Shown here in pieces: positions 1-64,000 of a DNA stretch of 64,000 nucleotides. The translations under genes were made by a program, and so were the position numbers. Positions within the stretch are counted from its first letter, which is position 1; each line of letters starts with the position of its first letter. Under the pieces are notes generated by a model. That model searched no databases. It was not told the DNA's origin and saw nothing but the letters and a program-made list of their open reading frames with translations. Source of the stretch: Squalus acanthias (Eukaryota); assembly GCA_030390025.1 (NCBI GenBank), contig CM059432.1, positions 8,060,001 through 8,124,000 of the forward strand, read 5' to 3'.

Positions 1-271
1 GTTACGGGGAGCGGGCAGGAATTTGGACATGAGTCTAGGTTCGGATCGGTCATGGCCCTGTGGGTAGTGGAGCGGGCCCAGGGACCGTGTAGCCTGATTC
101 TGCTCCTATTTCGTGTGTGCAATTCTGTTAGATGCAGGAGATGGTTCTGTGATAGATAGTAGATTGGCGGTTAGGATCAGATCAGCCATGATCTTATTGA
201 ATGGCGGAGCAGGCTCGAGGGGCCGATTGGCCTACTCCTGCTCCTATTTCTTATGTTCTTATGTTCTTATG
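1..271 (+). mobile_element. Two CR1-type LINE/SINE 3' ends (1-120 and ~129-271)
   Basis: Conserved CR1 3' UTR GATCAGCCATGATCTTATTGAATGGCGGAGCAGGCTCGAGGGGCCG...CCTACTCCTGCTCCTATTTC followed by a (TTATGTTC)n tail. Confidence 0.8.
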
Positions 272-272
272 A

Positions 273-983
273 ATGGAGGAGTCCATCGCTAACATGAGCA
301 GAGCCTTTATGGAGGCATTGGCGCATGAATGCATCACCATGGAAAGGATGGCAACCTCCTTGGAAAGGATGGCTACCTCCATGGTAAGGCTGGCTACCAT
401 AGAGGAGAGGATGGTTACGGTAGAGGAGAGGATGGCTACATCCATGGAGGAGCTTAGTCGCCAGGGTATGGAAAACATGGTAATTGTTCAGAATAGACTG
501 ACATCTCTTGAGGAGCGATGGTCAGCTATTGAGCAAACAAACCAGACCTTCATGCAAGTCCTCTGGAGTAGGACTTCCAGTGCAGAAACGGGTCCTCATG
601 CACCCCCTGCAGTGCAGCAAGGTGCTGTCCAGCCACTTGCTAGCTCTGAAGTGGGGCTGACCCATGAGAGGGATGTTGGTGGCATACAACAAGGAAGTGG
701 GGGCTCCTCTCCAAGTCCTCACACGACCATGCCACTGCAGAGCCCTCGGTCAGAGTCCCACCAGAGTCCCCACCCAACTGAGATCGGCATCCCAACCGCT
801 GCCCATCCGCAGGAGCAGCAGACTGTTGCCAAGCCCTCACAGGTTCGCAACCCCAGAGGACACCCGCCAAAGGTGTCGAGACAGGAGCAGCAAGAAAGTG
901 AGCAAGGGGCCTCCACATCTGCTGAAGCCACAGGGGAAGCACCACGTAGGAGCACGCGTAAGAGGAAGATAATGCACAAGTAG
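273..983 (+). pseudogene. C-terminal coiled-coil/low-complexity part of a Harbinger accessory (Myb/SANT-type) ORF
   Basis: 236-aa open frame with MERMATS heptads and a basic tail RRSTRKRK. The 5' part is cut off by the CR1 tail. It is convergent with the transposase remnant. The Myb domain itself is not seen. Confidence 0.5.
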
Positions 984-1156
984 TCACAAGGGTAGTCACT
1001 TGGGTGTAATGTTGTGTTTAATTTCGAAAAGCCATCAGTTGCTTATTGTCATAAAAAATTCTGATGGCAAACTGTTGCAGTTGTGGTGTGTGTTCTTTCG
1101 CTAATGGGACTTCCATATTGAGGGCTTAGGGCGACTTGCAATTGTCAGTATGGTGG

Positions 1157-1468
1157 TCAGAGTGATAGGAATCCGCACGTTCGTGGCCATTGTCGATGGT
1201 CTGATAAGAAGGTGCGAGGCAAAAGTGTTTGATTGTGCAGGCTAAGCAAATCTGGCCAACATGAGTGCGTCCCTTGCATCCCGGGCAGCAATATGGTCGC
1301 GCGCTGACGCCTTCTGGCCTGTGCAGCTTCAGGTGGGTGAGCAGCAGCTTGGCGCTCCTGTTGTTGCTGCTGCTGTTCGTGGTGCTGTTGTTCATGGTTC
1401 TGCTGCTGCCATGGCTGGTCTTCGTCCGAATCTGATGTCCAGGAGGAAAGGAAATAAATGGTTCCCAT
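1157..1468 (-). pseudogene. Harbinger (HARBI1-like) transposase N-terminal remnant
   Basis: MG..TSDSDEDQPWQQQ..ARRRQR leader resembles Harbinger transposase N-termini. No DDE core is present. Confidence 0.4.
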
Positions 1469-2034
1469 GCTTCTGGTATATGCCTCAGTTGAGGAAGCGC
1501 TCATTCAAGGTGGCGAGAGGAGTTTCCCAGGAGGTCACACTGGAGATGGGTGTCAGGCTCCAAACTTCCACAACAATGGGTATGCCTGCTAAAAGTTCCC
1601 CCAGACCTGAGACAACAAAGTTCTGCCACCTGCAAATGATGATTGCTGAAAACTCCTTTTTAATGGTGGAGCTGCAGCTGTTAGTAAGCAGTCCACTTGA
1701 AGCCGCCAGGATTCACTGGCGTGTTCCAGAGGAGACGTGCAGGACGTGGGAAAAGTGGTAAATTCAGAAAGGCCTCTCAAAATGGGATTATAGAGGCACT
1801 TAACTGGTTGTTAAGGGCCTTAAGGGCCTATCCCGCCTCTTGGAGGCGGGATGGAAACGGGGTCAGAAAACACGCATTTGGAAAATTGCTCGGAGGCGGG
1901 ATGGAGGTGGGATCGGGCCCGCACGCCAGTTTTTGCGATTTTACCACCTCACACGCCTCCAATCCCGCCTCCTCGGGCCTGGCAAAATCGAGCCCAAAGT
2001 GTCAGCATCATGTTCCACATTGGAATCACAAAGA

Positions 2035-3172
2035 AAGAAGGAGAGAACTTCCATTTATATAGCGCCTTTCATTACCTTACAGCCAATGAAGTGGGTTTTT
2101 GAAGTGGAGTCACTGTTGTACTGTGGGAACCGCGGCAGCCAAGTTGCGCACAGCAAGCTCCCACAGACAGCAATGTGATAATGACCAGATCATTTTTTTT
2201 TTGTGATATTGGTTGAGGGATAAATATCGGCCAGGACAACTGGTAGAACTCCCCTGCTCTTCTTCCAGTAGTGGCTGTGGGATCTTTGACATCCAGCTGA
2301 GAGGACAGACGGGGCCTCGACAACGACAACAACAACTTGTATTTATATAGCGCCTTTAACGTAGTAAAACGTCCCAAGGCTGCTGCACAGGAGTATTTTA
2401 AGACAAAAAATTTGACACCGATCCACATAAGGATAAATTAGGGCAGGTGACATTTAGGACTGAGATGAGGAGAAATTTCTTCACTCAGAGGGTGGTGAAC
2501 CTGTGGAATTCTCTACCACAGAAGGCTGTGGAGGCCAAGTCACTGAATATATTTAAGATGGAGATAGATAGATTTCTAGACACAAAAGGCATCAAGGGGT
2601 ATGGGGAGAGAGCGGGAATATGGTATTGAGATAGAGGATCAGCCATGACCATATTGAATGGCGGAGCAGGCTCGAAGGGCCGAATGGCCTACTCCTGCTC
2701 TTATTTTTCTATGTTTCTATGTTTCTATGTGACCAAAAGCTTGGTCAAAGAGATAGGTTTTAAAGAGCGTCTTAAAGGAGGAAAGAGAGGTAGCGAGGCA
2801 GACAGGTTTCAGCAGGGAATTCCAGAGCTTAGTGCCTAGGCAACAGAGGTTGAGTGATTATAATCAGGGATGCTCAAGAGGGCAGAATTAGAGGAGCGCA
2901 GATATCTCGGGGGGTTGTGGGGCTGAAGGAGATTACAGAGCTATGGAGGGGCGAGGCCATGGAGAGATTTGAAAACAAGGATGAGAATTTTGAAATTGAG
3001 GCGCTGCTTAACCGGGAGCCAATGTAGGTCAGCGAGCACAGGGGAGATGGGCGAACGGGACTTGGTGCGAGTTAGGACACGGGAAGCCAAGTTTTGGATG
3101 ACCTCAGGTTTACGTAGGTGGAATGTGGGAAGCAGGCCAGGAGTGCCTCGGTTCAATATCTCATCCGAAAGG
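2035..3172 (-). mobile_element. Deu-domain tRNA SINE (SacSINE1-like), split by an L2 insertion (pieces 2035-2319 and 3146-3172)
   Basis: Matches the other SINE copies in the window; GCCTCG is duplicated either side of the L2. Confidence 0.75.
2320..3145 (-). mobile_element. L2 LINE 3' fragment, itself interrupted by a CR1 3' fragment (~2451-2730, +)
   Basis: Peptide IQNLASRVLTRTK..SPVLADLHWLPVKQRLNFKILILVFK; (CAA)n tail; GTGAC is duplicated around the CR1. Confidence 0.85.
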
Positions 3173-3611
3173 CGGATTGAAGGATGACTGTTAGTTATAG
3201 CTGGGTACAGATAATGCAGAGAGAAAGATGTTACCAGCCATATTCCCCAGTGTTGTTCTGCAGCAGCTGTTAATTATATTTTCTGTGAAATTGTTAGATC
3301 TAATGGGATAATTTGCACAAACCAACTCACAGTGGAAATTGCTCTACCGACAAACACTTGAACCCCTTCACTTCCTGAGCGTAATTTCCATTCTGTTCTC
3401 CACCACTACCAAACAATAACACTTTAGATGCCTGTTAATGAGTTTGTTCTTGATATTTAAACAAAATTAAATTGCAGTATTTAGCAAGCGTAGTAAGTTT
3501 TAAAGACTTCATGCTGTGGCCTGTATTGTATTTCACCCAGGTGCCCTGACTCTAAAGCACCAAATGGATCATTTAACATTGCAGTCTGTAATAAAATATG
3601 TGTCGTTATGA

Positions 3612-4208
3612 ATTACATTGGATTATACAGAATTTTCAGCACAGAAACAGGCCATTCGGCCGAACTGGTCCATGCCGGTGTTTGTGCTCCACATGAGCCT
3701 CCTCCCACCCTACTTCATCTCACCCTAGCTGCATATTCCTTTCTCCTTCATATGTTTATCTAGTTTCCCCTTAAATGGATCTACACTATTCGCCTCAAAT
3801 ACTCCCTGCGGTAGCGGGTTCCACATTGTAACCCCTCTTTGGGTAAAGTAGTTTCTCCTGAATTCCCGATTGGGTTTATTAGTGACCCTCTTATATTTAT
3901 GGCCCCTAGTTCTGGTCTCACCCACAAGTGGAAACATCTTCTCTACGTCTACCCTATCAAAACCTCTCATAATTTTAAAGACCTCTATCAGGTCACCACT
4001 CAGCCTTCTCTTTTCTAGAGAAAAGAGACCCAGCCTGTTCAGTTGTTCCTGATAGGTATAACCTCTCAGTTCTGGGATCATCCTTGTGAATCATTTTTTG
4101 CACCTTCTCCAGTGTCTCGATATCCTTTTTATAATATGGAGACCAGAACTGTGCACAGTACAGCGTGGTCTAAACCAAGGTTCTCTACAAGTTTAAGATA
4201 ACTTTTCT
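3612..4208 (-). mobile_element. CR1 LINE 3' fragment
   Basis: ORF2 C-terminus LGLFSLEKRRLSGDLIEVFKIM..TRGH..WNPLP. Confidence 0.9.
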
Positions 4209-4365
4209 AAACAGTTGCCCCTAATTGGACATGCACTTGAAGAGGACTAATTTGCAGGGTTACGGGGAAAAAGCTGGGGTGTGGGATGAAATTGAACAGC
4301 TCCTTCAAAGAGCCGGCACAGACACGATGGGCCGAATGGCCTCCTCTTGTGTTGTAAGGTTCTAT

Positions 4366-5235
4366 GGGGGAAAAATTCAGTTGGTTGCGCCTCCCATTAG
4401 CACCTTAAGAGGGCGCTAATGGGGCGCAATGCAACTAGCGCCCGGGTGCGGCGATGTTTGCGCCGCTCGCGAAATTAACCAGACATTTTGCGGCGGCGCT
4501 AAACAGTACTGCCTCAATCTCCTGCGCCGGCAGATCGTGACGTCAGTCGAGTGCGCAACGCCCCGGTAGCGCCCCGGAGCAGATATTGAGTGGCGCCCCC
4601 TGCCTTACCGCCTGCCGCTAGCAACGACAGGTTGAGGGGAGCGTTTTGCAGTCAGGAAGGGACTGGGGGAGCGCTATTTAAAGGCGACCACTTCCTGCCT
4701 TTTTTTGTTGGCGACATTTTTGAACCATGCATTCTGAGAGAGAGAGAGAGAGACTTCTGGAGAGATTCAACGCTATGTGAAGGAGTTTTGGGCACTGAGC
4801 AGCACTTTGCAGGTTCATTTTGATTTGCCCTTCCTTGTATCGATTTAGAAGAGACTGTGGGGGCTGCACTCTGAGCTCTTTCCCTGGGCCTCTCCATTGT
4901 TCTTTCCAGCAGATTTGATGTACAGGTCTCTCCAGGCCGAGATTCAAGGCTGCAATGAGCAGGATGTGGACGGAAAGCAAGATCAACCATCCCCTTTAAG
5001 AACTGGCCGGCGCTGACTGACATCACATAAGCTTCGCCAGCGCTCTGAGGTAGCGCCTCGCTCCTCGGCCTTTGCGCCTTAAGACAGATGTGTAACGCCT
5101 GATTTAGCGCTCCAATCACCTCCAGGGGCGATAAAAGTAAGTTTGCAGTCGGAGGCGATAATTAGCGGCAGGCGCTAAACTTTGCGCCCGGCCGATAATT
5201 GCGCCCCAAACGGGGCGAGACCGAATTTCTCCCCC
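4366..5235. mobile_element. Harbinger-type non-autonomous element (MITE) inserted into a CR1 (TTCTATGA)n tail
   Basis: TIR GGGGGAAAAATTC / GAATTTCTCCCCC; flanks TAT/TAC; MERPRERA Myb-ORF-like start on the minus strand near 4895. Confidence 0.85.
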
Positions 5236-6040
5236 TACGATTCTATGATTCACGGTTTCGTTAACAAAGTTGTGTTCATCACTGGCCCTGTCTGTATTAA
5301 TTCAGAAATCTTTGCTTATATCAAAATGGTCCTCTTTCTTATTTCATACTTTTGCAGTTTTTTTTCCTGTAGGTACTTTGGGAACTGGGACTGAATCCAA
5401 TCGGACAGATGTGTCCGCTCTATATCCTTTTGATGGTTGTGAAGCACGCTGGGTGAAAGCAATCTGAACGCCCTCCACTTCCGAGTACGTGAGGACACAG
5501 CACAATTTGTACCCAAACGCAGGACAATGGGTATTCACTCATTAATTGGAATCACATCATATGGGTGGAAGAGCCATGCTGGTAGTGGTATGAGGATCTG
5601 AGCCAAGCCGTGTAGAGTCTGTTTGATCAGGTCGAGTGAAAGCCAAGGTTTGGGTAGAATTCTTCCTTTCTTGTGGCAGATTGTGGATGTGGATAATTAG
5701 TGTTAAACGGTTTATGCCCCGTCAGGAGGAGTTTAATATTGGCATTTGATTTCTAACCTGGAATTTGTTCAGAAAGAATATGAATGTTTTGTGCAGATGT
5801 GCTTGCTTTTGAGCTTTTCAAAGGGAACATTCAAAGGCTCAGGCACGAAGTGGGTTGGAAGGAATGGGGGAGGATATTGCTGAAAGCCTTTGAAGTATGA
5901 GTGGTGTTCTGGGATCGGGGGCTGAGTGACTTTGTTGCACTGCCTATGAGAGCGCAGCCAGCTTTGAGAGAGCACTTAACAATGTGCTTTATTTTATCAG
6001 GAACCTGACTATTTTCTTACTTGTGGCCAAATATAAACAT

Positions 6041-7182
6041 GGGGGGGAGAAATTCGGTATAGGCCCGTTTGGGGCGCTAAAACTTTAAAAGTTGAAGAAT
6101 TAGCGCCAGGCGCTAATCATTGTCGACTCCCGCGAAATTTCATTGTTAGCGCTCCAAGAGGGAAGTGGAGCGCTAAATCAAGCGCTACTCTCCTAACTTA
6201 GGGTGCCAACCTCTGAGAGCGGTGCCATGCTACAGCCACTGGAGTAGCACTGCATGACATCAGTCAGATAGGCAAAAGACAAGACACACAAAACAGTCAC
6301 TAAAGGAATGCATAAGGGTGATGAGTTGATTTCTTGATGTCATATTGGATGAATAGATGAATAAAGTTGGATTGGAAAGTTTGCTTTGTGGTGGCATTTA
6401 TTTCAGCATTGTAGCCAAGAGGATGCTGTGATGGTCAGTAACAGAGGGAAGGTAAGGTGTGGGACAAATGTTGAAAGAGGAATTGGGATTGTGGTCACTG
6501 GTATCGCAGGCAGATGATTCCATCCCAGATATTCCGGTCAGAAAGGGGCTGTCTGGGTTGCGTCCTTCCTATTGCTTCTTCCTCTTCTACATCCTCCTCT
6601 TCTGCTTCCTCCTCTTCTGCATCCTCCTCTTCTGCGCCTTCCTCTTCCCTCTATGATGCTGTAAATCTGAAATAAAAGCATAAAATGCTGGAAATACTCA
6701 GCAGGTCAGACAGCATCTCGACCGGAGACGTGAACTCTGTTTCTCTCTCCACAGATGCTGCCTGACCTGCTGAGTATTTACAGCATTTTCTGTCTTCTCA
6801 GAGGCCTTCCTTTACCATCTGAGGCCTTGCAAGCGCCCAGCAGCACTCCCTGCACACTTAAAAAACTTTAAACATGTATTGCACCAAGCCACTACTTCAA
6901 TAAAATCTAGTCAAAATGCTTAAATACAAACTTACCTGAATGATGTTTGTGTCCCTTTTGCTGAACGTCGGGTTTTCATGGCAAGCTTAGGAACCAGCGC
7001 TGAACTCAGCGCTAAGGTCCAAGTTCGCCGACACAATGTCACCTTCTCTTAATTGACCTTTCCAAGGCCAGCTATTGGCAGCGCTGAGGCCCTTACCAAA
7101 ATGGCAGCTGCTGAACCCTGCGTCACGGAAGGGCGCTACTTTTAGACCGGATCACAGCAGTAAGTGGGTCAATTTCTTTGTC
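6041..7182. mobile_element. Harbinger deletion derivative retaining the transposase C-terminus
   Basis: Left TIR GGGGGAGAAATTCGG and a degenerate right end. Minus strand ~6495-6600 encodes EEEAIGRTQPRQPLSDRNIWDGIICLRYQ*, an acidic tail typical of Harbinger transposases. Confidence 0.6.
6655..6793. mobile_element. Penelope-derived inverted pseudo-LTR (pLTR) hairpin, family 2, degenerate
   Basis: AAAATGCTGGAAATACTCAGCAGGTCAG..CAGCATCT / AGATGCTGCCTGACCTGCTGAGTATTTACAGCATTTT inverted arms; same family as 28954-29111. Confidence 0.65.
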
Positions 7183-7189
7183 ATAGCGG

Positions 7190-7710
7190 TTTGGTACAAC
7201 TGAGAGTCTTGCTGGGCCATTTCAGAGGGCAGTTAAGAGTCAACCACATTGCTGCGGGTCTAGAGTCACATATAGGCCAGACCGGGTAAGGACGGCAGAT
7301 TTCCTTCCACTAAAGGACGTTAATTTGTTAAATTATTCTATACAGAATAAATGAGGAAATATGTAGAAAGCCCTCTATTTGAAAATGAATGCAAATACTC
7401 ATTATAATAAATACAGTTTTAAATATGTATTCTTTGACATGACTGCTGATTGTACAATATTAACTGGCTCTTCACTGACGGCTTCAGTTTGATTTTAGTG
7501 TTTGGTGCTGTAATTGTCAATATACGGTTTTTACAACAATTTCATGGTCACCATTAGTGATTTCAGATTTATTCAATTAACTAAATTTAAATTCTCCAGC
7601 TGCCATGCGTGGGATTTGAACTCTGAGATCTAACTACAACATGATCATTACTCCCGGCCTGACTGGATTACTAGTACCAGTAACGCAGCCATTATGCCAC
7701 TGTTCCCCAC
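7190..7710 (-). mobile_element. Second tRNA-type SINE family, split (7190-7322 and ~7525-7710); other copies at ~16150-16490 (+), ~54245-55222 (-) and ~58500-58840 (-)
   Basis: Shared core AAGAGTCAACCACATTGCTG..GACGGCAGATTTCCTTCC. Its tail GGGCAATAAA..GCCCACATCCC is shared with the LINE family at 41888 and 50400. Confidence 0.7.
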
Positions 7711-9068
7711 TGCCAGCCCAGTTGGTAAAGAGCGCAGGGTTGTGCTCTTTATTTCCTCTTCCCAAGTCCGAAGACTGCCTTACTGTTTGAGGCTTCCCTG
7801 TGGAGTTGAGACCTTGTTCTGTTTCAGCCAGTCACAGAGATTGATTGAAGTATGAAATTGTGTGTAAACACAACTGCAGGAATTAAGTGAAAGATGGCCG
7901 ACAAATCAGGTCACCTGCCTTCCCACGTTAGGTATGATTAATCTTCTGGAGGCGTAGCTGGATTTTACACGGGCCTGTGACTACCAGACGGATCGGGCGG
8001 TTAACACGTTAGGGACAGTTCCGAGGCCATTTTCCGACCTCCAAGCTCGTTCTCAACCTCCATGTTTTTCCTGTGTGATCTGATTATGTTCCTCAGCTCC
8101 CCGGCTTTTATTAGGTGGGCAATTCCCCGCCAACAAGCACGACTTCCGTTTATACGGCAAATCCCTCGCACAGAAGATAGTCTTTGGAGCACTTTGCAAG
8201 GCAGGAGGCTGCCAAACAGAGGAAATAGACAACAACTTGCATTTATACAGCTGGGCGGGGGGGGGAGAGTTTCCGCTTTCCGCGCAATCGGGAAATTACA
8301 TCGAGTCTTCAGCTCAGAAACAGACCATTCGGCCCAACTGGTCCGTGCCGGTGTTTATGCTCCACACCAGCCTCCTCCCACCCCTACTTCATCTCACCCC
8401 ATCAGCATAACCTTCTATTCCTTTCTCCCTCGTGTGTTTATCCAGCTTCCCCCTTGAATGTCTCTGTGCTATTCGCCTCAGTTACTCCCTGTGGCAGCGA
8501 GTTCCACACTCTGACCACTCTCTGGGTAAAGAGGTTACTCCTGAATTCCCTATTGGATTTATTTAGTGATTATCTTATATTTATGACCTCTAGTTCTGGA
8601 CTCCCCCACAAGTGGAAACAGTTTGGGGGAGAAATTCATTATAGCACCGCTTGGGGCGCTAACTTTTAAAAGTTGAAAAAATTAGCGCCAGGCGCTAATT
8701 TCTTTTAACTTTTAAAAAATTTGGTTTTGCGCTCCTGGAAGGCAGTGCAGCGCTAAATCAAGCGCACCACTTCCTGCCTGGAGTGCAACAGGCAACAGGC
8801 GGGGTGGTAGGTGTGCAGCGCTGCCGTGTTGGAAGGCTCCTTCCCTCCCTTGAAGGGAAGGGCCATCACTGCAGGCTCCGCAAGGGAAAGAACTTACCTG
8901 GACCCGGCCGCAGCCGCGATCCGGCCTGATCAGCCCGATGCTCTGCAGCAGAGAGCCGGGCTGATCGAGCACTGAGGAAAGAAGGAATAAAAACAGAGAA
9001 CGAGCTGAAAGGATTTGCAAAATTTCATGTGTCCCCCCCCACGAAGATTTTATTGGACTTATTAAAAG

Positions 9069-9334
9069 ACATGATGCGGAGATGCCGGTGTTGGACTGGG
9101 GTGGACAAAATTGAGAGGTCGCACAACACCAGGTTATAGTCCAACAGTTTTATTTGAAATCACAAGCTTTCGGAGCTATCGATTTGCTCCTTCCTCAGGT
9201 GAAGTAAATTAGATTTTTTACTTTACTTCTAATTTACTTCACCTGAGGAAGGAGCAAATCGATAGCTCCGAAAGCTTGTGATTTCAAATAAAACTGTTGG
9301 ACTATAACCTGGTGTTGTGCGACCTCTCAATTTT
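9069..9334. mobile_element. Non-coding Penelope-like inverted pLTR pair (perfect hairpin)
   Basis: Arms 9107-9213 and 9228-9334 are exact reverse complements; nearly identical to the termini of the element at 18191-20013; TSD TTATTAAAAG (9059-9068, 9333-9342). Confidence 0.9.
9239..9281 (+). ncRNA. Minimal type I hammerhead ribozyme (mirror copy on the minus strand at 9160-9202; third copy on the minus strand at ~18276-18317)
   Basis: TCAC-CTGAGGA-A-GGAGC-aaatcgata-GCTCC-GAAA-GCTT-GTGA: intact CUGANGA/GAAA core, stem II, stem I UCAC/GUGA, palindromic AAGCUU stem III. Confidence 0.8.
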
Positions 9335-10647
9335 ATTAAAAGGAACCCTGGTCAGACTGAGTTTTAAAATCCAGGGCATGGCTACGGTCAGACCTCGTGA
9401 CCAAGAGCCTGGCAATTTTCATTTCAGACGCTGGCAAACTATCAGCTTGTGTATTCCGATGCATTGGGGACAAACCCAATTACAATCAGGTCTACGCATA
9501 AGGCTTTCAAGGTGTTTGCTCAAATAATCAGCGGGGACATTGAGACTGGGCTGGCCAATCATCGAACCTGTCGGACAAAGGGAGCAGTTGAAGAACTGGT
9601 ATGATACAATTACCAGCCATCTAACATGATGTTAAAATTCATTATGCCCAGATCAGACAATAAAAATGAGCTGATCTGGCCGAAGATTAGGATGACCGGG
9701 AGGGTATAACTGGGAAGACCCAGCCACTCGCTCTCTCTCTCTCTCTCTGCCTGGGTCCCGGTTCACCCTGTCTGTCTGCTAGCAGCCAAGAAAGAAGACC
9801 GTCCAGAAACTTCGTAGCCATGTTTCGACGGCAGAAACAGAGCACAGGGCCAGGTTTTCCATCCATTTCACCGGTGAGCATTATTTTCTTCTGGCTGTCG
9901 CAAGACAATTTTAGTTAGGCGTAAGGGTGGGAATTAATGGGGATATTGCTAAAATTGTAATTTTAGGATTTTCCCTCGATGTGTCCGTTTCTCCTCCCAT
10001 GTTAAGTGTAAAACTGTCTTCATATAATACTGTTTCTCTGTAGTTTTACTTCTGTAAATAAACATTGGTTTTCCTTGCACCAATCCACGGGTCTGTTCGT
10101 TTGTCCTTATCGCCACTCGATAAGTCCTGGGCTCAGAACTAGGAAGGTGATAGCGATTCGCAACCGCACAGAGGGCAGGACAGCCCAGGAAAACATAACA
10201 GGCTGACCTACAAATAAGCCCCTGAGACAAAAACCCCTTACACGAGCATTTGATTATTTCTTTCCCTACCTCGGCCACCTCGCCTTTAAGTATCGTCCCC
10301 GAAGCGCCCGGCCTCCCGATGAACGCCTCCTGCAGCTGCCGGTGTTTTCGCCCGGCGATGCTGCAGGAGGTGGAATCAAAGTTCGGGTCCGGGGTGATGC
10401 GCACGCCGATGATGTCACGATCTCTGGGCGAAGGAGATCGAGGGCGCAACGCCATACCGCCGCCGCAAACCTCCCGCCGAATTTAGCGGGAAGTGATATT
10501 CTCGCCGCGCCTGGGCGGTAAGTGGTTAGCGCCCTGTTATCGTCCCCCAGAGGTGATAACGGGAGGCACAAAGGTTCCCAATTTCTCCCCCTTTATCTAC
10601 ATCTAAAGAAAAGAGCCCCAGCCTGTTCAACCTTTCATAGAGTCACA

Positions 10648-11472
10648 GGGCTGGATTTTCTCAGCCCCGAGGAGGCGGGTATGGAGGCGGGACTGCCGGT
10701 AAACTCGGAGAAAGTGGGGGCGGATGGCAAACCCGCCCCCATCCTGCCTCCCTGCCCTTTTGCCAGGAGGTGGGAAGATGTGCAGCTTTGGGCCCCGTCT
10801 CCTGGAGGCGGGAAAGGGATTACACAGGTAGTTAACAGGCAGAAAAAAGGATTAGTGCCATTTTATCTTCTCAGGTGAAGGCTTCCCGACCTCGGAGAAG
10901 CCCGCCGGGTTGGAGGAGACGTGAAGGAGGTCTGCGGGGGTCGGAGGCACCTGGAAGTAAGATGTAGAGGTGAGTGATGGGTGCAAGTGTGGAGTGGTAA
11001 TTATGTAAGGTGAATGATAAGTGTTAAAAAATGTTCACTTACCTTGGTTTCTGCCTACAGCCTTCATCCTCTCTGGATCGGGAGACCCGACATCTTCCTT
11101 GTAGATTTCACAGACTGGCTGTTGGATCCTTCGAACCAACAGTCATCTGAAATCTACAAAGTTGAAAGGTTTGATGAGTCCTGAACATGGAGACTTATCA
11201 AACCACACAGAATGTCAGTGTTTGACAGCTTCACAGAGCTGTCAAACGTTGATGTTTCTTCTTTCAAGAAGTCTTGACAGATAGCACGTCTGACGTTGAC
11301 GTGCTCTGTCAGTGACTTCCCCCTAATTGGCCTGCTGAGCCCGCAGGGCGGGCTTAACAAGGTCAATCAGGGGAAAATCCCTCTGGTTGGTCAGAACATG
11401 ATGGAGGTGGGACATTGACCCGACAAGCAGCAGTCCCACCTCCAACTTGTCTCCATTCACAAAATCCAGCCC
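10648..11472. mobile_element. Harbinger-type MITE inside the tail of a second CR1 3' fragment (10636-11688, -)
   Basis: TIR GGGCTGGATTTT / AAAATCCAGCCC; flanks ACA/ATA. Confidence 0.85.
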
Positions 11473-12512
11473 ATAGAGTCATAACGGCACAGAAGGAGGC
11501 CATTCGGCCCATCGAGTCCGTGCCAGCCCTCTCTAGAGCAATCCAGTCAGTCCCACTCCCCTGCTCTATCCCCGTAGCCCTGCAAGTTTATTTCCCTCAA
11601 GTGCCTTATCCAGTCTCCCCTTCAAAACATTGAGTGTCTCCGCTTCCACCACTTCCATCGGCAGCAAGTTCCAGGTCCTCACCACTCGTTCCTGATAAAT
11701 ATGTCCTCTCAGTTCTGGTCTCATCCTTGTGAGCTATTTCTGCACCGTCTCCAGTGCCCCAGTATCCCTTTTATAATAGGGAACTGTGCACAGTACTCCA
11801 AGTGCGGGCTACCCGAGGTTCTTTTGCGCCCAAAAAGCGCTTGAACTTGCCCCGGTTAGGTTACAGTTCAAGTTTCTGCTAAAATTAATTTGCATAAACA
11901 CAAACGTAAAATCTTCCGTGAACCAGCGCAATCGGGCAGCTTAACGGAACGCAATCGTTTCTTTATCTTCGTTCCTTTAAAAAGTATTCCTGGATGTGTT
12001 TAAGAGCGGTAAACTGGTGAAGCTGTCTTAATACAGAAAATGGGTTTATCACCAAAAATAAGCCTTTTTAGTAAGGGTGTCCGGCATATGTTCCCTATCA
12101 TTTTTTTTGGGGGTGGGGATGCTCGGCCCCTTTAACCGGTTGCGTGGTCCGTTTAAATTTCCGCGCGGGCGCGGTTTTTTTAAAAGCCGGTGAGCGGCCT
12201 GCCCAGGACCTCCAGAAACGGGAACGTTGGTGTCCAGTCCTCCACCTGTGAGGAATCTGATTTAAAATCACTGAAAATTACTTTAAAAAAACTATCCTGA
12301 ACCGTTTAATGGTTTCATTGGTGTACAATTGGAGTGGGGCGGTGAGGAGTTCTGGACGGGAAACCCGGATGCAGGATGTATTTTATTTCTTTTTCAACAG
12401 GTTTCCCGTCCGAAAGCTTGCCTGATTGACAGGCGGTAAGGCCTGCGGACCAAAGCCGCATCCAGGGAGCAGCGAGCAGAAGGGGAGGGGGGGAGAGATT
12501 GCGATGAATAGA

Positions 12513-12966
12513 AGAACATCAGAACATAAGAAATAGGAGCAGGAGTAGGCCATTCGGCCCTTCGAGTCTGCTCTGCCATTCAATGAGATCATGGCTGATC
12601 TTCGACCTCAACTCCATTCACCGGCCCCATCGCCATATCCCTTGATGCCCTTACTAGTCAGAAATCTATCGACTTCTGTTTTGAATATACCCAATGACTG
12701 AGCCTCCACAGCCCTCTGGGGTAGAGAATTCCAAAGATTCACCACTCTCTGTGTGAAGAAATTTCTTCTCATCTCAGTCCTGAATGGCCGACCCTTTATC
12801 CTGAGGCTGTGGCCCCTGGTTCTAGACTCCCCAGCCAAGGGAAACATTCTCCCAGCATCCACCTTATCAAGCCCTGTAATAATTTTGTATGCTTCAATGA
12901 GATCCCCTCTCATTCTTCTGAATTCAAGAGAATACAGGCCTAGTTTACTCAATCTCTTCTCATACA
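12513..12966 (-). mobile_element. CR1 3' fragment
   Basis: YEKRLSKLGLYSLEFRRMRGDLIE..FFTQRVVNLWNSLP plus 3' UTR and tail. Confidence 0.9.
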
Positions 12967-13024
12967 ACAGAGGAGCAGGGGGGGGGGGGGGGGGGAAGGG
13001 GGGAGAGTGTGGAGGTGGAAGAAG

Positions 13025-13976
13025 GTCGCAGGGGAGTCGGAGATCACGGGGGAGTCGGAGATCACGGGGGAGTCGGAGATCGCGGGGGAGTCGGAGATCG
13101 CGGGGGAGTCGGAGATCGCGGGGGAGTCGGAGATCGCGGGGGAGTCGGAGATCGCGGGGGAGTCGGAGATCACGGGGGAGTCGGAGATCACGGGGGAGTC
13201 GGAGATCACGGGGGAGTCGGAGATCGCGGGGGAGTCGGAGATCGCGGGGGAGTCGGAGATCGCGGGGGAGTCGGAGATCGCGGGGGAGTCGGAGATCGCG
13301 GGGGAGTCGGAGATCGCGGGGGAGTCGGAGATCGCGGGGGAGTCGGAGATCACGGGAGAGTCGGAGATCGCGGGGGAGTCGGAGATCGCGGGGGAGTCGG
13401 AGATCGCGGGGGAGTAGGAGATCGCGGGGGAGTCGGAGATCTCGGGGGAGTCGGAGATCACGGGGGAGTCGGAGATCACGGGGGAGTCGGAGATCACGGG
13501 GGAGTCGGAGATCGCGGGGGAGTCGGAGATCGCGGGGGAGTCGGAGATCGCGGGGGAGTCGGAGATCGCGGGGGTGTCGGAGATCGCGGGAGAGTCGGAG
13601 ATCGCGGGGGAGTCGGAGATCGCGGGGGAGTCGGAGATCGCGGGGGAGTAGGAGATCGCGGGGGAGTCGGAGATCACGGGGGAGTCGGAGATCGCGGGAG
13701 AGTCGGAGATCGCGGGGGAGTCGGAGATCGCGGGGGAGTAGGAGATCGCGGGAGAGTCGGAGATCGCAGGGGAGTCGGAGATCGCGGGGGAGTAGGAGAT
13801 CGCGGGGGAGTCGGAGATCACGGGGGAGTCGGAGATCGCGGGGGAGTCGGAGATCGCAGGGGAGTCGGAGATCGCGGGAGAGTCGGAGATCGCGGGGGAG
13901 TCGGAGATCGCGGGGGAGTAGGAGATCGCGGGGGAGTCGGAGATCGCGGGGGAGTCGGAGATCGCGGGGGAGTCGG
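13025..13976. repeat. 18-bp minisatellite (GGAGTCGGAGATCGCGGG)n, about 53 units
   Basis: Direct inspection; a few variant units (CACGG, GTAGG, GGAGAG). Confidence 0.95.
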
Positions 13977-14462
13977 CCGATCATTGAGGGGAGTCACAGA
14001 GGTTAGCTTGTTGGGCCTGGAGGAAACACTCCTGCTCCTGCTGGCCCACAAGCAGTGCTGTAAGGGCACTTACCCCATGGATCCAGCCCTACTCGCCTCC
14101 TTTTACCTACCGGGTTTCCCGAGGCCTGGGGATCCCGACCAACGTGGATAAAAAAATAAAAATCCTATTAAAACGGAGGCACGCTGCCTCCTTACAGGCT
14201 TTTACCGACTGACCTGCCTCCTGTGAGTGGACCCCAAACCCGCCTGCTCTTGGGGGTTAATGCTGAGTCCAGAGGGTTGAGTGGCAGATAGGCTGAGGAG
14301 GGAGGTGGGTGTCAGTGCCACTGGAACTATATCCCACCATTACTCTCGACCTTCAGGAGAGAAAAAAAGCCTTGCATTTATATAGCGGCTTTCACGACCA
14401 GCGGACTCCCAAAGTGCTTTACAGCCAATGAAGTACTTTTTGAAGTGTAGTCACTGTTGTAA

Positions 14463-14826
14463 TTACATAGGGTTACATAGGATATACGGCACAGGAACAG
14501 GCCATTCGGCCCAACCAGTCCATGCCGGCGTTTATGCTCCACACGAGCCTCCTCCCGTCTTTCCTCATCGAAATCTATCAGCATAATCCTCTATTCCCTT
14601 CTCCCTCATATGCTTCTCTAGCCTCCCCTTAAATGCATCTATAAAATTTACTTCAACCACTCCCTGTGGTAGCGAGTTCCACATTCTCACCACTCTTTGG
14701 GTAAAGAAGTTTCTTCTGAATTCCCTATTGGATTTCTTGGTGACTATCTTATATTGACGGCCTCAAGTTTTGCTCTTTCCCACATGTGGAAACACTCTCT
14801 CTGTATCCACTCTATCAAAACCTTTC
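14463..14826 (-). mobile_element. CR1 3' fragment (preceded by a DeuSINE tail at ~14356-14463)
   Basis: Reverse-complement similarity to the CR1 at 24918-25360. Confidence 0.8.
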
Positions 14827-15109
14827 AACCTTGTTTTCAGAATTGCTTGAGACATTCAGAACATATTTTCTGCACCAGTTCCCAGATGTCTGCCATCACG
14901 TGTGAAGTCCTGAACAGCATGGCAATAATCTAACTGCAAGCCCTGAGTTCTCACACTTAACTTAATCCTAAACCTTTCCTTATTGACACTGAAATTCGGT
15001 GTTGCAACCCAATGCCGCAATATGTGTCATGTTCTCCTGTTTTATGGCCCTGCTGATGTTGTTCCTCTATTTCTCACCCCTTTGCCCCGCCCCACCCCAC
15101 CCTACCTCC

Positions 15110-15325
15110 CAGTCACCCAAAACTCTGCTGTCCGTATCCTAACTCGCACCACGACCCGTTCACACGTCACCCCCTGTGCTCGCTGACCTACATTGGCTCC
15201 GGTTCCGGCAACACCTCGATTTTAAAATTCTCATCCTCGCTTTCAAATCCCTCTACGCCCTCGCCCCTCCCTATCTCGGTAACCTTCTCCAGCCCTACAA
15301 CCCCCCGAGAAATCTGCGCTCATTC
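15110..15325 (+). mobile_element. L2 fragment
   Basis: QNSAVRILTRT..LADLHWL..LDFKILILAFKSL. Confidence 0.8.
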
Positions 15326-15942
15326 TTCATTCAGCTAGTCAGTTCAGTTCCTGTTCATACTGTGTGCCCTTCACTTCACCCAATACATGGAGAATTACAT
15401 CGAATGTACAGCACAGAAACAGCCCATTTGGCCCAACTGGTCAGTGCCGGCGTTTATGCTCCACACGAGCCTCCTCCCACCCCTCTTCATCCAACCCTGT
15501 GCTTTTGCAATGGCTTTACTCACATGACCAGCTGAATTCCTTCCATACGATCGCATCAGTAATAATCTCTCGGGTTCTGAGTAAATCTCAGAAATTGAAA
15601 TCCACTGAGATTATCTCCAATTAGGGACACCGATCCAGAAATAACACATTGGAAACTCTAAGTGGTATGACAAATCCTCACAGCACTTTCGCAGTTGATT
15701 TAGAACAAGATGTGCTTTTCCTTTGATAAACTGTTATTGGAGTCATTCTAATGACAGTATGTCGACATACTGGAACGGATTAGACAGGTTCTGAGAAGGA
15801 GGCTTAGTGCTGGCAGTTGATTTGTCCAAATTTATGATGATGTGACATTTGGAACTGCAGACTCAGATCCTGGACTGTGCATCCAAGATTTCCAACATGG
15901 AAATGGAGAGAAAGAAAACAGCTTCAATGAGCTCACCAGAAT

Positions 15943-18037
15943 GGGCCAGAATTTGCTGTCAAAATAAGGGTGAGGCTTCTGGCGCTCGCTGTTATTTATG
16001 GGTAAATGGTACAGCAAGATTCAGGCAAGGGGCAGATGCGCGGTTAAATGTAAATATCCAAATGTTGCAGGCTGAGTTGCACCGCTCCGTTTCACGAAAT
16101 CGGAATCGTGCCCTTAGCCTCACCGTTTTGTTAGGGACTTGCTGTACGGTAACACAGCAGCAGGCCTGGGCTCATGATCCGGGGGCAAGAGTTCAAATTG
16201 GGGAATTTAAATTCAGTTAATTAAATACATCTGGAATTAAAAAGCTAGTATCAGCAATGGTGACCATGAAACTACCAGATTGTCATAAAAACTCACCTGG
16301 TTCACTAATGTCCTTTCATGGAAGGAAATCTGCCGTCCTTACCCGGTCTGGCCTGTATGCCCAGGCCCACAGCAATGTGGTTGACTCTTAACAGCCCTCT
16401 GAAATGGCCTAGCAAGCCGCTCGAGCACAATTAGGGATGGGCAATAAAGGCCGGCCTTGCCAGTGACGCCCACATCCCGTGAACAAATTTAAACAAAAAA
16501 TTTGCCCATTAAACTCGCCACAGAAAGTTAAGCCTTTTCATTACAAACGTAAGTACCCTTTCAACAACGTGATAAGTGCTAATTACTGCCAGTCAGCCTC
16601 TCGAGCACTGAAAATTGACTACTACAAGTGTGGAGTCTCATTCCTTCTGGGTTTGAATTTTTTGGGGGGGGAGATTTTTAAAATGTCATTTTTTAATTTT
16701 TTCTTACTTTTCCCTTCTGTCACTTTTCTGTCTTTCTCTCTTAATCCAATCTTTCTTTCCCTCTCTTTATTTTTCTTTCTGTACCTGATGTGACATTGAA
16801 TTTCACCCGCTTTAACTCACCCTCCTTCTCAGTCCTTCCTGTGCTTATTTCCCAATCCTTCAATCTCATTGGTTAAGGAGTTACACGGCTGGTTGCCCTG
16901 TGAACTCAGGTCCCAGTTGCCCCGTTATCAGCTCGCACTTTCAGCAACTTAGTGGGCAAACGTTTTTGGAGCTGAAGGGTGCAGGAACGGTATATATCAG
17001 GGTGTGGCATATATCAATGATCTAGACTTGAGTATAGGGGGTATGATTAAGAAGTTTACAGATGATACTAAAATCGGCTGTGTGGTTGATACTGAAGAAG
17101 GAAGCTGTAGACTGCAGGAAGATATCAATAAATTGGTCAGGTGGGCAGAACAGTGGCAAATGGAATTCAATCCGGAGAAGTGTGAGGTAATGCATTTGGG
17201 GAGGGCTAACAAGGAAAGGGAATACACATTAAATGGTAGGACACTGAGTAGTGTAGAGGAACAAAGGGACCTTGGGGTGCATGTCCACAGATCCCTGAAG
17301 GTAGCAGGCCAGGTAGATAAGGTGGTTAAGAAGGCATACGGAATGCTTGCCTTTATTAGCCGTGGCATAGAATACAAGATCAGGCGGGTTATGCTTCAAC
17401 TGTATAAAACACTAGTTAGGCCTCAGCTAGAGTACTGCGTGCAGTTCTGGTCACCACATTACAGGAAAGATGTGATTGCACTAGAGAGGGTACAGAGGAG
17501 ATTTACAAGGATGTTGCTGGGAGTAGAGAACCTTAGCTATGAGGAAAGACTGGATAGGCTGGGTCTGTTTTCCTTGGAACAGAGGAGGCCGAGGGGAGAC
17601 CTTATTGAGGTGTATAAAATTATGAGGGGCCTAGATAAAGTGGATAGAAAGGACCTATTTCCCTTAGCAGAAGGGTCAAAAACCAGGGGGCACAGATTTA
17701 AAGTAATTGGTGGGAGGTTTAGAGGGGATTTGAGGGGAAATTTCTTCACCCAGAGGGTTGTGGGGGTCTGGAACTCACTGCCTGAAAGAGTGGTAGAGGC
17801 AGGAAACCTAACCACATTTAAAAAGTACTTGGATGTGCACTTGGGATGCTCTAACCTGCAGGGCTACGGACCAAGAGCTGGGAAGTGGGATTAGGCTGGT
17901 TAGCTCTTTGTTGGCCGGTGCGGACACGATGGGCCGAAATGGCCTCCTTCCGTGCTGTAACTTTTTATGATTCTATGAGCAGGTCTACCAAACAGCAGAA
18001 GCCAATAGATGTCCTGCCACAGCAAAATCAAGGACCA
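15943..18037. mobile_element. Old TIR element (related to 23289-24223) interrupted by a SINE and a CR1
   Basis: Ends GGGCCAGAATTTGCTG / CAGCAAAATCAAGGACC; 16500-16980 aligns by eye with 23710-24175. Confidence 0.55.
17000..17977 (+). mobile_element. CR1 LINE, 5'-truncated, with an open 296-aa ORF2 C-terminus (17004-17894)
   Basis: YINDL..KFTDDTK (catalytic FADD mutated) ..LYKTLVRPQLEYCVQFWSP; close inverted sister of 29378-30350. Confidence 0.95.
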
Positions 18038-18190
18038 CTGAGTATTATTAAAGCTGTTTAACGGGCAACCAATTCTTGCATCCTCCGATACATACAACCC
18101 TGTGGAACAGAAATGTAAAACAAATCAGGAATCTTTGATGTATTGAACTGCCTTCTATACTTTCAGTCAGGACTGCCTTTATAGGAAGGA

Positions 18191-20013
18191 TGCGGAGATG
18201 CCGGTGTTGGACTGGGGTGGACAAAATTGAGAGGTCGCACAACACCAGGTTATAGTCCAACAGTTTTATTTGAAATCACAAGCTTTCGGAGCTATCGATT
18301 GCTCCTTCCTCAGGTGAAGTAAATTAATACAGAATCGCCAAAGCATATATAGATAGAAAACAAAGCATGTGTACCTTACAATTGCAGACCACTAAATTAA
18401 ATCATCCTGACTATCTGCCGAGGTGTGATAAAGTTAATTAAGTCAGCCAGGAAGGTACCACATCAAAGACATAGCAAGATACAACTGAGACAATGAGGTG
18501 TAGTCGCAGGGGTTCTAACGTGTCAAAAGCTGCCGTCTGTATGTAAAACGAAAAGCTTTCAAATTTTTACTTTTTTACTGGGAAAATTTTTACTTTTTTA
18601 CTGGGAATCACATCTGTGAACAAGCTAACGACGACTCGAGTCCGGATCACGTCATGTATCGTGACATAAACCCAAGATCCCGATTGAGACCGTCTTCATG
18701 AGTGCGGAACTTGGCTATCAGTTTCTGCTCGATGATTTTGCGTTGTCGTGTGTTTCTAAGGTTGCCTTGGAGAACGCTTACCCCGCAGATCCGAGGCTGA
18801 ATGTCCTTGACTGCTGAAGTGTTCCCCGACTGGGAGGTAACAATCCTGCCTGGCGATTGTTGCACGGTGCTCGTTCATACGTTGTCTCAGTGTCTGCATG
18901 GTCTCGCCGATGTACCATGCCGCGGTGCATTCTTTCCTGCAACGTATGAAGTAGACAACGTTGGCCGAGTCACATGAGTATGTACCATGTACCTGGTGGG
19001 TAGTGTCCTCACGTGTGATGGTGGTATCTGTGTTGATGATCTGGCATGTCTTGCAGAGTTTGCCATGGCAGGGTTGTGTGGTGTCGTGGTCGCTGTTATC
19101 CTGAAAGCTGGGTAATTTGCTGCGAACGATGGTACTTCTGAGGTTAGGCGGCTGTTTGAAGGCAAGTAGTGGAGGCGTGGGGATGGTCTTAGCGAGGTGT
19201 TTGTCGTCATCGATGACATGTTGAAGGCTGCGAAGAACATGGCGTAGTTTCTCCGCTCCGGGGAAGTACTGGACGACGTAGGGTACCCTGTTGGTTGTGT
19301 CCCGTGTTTGCCTTCTGAGGAGGTCTATGCGATTTTTCGCTGTGGCCCGTCGGAACTGTCGATCGATGAGTCGAGCGTCATATCCCGTTCTTACGAGGGC
19401 GTTTTTCAGCGTTCGTAGGTGTCCATCGCGTTCCTCCTCGTCTGAGCAGATCCTGTGTATTCGCAGGGCTTGTCCATAGGGGATGGCTTCTTTAACATGG
19501 TTAGGGTGGAAGCTGGAGAAGTGGAGCATCGTGAGGTTGTCCGTGGGCTTGCGGTAGAGTGAAGTGCTGAGGTGTCCGTCTTTGATGGAGATTCGTGTGT
19601 CCAGGAATGAGACCGATTCTGAGGAGTAGTCCATGGTGAGTTTGATGGTGGGATGGAACTTGTTTATGTTATCGTGTAGTCTTTTCAGTGATCCTTCGCC
19701 ATGGGTCCAAAGGAAGAAAATGTCGTCGATGTATCTGGTGTACAGCGTTGGCTGGAGGTCCTGTGCAGCGAAGAAGTCTTGCTCGAACTTGTGCATGAAG
19801 ATGTTGGCGTATTGGGGTGCGAATTTGGTCCCCATGGCTGTTCCGTGTGTTTGGGTAAAAAAATGGTTGTCGAAGGTGAAGACATTGTGGTCAAGGATGA
19901 AGCGGATGAGTTGTAGGATGGCGTCTGGAGGAAGGAGCAATCGATAGCTCCGAAAGCTTGTGATTTCAAATAAAACTGTTGGACTATAACCTGGTGTTGT
20001 GCGACCTCTCAAT
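18191..20013 (-). mobile_element. Penelope-like retroelement, 5'-truncated, with an inverted partial pLTR at its 5' end
   Basis: RT + GIY-YIG ORF; 3' pLTR 18191-18325; inverted pLTR 19928-20016; TSD TTTATAGGAAGGA (18178-18190, 20014-20026). Confidence 0.95.
18647..19927 (-). pseudogene. Penelope reverse transcriptase-GIY-YIG endonuclease (truncated; one frameshift near 18785)
   Basis: QTHGTAMG, YTRYIDD, SLYRKPTD, CxxC, NVVYFIRC..WYIGET; continues in the other frame as VSVLQGN..EQKLI..GLNRD. Confidence 0.92.
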
Positions 20014-20134
20014 TTTATAGGAAGGACACAGGCCTGGAATTTCCTAGCGCCCTGCTCTGCTGGTGTAACTCTGTCCCAAATTCATTCCTGCTATTGGCGT
20101 AGAGGAGGCCTTCTCTTCACCACCACATCTAAAT

Positions 20135-21345
20135 GGTGCATCACTGTGCACAGTTGTGGTCTCCTTATCTGAGGAAGGATATACTTGCCTTAGAGGCGGT
20201 GCAACAAAGGTTCACTAGATTGATCCCTGGGATGAGAGGGTTGTCCTATGAGGAGAGATTGTGTAGAATGGGCCAAAACTCTCTGGAGTTTAGACGAATG
20301 AGAGGTGATCTCATTGAAACATACAAGATTCTGAGGGGGATTGACAGGGTAGATGCTGAGTGGTTGTTTCCCCTGGCTGGAGTGTCTATAACTAAGGGGC
20401 ATAGTCTCAGGATAAGGGATAGGCCATTTAAGACTGAGATGACGAGGAATTTCTTCACTTAGAGGGTTGTGAATCTTTGGAATTCTCTACCCCAAAGGGC
20501 TGTGAATGCTGAGTCATTGAGTATATTCAAGGCTGAGATAGATAGGGGGAGAAATTCGGTTGCACCCACATTGGGGCGCTAACTTTGCTGCGGCGCTACT
20601 TTTAGCACCCCTGGGCTGTAAATTGAGTGGTAATGCCCCAAGCAGGAGGCGGGGCGCCACTGGAAACGCTCCCCCTCTTTCCTGGGGTGCTACCACTCAA
20701 TATCGTGGCACTACGTGCAACAGCGCCACACGCGTCGGCACGTAGCGCCGCGGCATTACAGGCCTCCCTACCCTGATTAAAGAGGAGGGGCCTAGCGAGT
20801 ACCGGGCTGACCGATCGCGGCCGCATGAAGAAGTGGGAGGGGGCAGGTGCTGGCAGGCGGCCCCAAAAAAAATGTCCGCCCGGCACCTGCCCTTTAAGTT
20901 GCACCACCGCGGCCGCAAAAATGCCCCCCTGACCCTGTCGGACATAGCGTCCGGCGGTAGGTCAGGGGGCGCGACCGAAGTTTGCGGCCAGGGCGCGAGC
21001 GGGGACGCTGCGCACAGCGATGATGTCATCGCTGGAGGTGCAGCGCCGCGGACCACTACTGGTTACCGCCGCCGCTAGCCTCCCGCTGAATTTCGCGGCT
21101 GCCGTTAGAGGCGCCGCGCCCAGGAGCGAAGGGCTTTTCCCCCCATGGGTGCTCACGGGAGGCGCAAAGCAACCCATTTTTTCCCCCCATAGATTTTTGG
21201 ACTCTAGGGGAATCAAGGGATATGTGGATCAGGTGGGAGAGTGGAGTTGAGGTCAAAGATCAGCCATGATCTTATTGAATGGCGGAGCAGGCTCGAGGGG
21301 CCGTATGGCCGACTCCTGCTCCTATTTCTTATGTTCTGATGTTCT
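20135..21345 (+). mobile_element. CR1 3' fragment split by a MITE
   Basis: WSPYLRKDILALEAVQQRFTRLIPG..; resumes at 21189. Confidence 0.9.
20545..21188. mobile_element. Harbinger-type GC-rich MITE
   Basis: TIR GGGGGAGAAATT / ATTTTTTCCCCCC; TSD ATA. Confidence 0.9.
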
Positions 21346-21640
21346 TAACAGTTCCATGGATTATCTTCCTCCATCCCTCCTCAAATATGCCATCATCTTT
21401 ACAGACCCTTCTCTGTAAACATCACACAGCTCCCATTCAAACCACGCAAAAGCAACTTCTAAACCTCATAGAGAATGCCGCGCGCAACTTTTAGCGCAAC
21501 CATGATTTTAAGGAATACTCTAGTTTGTGTGTGTGTCCCTTGTGTTTCTTACCAGTGTGTGGAGAATGCACTTTTAACCCTAATCTAGTGTGCCTCTTAA
21601 GTCCTAACTGAGCAGCAGACATGTATGTGGTGGCCTGACT

Positions 21641-22470
21641 ATGGTCAGTGTGGCTCAGTGCATAGCACTCTTGCCCTCAGAGTCAGAAGGTTGTGGGTTG
21701 AAGTCTCGTTCCAGAGACTTGAGCACATAATCTAGACTGACACTCCAGTGCAGTACCGAGGGAGCGCTGCACAGTCTGGAAGTGCTGTTGTTCGGATGGG
21801 ACCTTAAACCAAGGATGTCTGCCTTCTTAGGTAGCTGTTAAAGAACCCACGGCACTATTTCCAAGACGAGCAGGGGAATTCTCCCTGGTGTTTTGGACAA
21901 TATTTAACCCTCAATCAAAATAACTAAAACAGATTATCTGGTCATTGCTGTTTGTGGGATCTTGCTGTGCTCAAATTGGCTGCTGTGTTTCCTACATTAC
22001 AATAGTGACTACATTTCAGAGAAAGACTTGCGCCTTTCACGATGTCCGAAAGCACTTTATAGCCAATGAAGTACTTTTTGAAGTGTAGTCACTGTTGTAA
22101 TGTGGGAAACGCAGCAGCCAATTTGCGCACAGCAAGCTCCCACAAACAGCAATGTGATAATAACCAGATAATCTGTTTTTTTAGTGATGTTGATTGAGGG
22201 ATAAATATTGGCCCAGGACACCGGGGATAACTTGCCTGCTGTTCTTTGAAATAGTACCATGGGATATTTTACGTCCACCTGAGAGAGCAGACGGGGCCTC
22301 GGTTTTAACGCCTCGTCCGAAAAACAGCACCTCCGACAGTGCAGCGCTCCCTCAGCACTGCACTGGCCGTCTAGATTTTTGTGCTCAAGTCTCTGGAGTG
22401 GGACTTGGAACCCACAACCTTCTGACTCAGGGGCGAGGGAGTGCTACCCACTGAGCCACGGCTGACACAC
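21641..22470. mobile_element. Two DeuSINEs tail-to-tail (21641-22020 +, 22021-22470 -)
   Basis: tRNA-like head TGGCTCAGTG..GGTT(C/G)AAGTC; Deu-like core GATCCCATGGCACTATTT..CCCCGGTGTCCTGG. Confidence 0.85.
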
Positions 22471-22823
22471 ACCTTGCTAGCTTTAGTACCATGTGATCCA
22501 TGTTACTATGGGGTTTCACATCTACGCAACAGTCTGGGCTGCTCAAGTCAAGAGAAATATTTCTTTTGTGTTCTTTATTGCCTTCATAATTCACAATAAC
22601 CAAAAGTACCTCATTGGCTGTAAAGTGCTTTGGGACATCCTGAGGCCATGAAAGGCGCTATATTAATGCAAGTCTTTTTCTTTCTACAATGTGTCAATAC
22701 ACATCCGCTGTGCCACCCTGGCCCCTTCCCGCTTTTTGCCACACAGTCATGATAGCTAAGGGTGCAGGTGAGCAGGCTGCCATCCTAACAGACAGCGCCA
22801 TGATTTCCTTAATGTGCTCTTAC

Positions 22824-23078
22824 GGTGCGGGTGATGGTTCCTGATGGATGCATCCAAACTGGTCATGCTGGTCACAGCGGGGAAGGCGGTGATATTTGAG
22901 TCCATTCCAAACTTGGTGCTATTTTTCGGAATGTCTTTCAGTTCCCTGGCAGCCTGGGAATGGGGGCACATCCAGATTCCAGAGAATCTAAGGAATGCTT
23001 TCTCGGGCTCGCTCACTAACCTCAGTGTTTGGATTTCAGTTTCAGATTCAGATAATCCTGAGCCTTCGAGCCTTGCAT
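22824..23078 (-). CDS. Candidate 255-bp symmetric (phase 1-1) exon, Ser/Thr-rich, unidentified
   Basis: Acceptor TTTTAG, donor GTAAGA, open frame DARLEGSGLSESETEIQTLRLVSEPEKAF..NSTKFGMDSNITAFPAVTSMTSL..; unique sequence. Confidence 0.3.
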
Positions 23079-23288
23079 CTAAAATCCAAATGATCTCCTC
23101 CCTAGCTTTAGTACAATGGGATCCATTTTACTACCGGATTTCACATCTGCGCAACAGTCAAGAGAAATATTTCTTTTGGGTCCCTTATTGCCTTCATAAT
23201 TCACATTTACCAACAGGTATGTGCAGATGTAGAAAATATGCAGAAACCCTTATATAGTTTCTGTACTATTTCACTGTTTAAACACTTT

Positions 23289-24223
23289 GGGTCGAATCTT
23301 GCTGGAAAAATAATGATTCACGCCGTTATTAAACCCGCAAATCGGCCAGCAAGTTCAGGGGATGAAGAGATATGCCGTGAGTTGTGAATCTCCAGAACTT
23401 GCTGCTCGATTTACGTTGCTCCGCCGTGAGCTTCGCGCAAACGGCATTTCGCCCTTAGTCTTCCCGTTATTTTTAAGAACCTGTTGGATTTTTTTTTTAT
23501 TATTAGTTTTTTATGGGATGTGGGCGTCGCTGGCAAGGCCAGCATTTATTGCCCATCCCTAATTGCCCTTGAGGAGGTGGTGGTGAGCCGCCTTCTTGAA
23601 CCGCTGCAGTCCGTGCGGTGAAGGTACTCCCACAGTGCTGTTAGGGAGGGAGTTCCAGGAGTTTGACCCAGCGACGATGAAGGATCGACGATTAATATTT
23701 GCATATTAATTGCCCATTAAACTCATTGCAGAAAGTTAGGGCTGGAGCCTAACAGCCTAAGTACCTTTTTAACAACGTGATAATTGTTAATGCAATGCCA
23801 ATCAACCTCTCTGACCCAGAAAGTGAACAATTTAAACTGTTCAGTCCATTCCTTCAGGTAATAAATTGTTGTTGGAGATGTTAAAATGTCAAATTTTACA
23901 TTTTTAAATAGTTTTCTTACTTTTCCTTTCTGTCTCTTTTTTTCTCTCTCTCTTAATCCAATCATTCTTTCCCTCTTATTTCTCTTTCTGTACCTGATTT
24001 GACTCTAACTCACCCTCATTCTCACTCCTTCCTCTGGTTCTTTCTCAATCCTTAAATCTCATTGGTTAAGGATGGTCCTGTCGTTCACCAAGGTCCCAAA
24101 TGCCCTCGCCGCCCTGTTATCAGCTTGCACTTCCAGCAAGTAAAGGGGCAATAAAATATTTGAGCTGAAGGATGAGGGAAAAAGTCTAACTCACGGGGCA
24201 AGTGCTCCAGGAAAAACTGGCCC
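23289..24223. mobile_element. Old TIR element containing a LINE 3' end (~23490-23690, -)
   Basis: Ends GGGTCGAATCTTGCTGGA / TCCAGGAAAAACTGGCCC. Confidence 0.6.
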
Positions 24224-24917
24224 ATGAGTTCTCAGGGAATCAGCAGAAAACATGTGGCCACTTTCATCCATAATTATAACTTTGCATTTAATTTTTTTAT
24301 ACAAACACGCTGTGACAGGATGTGAAAGGAGGATTCCATTGGACCTTGTGATATGCTAGATACTGTCATGCTTTATGTCCTTTGTTATTCTTTGTCTTTC
24401 CTTGTGCCTTGTTCAAGCAGTAGCACCATAAGCTCAGGACATTGCTCCACCTCTGACTTCAGTAGACAGTTTGTTACTGGAGATGCACAGTGCCAACTAC
24501 AGTGTATACAGTTTACAGTGATTGGTTTGATGGCCTATTGTACTTCCCACTGGGCTAATGCCAAAGCATCTGGAATGGCCCCGTCGGACGGAGATTCCGA
24601 CTATCCCTTACAAGGCCAGCGATGTAAGGGGGCAAGGGACCGGGAACGCTGAAAACGCCAGTATTTCCAAGTCCCACGCCTTCTTTAGGACCAGGCCTAT
24701 GGTCAGCTCCGGAGACCAGGCGCACTGGTCATCACACCAGCGGTGGTGGGGATTTGACCAGTTTGAACGCGCCTCTGAAATGTTCTTCGGTGGGGGTGGG
24801 GGGGTTGGGGATGGGGGTGTAGCAGTGGAATTCTTTGGACAGATTTCACAGCTCCATTGGCCCTGGTTGGGGGGGTGGGGGGTTGTCATAGATGTGTCCC
24901 ATCCTGCCAAAGATACA

Positions 24918-25360
24918 TGGTTGAACAGGCTGGGTCTCTTTTCTCTTGAAAAGAGAAGGCTGAGGGGTGACCTAATGGAGGTCTTTAAAATTATGAGAGG
25001 TTTTGATAGGGTGGATACAGAGAGAACGTTTCCACTTGTGGGGAAGAGCAAAACTAAAGGCCATCAATATAAGATAGTCACCTAGAAATCAAATAGGGAA
25101 TTCAGAAGAAACTTCTTTACCCAGAGAGTGGTGAGAATGTGGAACCCGCTACCACAGGGAGTGGTTGAAGAGAATAGTTTAGATGCATTTAAGGGGCGAT
25201 TAGATAATCACATGAGGGAGAAGGGAACAGAGGGTTATGCTGATAGATTTAGATGAGGAAAGACGGGAGGATGCTCGAGTGGAGCATAAACGCCGGCATG
25301 GACTGGTTGGGCCAAATGGCCTGTTCCTGTGCCGTATATCCTATGTAATCCTATGTAATG
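24918..25360 (+). mobile_element. CR1 3' fragment
   Basis: LNRLGLFSLEKRRLRGDLMEVFKIMRG; (CCTATGTAAT)n tail. Confidence 0.9.
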
Positions 25361-25459
25361 AATCATGGGCCAACCCTTTTGGTGGTGTGGTCAGAGGTGG
25401 AGTTGGGGGGTGGGCACTTACACCAAGATTCCTTGCCCACAGATTTGTGGGAGTACTTT

Positions 25460-26190
25460 GGGGGAAAAATTGGGTTGCTTTGCGCCTCCTGTTAGAGCCC
25501 CGGGGAGCGCTAACGAGGCACAAAGCCCCTAGCGCCTGGGCATGGCGCCGCTAACGCCTCCCATGGTAGCTGTTAGCGCCCCGCGGCACTGCGCCTCTGG
25601 TGATGATGTCATCGCCATGCGCAGTGCCCCGCTCGCGCCCCGGCCGCAAACTTCAGTTGTGCCCCCTGACCTACCGCCGGACGCTATGTCCGACAGGGTC
25701 AGGGGTGCTGTGTTTGCGGCCGCAGCGGTGCAAATTAAAGGGCAGGTGTCGAGCGGTCATTTTTTTTGGGGGCCCCCTGCCAGCACCTGCCCCCTCTCGC
25801 CTCCTCCTGCGGGGTGCCAGCCGCGGTCAGGTCAGCCCGGCACTCCTCCTCTTGAGTGCCGGGCTCTTTTCCCAGCACCCCGCTCCCCTGTTGGTCCAGC
25901 AGGGCCCCAGTGCGCACTGCGCTAGGCCCCTCCCCTTTAATCAGGGGAGGGAGGCCTGCAATACCGTGGCGCTACGTGCCGACGAGCGTGGCGTACTGCA
26001 CGTAGCGCCGTGATATTGAATGGTAGCGCCCCCAAGAGGGAGGGGGAGCGCTTCCAGTAGCGCCCTGCCTCCTGCTTGGGGCGCTACCACTCAATTTATG
26101 GGGCGGGGGGGCGCTAACTTTTTCGGGGTGCTAAAAGTAGCACTCCGGTGAAGTTTGAACCCCAAAGGGGACGTGACCGAATTTTCCCCC
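25460..26190. mobile_element. Harbinger-type GC-rich MITE (inverted relative of 20545 and 27675)
   Basis: TIR GGGGGAAAAATT / AATTTTCCCCC; flanks TTT and AAA (not a direct duplication). Confidence 0.85.
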
Positions 26191-26504
26191 AAAGTGTTTG
26201 TTCTTTAAAATGTGTTAATTGTGTAACGTAAAAATACTAAAAATGAATCAGAAGGTCTCACTTTTATTTTAAAAATTCAAAAGATTTTCCGTGTCCCAGA
26301 TCCTTATGGAAATGTGTCTTCTACGTTTGAAATCTCCCCTAGGCTTGTCGTCCTCCCGTACAAGTGGAGGAACGTTGTGTATATTCACAGATTACGTTAC
26401 AGAACTCACGGCCGGGAGTTTCCTTAGAGCTGCTTCACTCCGACACCGTAACTTCGCCGGAAGTGCAACGGTATCCTTGCTTACACGCGTAAACGGTGCT
26501 TCTG

Positions 26505-27240
26505 AAAGAAAGAAAGACTTGCATTTCTATAGCTCCTTTCACGACCTCAGGACGTCCCAAAGCGCTTTACAACCAATGAAGTACTTTTTGAAGTGCAGTC
26601 ACTGTTGTAATGTAGGAAACACAGCAGCAAATTTGCGCACAGCAAGCTCCCACAAACAGCAATGTAATGATGACCAGATAATCTGCTTTAGTGATGTTGG
26701 TTGAGGGATAAATATTGGCCAGGATACCAGGGGGCTCGACAGGGTAGATGCAGAGAGGATGTCTCCCCTCGTGGGGAAATCTAGAACTCGGGGGCACAGT
26801 CTCAGAATAAAGGGTCGCCCTTTTAGAACTGAGATGAGGAGGAACTTCTTCTCTCAGAGGGTCGTAAATCTGTGGAATTCTCTGCCCCAGAGAGCTGTGG
26901 AGGCTGGGTCATTAAATACATTTAAGTTGGAGATAGACAAATTTTTGCAAGATAAGGGAGTGAAGGTTATGGGGAGCGGGCAGGGAAGTGGCTTTGAGCC
27001 CAAGATCAGCCATGATCTTATTGAATGGCGGAGCAGGCTCGAGGGGCCAAGTGGCCTATTCCTGCTCCTATTGCTTATGTTCTTATGTTCTTAGAACTCC
27101 CCTGCTCTTCTTCAAAATAGTGCCGTGGGACTTTTTACGACCACCTGAGAGGGCGGACGGGGCCTCGGTTTGACGTCTCACCTCACCAAGATGGCACCTC
27201 CGAAGATGCAGCGGAGGCTCCCTCAGTACTGCCCTGAGGA
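26505..27240 (-). mobile_element. DeuSINE split by a CR1 3' fragment (~26731-27092, +), lying inside a short TIR element (~26410-27315)
   Basis: The SINE resumes at AGAACTCCCCTGCTCTTC; outer ends GGCCGGGAGTTTCCT / AGGAAATTCCTGGCCC. Confidence 0.75.
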
Positions 27241-27674
27241 CTCCATCAGCTCTGCCACACATCCGGTGAAGTTGCGGTTCCAGTGCGGGAACAGCTCTGA
27301 GGAAATTCCTGGCCCGGATAAGTATTTGTTTTCACAAGTCATAGGCGTATAAACACAGGGACATTCTTGAAGTGCCAATGTTCTGGGCTACATCAGCTCC
27401 TTTGAAGCTGGCGGTCAGCTTTTGTACGTTGGCATGTAGGCGTAAACATTTGGGGAGCTAGAATTCTCTCCTCCCCGCTCTCTATAGGCTTGCATTTCTA
27501 ACTACTGGAAGATAGCTCCGTGCCTGTGTTTTATTCAGGATTGAGCAGAGCTTTCTCCCAGGCAGGAGAGTAAAAACAAATATTAAACAAAAGCAAAAAA
27601 CAAAATGCCGAATCCGAAACTGTGCAATTAAAGCAAAACGCTCATCAGATCAGGCAGCACCTGTGAAGAGAACA

Positions 27675-28405
27675 GGGGTGAAAAATTGAGTCGCGCTCCC
27701 TTTGGGGAAAAATTAGCGCCACCGCGACCAAAATTGAGCGGTAGCACCCCAAGAGGGAAGTGGAGCGCTACTGGAAGCGCCCCGCCTCCCTCTTGGGGCG
27801 CTGCAAGGGAATATCGCGGCGCTTCGTGGCACTGCGGCACATCGCACCGTGGTATTGCAGGCCTTCCTCCCCTCCTTAAAGGGGAGGGGCCTTGCGCAGC
27901 GCGATCCGGGGCCCAGCTGGGCCACCGGGGATCGGGAGTGCCGGCAAAAGAGCCTGGCACTCAAGAGAAGTGCCGGGCTCATGGAGCGCAGCCGGCACTC
28001 CGCAGCGGGGGAGCGGGTAAGGAGACTGGGGACGGGAGCGGAGGCAGGTGCTGGCAGGCGGCCAGCAACAAAAATGGCCGCCCGGGACCTCGCCTTTAAA
28101 TAGCGCCGCACCCGGCCGCAGGTAGGCCCCCGCTGTCGCTGTCGGACATAGCATCCGGCGGTAAGTCAGGGGGGGCGCTACTGAAGATCGTGGCTGGGGC
28201 GCGAGCGGGCGTTGCACACGGCGATGACGTCATCGCCGGCGGCACAGTGCCGCGGGGCGCTAACGGTTAGCGCCGCTGCTAACCTCCCGCTGAATTTCTT
28301 GGGAGGCGTTGGTGGCGCCGCGCCCGGGCGCTGGTTGCTTTGCGCCCTGTTAGCGCACTCTTAGGGCGCTAAAGGGAGGTGCAAAGCAACCGAATTCTTC
28401 CCCCC
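27675..28405. mobile_element. Harbinger-type GC-rich MITE
   Basis: TIR GGGGTGAAAAATT / AATTCTTCCCCCC; flanks ACA/AGA. Confidence 0.85.
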
Positions 28406-28953
28406 AGATCTTTTGTTAGAACTGTAAGATATTACAGTTGAACAGAAAGGAAAGGGTGCAAAAAACACACAAACATCCACCCACATCGAAGAAGAAAGAA
28501 AGAACTTGCGTCTTTCACAACCTCAGGACGTCCCAATGCGGTTTATCGCCAACTTTGCATTCATCAGAACCGAGCACCCAGGAAAAGCTGTGTCAAAGAA
28601 CTCGTTTCAAATGACGACACTCTGGTTCGCTCCTATCTCTGAGCACTGGGGCTTTGAACTCTGGAATCGTTGCTTCCATAGAGTCGATGCAGTAAATCAG
28701 TCCTGATTTTGCGAATATTTAACTCATTTATTTACCAAAAATCCCTCCTTTTGTTCCTCCTCCTTTTCACTCAGTTTTAAGATTTCTTCACAGCGTGCAA
28801 GACTACTTTTGAAGTGCAGTCACTGTTGTAATGAAGGAATCTGTGCATAGCAAGATCCCACAAGCAGCAATGTGATTATGTGACCAGAGCATCTTTTTTT
28901 TTTAGTGATGTTGGTTGAGGGACAAATATTGGCCAGGATACCAGAGAGAGCTT

Positions 28954-29111
28954 AAATAAAAACAGAAAATGCTGGAAATACTGACGAAGGGTCATCGACC
29001 TGAAACGTTGACTCTGTTTCTCTCTCCACAGATGCTGCCTGACCTGCTGAGCATTTCCAGCATTTTCTGTTTTTATTTCAGATTTCCAGCATCTGCAGTA
29101 TTTTGCTTTTG
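28954..29111. mobile_element. Penelope-derived pLTR with short inverted arm (family 2)
   Basis: Arm AAATAAAAACAGAAAATGCTGGAAAT inverted at ~29054-29078; TSD TACCAG(A/G)GAG. Confidence 0.75.
28981..29010 (+). ncRNA. Minimal hammerhead ribozyme core (family 2); the 5' strand of stem I is lost at the junction
   Basis: CTGACGA-A-GGGTC-atc-GACCT-GAAA-CGTT with palindromic AACGUU stem III. Confidence 0.65.
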
Positions 29112-29377
29112 TACCAGGGAGCACTCCCCTGCTCTTCTTCGAAATAGTGGCCGTGGGATCTTTTGCGTCCACCTGAGAGAGCAGACGGAGCCTCAGTTTA
29201 GCGTCTCATCCGAAAGACGGCACCTCCGACAGTGCAGCACTCCCTCAGCACTGCACTGAGAGTGTCAGCTTAGCTTTCTGTGCTGACATTTCTGGAGCAG
29301 GACTTGAACCGACAACCTTCTGGCTCAGAGGTGAGAGTGCTACCCACTGAGCCACAGCTAAAGAGTGAACTGTAAAT

Positions 29378-31409
29378 CATAGAATCATAGAATCATAGAA
29401 AGTTACAGCACGGAAGGAGGCCATTTCGGCCCATCGTGTCCGCGCCGGCCAACAAAGAGCTAACCAGCCTAATCCCACTTCCCAGCTCTTGGTCCATAGC
29501 CCTGCAGGTTACAGCATCCCAAGTGCACATCCAAGTACTTTTTAAATGTGGTTAGGGTTCCTGCCTCTACCGCCCTTTCAGGCAGTGAGTTCCAGACCCC
29601 CACAACCCTCTGGGTGAAGAAATTTCCCCTCAAATCCCCTCTAAACCTTCCTCCAATTACTTTAAATCTGTGCCCCCTGGTTTTTGACCCCTCTGCTAAG
29701 AGAACTAGGTCCTTTCTATCCACTTTATCTATGCCCCTCATAATTTTATACATCTCAATAAGGTCTCCCCTCAGCCTCCTCTGTTCCAAGGAAAACAGAC
29801 CCAGCCTATTCAGTCTTTCCTCATAGCTAAGATTCTCTACTCCCGGCAACATCCTTGTAAATCTCCTCTGTACCCTCTCTCGTGCAATCACATCTTTCCT
29901 GTAATATCGTGACCAGAACTGCATGCAGTACTCTAGCTGAGGCCTAACTAATGTTTTATACAGTTGAAGCATAACCTCCCTGCTCTTGGATTCTATGCCA
30001 CGGCTAATAAAGGCAAGCATTCCGTATGCCTTCTTAACCACCTTATCTACCTGGCCTGCTACCTTCAGGGATCTGTGGACATGCACTCCAAGGCCCCATT
30101 GTTCCTCTACACTACTCAGTGTCCTACCATTTAATGTGTATTCCCTTTCCTTGTTAGCCCTCCCCAAATGTATTACCTCACACTTCTCCGGATTGAATTC
30201 CATTTGCCACTGTTCTGCCCACCTGACCAATTTATTGATATCTTCCTGCAGTCTACAGCTTCCTTCTTCAGTATCAACCACACAGCCGATTTTAGTATCA
30301 TCTGCAAACTTCTTAATCATACCCCCTATATTCAAGTCAAGATCGTTAATATATACCACAAAAAGCAAAGGACCTAGTACTGAGCCCTGCGGAACCCCAC
30401 TGGAAACAGCCTTCCAGTCACAAAAACACCCATCAACTATTACCCTCTGCTTCCTGTCTCGGAGCCAGTTTTGAATCCAACTTGACACTTTGCCCTGAAT
30501 CCCATGGGCTTTTACCTTTGTGACCAGTCTGCCATGTGGAACCTTATCAAAATCCTTGCTAAAGTCCATATACACTACATCAAATGCACTACCCTCATCT
30601 ACCCTCCTTGTTACCTCCTCAAAAAATTCAATCAAGTTTGTCAGACACGACCTTCCCTTAACAAATCCGTGCTGACTATCCTTGATTAATCCGTGTCTTT
30701 CTAAATGAAGATTTATCCTGTCCTTCAGAATTCTTTCCAATAATTTTCCCACCAACAAGGTTAGGCTGACTGGCCTGTAATTACTCGGTCTATCCTTTTC
30801 TCCCTTTTTAAACAAGGGTACCACATTAGCAGTCCTCCAGTCCTCCGGCACCACACCTGAAGCCAGAGAGGATTAAAAAATGATGGTCAGAGCCTCTGCT
30901 ATTTCCTCTTTTGCTTTGCTTAACAGCCTGGGATACATTTCATCTGGGCCTGGGGATTTATCCACTTTTAAAGCTGCTAAACCCCTTAATGCTTCCTCCC
31001 TCACTATGTTTATTTCATCTAATATTTCACACTCCTCCCCCCGATAGCAATGTCTGCTTCGCCCCTCTCCTTTGTGAAAACAGACGCAAAGTATTCATTA
31101 AGAACCCTACCGACGTCTCCCGCCTCCACACACAGATTACCCTCATGATCTCTAATAGGCCCTACCCTTTCTTTAGTTATCTTCTTACTCTTAATATATT
31201 TATAAAACATCGGGATAGGGTGGGATATGTGTCGGTGCAGGCTCGATGGGCCGAAATGGCCTCTATCTGCACTGTGGGGATTCTGTGATTCTGTGATCTT
31301 TGGGTTTTCCTTGATTTTACTTGCCAAGAATTTTTCATGCTCTCTCTTTGCTTTCCTAATATAATTTTTAATTGCACCCCTGCACTTTCTGTACTCCTCA
31401 GATTGATCG
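29378..31409 (-). mobile_element. CR1 LINE, ~2 kb 5'-truncated copy; 461-aa open RT region (29469-30854); small CR1/HE1-type tail insert at ~31211-31297
   Basis: DWRTANVVPLFKKG, NYRPVSLT, QHGF, YMDFSK.FDKVPH, GVPQGSVLGP, FADD; stop codon and frame breaks upstream; (CATAGAAT)n tail. Confidence 0.97.
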
Positions 31410-31711
31410 GCACCCCCCCCCATCCTGCATCCATTAGAAGTGGGCGGGTTGTGGTCGGGTTAGCAACTTAAAATATTTTTACATCCCACCCGCCCAGAAT
31501 CCACCCGTTCCTGGGGGTTAAAATTACCCCCTCCCTAAAGTCAATGGGCATAAAAATCGGGACAGATGTGGTCGGGAGTGGGCTGCCGACTCAGTATCGC
31601 CCGTTTTACATTATCGCACAAAGTCAAAATGATCCCCGAATGTGTGAATAGCTCCCATGTCCTGGGCCGCTACGCTTTGCCATTTTTGTGCTTCCATTTC
31701 TATCTGCCTTA

Positions 31712-32630
31712 TCACCTCCCCCTCCCCCCACATCCCCAGCCCCCCTCCCCTCCCCCCACCTCCCTCTCCCCCCACCTCCCCCTCCCCCCACCCCCCACCT
31801 CCCTGCCCCCGACAACCCCCCGCACCACCTCCCCCTCCCCCCGCCCCACCTCCCCCACCCCACTGCCCCACCTCCCCCTCCCCCCACCTCCCCAGCCCCC
31901 CTCCCCTCCCCACCCCCCCGCCCCACCTCCCCCTCCCCCCACCTCCCCACCCCCTCCCCTCCCTCCCTGCCCCACCTCCCCCTCCCCCTCCCCACCTCCC
32001 TGCCCCACCTCCCCCTGCCCCACCCCCCTGCCCCCTCCCCCCCTGCCCACCTCCCCCCTCCCCCATCCCCCTCCCCACCCCCCTGCCCCACCTCCCCCTC
32101 CCCACCCCCCCGCCCCACCTCCCCCTCCCCCACCCCCCTGCCCCCTCCCCCCTGCCCACCTCCCCCCTCCCCCCTCCCCCTCCCCACCCCCCTGCCCCAC
32201 CTCCCCCTCCCCCCACCTCCCCACCCACCCCACCCCACCTCCCCCTCCCCCCCACCCCCCTGCCCCCCTCCCCCCACCTCCCCCCTCCCCCTCCCCACCC
32301 CCCTGCCCCACCTCCCCCTCCCCCCACCTCCCTGCCCCACCTCCCCCTCCCCCCACCGCCCCGCCCCACCTCCCTCTCCCCCCACCTCCCTGCCCCGCTC
32401 CCCCTCCCCCCACCTCCCCACCCCCCCGCCCCACCTCCCCCTCCCCCCACCTCCCCACCCCCTCCCCCCCGCCCAACCTCCCCCTCCCCCCACCTCCCCA
32501 CCCCACCTCCCCCTCCCCCCGCCCCACACCCCCTTCCCCCACCCCCCTGCCCCCCTCCCTCCACCTCCCCCCTCCCCACCTCCCCCTCCTCACCCCCCCC
32601 TCCCCCCACCTCCCCCTCCCGCCACCTGCC
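31712..32630. repeat. C-rich low-complexity array (CCCCACCTCCCCCT-like units)
   Basis: About 900 bp, almost entirely C runs; source of spurious Pro- and Gly-rich ORFs. Confidence 0.95.
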
Positions 32631-32749
32631 TCAGCCATTTGCGTGCTCTCTGTGTCTTGTGAATGTCTCGAATTTCTCTCATTACACCTTCTATTGCCGC
32701 ATGTTATTGACCTAGAAATTGCTGGAAAAATAATGGCAAGTAATTTCTT

Positions 32750-33220
32750 TGATTCTTTGGAATTCTCTACCCCAGAGGGCAGTGGATGCTCAGTCGATGA
32801 GTATATTCAACACGGAGATCGATAGTATTTTGGGCACTAAGGGAATCGAGGGATATGGGGATCGGGCGGGAAGGTGGAGTTAAGGTAGAAGGTCAGCCAT
32901 GATCTTGTTGAATGGTGGAGCAGGCTCGAGGGGCCATATGCTCTACTTAAAGATCCCACGGCCACTATTTCGAAGAAGAGCAGGGGAGTTCTCCCCGGTG
33001 TTCTGGCTAATATTTAGCCCTCAACCAACATCATTAAAAACAGATTATCTGGTCATTATCACATTGCTGTTTGTGGGAGCTTGCTGTGCGCAACTTGGCT
33101 GCTGCGTTTCCCACATTACAACAGTGACTACACTCCAAAAAAGTACTTCATTGGCTGTAAAGCGCCTTGGGACGTCCTGGGGTCGTGAAAGACGCTGTAG
33201 AAAGGCACGTCTTTCATTTC
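32750..33220 (+). mobile_element. CR1 3' end (32750-32940) followed by a DeuSINE 3' half (32945-33220)
   Basis: Similarity to other copies in the window. Confidence 0.8.
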
Positions 33221-33501
33221 CTTCTACTTTCTAATGGGTTAAAGAAACAGCCCGCGTTACAGGAAGAATTTAGCACCTTCAGCAGGTTTGAATCAGCTTT
33301 AGATTAATAGGTTCAGATGGAGTCAAAGAACCCTTTAACTAGGATAGGCTATTTGCTCCTCCCTGATATTTAAATAAATCTTTTAAAAAATCTGCTCTGG
33401 GGCAGTTGCTAATTTAATATTGGCACCAAAAAGCCTTATACTTCAGTGCCTTAGTGGTGCATAAGCCATGCAATATAGCATCTTTAGTTTCTGTGGATTA
33501 A

Positions 33502-33622
33502 ATGTCTTCGGCAGAGGTTAATGAGGATGGTGAACCTTCGGCAATAGAGGGCCAGGCACGTGGGACCGGATTGACTTCTGGCGTGTCATTACGACACAGA
33601 TACAAGACCGATCTGTGTCGAG
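33502..33622 (+). CDS. Candidate first coding exon of an unidentified host gene
   Basis: Acceptor TCTTTAG ending at 33487, ATG at 33502, MSSAEVNEDGEPSAIEGQARGTGLTSGVSLRHRYKTDLCR, phase-1 donor G|GTAGGA; unique sequence. Confidence 0.4.
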
Positions 33623-33771
33623 GTAGGAAAGGTTATTGAGGTCGTCACTGAAAATCCATACAGGGTGTCTTTCACGCAAATACCTAAAAATAGACTCGGG
33701 ACAGTTTCACAGGTTGGGTTTCAATTGCTTAAAGCGATCTTGGGCATTTTTTGTGAAAAATTAACAGTCAT

Positions 33772-34424
33772 TGACGTAAGAAAACTATGAGGCACTTGGT
33801 CTAAGCGTTAAACAAAGCTTTAATCAACTGTTTTTCAACATGGAGGTCTAGTTGTGTCATAGAAACATAGAAACATAGAATCTAGGAGCAGGAGTAGGCC
33901 ATTCGGCCCGTCGAGCCTGCTCCACCATTCAATACGATCATGGCTGATCATCCAAATCCAGTACCCTGTCCCTGCTTTAATCCCCACAGTACACATATCC
34001 CACCCTACCCCCGTAATCCCACGTATTTAATTCCCCCTAACATATCCCATCCTATCCCCATAACCCCACATGTTTAATCCCCCCCTAACACTAAGGGTCA
34101 ATTTATCATAGCCAAATCAACCTAACCCGCACATTTTTGGACTGTGGGAGGAAACCGGAGCACCCGGAGGAAACCCACGCAGACACGGGGAGAATGTGCA
34201 AACTCCACACAGACAGTCACCCGAGGTCAGATTCGAACCCGGGTCTCTGGCGCTGTGAGGCACCAGTGCTAACCACTATACCACCGTGCTGCCCTTCACT
34301 AGTTCCTGTTGAGGAATGTCCTAAGCAAGCTGGGCCCATGCCCGAGTATTTATGCTCTCCCTGGACAGCGCCACCAGCAGGCCGCCCAGTATTACTTCAT
34401 ACATGAATGACAAGATTCATGTCA
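33772..34424 (-). mobile_element. ~220-bp solo-LTR-like element (copy 1), interrupted by an HE1 SINE
   Basis: TGAC...GTCA ends; GTCAT on both sides; homologous to 62574-62800. Confidence 0.8.
33858..34293 (-). mobile_element. HE1-like V-SINE, full length
   Basis: tRNA-like head GGGCAGCACGGTGGTATAGTGGTTAGC..GGTTCGAATC, V-domain GTGGGTTTCCTCCGGGTGCTCCGGTTTCCTCCCACAGTCCAAAAA, CR1-type tail (CTATGTTT)n. Confidence 0.9.
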
Positions 34425-34833
34425 GTCATAAATGTAAAATAGTATTTATTCTGTGGATGCATTTGATGCCGGATGGGTGAGAAATAATAGATATGCGTTA
34501 ATAATAGCATCCCTATCTTTAATCAACGTCTCATTGCTTAGCATTCCTTACCCTTCACCCTTAGCTCGAGAAATTGGATGGGGCCTAAGCCCCCAACATG
34601 GCGGAAGGGAAGCGCAGGCTCATTACGAGCTGGTAGTGCTCAGATGTTAGGCGAAACAGGCGTGAGTCCCATCGCAAATTCAAATAAGGGGCCTACTGCC
34701 TGTTTGAGGCCCTCTCTGCAATATTGGGTTGCCCTGAGACACTGGGCCGGCTGTGATTAGGAAAAGCAGGTCTACATGCAGCCTAGCAGGCGGTCCTTAA
34801 AGGGACCGCTGCCGGGCGCCACCAACAATGTAA

Positions 34834-36232
34834 GGGGGAAAAATTCGGTAGGTTAGCGCCTCCCGTTAGTGCTTGCAGAGGGCGGTAACGGGGCACTGAT
34901 GCAGTAGTGCTGGGGCGAGGTAAATCCAGTGCCGCACGACAAATCCGGCCCCCCCCGTTATGCCGCCGGTACGAGGTACCGCCGAGGACTTCAACGCCAG
35001 GTAGATCGTGACGTCAGTGAGCATGCAACGCTCACTGGGCGCCCGATCTGGAAAATTCATTGTCGCCACCTACCTTTGCGCCTCGAACAGTCAGCGACAG
35101 GGAAAGGAGGTGCACAGCTGGCTAAAGCCGGCTCCAGCGACATTATTCAAAGGTAGCAGCATTAATCACTCGCAGCTGTCAGGGCAGGTTAGTTTCAGTG
35201 GCTTCTTGTCAGTTTCAGCCAGTGGAGCAGTTTGTATAAGTAATTTCAAGCATCTTTTTTATCAGCAGCGTTCTGGCAAGTGCAAAGTAGCTACATTTAT
35301 GGTTCAAAGATTCAAACTGCTACACTTGGCAACATTACTGGGGGCTGTACTGGCACCACCTCGCCCTCCAGGATCTATGGCGGAGGGAGCGTATGCAGCC
35401 AGAAATACGGGAACATGTGCGCAGAGGCCTGAGGAGGGACCTCAGGGCTCTCACTAGGACCAGAACTTCTCCTACCTTCAATTAAGCGAGGAACAGTGTA
35501 TTAGATGGCTCTGCATCACCAAGGTGGTGGTCACAGAACTCTGCCACCTCCTCCAAATAGACCTCCAGCCTCACACCAGGATGACTTAAGCCCTTATGTT
35601 CACCACATGCCCATCATACAATCCCTGTGTCATGCCATATCATAGCGTCCTCTTGGGCGCAAAGGTGAAATGAGAGAGACCACGAAATATTGCAAACTCC
35701 ATGAATAAATTTATGCATAAACATTTCACACATATCACATTCATTCTAATAATGAATGACCCTTGTGCCTGCCATAGTTGACTAGCTGTCATTGTGTGCA
35801 AGGTGTGAGATGTGGGCGTAAGTGTTATGTAGCATTTGTTGAAGCATTCAATCACCCTGACCACCTGACTGAGGTGGATCTGCCATGAACACAGCTGCTT
35901 CAGTCCTTCGGCTCCTTCTCCTTGTTCTGCTTTTCCTTGCTGAGGCAGCTGCACAGCCAGCAATGCTGAGAATGAGGTGTTGCAGCATCAATGAACCTCC
36001 CCTTTAAGCAATGGGAAAAGCCTGTGGCAATAATGAGTTGCGATTAGACCGCACCCGATATTGGTCCACCCTTTGAGTGTAACGCCACTGAGAGTTGATT
36101 TAGCGCCCCAATCATTTCTTTGAGCAGTGAGAATTAATTTTGCGAGCAGTCTAAAGCATTAGCGCCTGGCGCTAATTCTCAAACTTTTCTTAAGATACCG
36201 CCTATTCCTGGGCTGTAATGAATTTCTAGCTC
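34834..36232. mobile_element. Harbinger deletion derivative with a transposase N-terminal remnant
   Basis: TIR GGGGGAAAAATTC / GAATTTCTAGCTC; flanks TAA/GAA; 35467-35580 (+) encodes FSYLQLSEEQCIRWLCITKVVVTELCHLLQIDLQPHTR. Confidence 0.75.
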
Positions 36233-36294
36233 GAAGTGTTTAAAATATAATCCTCCCAGATCAGGCTGCTACACTGCCTGATCGGCGCCAACCG

Positions 36295-39200
36295 TTCCCC
36301 TCCCGATCTCACCCCATCCAACCCGATCTCCCCCTCTCCCGATCGCTCCCTCTCCCGATCGCTCCCTCTCCCAATCACCCCCTCTCCCGATCGCTCCCTC
36401 TCCCAATCACCCCCTCTCCCGATCACTCCCTCTCCCGACCGTCGCCACCCACCCTCCCCCGGTTTCCCCTACCCCAATCATGGCATCGAATCCCTCCGCC
36501 CCCCGATCGGCGTTGCCAACCCCCTCTGTCATTCAGGTCACTACCCTGACCGATCACCACCGACCGCTCCCTCTTCCGATCGCTCCCTCTCCCGATCGCT
36601 CCCTCTCCCAATCACCCCCTCTCCCGATCGCTCCCTCTCCCGATCGCTCCCTCTCCTGATCACTCCCTCTCCCAATCACCCCCTCTCCCAATCACCCCCT
36701 CTCCCAATCACCCCCTCTCCCAAGCACCCCCTCTCCCGATCACCCCCTCTCCCGATTGCTCCCTCCCCCGATCGCTCCCTCTCCCAATCACCCCCTCTCC
36801 CAATCACCCCCTCTCCCAATCACCCCCTCTCCCAATCATCCCCTCTCCCGATCGCTCCCTCTCCCAATCACCCCCTCTCCCGATCGCTCCCTCTCCCGAT
36901 CGCTCCCTCTCCCGATCGCTCACTCTCTCCCAATCACCCCCTCTCCCAATCACCCCCTCTCCCAATCGCTCCCTCTCCCGATCACCCCCTCTCCCACTCA
37001 CCCCCTCTCCCAATCACCCCCTCTCCTGATCACCCCCTCTCCCGATCGCTCCCTCTCCCAATCGCCCCCTCTCCCGATCGCTCACTCTCCCAATCACCCC
37101 CTCTCCCAATCACCCCCTCTCCCAATCGCTCCCTCTCCCAATCACCCCCTCTCCCGATAGTCTCCTCTCCCAATCACTCCCTCTCCCGATCGCTCACTCT
37201 CTCCCAATCACCCCCTCTCCCGATCACTCCCTCTCCCGATCACCCCCTCTCCCGATCACTCCCTCTCCCAATCACTCCCTCTCCCGATCACTCCCTCTCC
37301 CAATCACCCCCTCTCCCGATCACCCCCTCTCCCGATCACTCCCTCTCCCAATCACTCCCTCTCCCAATCACCCCCTCTCCCGATCACCCCCTCTCCCGAT
37401 CACCCCCTCTCCCGATCACTCCCTCTCCCAATCACTCCCTCTCCCGATCACTCCCTCTCCCAATCACCCCCTCTCCCGATCACCCCCTCTCCCGATCACT
37501 CCCTCTCCCAATCACTCCCTCTCCCGATCACTCCCTCTCCCAATCACTCCCTCTCCCGATCACTCCCTCTCCCAATCACTCCCTCTCCCGATCGCTCCCT
37601 CTCCCAATCACCCCCTCTCCCGATCGCTCCCTCTCCCAATCACCCCCTCTCCCGATTGCTCCCTCTCCCAATCACCCCCTCTCCCGATCGCTCACTCTCT
37701 CCCAATCACCCCCTCTCCTGATCGCCCCCTCTCCTGATCGCTCCCCTGTCCCGATCGCTCCCTCTCCCAATCACCCCCTCTCCCGATCGCTCCCTCTCTC
37801 CCAATCACGCTCCCTCTCCCAATCACCCCCTCTCCCGATCGCTCCCTCTCCCAATCACCCCCTCTCCCGATCGCTCACTCTCTCCCAATCACCCCCTCTC
37901 CTGATTGCCCCCTCTCCTGATCGCTCCCCTGTCCCGATCGCTCCCTCTCCCAATCACCCCCTCTCCCGATCGCTCCCTCTCTCCCAATCACGCTCCCTCT
38001 CCCAATCACTCCCTCTCCCGATCGCTCCCTCTCTCCCAATCACGCTCCCTCTCCCAATCACCCCCTCTCCCGATCACTCCCTCTCCCAATCACCCCCTCT
38101 CCCGATCACTCCCTCTCCCAATCACTCCCTCTCCCGATCGCTCCCTCTCCCAATCACCCCCTCTCCCGATCGCTCCCTCTCTCCCAATCACGCTCCCTCT
38201 CCCAATCACCCCCTCTCCCGATCACTCCCTCTCCCAATCACCCCCCTCTCCCGATCGCTCCCTCTCCCAATCACCCCCTCTCCCAATCACGCTCCCTCTC
38301 CCGATCGCTCCCTCTCCTGATCACTCCCTCTCCCAATCACCCCCTCTCCCAATCACCCCCTCTCCCAATCACCCCCTCTCCCAAGCACCCCCTCTCCCGA
38401 TCACCCCCTCTCCCGATTGCTCCCTCCCCCGATCGCTCCCTCTCCCAATCACCCCCTCTCCCAATCACCCCCTCTCCCAATCACCCCCTCTCCCAATCAC
38501 CCCCTCTCCCAATCACCCCCTCTCCCAATCATCCCCTCTCCCGATCGCTCCCTCTCCCAATCACCCCCTCTCCCGATCGCTCCCTCTCCCGATCACCCCC
38601 TCTCCCGATCGCTCCCTCTCCCGATCGCTCCCTCTCCCGATCACCCCCTCTCCCGATCGCTCCCTCTCCCGATCGCTCACTCTCTCCCAATCACCCCCTC
38701 TCCCAATCACCCCCTCTCCCAATCGCTCCCTCTCCCGATCACCCCCTCTCCCACTCACCCCCTCTCCCAATCACCCCCTCTCCCAATCACCCCCTCTCCC
38801 AATCGCTCCCTCTCCCGATCACCCCCTCTCCCACTCACCCCCTCTCCCAATCACCCCCTCTCCTGATCACCCCCTCTCCCGATCGCTCCCTCTCCCAATC
38901 GCCCCCTCTCCCGATCGCTCACTCTCCCAATCACCCCCTCTCCCAATCACCCCCTCTCCCAATCGCTCCCTCTCCCAATCACCCCCTCTCCCGATAGTCT
39001 CCTCTCCCAATCACTCCCTCTCCCGATCGCTCACTCTCTCCCAATCACCCCCTCTCCCGATCACCCCCTCTCCCGATCACCCCCTCTCCCGATCACTCCC
39101 TCTCCCGATCACCCCCTCTCCCGATCACCCCCTCTCCCGATCACTCCCTCTCCCAATCACTCCCTCTCCCGATCACTCCCTCTCCCAATCACTCCCTCTC

Positions 39201-39833
39201 CCGATCACTCCCTCTCCCAATCACCCCCTCTCCCGATCACTCCCTCTCCCAATCACTCCCTCTCCCGATCGCTCCCTCTCCCAATCACCCCCTCTCCCGA
39301 TCGCTCCCTCTCTCCCAATCACGCTCCCTCTCCCAATCACCCCCTCTCCCGATCGCTCCCTCTCCCAATCACCCCCTCTCCCGATTGCTCCCTCTCCCAA
39401 TCACCCCCTCTCCCGATCGCTCACTCTCTCCCAATCACCCCCTCTCCTGATTGCCCCCTCTCCTGATCGCTCCCCTGTCCCGATCGCTCCCCCTCCCAAT
39501 CGCTCCCTCTCCCGATCGCTCACTCTCTCCCAATCACCCCCTCTCCCGATCGCTCCCTCTCCCGATCGCTCCCTCTCCCGATCGCTCCCTCTCCCGATCG
39601 CTCCCCCTCCCAATCACCCCCTCTCCCGATCGCTCACTCTCTCCCAATCACCCCCTCTCCTGATTGCCCCCTCTCCCGATCGCTCCCTCTCTCCCAATCA
39701 CGCTCTCTCTCCCAATCACCCCCTCTCCTGATTGCCCCCTCTCCCGATCGCTCCCTCTCTCCCAATCACCCCCTCTCCCAATCACCCCCTCTCCTGATTG
39801 CCCCCTCTCCCGATCGCTCCCCCTCCCAATCGC
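36295..39833. repeat. 16-bp minisatellite (CGATCGCTCCCTCTCC / CAATCACCCCCTCTCC)n, ~3.5 kb, with higher-order duplication
   Basis: Direct inspection; rare variant units recur in the same order. Confidence 0.95.
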
Positions 39834-40650
39834 TGGTTAATTAGTTAAAGGTTACTGCGATGCCAACAGTTTCTGCGGCGTTTGCCTCAGTTGAACTTTT
39901 GTGACAAAATGGACAAAAGATTGAAATGACGGAGCCTCGGCTGATGCCTCCTGATGATGTGCAATCAGGGAGCAGATGGATGAAGAGTTTGAAAATGAAT
40001 TTATGATGATCTTGAAGAAAATACTTAATTGCCTGCAGACCAACATTGACATTAGCCTCAGCGAAATGAAAAAATGGCGGAAAAGCAAGCAATCCTCAAT
40101 TGCCTTTGTTGCCTCAACTAACCTTGAGGCTGCCCTTCTGCCACATGCAATGCCGGCGCTCAATGGCACGAATCAGACAAAAATAAAGGCCGGGCTTTAC
40201 TTGAAGCACAAATGCCGCTGCCTTTAGTGAAACCGAGAAGGACCTTTAACAGCTTCAAAACCTCCAAGGACATTGTCAAACCGCGATAGGTATCAAAACC
40301 TCGGCAGGTGCTAGGCAGAGCGTGCAGCTGAGCCCCATTCGGAAGGTCGTTTCTAGAATATTCTGTTCATTCCCCCCCCACCCCCCACCACCCATATGCT
40401 GTGTTTGTAAAGGCACGTAACCGAAATATTGTTTTCAGTTACAAAGTTCATAACGAACAAATCTCACTAAGAAAATATATTGTGGCAGTGACACTTTAAT
40501 ATACTTGATTCATTCTGACAAAGTAATACAGAATTTACACGGAGTTACATAGAATGTACGGCCCAGTTCGATGGTGTTTCTGGTGGCTCTTCTTCTGGGC
40601 CACCTCTGCGGCAGTGCCTGTGTTCCTGACAGGAGCCGTGGGCCATGACT

Positions 40651-41116
40651 GAAAGAAAGACTTGCATTTCTCTAGCGCCTTTCACGACCACAGGACATCT
40701 CAAAGCGCTTTACAGCCAATGAAGTACTTTTGAAGTGTAGTCACTGTTGTAATGTGGGAAACGCGGCAGCCAATTTGCGCACAGCAAGGTCCCACAAACA
40801 GCAATGTGATAATGACCAGATAATCTGTTTTTGTTATGTTGATTGAGGGATAAATATTGGCCAGTGACACCGGGGAGAACTCCCCTGCTCTTCTTTGAAA
40901 TAGTGCCGCAGAATCTTTTACGTCACCTGAGAGAGCAGACGGGGCCTCAGTTTAACGTCTCATCTGAAAGACGGCACCTTCCGACAGAGCAGCGCTCCCT
41001 CGGCACTGCACTGGAGTGCCAGCCTAGCTTTATGTGCTCAAGTCCCTGGAGTGGGACTTGAACCCACAACCTTCTGGCTCAGAGGCGAGTGTGCTACCTA
41101 ACTGAGCCACGGCTGA
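40651..41116 (-). mobile_element. Full-length DeuSINE (SacSINE1-like)
   Basis: tRNA-like head, Deu-like core, L2-type tail AAAGGCGCTAGAGAAATGCAAGTC(TTTC)n. Confidence 0.9.
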
Positions 41117-41887
41117 GGGGCTTCCCCTGTGGCCCAGTAGCCAGCCTGTAACCTGGCGGCCTGGTTGGAACAAAGGCGGCACAGAGGACTGGCGCAGGAC
41201 GAATGAGCCAGGAAACCGGGCACAGACCCGCCTGATGCGCTGCCTGTGGTCGCAAACAAAGCTGGATGTCGAGGGAGTGGAATCGCTTTCTATTCAGAAA
41301 GTTGCCAGGCTGGGGATGGGCAGCAAGTAAGGCAATGTGGGTGCAGTCGACATAGAACTACATAGAAAGCACAGCACTGAAACAGGCCGTTCAGCCCAAC
41401 TGCTCCATGCCGGTGTTCTATTCCTATTGCCCTCATGTGCTTATCTAGCTTCCCCTAGGAGCCTGACTATTTTTTAAATAATATTAATCTTAAAAACTTT
41501 TACCTTTTATTGACAGAGCTCAGATAACCCCCCCAAATTGGAGTTGCTAGGCAACGTGCTCCATTTTGTTTTCTGACCCATTAGCCACCTTCCCAGGTGT
41601 CGGGACAATTGTGTTCCTGAGTTCATTTTTTTGAAGCATATGTTTTGTGAGTATCCCTTGGTGTATTGCTTTACAAGTATGGCCCCTGCTGTAATTAAAC
41701 CTGAAGGAATTAGCTATAATCTTAAACCCCATCCCTTTGGGAGGGGGAGGAGAAAGAACATCACTTGCAGTGATTATGCGTGACCTTCAGAGACAGCATG
41801 CTCATATTTGCATTCCTTACAAGTCTGAAACAAATTTGCAAAGCAAATGGCTCTGCGTTAAGAGAGATGTTGTGCCGCTGCTCAACA

Positions 41888-42923
41888 TCAACAAGATGGT
41901 TGTGGTGGTTGAAGGTTAATCATCACAGCCCCAGGACATCGCTGCAAGAGTTCCTCAGGGCAGTGTCCTAGGCCCAATCATCTTCAGCTGCTTCATCAAT
42001 GACCTTCCCTCCAACATAAGGTCAGAAATGGGGATGTTTGCTGATGAATGCACAGTGTTCAGCACCATTCACAACTCCTCAGATAATGAAGCAGTCCATG
42101 CTCGCATGCAGCAAGACCTGGACGACGTTCAGGCTTGGGCTGATAAGTGGCAGGTAACATTTGCGCCACAGAAGTGCCAGGCAATGACTAACCACCGCCC
42201 CATGACATTCAACAGCATTACCATTGCCGAATCCCCCAGGATCAACATCCTGGGGGTCACAATTGACCAGAAACTTAACTGGACCAGCCACATAAATACT
42301 GTGGCAACAAGAGCAGGTCAGAGGCTCGGTATTCTGTGGCGAGTGTCTCACCTCCTGACTCCCCAAAGCCTTTCCACCATCTACAAGGCACAAGTAAGGA
42401 ATGTGATGGAATAATCCCCACTTGCCTGGATGAGTGCAGCTCCAACAACACTCAAGAAGCTCGACACCATCCAAGACAAAGCAGCCCGCTTGATTGGCAC
42501 CCCATCCAACACCTTAAACATTCACTCCCTCCACCACCGGCGTACCGTGGCTGCAGTGTGTACCATCTACAAGATGCACTGCAGCAACTCGCCAAGGCCT
42601 CTTCGACAGCACCTCCAAAACCCGCAACCTCTACCGCCTAGAAAGACAAGGGCAGCAGGCGCATGGGAACACTACCACCTCCAAGTTCCCCTCCAAGTCA
42701 CACACTATCCTGACTTGGAAATATATCGGTCGTTCCTTCATCGTCACTGGGTCAAAATCCTGGAACTCCCTCCCTAACAGCACTGTGGGAGAACCTTCAC
42801 CACACGGACTGCAGCGGTTCAAGAAGGCGGCTCAACACCACCTTCTCAAGGGGCAATCAGGGATGGGCAATAAATGCTGGCCTTGCCAGCGATGCCCGCA
42901 TCCCAGGAACGAATAAAAAAAAA
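41888..42923 (+). mobile_element. CR1/Jockey-group LINE (distinct family), 3' ~1 kb; other copies at ~43315-44040 (-) and ~50400-51560 (+)
   Basis: VPQGSVLGP..FINDL..MFAD(D/E)CT..IYKAQVR.VMEY..SWNSLP; poly(A)-like end. Confidence 0.9.
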
Positions 42924-44040
42924 CTGTGGAACCTGGAGGTTACAAGGAAGTCTGAAGGAGAAACCGAGCGATCAACTGTGATCGAAATTCAAACTTCTGG
43001 CACTTTTACGTTCATGATCAAGAAGAAAGCTTCAATGAGATTGATTACTTGCAAGCCTTTAATTAGGGCCTGGTTTCTTCTGACCTACACCATCCATTTA
43101 ATTTAAACAGCCTCAAGGGCTGGGAAGTGTCATCAGTTGTTCCTAAACATATTCCACCAGCGCAGGAACGTGCATTCCTTTGCAATTCAGAGTACTTTTA
43201 AATTGCAGCCACTCGTCTGAGGCCTGGTGACTGCGGTTTCGGATAAGGCAGAGAGAATAAACACATAAGAAAATATGAAACAGGAGCAGGAATAGGTAGC
43301 AGGAGAAAGAATGGTGATATATCTCTAAGTTAGGATGATGTGCGACTTGGAGGGGAACGTAGGGGTGATGGTGTTCCCATCCACCTGCTGCCCTTGTAAG
43401 CGTTGGAGAGGTTTTGGGGCAGTCAGGGGGTGAGCCACTCACTGTAGAATGCCCAGACTCTGGTGCGCCGGTGGTGGAGGGAGTGAATGTTTAAGGTGGT
43501 TGGATGGGGTGCCAATCAAGCAGGCTGCTTTGTCCTGGATGGTGTCGAGCTTCTTGAGTGTTGTTGGAGCTGCACTCATCCAGGCAAGTGGAGAGTATTC
43601 CATCGCACTCCTGACTTGTGCCTTGTAGATGGTGGAAAGGCTTTGGGGAGTCAGGAGGTGAGACACTTGTCGCAGAATTCTTAGCCTCTGACCTGCTCTT
43701 GTTGCCATAGTATTTATGTGGCTGGTCCAGTTAAGTTTCTGGTCAACAGTGAACTCCAGATGGTGGGGGACTCAATGATAGTAATGTTGTTGAATGTCAA
43801 GAGGAGGCGGTTAGGCTCTGTCTTGTTGGAGATGGTTATTGCCTGGCACTTGTGTGGCACGAATGTTACTTGCCACTTAACAGCTCAAGCATGGATGCTG
43901 TGCAGGTCTCGCTGCATGCGGGCATGGATTGCTTCATTATCAGGGGAAATGTGAATGCATTGAACATTATGAAATCATCAATAAACAGCTCCATTTCTGA
44001 CCTTATGATGGAAGGAAGGTCATTGATGAAGCTGTTGAAA

Positions 44041-44695
44041 ATTTAATGCAGAAAAGTGCGAAGTGATACCATTATGGTAGAAATGAGGAGGCAACATATA
44101 AACTAAAGGGTACAATCCTGAAGGGGGTGCATAAACAGAGAGACCTGGGGGGTATATGTGCACAAATCGTTGAAGGTGGCATAGCAGGTTGAGAAAGCAG
44201 TTAAAAATGCTTACGGGATCCTGGGCTTCATAAATAGAGGCATAGAGTACAAAAGTTTGGAAATTATGATGAACCTGTATAAACCTGTATAAAACACTGG
44301 TTTGGCCCCAACTGGAGTATTGTGTCCAATTCTGGGCACCACATTTTAGGGGAAGGATGTGTAGGCCTTAGAGAGGGTTCAGAAAAGATTTACGAGAATG
44401 ATTCCAGGAATGATGCGGACTTCAGTTATGTGGATAGATTGGAGAAGCTGGGGTTGTTCTCCTTAGAGCAGAGAAGATTGAGAGGAGATTTGATAGAGGT
44501 GTTCAAAATCATGAGGGGTCTGGACAGAGTAGATAGAGAGAAACTGTTCCCATTGGCGGAAGGGTCGAGAACCAGAGGACACAGATTCAAGGTGATTGCC
44601 AGAAGAACCAAAGGCAACGTAAGAAAAAACTTTTTACGCAGCGAGTGGTTAGGATCTGGAATGCACTGCCTGAGAGGGTGGTGGGGCAGATTCAA
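44041..44695 (+). mobile_element. CR1 fragment
   Basis: FSYVDRLEKLGLFSLEQRRLRGDLIEVFKIMRG. Confidence 0.9.
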
Positions 44696-44866
44696 TCCAC
44701 ACGAGCCGCCTCCCTCCCTACCACATCTAACCCTATCAGCATAACCTTCTATTCCTTTCTCCCTTATGTACTTATCTACCTTCCCATTAAATGCACTTTA
44801 CCTCCTTCAAGCATTTCATTTTGTTCTACTCCTCTCACCTCTTGTTTAAAATTCTTATGGTCTACT

Positions 44867-45699
44867 TCTCTTCTTCTTCTTCTTAGGCAGTCCCTCGGAG
44901 CCGAGGATGACTTGCTTCCACATTAAAAATGAGTTCTCAGGTGACTGATGAGTCCAATGCGGGACCGACAGTCTCTGTCACAGGTGGGGTAGACGGTGGT
45001 TGAAGGGGCGGGTGGGTGGGGTGCTTGGATTGACGTGCGCTCCTTCCGCTGTTTGCGCTTGGCTTCTGCTTGCTCCCGGCGAAGAGACTCGAGGTATTCG
45101 GTGCCTTCCCGGATGCTTCTCCTCCACTTTGTACAGTCTTGGGCCAGGGATTCCCAGGTGTCGGTGGGGATGTTGCACTTTTTCAAGGAGGCTTTGAAGG
45201 TGTCCTTGAAGCGTTTCCTCTGCCCACCTGGGGCTCTCTTGCCGCGTCGGAGCTCCGAGTAGAGCGCTTGTTTTGGGAGTCTCGTATCGGGCATGCGGAC
45301 GATGTGACCCATCCATCGGAGCTGATCGAGCGTGGTCAAAGCTTCGATGCTGGGGATGTTGGCCTGAGCAAGAACACTGACGTTGGTGCGCCTATCCTGC
45401 CAATGGATTTGCAGGCTCTTGCGGAGGCAGCGTTGGTGATACCTCTCCAGTACTTTGAGGTGCCTGCTGTACATGGTCCATGTCTCTGAGGCATACAGGA
45501 GGGCGGGTATTACTACTGCTCTGTAGACCATGAGCTTGGTGCCAGGGTTTGAGGTCTTGGTCTTCAAACACTCTCTTCCTCAGGCGACAAGGCCTTGGCC
45601 AACATGAACCACTTTCCATACCTCGGGAGCCTACTGTCAACAAGGGCAGACGTCGATGACGAAGTCCAACACCGCCTTCAGTGTGCCAGTGCAGCCTTC
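44867..45699 (-). mobile_element. RTE-clade LINE 3' fragment with a 5' inversion (~45591-45703 on the plus strand)
   Basis: KLMVYRAVVIPALLYASETW..QLRWMGHIVRMPDTRLPK..GGQRKRFKD..C2H2-like end; (AAG)n tail; TSD GGTCTACT. Confidence 0.93.
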
Positions 45700-45973
45700 G
45701 GTCTACTACCTCCCTAGCCACAACCTAAGTTTCTCCCTAAGATTGTCCTCCTTTCTTCCTTCCCCCAGCCTCTGCACCGAGTGACAGCTCATCCTCGGTA
45801 CTTTCATTCACCTCAGTTCTCTTTGCCCTCTCTCTTCCCAATACACCTGCCCTCTCGAAAACTCTCTTCTCCTACAGACATCATCAATTCAAGCTTTTGT
45901 TGTAAATTACTCTTAAAAAGTTCAGTTATCGGCAACCAATATTGAATTAACTTGTATGCAAAATAAAACCTTT

Positions 45974-46736
45974 GGGCTAGATTTTGATACTGGGGCGGGT
46001 TGGGGTCGTGTCATCCGCATTTCGTGTTATCCACCCGACTGCAATTGGATGTGGGAGATTGATGCAATTTTCACCTAATTGTGCAATTGAGTTCCAGCAT
46101 GTGGGAACCCATGAACCAATTAGTGGTTTCAGTCTGAAAGTCGCCTCTGATGATGTCATCATTGCTGCTGCATTGAAGGTCTTCAGAGACTGCCTGGCCT
46201 TTGCTGTGAGTGGACCTGGATACAGCAGCTCAGAGAGAGAAGAAGAGAGAGAAGAGAGAGAGAGAGAGAGAATTTTTTTTGCATCCAGGTCCTCTCACAG
46301 CAAAGGCCAGGCAGTTTCTGAAGACATTCAATGTAGCAGCATCAGAGGTGACTTTCAGACCTAATACTACTACTACTACCTTCATCACATCTCCATTGTA
46401 ATAGTGGACCTGCAGCTGATAGTCAGCTATCCACTTGTGCTCCCGCCAGGTTTCACTGGCGTGTTTCAGATCAGGCGTGCTTCACGTTGGAAAAGGGTTA
46501 AACTAGCTAAAACGTTTCAAAATGGCATTACAGAGCCAATTTAGGGCTTGTTATGGGTTTTAATGGCCTCTCCCGCCTCTTGGAGGCGGGACGGAGTCGG
46601 GAACACTGCACACAATTTCATCAAAATTGCGTGGAGGCGGAATGGAGGCGGGATCAGGTCCGCCCGCCACTTTTCGCAATTTTAACCCCCCACACGCCTC
46701 CAAACCCGCCTCCACGGCCCTATGAAAATCCAGCCC
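45974..46736. mobile_element. Harbinger-type MITE with an internal hairpin
   Basis: TIR GGGCTAGATTTT / AAAATCCAGCCC; TSD TTT; inverted sister of 60844-61611. Confidence 0.92.
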
Positions 46737-47359
46737 TTTCTGTATTTAGCCAAGGCGGAAGGACTATGTAGACAGCCTTCAAACCATTTCACTGTAACTC
46801 CTTGCAATACTTGAAGATCTTTGGAGCTTTTAAATAGGAACAGGAGTAGGCCATTCAGCCCCTTGGGCCTGTTCCGCCATTCTATTAGATCATGCTGATC
46901 TGTATCTCAACTCTGTTTACCTGCCTTTGCTCCGTATCCCTTGATACCCGAACACAACAAAAGTCTATCGATCTCGGTCTTGAAAAGTCAATTGGCCCAG
47001 CATCCACAGCCTTTTGCGGAAGATAGTTTCTGATTTCCACTACCCTTTAAATCACTCATAGCTTTCAGAAAAACAACATGAGTAATTTCTGTGAATATCG
47101 GATATTACAGAGCAGAAATAGTTAAAGGAAATAGTTGCCTTGGAACAGTTTTACAACTATCTGGACAGTTAATTTCTGTCCCCATGAGCAGAAATGATTC
47201 TGTAAAACCATTTGCCACAGTTACGAGATTACTAGGCTAGTAAATTTCCAGGTAAATTAACAGCAATAAAAAGTGAAAACGGTATTTGCTTTTGAGCACA
47301 ATTAATCTAATTCTTAGAAATGTCCATTTTTCATGTATACCTATGAAATTTGCAAGGAA

Positions 47360-48142
47360 TAACAACAACTTGCATTTGTACAGCGCCTTTAACGTAGTAA
47401 AACGTTCCAAGGCACTTCACAGGAGCGATTATCAAACAAAATTTGACATCGAGCCACATAAGGAAATATTAGGACAGGTGACCAAAAGCTGGGTCAAAGA
47501 GGTAGGTTTTAAGGAGCGTCTTAAAGGAGGAGAGAGAGGTAGCGAGGTGGAGAGGTTTAGGAAGGGAATTCCAGAGCTTAGGGCCTTGACAGCTGAAGGC
47601 ACGGCCACTGATGGTGAATCGATTATAATCAGGGATGCTCAAGAGGCCAGAATTAGAGGAGTGTAGATATCTCAGAGGGTTGTGGGGCTGAAGGAGATTA
47701 CAGAGATAGGGAGGGGCAAGGCCATGGAGGGATTTGAAAACAAGGATGAGAATTTTTAAATCGCGGCGTTGCTTAATCGGGTGCCAATGTAGGTCAGCGA
47801 GCACAGGGGTGATGGGCGAACGGGACTTGGTGCGAGTTAGGTGACGGGCAGCTGAGTTTTGGATGACCTCAAGTTTACGGAAGGTAGAACGTGGGAGGCC
47901 GGCCAGGAGTGCGTTGGAATAGTCAAGTGTAGAGGTAACAAAGGCATGGATGAGGGTTTCAGCAGTAGATGAGCTGAGGCAGGGGCGGAGTCAGGCGATG
48001 TTTCGGAGCTGGAAATAGGCGGTCTTAGTGATGGCTCGGATACACCAAATTTGCGAACAGTTTGCCTCAGGCAGTTGTCAGGGAAAGGAATGGAGTCAGT
48101 GGCTAGGGAACAGAGTTTGTGGCGGGGACCGAAGACAATGGT
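47360..48142 (-). mobile_element. L2 LINE 3' fragment (flanked by CR1 3' ends at ~46835-47048 and ~48150-48487)
   Basis: LADLHWHPIKQR.DLKILILVFK..GRAFSCQGPKLWNSLP..FKTLLKTYLF. Confidence 0.9.
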
Positions 48143-48903
48143 TGTGAAGGAATGTGTTAAAATCATGAAGGTTTTGATAGAGTTAATAAGCAGGAATTGA
48201 TTCCACTGACAGGAGGGTGGGTAACCAGAGGACACAGACTTAAGGTAATTGGCAAAAGAACCACAGGTGACAGGAGGAAAAATAAATTTGTGCAGTGTTA
48301 TGTTCTGGAAGCATATTCAATAATAACTTTAAAAAAAAATTGGATAAATACTTGAAGGGGAAAAATTTGCAGCGCTTTGGGGAAAGAGCAGGGGAGTGGG
48401 ACTAATGGGATCGCTCTTTCAAAGAGACGACACAGGCACAATGGGCTGAATAGCCTCCTTCTGTGCTGTCCGATTCTATGATTCTGTGAATTGCTCTTTG
48501 TCCTAAATGGGCAGTAACGAGAGACATTCCTTTTAACCGCCCAAGGTTGTGTGTGTGTGTGTGCGGCAGAGCCTGAACTCTCCTGATTTTACACCTTCAA
48601 TTCTTTCATACGTCATTGCAATAAGAGCAGGGGCGGGGGGGGGGTCAACAAAGCTGTAAAAAAAAAAGTAACAGTTAGCTACTGCGTCCAATGGCTGGGG
48701 GCACAGATAATGAGAGGGGACAGATTTAAGGAGTTTGTAAAAAAGAAACCAAATCTCACAACTAGCAACTGCACTGCAGCAAAGCAAAACTGTAAACAAA
48801 AGCAGATACCTGCGAGCTCAGTGAAGAGAGCCACGCTTTTTAGATACTGTTACTAACTCTTGTCTTGCTTTGTTGATCTTGTTAATGCGTTTTTGCATTG
48901 CAG

Positions 48904-48942
48904 TTAAGCTCAGTGGAATAAGCTTTCAGAATTACGTGGAAG
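48904..48942 (+). CDS. Candidate 39-bp symmetric (phase 1-1) coding micro-exon
   Basis: Consensus branch point TACTAAC at 48851, T-rich tract, TTGCAG acceptor, AAG|GTATAT donor; only the phase-1 frame is open: (V)KLSGISFQNYVE. Confidence 0.5.
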
Positions 48943-49029
48943 GTATATTTTCATTTCATGAGGAAAACGCAACGCGTGGTTAGGATTTGGAATGCGCAGC
49001 CTGATAGGGTGGAGGATACAGCCTTCAAA

Positions 49030-49495
49030 ATAAATACTTGCATTTCTATAGCGCCTTTCACGACCACCGGACGTCTCAAAGCGCTTCACAGCCAATGAAG
49101 TACTTTTGGAGTGCAGTCACTGTTGTAATGTGGGAAACGGGGCAGCCAATTTGCGCACAGCAAGCTCCCACAAACAGCACTGTGATAATGATCGGGTTAT
49201 CTGTTTTGTTATGTTGATTGAGGGAGAAATATTGGTCAGGACACCGGGGATAACTCCCCTACTCTTCTTCAAAATAGTGCCATGGGATCTTTTACGTCCA
49301 CATGAGAAGGCAGACAGGGCCTCGGTTTAACATATCATCCGAAAGATGGCACCTCCGACAGTGCAGCACTCCCTCAGAACTGCACTAGAGTGTCAACCTA
49401 GCTTTATGTGCTCAAGTCCCTTGGAGTGGGATCTTGAACCCACAACCTTCTGACACCAGGGGTAAGTGCGCTACCCACTGAGCCACAGCTGACAC
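49030..49495 (-). mobile_element. Full-length DeuSINE; another split copy at 50130-50275 plus 51560-51875
   Basis: Similarity to 40651-41116. Confidence 0.88.
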
Positions 49496-51834
49496 TATAA
49501 GGGAGCTGGATAATAAATAAAGGCAGTTAGATAAATAATTGAAAGAGAAAAAAATTGCAGGGATATGGGGAAAGAGCAGGGGAGTGGGACAAACTTTATT
49601 TTATCTTCATTGTCTGATGTTATTTTGTCTCAGTCCCTCTGATAACGTGACACAATACAAATGCAGATCCCCCCTTAAAAGATTTCTGTATTGAGAACTC
49701 AACGCATGTAACAGAAGTAGAGGGAATTAAAATAATCTTTTTACTTCGCTGTATGCACATTTCTAATGTCGGATTATGCAATTTCAGGATGATCTCTGTA
49801 ATCACAAGGAAAATCATTCGACAAATCTTTTAGGAACACTAGAAAAAACATTTGGAACAAGGAAAGGATTTACAGCTCATCAACAGAAGGATCAGGTACA
49901 ATTTGTACGTCAAAAATCTGACTTAGGAAGCAAGCAATCATGGACAAACCTCATAGAAATTATAGGCACTTGTTTACTGCCTGTGTTAGCTTGACCCTGT
50001 CTTTATTTCTCTTTCTTTCTGATCAGTATTCTCTTGTCTGCTCTTGCTAGTGAGAGAAAGGGAGAAAATGATTGGAACTGTCAATTAATAAGGACAAGTG
50101 TTTTTTGGGGCGTCTCGGACAAGATGAAAAGGAAGACTTTCATCTATATAGTGCCTTTCATGATCGCAGGATGTCCCAAAGCGCTTTACAGCCGATGAAG
50201 TAATTTTTGAAGTGTGGTCACTGTTGTAATTTAGGAGACGCGGCAGCCAATTTATCAGCAAGCTCCCACAAACAGAAGTAGAGGGAATTTAAAATAATCT
50301 CTTTTTACTTCGCTGTATGCACATTTATAATGTTGGATTATGCAATTTTAGGATTATCTCTGCAATCACAAGGAAAATCATTTGACAAATCTTTTAGTTA
50401 CCAGCGATTGACATCAAGGCAGCATTTGACCGAGTGTGGCATCAAGGAGCCCTAGTAAAATTGAACTCAATGGGAATCAGGAGAAAAATGCTTCACTGGC
50501 TGGAGTCATACCTAGCACAAAGGAAGATGGTTGTGGTTGTTGGAGGTTAATCATCTCAGCACCAGGATATCGCTGCAGGAGTTCCACAGGCCCAACCATC
50601 TTCAGCTGCTTCATCAATGACCTTCCCTCCATCATAACGTCAGAAGTGGAGATGTTCGCTGATGATTGCACAGTGTTCAGTTCCACTCGCAACTCTTCAG
50701 ATAATGAAGCAGTCCATGACCGCATACAGCAAGACCTGGACGACATTCAGGCTTGGGCTGATAAGTGGCAAGTAACATTTGCGCAACACATGTGTCAGGC
50801 AATGACTATCTCCAACAAGAGAGAATCTAACCACCGTCCCTTGACATTCAACTGCATTACCATTGCTGAATCCCCCACCATCAACATCCTGGGGGTCATC
50901 ATTGACCAGAAACTTAAATGGACCAGCCACATAAATACTGTGGCTATAAGAACAGGTCAGAGGTTGGGTATTCTGCGGTGAGTGTCTCACCTCCTGACTC
51001 CCCAAAGTCTTTCTACCATCTACAAGGCACAAGTCAGGAGTGTGATGGAATATTCTTCACTTGCCTGGATGAGTGCAGCTCCAACAACACTCAAGAAGCT
51101 TGACACCATCCAGGCCAAAGCAGCCCACTTGATTGGCACCCCATTCACCACCTTAAACATTCACTCCCTCCACCACTGGCGCACCGTGGCTGCAGTGTAT
51201 ACCATCTACAAGATGCACTGCAGCAACTCGCCAAGGCTTCTTCGACAGCACCTCCCAAACCCGCGACCTCTTCCACCTAGAAGGACAAGGGCAGCAGGCG
51301 CATGGAAACACCATCACCTGCAAGTTCCCATCCCAGTCACACACCATCCTGACTTGGCAATATATCGCCGATCCTTCATCGTCGCTGGGTCAAAATCCTG
51401 GAACTCCCTCCCTAACAGCACTGTGGGAGTACCTTCACCACACGGACTGCAGCGGTTCAAGAAGGCGGCTCACCACCACCTTCTCAAGGGCAATTAGGGA
51501 TGGGCAATAAAGGCTGGCCTTGCCAGCGATGCCCACATCCCAGGAATGAATTAAAAAGAAATGTGGCAATGACCAGATAATCTATTTTTTGGTGATATTG
51601 GTTAAGGGGTAAATATTGGCCAGGACACCAGGGAGAACTCCCCTGCTCTTCAAAATAGAGCCATGGGATCTTTTATGTCCACCTGAGAGAGCAGACAGGA
51701 CCTCGGTTTAAGGTCTCATCCAAATGACGGCACATTCCGACAGTGCAGCGCTCCTTCAGCACTACACTGGAGTGTCAGCCCAGATTTTGTGGTCAAGTCC
51801 CTGGAGTGGGACTATGATCCCACAATTCCTTCTA

Positions 51835-51869
<35 letters not shown>

Positions 51870-52267
51870 GCTGGCACGTATGAAGATGAGACAGAGGTTT
51901 AAGCATCTCCAGCAAGGAGGTAGGGACTCTTATCACTCGAGGTTGTTTTGAGGCATGTTCCAATGGCTCGTGTCAGGGCAGTAATGGACAGTTAATCACC
52001 CATCTATCTCATTGAGTACTGCATGAAATGGGCAAACCAAAGGATGGGAGAAAAGAGCGCATGAATAATAAATCATTGGTGCCTGAGAGCAACTAGAATT
52101 CTAATTCAGATTTAATTTAAGTTTCCTTTGAAATATTATCAATGGGCAGTACTGTAGTAATGAAAAAAAATCATAGTCCTGGGTCTCCAATCGTTATTAT
52201 TATACATAAAGCAGAAGAGTTTAAGGTCAGTCTTCAGTTCTACGCTGCCTCAGTGTGCGTGTGCATT

Positions 52268-52549
52268 ATAGAAACATAGAAACATAGAATCTAGGAGCAG
52301 GAGTAGGCCATTCGGCCCGTCGAGCCTGCTCCGCCATTCAATATGATCATGGCTGATCATCCAAATCCAGTACCCTGTCCCTGCTTTAATCCCCACAGTA
52401 CACATATCCCACCCTACCCCCGTAACCCCACGTATTTAATTCCCCCTAACATATCCCATCCTATCCCCATAACCCCACATATTTAATCCCCCCTAACACT
52501 AAGGGTCAATTTATCATAGCCAAATCAACCTAACCCACACATTTTTGGA
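52268..52549 (-). mobile_element. 5'-truncated HE1-like SINE
   Basis: Near-identical to 33858-34140; ATTATA flanks. Confidence 0.9.
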
Positions 52550-53004
52550 TTATACATTATCATTATTAAAGTGTGGCATGCAGCAAGTGAAATTGAGGTG
52601 ACAATGTACTGAATGAAGAAAAGCATATGAATTGGAGACTGAATGAAAGATATTCCTACAATGGTATAACTGGGGCACTAGTACTAAGGATGTTGAACCG
52701 AAGACTTGTCCGCCTGTGCAGGGGAAGATTACAGCTAACTGGGAAGAGAGTAGGGTTGGAAGGATGAGATCCAAAGGGCCAACAAAAGCTTTCTTCATCT
52801 GAACCGATCTAATTGATGCAAAGATTGAAAGATATTTTTGATAATGGAATCCCCTTTAGTTCCTGGTAAAAATGGTGAATATTTGTGGAACTATGGACAG
52901 TGTTGGAGAGATATGTGCAAATGTGACCAGGAAGTGGTGGAATGTTAACAACGAGGTCTTCTGGTAGCACACTAATTAACACGTTGATGTAAAGTTCATT
53001 TGTG

Positions 53005-55630
53005 CCTTTATTACAAAAGGATTGGAGTAGAAGAGTGAAGAGGTCTTACTGCAATTATATAGGGCCTTGGCGAGACCACACCTGTAGCATTGTGTACAGT
53101 TTTGGACTAAAGGAGGATATACTTGCCTTAGAGGGGTGCAACGAAAGTTCACCAGACTGTTTCCTGGGTTTGGGGGGGGGGGCGTGGGGGGGGGGAGGTT
53201 GTCCTATGAGGAGAGTTTGAGGAGACTAGGCCTATATTCCCTAGAATTTAGAAGAATGAGAGGTGATCTCATTGAAACATATAAAATTCTTACAGGGTAG
53301 ATGCAGGTAGGATGTTTCCCCTGGCTGGGGAGTCTAGAACCAGGGGTCACAGTCTCAGAATAAGGGTTCAGCCATTTAGGACTGAGATGAGTAGAAATTT
53401 CTTCACTCAAAGGGATGTGAATCTTTGGAATTCTCTACCCCAGAGGGCTGTGGATGTTCAGTCGTTGAGAATATTCAAGACAGAGATCGATAGATTTTTG
53501 GATATTAAGGGAATCAAGGGATATGGGGATAGTGCAGGAAGGTGGAGTTGAGGTAGAAGATCAGCCATGATCTTATTGAATGGCGGAGCAGGCTCGAAGG
53601 GCCGAATGGCCGACTCCTGCTCCTATTTCTTATGTTCTTATGTGCATTATTTTAACACATTGATAATCTTTTATTTTTAAATAGGTTAGCAGCTGCATTC
53701 ATATTGTGTGCAAGGAAATTTCATTCAAACACATTAACCAATGCACTGTATTAAATCACAAGAAGTTGGCAATGGTTCTTTTATTGCCCAACCCTAGTTG
53801 CCTTGTAAAATCTTGTATCTTATGCTTTGGTTAAATAAATGACACTGAAAATTGCTGTCTCCACATAGGCTTTAAAGAAAACGTTTCACCGTGGTTCATT
53901 AGGAAGGTAGTTGAAGTGAGAATTACTTGTTGCTCAAAGTAATTATTATTTGATGTAGAAAAATAATATACTCATGAGATGTATCCTCCACACAGAAATC
54001 CTCAAGTTAGAATCTCCCAGCTGCCAGTCTGCCTAAGTAGTCTCACCAAGAGAGAGTGTCCCCATGGATCCTGCAGATGATCCAAAGAGAATATTGCGAG
54101 TCGTGGCTTTGGGCCAATTTAAGAGTCTCCCTGGAAGCAGTGAACCCTGGTAAATCGTGTCTCCCTGGGAGGGCAGATTTCTATCCCAGTAGTATAATTC
54201 TGTGGGGTCCTGAAGCTCTCGAGTAACGCTCAGGCCAATCTGAAATTTGTTTTTTTATTCATTCATGGGATGTGGGCGTCGTTAGCAAGGCCAGCATTTA
54301 TATAGGGCCCTGGTGAGACCGCACCTGGAGTATTGTGTACAGTTTTGTTCTCCTTACCTAATGAAAGATATACTTGCCTGAGAGGGAGTGCAACGAAGGT
54401 TCACCAGAATGGTTCCTGGGATGGGGGGATTGTCCTATGAGGACAGATTGAGTAGACTAGGCCTATATTCTCTAGAGTTTAGAAGAATGAGAGGTGATCT
54501 CATTGAAACATACAAAATTCTTACAGGGCTTGACAGGGTAGATGCAGGGAGGATGTTTCCCCTGGCTGGGGAGCCTAGAACCAGGGGTCACAGTCTCAGA
54601 ATAAGAGGTTGGCCATTTAGGACTGAGATGAGGAGAAATTTCTTCACTCAGAGGGTGGTGAAACTTTGGAATTCTCTACCCCAGAGGGCTGTGGAGGCTC
54701 AGTCGTTGAGTATATTCAAGACTGAGATCGATAGATTTTTGAATATTAAGGGAATCAAGGGATATGGGGTTAGTGCAGGAAAGTGGAGATGAGGTAGAAG
54801 ATCAGCCATCATTTTACTGAATGGCGGAGCAGGCTCGAGGGGCCGTGTGGCCGACTCCTGCTCCTATTTCTTATGTTCTCTTATTGCCCATCATTAATTG
54901 TACTTGAGAAGTTGGCAGTGAGCCGCCTTCTTCAATACAACTGAGTGGCAGAGGGAAGTTAAGAGTCAACCACATTGCTGTGAGTCTGGAGCCAGACCTG
55001 GTGAGGACGGCAGATTTCCTTCCCTAAAGGGCATTAGTGAACCAGATGGGTTTTTACGACAATCCGATAGTTTCATGGTCACCATTGACTGATTCTAGCT
55101 TTTTTATTCCAGATTTATTTAATTAACTGAACTTAAATTCCCCAGCTGCCGTGGTGGGATTTGAACTTTTGTCTCCAGATCATTAGTCCAGGCCTCTGGA
55201 TCACTAGTCCAGTAGCATAACCATGAGAAATCTATGGAATTTGCTACCTCAGAGAGCTGTGGAAGCTGCGACATTAAATAAATTTAAAACGGAGATAGAC
55301 AGTTTCCTAGCTGATAAGGGAATTAAGGGTTATGGGGAGCGGGCAGGGAAGTGGACGTGAGTCTAGGTTCGGATCAGCCATGATCCTATTGAATGGCGGA
55401 GCAGGCCCGAGGGGTCGTATGGCCCACTCCTGCTCCTACTTCTTATGTTCTTATGTAAATCCTCATCACATTTAAAAAGTACTTGGATGTGCGCTTGAAG
55501 TGCCGTAACCTACAGGGCTACGGACCAAGAGCTGGAAAGTGGGATTAGGCTGGATAGCTCTTTGTCGGCCGCCACAGACACGATGGGCCGAATGGCCTGC
55601 TTCTGTGCCGTTAACTTTTATGATTCGATG
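53005..55630 (+). mobile_element. Cluster of CR1 3' fragments (53005-53643, 54298-54880, 55222-55456, 55470-55630)
   Basis: Repeated ORF2 C-terminus and CR1 3' UTR/tails; unique DNA lies between 53650 and 54240. Confidence 0.88.
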
Positions 55631-56339
55631 ATTATGCCACCGGACCCCTGAAATTGCTTCCCATATATTTGCTCCAAGATACTGAAAGGCTAAGGAAGTG
55701 TTGGGGGGGGGTTGCGGGTTGGGGTGGGGGGGCGGCTGCGGCAGAAGGAGGGATGCGGGGGAGCAACTCAAGGTTCTCAAATTGGTAATCAAATTGATGC
55801 TTTTACAAAATATGTGGAAAAAATCGCATTGGTATTTTTTTTTTGATGGTGCATTGCTTTGAACAGAAAATACTTCCCTCAGGACTTTCCTTCCCGTTAA
55901 TCATATGGAGGGTTGCTGCCGCAGGACTATTGCACTGTGTGTTTGGTCTTTTGAAGGCGTTACAAGTTCGAATTTGAACCTATTCTCTTCTGATTTGCTT
56001 TCCAGCAAGAAATGTAACAGTGAATTGGCCTTCAGGTGACACATCCGAGCATGATACCAATTTTATTTTGGAATGAGAGTGCAACAGCAGCTCGGGACCA
56101 CAGCTCTCTATTACAAGGCTGCTTGCTTTTAAAAAAGAAAATGTTTTTGATGATGATTGGTTAAGGCATTTAAAGGAAGAGAATGAGAAAATTATTCTAT
56201 CATAAGGAGGACTTTGATGCAGCAGGGATTAGAAGCTTTTTTTCCCCTCATAACCTACTGTTCTGCACTACTTTGAAGTTGGGCACAGAAGATGTTGCAG
56301 ACTTGGAATACTGAAGAATGCACAGAGCCTTTATGTAGT

Positions 56340-57612
56340 ATTCTGGCCTCTTGAGCATCCCCCGATTTCCTTCGCTGCTCCACTGGCGGCCGTGCCTTCA
56401 CCTGCTTCGGCCCTAAGCACTGGAATTCCCTCCCAAAACCTCTCCACCTCTCTCTCTCCTTCTTTAAGACGCTCCTTAAAACCTACCTCTTTGACCAAGC
56501 TTTAACGTTGCCTGTCCCAATATCTCCTTCCATGGCTTAGTGTCAAATTTTGTTTTGGGACGTTTTACTACATGAAAGGCGCTATGTAAATGCAAGTTGT
56601 TGTTGTTGTTGTTGTTGTTGTAAAGCATTGTCAGATTGCCCAGGTTGGCCCCATTGGTACACATTTGGGGATTCTGTCTTGTTGACCAGAATATCACCAA
56701 TTCTTCACAATTAGTTCCTTGTCCAAAACTCGGCTGCCCCGTGTCCGAACTCGCACCAAGTCCCGTTGCCCATCACCCCCTGTGCTCGCTGACCTGCATT
56801 GGCTCCCGGTTAAGCAACGCCTCGATTTAAAATTCTCATCCTTGTTTTCCAATCCCTCCATGGCCCCTCGCCCCCTCCCTATCTCTGTAATCTCTCCAGC
56901 CCCAAAACCCCCCCCCCCGAGATATCTGCGCTCCTCTAATTCTGACCTCTTGAGCATCACTGACTATAATCGCTCCACCATTGGCGGCCGTGCCTTCTGT
57001 TGCCTAGGCCCTAAGTTCTGGAATTCCCTCCCTAGATCGGGTGGAGGCGGGGAGGATGTTTCCACTGATGGGTGAGACTAGAACTAGGGGACATAATCTT
57101 AGAATAAGGGGCTGCCGTTTCAAAACTGAGATGAGGAGAAACTTCTTCACTCAGAGGGTAGTAAATCGATGGAATTTGCTACCTCAGAGAGCTGTGGAAG
57201 CTGCGACATTAAATAAATTTAAAACGGAGATAGACAGTTTCCTAGCTGATAAGGGAATTAAGGGTTATGGGGAGCGGGCAGGGAAGTGGACGTGAGTCTA
57301 GGTTCGGATCAGCCATGATCCTATTGAATGGCGGAGCAGGCCCGAAGGGTCGTATGGCCGACTCCTGCTCCTACTTCTTATGTTCTTATGTTCTAAACCT
57401 CTCCGCCTCTCTACCTCTCTTTCCTCCTTTAAGCCGCTCCTTAAAACCGACCTCTTTGACCAAGCTTTTGGTCACCTGCCCTAATTTATCCTTATGTGGC
57501 TCGGTGTCAAATTTTTTGTCTTAAAATACTCCTGTGCAGCGCCTTGGGACGTTTAACTACATTAAAGGCGTTATATAAATACAAGTTGTTGTTGTTGTTG
57601 TTGTTGTTGTTG
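56340..57612 (+). mobile_element. Two L2 3' fragments (56340-56620, 56718-57612), the second split by a CR1 (57035-57393)
   Basis: LADLHWLPVKQRLD..GGRAFCCLGPKFWNSLP; (TTG)n tails. Confidence 0.88.
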
Positions 57613-57619
57613 TGTAAGC

Positions 57620-58430
57620 CTGGCACGGCTGGTCGCATTCTTGCCTTTGAGTCAGAATGTTGTTTTAGCCCCACTCCAGGACCTGAGGACATAACTCAGG
57701 CTGACACTGCAGGGCAGCATTGAGAGTTTGCTGCATTATCAGAGGCGCTGCCCTTCGAATAAGACGTCAATCTGAGGCCCTGTCAGCCTGTTATGGTGTT
57801 TGAAATGAATGGTAAAAATCCCACAGGAGAAGAGGAAGGTCAGGGAGTTCTGACCTGATCAAAACTCCCCCCCCCCCTTCAACTAATACCGGCAAATTCA
57901 GGTAAACTATTCATCATCCCATAGCTTTTTGTGAGATTTTGCTGTGTACAAAATGGCTGATACATTTGTTTAAATAGTAAGTCAGTGCAAAATAATATAT
58001 GAAGTGCTTTAAGATATTTCTTTAAGATATTTATGATAATAATGTGCTATATAAATGCTATTTTTTCTTAGCATATTTTGGGCTTTTGTAGCTTCCTTTA
58101 CCTGCTGGGCATTGTTACTTTCCTGGGTGAAGTTTTAAGAGAACCTAAGAGAACATAAGAAATAGGAGCAGGAATAGGCCACTTGGCCCCTCGAGCCTGC
58201 TCCGTCATTCAATAAGATCATGGCTGATCTTGGGCTCAAAGCCACTTCCCTGCCCACTCCCCATAACCCTTCACTCCCTTATCTTGCAAATATCTGTCTA
58301 TCTCCACCTTAAATGTAGTTAATGACCCAGCCTCCACGGCTCTATGGGGCAGAGAATTCCATAGATTTACGACCCTCTGAGAGAAGAAATTCCTCCTCAT
58401 CTCAGTTCTAAAAGGGCGACCCTTTATTCT
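57620..58430. mobile_element. Highly diverged DeuSINE (57620-58070, +) and a CR1 3' fragment (58140-58430, -)
   Basis: Similarity to other copies. Confidence 0.7.
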
Positions 58431-60640
58431 GAAATTCTTTAATTTTGTTTGACCTATATTTTGATGATGTAAAAAAATATTCATCCTCAGGATTTCAGCA
58501 CCTTTGGCAAGGTTGGCATTTATCACCAACGTTCCCTTCAGTATTTTGGGAGGGGGGTGCACGGTCCCTTTAAGGGGCTGTGCGGCCCCTTTAAAATACC
58601 GCACATGGACGGTTTTTCCCATTTAAAAGCAGGTGAGCTGGCTGCGCGGAATCTCCAGAGCGTGGCTTGCAGGCAACATTGCTTATCTCCAGTCGCCTCT
58701 GCAGAGGGGCAGTTAAGAGTCAACCACATTGATGTGGGACTGGAGTCACATGGAGGCCAGACCGGATAAAGACGGCAGGTTCCCTTCCCTAAAGGACGCT
58801 AACGAACGTTTTTGCGACAGTCTGACAGCTTCATTGTCACTTTCAGGAAGGAAATGAATAACCATTTGGTGGAGGAAGTTGTGAAGGAATAGCCAGGATT
58901 CAGAAAAATACACGATACTAAAAACAGATTTCTGAAATTATTAATAAATGACATACTGGGTTTAAAAGACATACGCCTTAGCAGACACAGGCTGCAAACA
59001 GAATACAGGCTTATGAGATAAGATGGTTTGTTAACACAAAGCTGTGAACACAAGCTTTGAGATGGGAATGCGATATTGACAAAGACAATGCCCTATTGAA
59101 GCAAACCATTGGGAGGTTCCTCTATGTCTAGAGTTTGGGAGAAAAACAATGGAATGACCCAAGTAAAGTGTTATAATCTAACACGTCGAACAGGTGCACA
59201 GAACATTAAAAAAACCAAGTGCCTTTGAAAAAATGACATCAAGTAAGAAATATCTGTCGTAAAATAGTTTTATGTTAAACTTAAAGACAGGAAATATGAT
59301 TAAATATGCAACCAATTGAGATAGCTAGAAAACAAGTAAACACTGAGTTAAAGTGTTTTCAATTTACATATTGTAAAAATGATACCTACAGAAGGCTTTG
59401 AAGAAATGACATCAAGTAAAAGAAACGCCTGCTGAACAAATAGTTTTAATGTTAAGCTTGAAATATGGAGTCCCAAGGTCTGATAAAAACCAATTGAAGT
59501 AAATGAGAAATGTATGGAACACCCGAGATAAAGTATTTACAAGTTGTAAAAGGTACACAAACAAGACGACTTTGAAAATATTACTTCAATGGATGCACCA
59601 AGCAATGACATTGTTCTTGTATTGAACTTGGAATACCACGGAGTCACAACTTCAGATAATAACCAGTTAAAGTAGTATTAGAAATTCAATAGAAAGACTT
59701 CTAAGAATTGCATCAAACAGAAACCATTGCTGTCATTGTGTTATGATGGTTTTTGAAACATCTAAGGTAGAGACATAATTATGCATGCAATGGCTAAATT
59801 GACAGTAAAGACAGAAAGCATTCAACAGAGATATCAATAAAGAATAGAACAAAGTCAGCAAAGAATGACTTGATACAATTAAGCTTACATCATCAGGAAA
59901 ACTTCAAAGGATAAACCACCCAAAAAAGATATAAAAATAGACCTTTTCAAACAGAAAGTCAGAAGTCACTGGGAAGACAAGCATTTCTCAACTTTACAGA
60001 CATTCTCTGTAAGTTTACAACTTTTGAGTCTCAGGTAATCAAGGTATTTGATTTTGGTGGATATTCTGGATTAAGAAATAAAAGCTATTTGAATTTTGAA
60101 CTATTAAATTCGCGATTGACTTCAGATATTCTGGATTAAGAAATAAGTAGAAGTGTGGAAATGTAACGAAGTTAAGATTTGAGAATAAGGATCTCTGAGA
60201 ATAAGAAATGTAAGCTATTTGTATTTTGAATGATTAAAGTTGTGATTGCCATAATAAATGTTATCTAAATGTCGGTTCGTTAATAAATCCATATATTTTT
60301 AGAATAATCTCAAAGAGTATTTCTGTATCATCTTGCAAACTCAATTTCTGTACACTCAAAGGAGTTGCAGAATTCTTGGGGGTATTCTGGACCCTCATAA
60401 TGTCCGGAAGGTTACAGTCTAGTTAAACTTATTAAAAGTACTATCCAGAGGACGGTAACATCTTTAGACCGTTTCTTTCCTTTAGGGAGAGGTAGTCTGA
60501 CCTTTAGACCCAATTAAGCGTCTTATAGGATCCGGCTACTGCAAACGTTAGTTGAAGGTAAACATCTGGGGAATATGCCTGATTTGGGGTAGTCCAAAAG
60601 GGCTAGGACTTGTAATTATCCCTTCAAAGTAATTGAGAGA

Positions 60641-62186
60641 TGTAAGCCTTTCTCTTACTAGTGCTTGGACTTCGAGAATTACGAATAAGCGTAACAATGG
60701 CAGACAAGTATGTGATCAATAAAATTGATCTTTATTCACACTACAGTTTAAAATTCAAGTGTACGTCGCAATCAATATGTGCCCAATTTACCCGTACATA
60801 AAAGTACCTTCCCGGCAACTTACACGCTACCTCCGGACAATTTGGGCTGGATTTTCATAGACCCGTGGAGGCGGGTTTGGAGGCGTGTGGGGGGTTAAAA
60901 TTGCGAAAAGTGGCGGGCGGACCCGATCCTGCCTCCACGCAATTTTGATGAAATCGTGTGCAGTGGTCCCGTCTCCGTCCCACCTCCAAGAGGCGGGAGA
61001 GGCCATTAAAGCCCTTAACAAGCCCTAAATTGGCTCTGTAATGCCATTTTGAAATGTTTTAGCTAGTTTAACCCTTTTCCCACGTGAAGCACGCCTGGTG
61101 TGAAACACGCCAGTGAAACCTGGCAGGAGCACAAGTGGATAGCTGACTATCAGCTGCAGGTCCACTATTACAACGGAGATGTGATGAAGGTAGCAGTAGT
61201 ATTCGGTCTGAAAGTCGCCTCTGATGCTGCTGCATTGAATGTCTTCAGAGACTGCCTGGCCTTTGCTGTGAGAGGACCTGGATGCAAAAAAATTCTCATT
61301 CTCTCTCTCTGTCTCTCTGGTGGTGGTGTAAAAATATCTGGGAGCAGACTTAGGGCTGCTGCTGCTCATTTTGCTCATTTTGCAGGTCCTCTCACAGCAA
61401 CAGCCAGGCAGTCTTTGAAGACCTTCAATGCAGCAGCAATGATGACATCATCAAAGGCGACTTTCAGACTGAAACCACTAATTGGTTCATGGGTTCCCAC
61501 ATGCTGGAACTCAATTGCCCAATTAGGTGAAAATTGCATCAATCTCCCACATCCAAATGCAGTCGGGTGGATAACACGACCCCAACCCGCCCCAGTATCA
61601 AAATCCAGCCCTTTATGTTCCAAGTCAACCGTACATAAAAGTACCCTTTAATAATATCTAAGCTCTATGTCCGACTTTCATACATACTCCTTTATCTCTG
61701 GGTGATCAATCCAGAAAAGTCAAAACATAGACTGGTCAGCTGTCTTTGTTCGTCTGTTCTTCCACTTCTGTCTTCTTTCTTTCTTCTGTGTTCTGAATTT
61801 CCTGCCTCTGGGTCACTCTTTATAGTGCCTTTCTGCTGGCCTCCCTCATATATCACTGTCTGCCTACCTCTGATAGGTCAGTTTCACTCCAAACCTTCCC
61901 TGATTGGCGTTCCTTCCGCATGACACGTTTATGTTCCTGTGAGGTGTGTGGGGGCGGGACTTCCTTGTCAGTCGTGTTTCTTCTTCCTGTCCATGTGGCC
62001 TCACAAACAAAGGACCATATGCTGACCACCAGGCAAAGGACCCTCTGCTGACTTCCGCCATTTTGTGTCTTCACAAACAAAGAACACACGCAGACCTCCT
62101 ACATTTTGAACCATTTCACAATTTGTTCTGAACTTCGATCTCCACACTGGTAGCAGTGGTTTTATTACAGTTTCTAGAATCTTACA
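60641..62186 (-). mobile_element. Solo LTR (~775 bp without the MITE)
   Basis: TGTAAG...CTTACA ends; 4-bp TSD GAGA; on the minus strand, in order: YY1/ETS-like AAAATGGCGGAAGT (~62051-62064), GC box (61951), CCAAT (61903), TATAAA (61819-61824), AATAAA (60731). Confidence 0.8.
60844..61611. mobile_element. Harbinger-type MITE with an internal hairpin
   Basis: TIR GGGCTGGATTTT / AAAATCCAGCCC; TSD TTT. Confidence 0.93.
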
Positions 62187-62291
62187 GAGAGTGCATGGTA
62201 TTTTTTCAAACTTTGGGGTTAGCATAATGGAGCACAACTCTCTGTTCTCGTCCTGTGCGTTCCTTTGTTCCTGTGTATAGTGCTTTATCAG

Positions 62292-62965
62292 CTGTGTCAG
62301 CCGTGGCTCAGTGGGTAGCACTCTCGTCTCTGCATCAGAAGGTTGTGGGTTTAAGTCCCACTCCAGAGACTTGAGCACAAAAATCTAGGGAGTGCTGAGG
62401 GAGCGCTGTCCTTTCGGATGAGACGTTAAACTGAGGTCCCATCTGCCCTCTCAGGTGGACGTGAAAGATCCTATGGCAATCTTCGAAGAAGAGCAAGGGA
62501 GTTCTCCCCGGTGTCCTGCCCAATATATATACCTCAATCAGCATAACTAAAACAAAATAGATTATCTGGTCATTGACGTAAGAAAACTACTAGGTGCTTG
62601 GTCTAAGCATTAAACAAAGCTTTAATCAACTGTTTTACAACATGGAGGTCTAGTTGTGTCCTTCACTAGTTCCTGTTAAGAATGTCCTGCGCAAGCTGGG
62701 CCCGTGCCCGAGTATTTATACTCTCCCTGGACAGCGCCACCCGCAGGCCACTCAGTATTATTTCATAAGTCTTTCTTTCATGAATGACAGATTCATGTCA
62801 GTCATTATCACATTGCTGTTTGTGGGGCCTTGCTGTGTGCGAATTGGCTGCCGCGTTTCCTACATTACAGCAGTGACTACACTTGAAAAGTACTTCATTG
62901 GCTGTGAAAATGTTTTGGGACGTCCTGAGGGGGTGAAAGGTGCTATAGAGATGCAAGTACTTTAT
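62292..62965 (+). mobile_element. DeuSINE interrupted by the GTCAT-flanked element
   Basis: tRNA head GCCGTGGCTCAGTGGGTAGC; resumes at GTCATTATCACATTGCTG. Confidence 0.9.
62574..62800 (-). mobile_element. 227-bp solo-LTR-like element (copy 2)
   Basis: TGAC...GTCA ends; GTCAT duplicated (62569-62573, 62801-62805); minus strand has a CTCF-like motif, TATAAATA and ATTAAA. Confidence 0.85.
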
Positions 62966-63805
62966 TATCTACGCCTTTTATCTTTAGCCAGGATTTAATT
63001 ATTCTTAATTTAGTTTTCCACATTGACCTAGTTCTGCCCTTACAGATCAGTTCAGGTATTCCAAAGCCCGTTCCTAGTAATCACCTGGGCAAGGGCTCTG
63101 TCACAGCTCGTTATGTACTTTGTGGCCGCGACATACACTTAACCCACGTGCCACATCCACTCTTGTTTCCAACTGCTTTAGTTGTAATGATGGACAGCGC
63201 AACCTTTGCAGACCCTGTTCAGAACGCTGGTAATTATTTGATCCCTCGTGTTTGTATCAACAAAATGAACAATGTACACCGAACTGGGCTGATAAGGTCA
63301 CTGCAAGATCTCAACTTCGCTGGCTCTTATTGGAAAAGGGTAACGAAATGTTACAGAAATAGCAAGTTAATCAGAATGCATGTTGCATACCGATGGTTTT
63401 TTTTTTCCGGAAGATAGGCAGCATTTCCTGTCAGGGCTGCAAGTATTCCCTGTGAAACTGTCCATGTCCATCTGTAAGAACACTGGGGTCAATATCCTGA
63501 CAAATATGTGTCAAGCAACCAGACAAATTCTTAACTCCTTCACCTTAACTCCTCACTAAGGAACCGTCTGGGGTTTACCGCCCAGCCTATGTCTAGGAGC
63601 GAATGACGCCTCCATTTGACTCGCCAAACTGTTTGACATCACCCATGGAATTTCAATCACGGACTGGATTTGAGTTCGCCTTCCCAACCCTTAAATAGGA
63701 CATGCAGAAGCTGCGGAGTGAACGAATTAACCCGTTTTTGTCAAATAATCAACAAATGAATCAGACAGCAAGTCATGCACTAATAATTTAGTGACTTTAA
63801 AATCT

Positions 63806-63985
63806 TGTGTACAGTTTTGGTCTCCTTACCTATGGAAGGAGATACTTGCCTTAGAGTGAGTGCAACGAAGGTTCACCAGATTGATTCTTGGGATGGGGGG
63901 ATTGTCCTATGAGGAGAGATTGAGTAGACTAGGCCTATATTCTCTGGAGTTTAGAAGACTGAAAGGTGATCTCATTGAAACATAT
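63806..63985 (+). mobile_element. CR1 fragment, apparently interrupted at the window end
   Basis: VQRRFTRLILGMGGLSYEERLSRLGLYSLEFRRLKGDLIETY. Confidence 0.85.
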
Positions 63986-64000
63986 AGGCCCTGAAATTCG

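Follow-up and report, generated by a model that had tools for sequence, protein, structure and literature searches.

In the 64-kb stretch of DNA analysed here (the window), a tRNA-headed SINE, which we take to be SacSINE1/DeuSINE-like, is interrupted by an element that begins with TGAC, ends with GTCA and has the pentamer GTCAT on both sides (Table 1). The window contains two copies of this element and no more. The second (the 33k copy) has the same orientation as the first (the 62k copy), lies 28.8 kb from it, has the same TGAC and GTCA ends with GTCAT outside each of them, and is interrupted by a SINE with a tRNA-like head and a short-repeat tail that is presumably HE1-like. An earlier note on this DNA had described both copies, the 33k copy as a diverged one, together with the GTCAT sequences beside them, and we confirmed this description in the letters themselves. 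The 62k and 33k copies are identical at 201 of 216 aligned bases (93%) and differ at the other 15, and an 11-nt stretch of the 62k copy is absent from the 33k copy. The possibility that the two copies are the LTRs of a single 29-kb element was rejected, because each has a duplication of its own and the 62k copy lies inside one SINE.

Elsewhere in the window, we observed 11 matches to the left part of the host SINE and 13 to its right part; tRNA-headed Deu SINEs are described as abundant in the genomes of cartilaginous fish (PMC5499810). A single GTCAT, corresponding to the empty site, was present at six of the 11 host-SINE positions examined, the others reading ATCAT, GTTAT or, in three cases, being diverged or off register. 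A search of the window for the empty-site sequence, GGTCATTATCAC, found it three times. The single GTCAT at 6/11 positions indicates that the pentamer was duplicated on insertion, as the earlier note had proposed.

Table 1. Positions of the two element copies, their flanking duplications, their sequence motifs and the associated SINEs
Feature	Position	Strand	Remark
Host tRNA-headed SINE, interrupted by the 62k element	62293..62966	+	
Left GTCAT of the 62k element	62569..62573	+	left copy of 5-bp target duplication
TG..CA element, read as a solo LTR (62k copy)	62574..62800	-	227 bp; strand assigned from the order of TATA box and poly(A) signal
ATTAAA, putative poly(A) signal	62621..62626	-	
TATAAA, putative promoter box	62715..62720	-	
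CTCF-like 15-mer	62733..62747	-	2 mismatches to consensus; not above chance
Right GTCAT of the 62k element	62801..62805	+	right copy of 5-bp target duplication
Left GTCAT of the 33k copy	33767..33771	+	
Second copy of the element (33k copy)	33772..34424	-	split into 33772-33858 and about 34294-34424
tRNA-headed SINE with short-repeat tail, inside the 33k copy	about 33859..34293	-	
Right GTCAT of the 33k copy	34425..34429	+	

Structure of the element and its surroundings

On the minus strand of the 62k element, a putative promoter box (TATAAA) is followed by a putative poly(A) signal (ATTAAA). This is the order found in LTRs, as the earlier note had stated, with the two hexamers alone being weak evidence. 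The ATTAAA lies 47 nt before the minus-strand 3' end of the 62k element and is present in both copies. At the place of the TATA box the 33k copy has CATAAA, and position 62720 is absent from the variable family positions listed for the public-run contigs described below. A CTCF-like site claimed for the same strand did not hold up: it has two mismatches to the CTCF consensus, and at that stringency the window contains five matches, with 8.75 expected by chance.

Helenus-type TRIMs have a tRNA-like LTR. We rejected this class for the element because there is no GTTCRA (B box) on either strand and Rfam gave no match at E up to 1 for positions 62280-63000, a scan that also missed the tRNA-like head of the host SINE and thus tests the point weakly. 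The right end of the element (62779-62800) contains nested short inverted repeats, one pair of 5 bp within the final 16 bases and one of 7 bp at 62779-62797. The pentamer also occurs on the opposite strand inside the element, as ATGAC at 62784-62788, and the 33k copy has one additional base in the region matching 62779-62800.

Neither an internal region nor a primer site, a polypurine tract or paired flanking copies were seen in the window. Among the 111 window open reading frames of at least 95 aa (low-complexity frames excluded), Pfam matched no integrase, gag or recombinase; it matched five reverse-transcriptase fragments, which by eye we take to be CR1-, L2- and Penelope-like. A pair of CR1-like reverse-transcriptase frames, closely related and 467 and 313 aa long, lies at 29472-30872 (minus strand) and 16953-17891 (plus strand), and a 441-aa frame at 18759-20081 (minus strand), presumably Penelope-like, combines a reverse-transcriptase fragment with a GIY-YIG-like end. 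The window also contains two long tandem arrays: a C-rich 16-bp array at about 36250-39730, with more than 150 overlapping copies and strong GC skew, and a homogeneous 18-bp array at about 12600-14150, with inner copies 94-98% identical and open frames on both strands.

Exact-pattern scans found no homologous locus in viral contigs, in prokaryote genomes or in two metagenome scans. One metagenome contig (L001) matched the TATA region of the element over 25 bases at its positions 458-482, within an unrelated animal repeat. We attribute this match to chance, because only these 25 bases are identical, the flanks are unrelated and the contig has no other match to the window. The same contig has a 444-aa open frame on its minus strand (1273-2607) that appears glycosyltransferase-like by eye. 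In the literature searched we found neither the element nor an LTR with a GTCAT target, and the element may carry a catalogued name in Repbase or Dfam. The element is of a known kind, either new or simply unnamed.

Copies of the element in public sequencing runs

A run search with a stretch of the element listed 22 public runs, 20 of which contain the stretch, from 10 studies and eight coded organisms. The small shares of X13 and X14 and two zero rows were left out of the run evidence. We aligned four of the 22 runs (X1, X9, X17 and X19), whose species may differ from that of the window, to positions 62549-62825, and the contigs fitting this region numbered 2,220, 3,736, 5,703 and 413 in the four runs. 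The element family is abundant and common to several related species. One run has at least 123 distinct left-junction contigs, a count to be read with contig depth giving no true copy number.

If GTCAT were a fixed target, other copies would be expected to align out to 62569 and 62805; if it were the core of a recombinase crossover, alignment would be expected to continue past the terminus on at least one side. We observed neither. In X17, long and mixed flanks start at 62574 (123 contigs, agreement 0.35) and at 62800 (106 contigs, agreement 0.34), and X19 behaves in the same way (115 contigs, agreement 0.35, and 87 contigs, agreement 0.36, respectively). In X9, flanks diverge at these two positions in five and five contigs. 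A minor row of loose ends lies at 62572 (21 contigs in X17, two in X9), and X1, with three pieces only, has no terminal row among the rows displayed. There is no row at 62569 or 62805 among the 24 of 347 loose-end rows displayed for the four runs.

Individual contigs gave the same picture. Among the 32 of 12,125 pieces listed, those that enter the left flank stop at 62573, 62573, 62575 and 62574, and those that enter the right flank stop at 62803, 62800, 62800 and 62800. GTCAT is present in none of these eight pieces and in none of the seven terminal consensus rows displayed. In X19, two further contigs have their start or end precisely at 62574 and 62800, in the manner of branch points. Thus, the loose ends and the contigs that stop there fix the ends of the family at 62574 and 62800. 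As no contig among the pieces listed covers a copy from end to end, a left flank cannot be matched with its right one, and the 5-bp length of the duplication rests on the two window copies together with a 5-letter zone of biased flanks.

Most copies of the family in related genomes most likely sit at other, loosely similar sites. Of the target-specific solo LTR that the earlier note had proposed, the solo LTR stands, as does a target bias that GTCAT fits; a strict GTCAT target does not, given that the flanks diverge at the termini.

The part of the element at 62756-62778 varies in length across the family. X1 and X9 have an 8-base deletion within it, the letters after 62771 differ in three runs, and X19 has a short variant in which 62756 is joined to the last dozen bases of the element. 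This variation suggests that there are several subfamilies.

A weak bias in the letters adjoining the ends

We examined the five letters adjoining the element ends in the five large rows, which read GAGAC, CTCAC, ACCAC, CTCTC and GTGAT. The last of these follows the terminal GTCA in a variant row of X19 (37 contigs) and is not censored by the reference, because it is clipped upstream of the element end. G or C accounts for 14 of the 25 letters next to the ends and for 12 of the 113 letters beyond them (Fisher p 3e-6, with the outer letters counted visually). The large rows fit an RYXRY pattern at 16 of 20 places (p 0.006), and adding the two 5-contig rows of X9 gives 18 of 28 (p 0.09). These p-values are optimistic, since orthologous sites may recur in the rows of X17 and X19 and the rows are in part censored. 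In the flank consensus, five letters are weakly biased towards (G/C)T(C/G)A(C/T), a pattern that GTCAT fits at all five places. Random 5-bp duplications, the outcome that the earlier note had named as speaking against its proposal, are therefore largely what the family has, with a weak bias in place of pure randomness.

A bias of this kind resembles that of known integrases. The LTRs of Pao/BEL elements have TG..CA ends, as here. Pao/BEL solo LTRs (roo, 3S18 and Max-element) share with the element a 5-bp duplication and a weak, low-information palindromic motif, their targets being given as CTNAC, ATNAT and AANTT (PMC3276498); they differ in belonging to another host phylum, and the motif of the element seems richer in G/C. 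Four retroviruses with 5-bp duplications (HIV-1, EIAV and SIV, together with Rev-A) are described as preferring RYXRY across the pentamer, with G/C favoured and T/A disfavoured at the outer places (Serrao et al., PMC4422553). GTCAT and the uncensored GTGAT both fit this preference. The likeness to retroviruses concerns how the integrase behaves and no more: at 227 bp the repeat is short, and we see no tie to a retrovirus. By contrast, the gypsy and Idefix clades of Drosophila are described with 4-bp duplications and high-information targets (TATA/TRYA and ATAT; PMC3276498), whereas the element here has 5 bp and an agreement of about 0.35-0.4. LTR elements with high-information target motifs, such as the earlier note had proposed here, are thus already known from these clades. 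No internal region accompanies the element in the sequence examined, and it could belong to any of the superfamilies BEL, Gypsy, Copia and ERV.

Origin of the two copies

We consider it probable that the two copies arose independently as solo LTRs, from one abundant family of integrase-type LTR elements in a cartilaginous fish, and that their duplications coincide by chance. An integrase would have inserted the TG..CA ends at a cut staggered by 5 bp and so produced the target duplication that is seen at both sites; recombination between LTRs, as established for such elements, would then have deleted the interior, so that a single 227-bp LTR stayed behind between the duplicated pentamers. The SINE inserted later into the 33k copy. 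The integrase would have a weak, roughly palindromic preference of the RYXRY kind, (G/C)T(C/G)A(C/T), with GTCAT as one favoured pentamer that two independent insertions would have hit by chance.

Several properties of the element are those of a solo LTR. Its termini are TG..CA; the duplication has a fixed length within the usual 4-6 bp (5 bp at both window copies); and the duplicated sequence varies and is weakly biased towards a palindrome (the four large terminal rows agree at 0.34-0.36). These ends and this duplication with its integrase-like bias, together with a terminal inverted repeat of no more than 4 bp and a TATA box preceding ATTAAA, agree with a minus-strand solo LTR. LTR status rests on this anatomy, as no internal region was seen and neither integrase nor gag is among the 111 open reading frames.

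The probability that two random 5-mers of the window are equal is 0.0013, and that of a match between the two duplications is 0.0013-0.004 (with the top letters at 0.35-0.5). Against the chance reading, a match at 0.13-0.4% remains rare for a single pair. For this family, the expected number of coincident windows per genome is 0.2-17, assuming 5,000-20,000 copies and 3-5 Gb. A shared duplicated pentamer within one 64-kb window is expected occasionally in a repeat-rich genome, and it calls for a family-wide check of the flanks. As it stands, the landing bias is the usual integrase bias, in one of many repeat families, and matters little.

Alternatively, the element could belong to the small, non-autonomous DNA transposons, its TG..CA ends being very short and its 5-bp duplication weakly biased; GTCAT would again be shared by chance. 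We regard this as unlikely. In its favour, no internal region was found in the contigs or among the window open reading frames, and TGAC..GTCA is a perfect 4-bp inverted repeat (5/6 when extended). However, the terminal inverted repeats of MITEs and TIR DNA transposons usually have ten or more bases and the one here is no longer than 4 bp, and the TATA and ATTAAA hexamers stand in LTR order. Transib elements, for their part, end in CAC..GTG. Transib families are described with 5-bp duplications, but at CCANTGG-like targets (PMC3276498). KolobokP provides a case of solo direct repeats derived from a DNA transposon, but Kolobok ends are given as RR..YY, and those of the KolobokP solo repeats are other than TGAC..GTCA (PMC9587614).

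It is distinctly unlikely that both window copies derive from a minority subfamily that strongly prefers GTCAT, with most of the family being less strict in its targets. Such a subfamily would account for GTCAT in two of two window copies (prior 0.0013), the pentamer fits the biased consensus throughout, and undisplayed rows leave it some room: GTCAT has an upper bound of about 13% of left and 17% of right X17 junctions if hidden rows have no more than 21 contigs, and the eight listed pieces alone bound its share only below 31%. A linear depth model of the right end, with implied GTCAT shares of 0.14, 0.79, 0.35 and 0.43, is compatible with the subfamily but uninformative, since under either model short, branching contigs extend the depth beyond the element end. 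By contrast, the two window copies fall on different sides at eight of the nine variable family positions compared (chosen for high share from 31 rows), which argues against one special subfamily by sequence. The lack of rows at 62569 and 62805 among those displayed for the four runs, and the number of chance coincidences expected per genome at the assumed copy numbers, also weigh against it.

A related proposal, that a subset (roughly a sixth or less) concealed within this loosely targeting LTR family has an integrase strongly preferring GTCAT, a target that repeats the GTCA at the element's own end, we hold to be decidedly improbable. If true, this subset would show, in a vertebrate, how target specificity can emerge inside a single LTR family. 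A GTCAT-specific subfamily, if one exists, would offer a natural pair of loose and specific integrases for mapping the determinants of target choice.

Local templated repair could in principle have pasted one copy from the other, with GTCAT as microhomology at both ends, and the shared orientation, the spacing of the two copies and the common pentamer agree with this. It is very improbable: the copies differ by 15 of 216 bases and by the 11-nt indel, and their different family variants at eight of nine positions argue against local copying and point to separate source elements. Integration of a circle by a tyrosine recombinase, with GTCAT as the core of the crossover (as in Crypton, DIRS or Ngaro elements), the other reading offered by the earlier note, is extremely improbable: the left junction of the 62k element does read GTCA-T-TGAC, a small palindrome, and Cryptons (CryptonS and CryptonF) are described with short terminal direct repeats of 4-6 bp (PMC3212892), but the CryptonS repeat is given as mostly constant (TATGG) whereas the pentamer here varies across copies, GTCAT should travel with every copy whereas alignment is lost at both TG and CA in most contigs, no recombinase was matched among the 111 window open reading frames, and DIRS1 elements are described as being without duplication (PMC5941688).

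The SINE in the 33k copy is not the only insertion near that point of the element. In four X17 contigs, the same short-repeat SINE/LINE tail enters the element at 62657, a few bases from the place of the SINE in the 33k copy, and the region near 62657/33859 may be a recurrent insertion spot.
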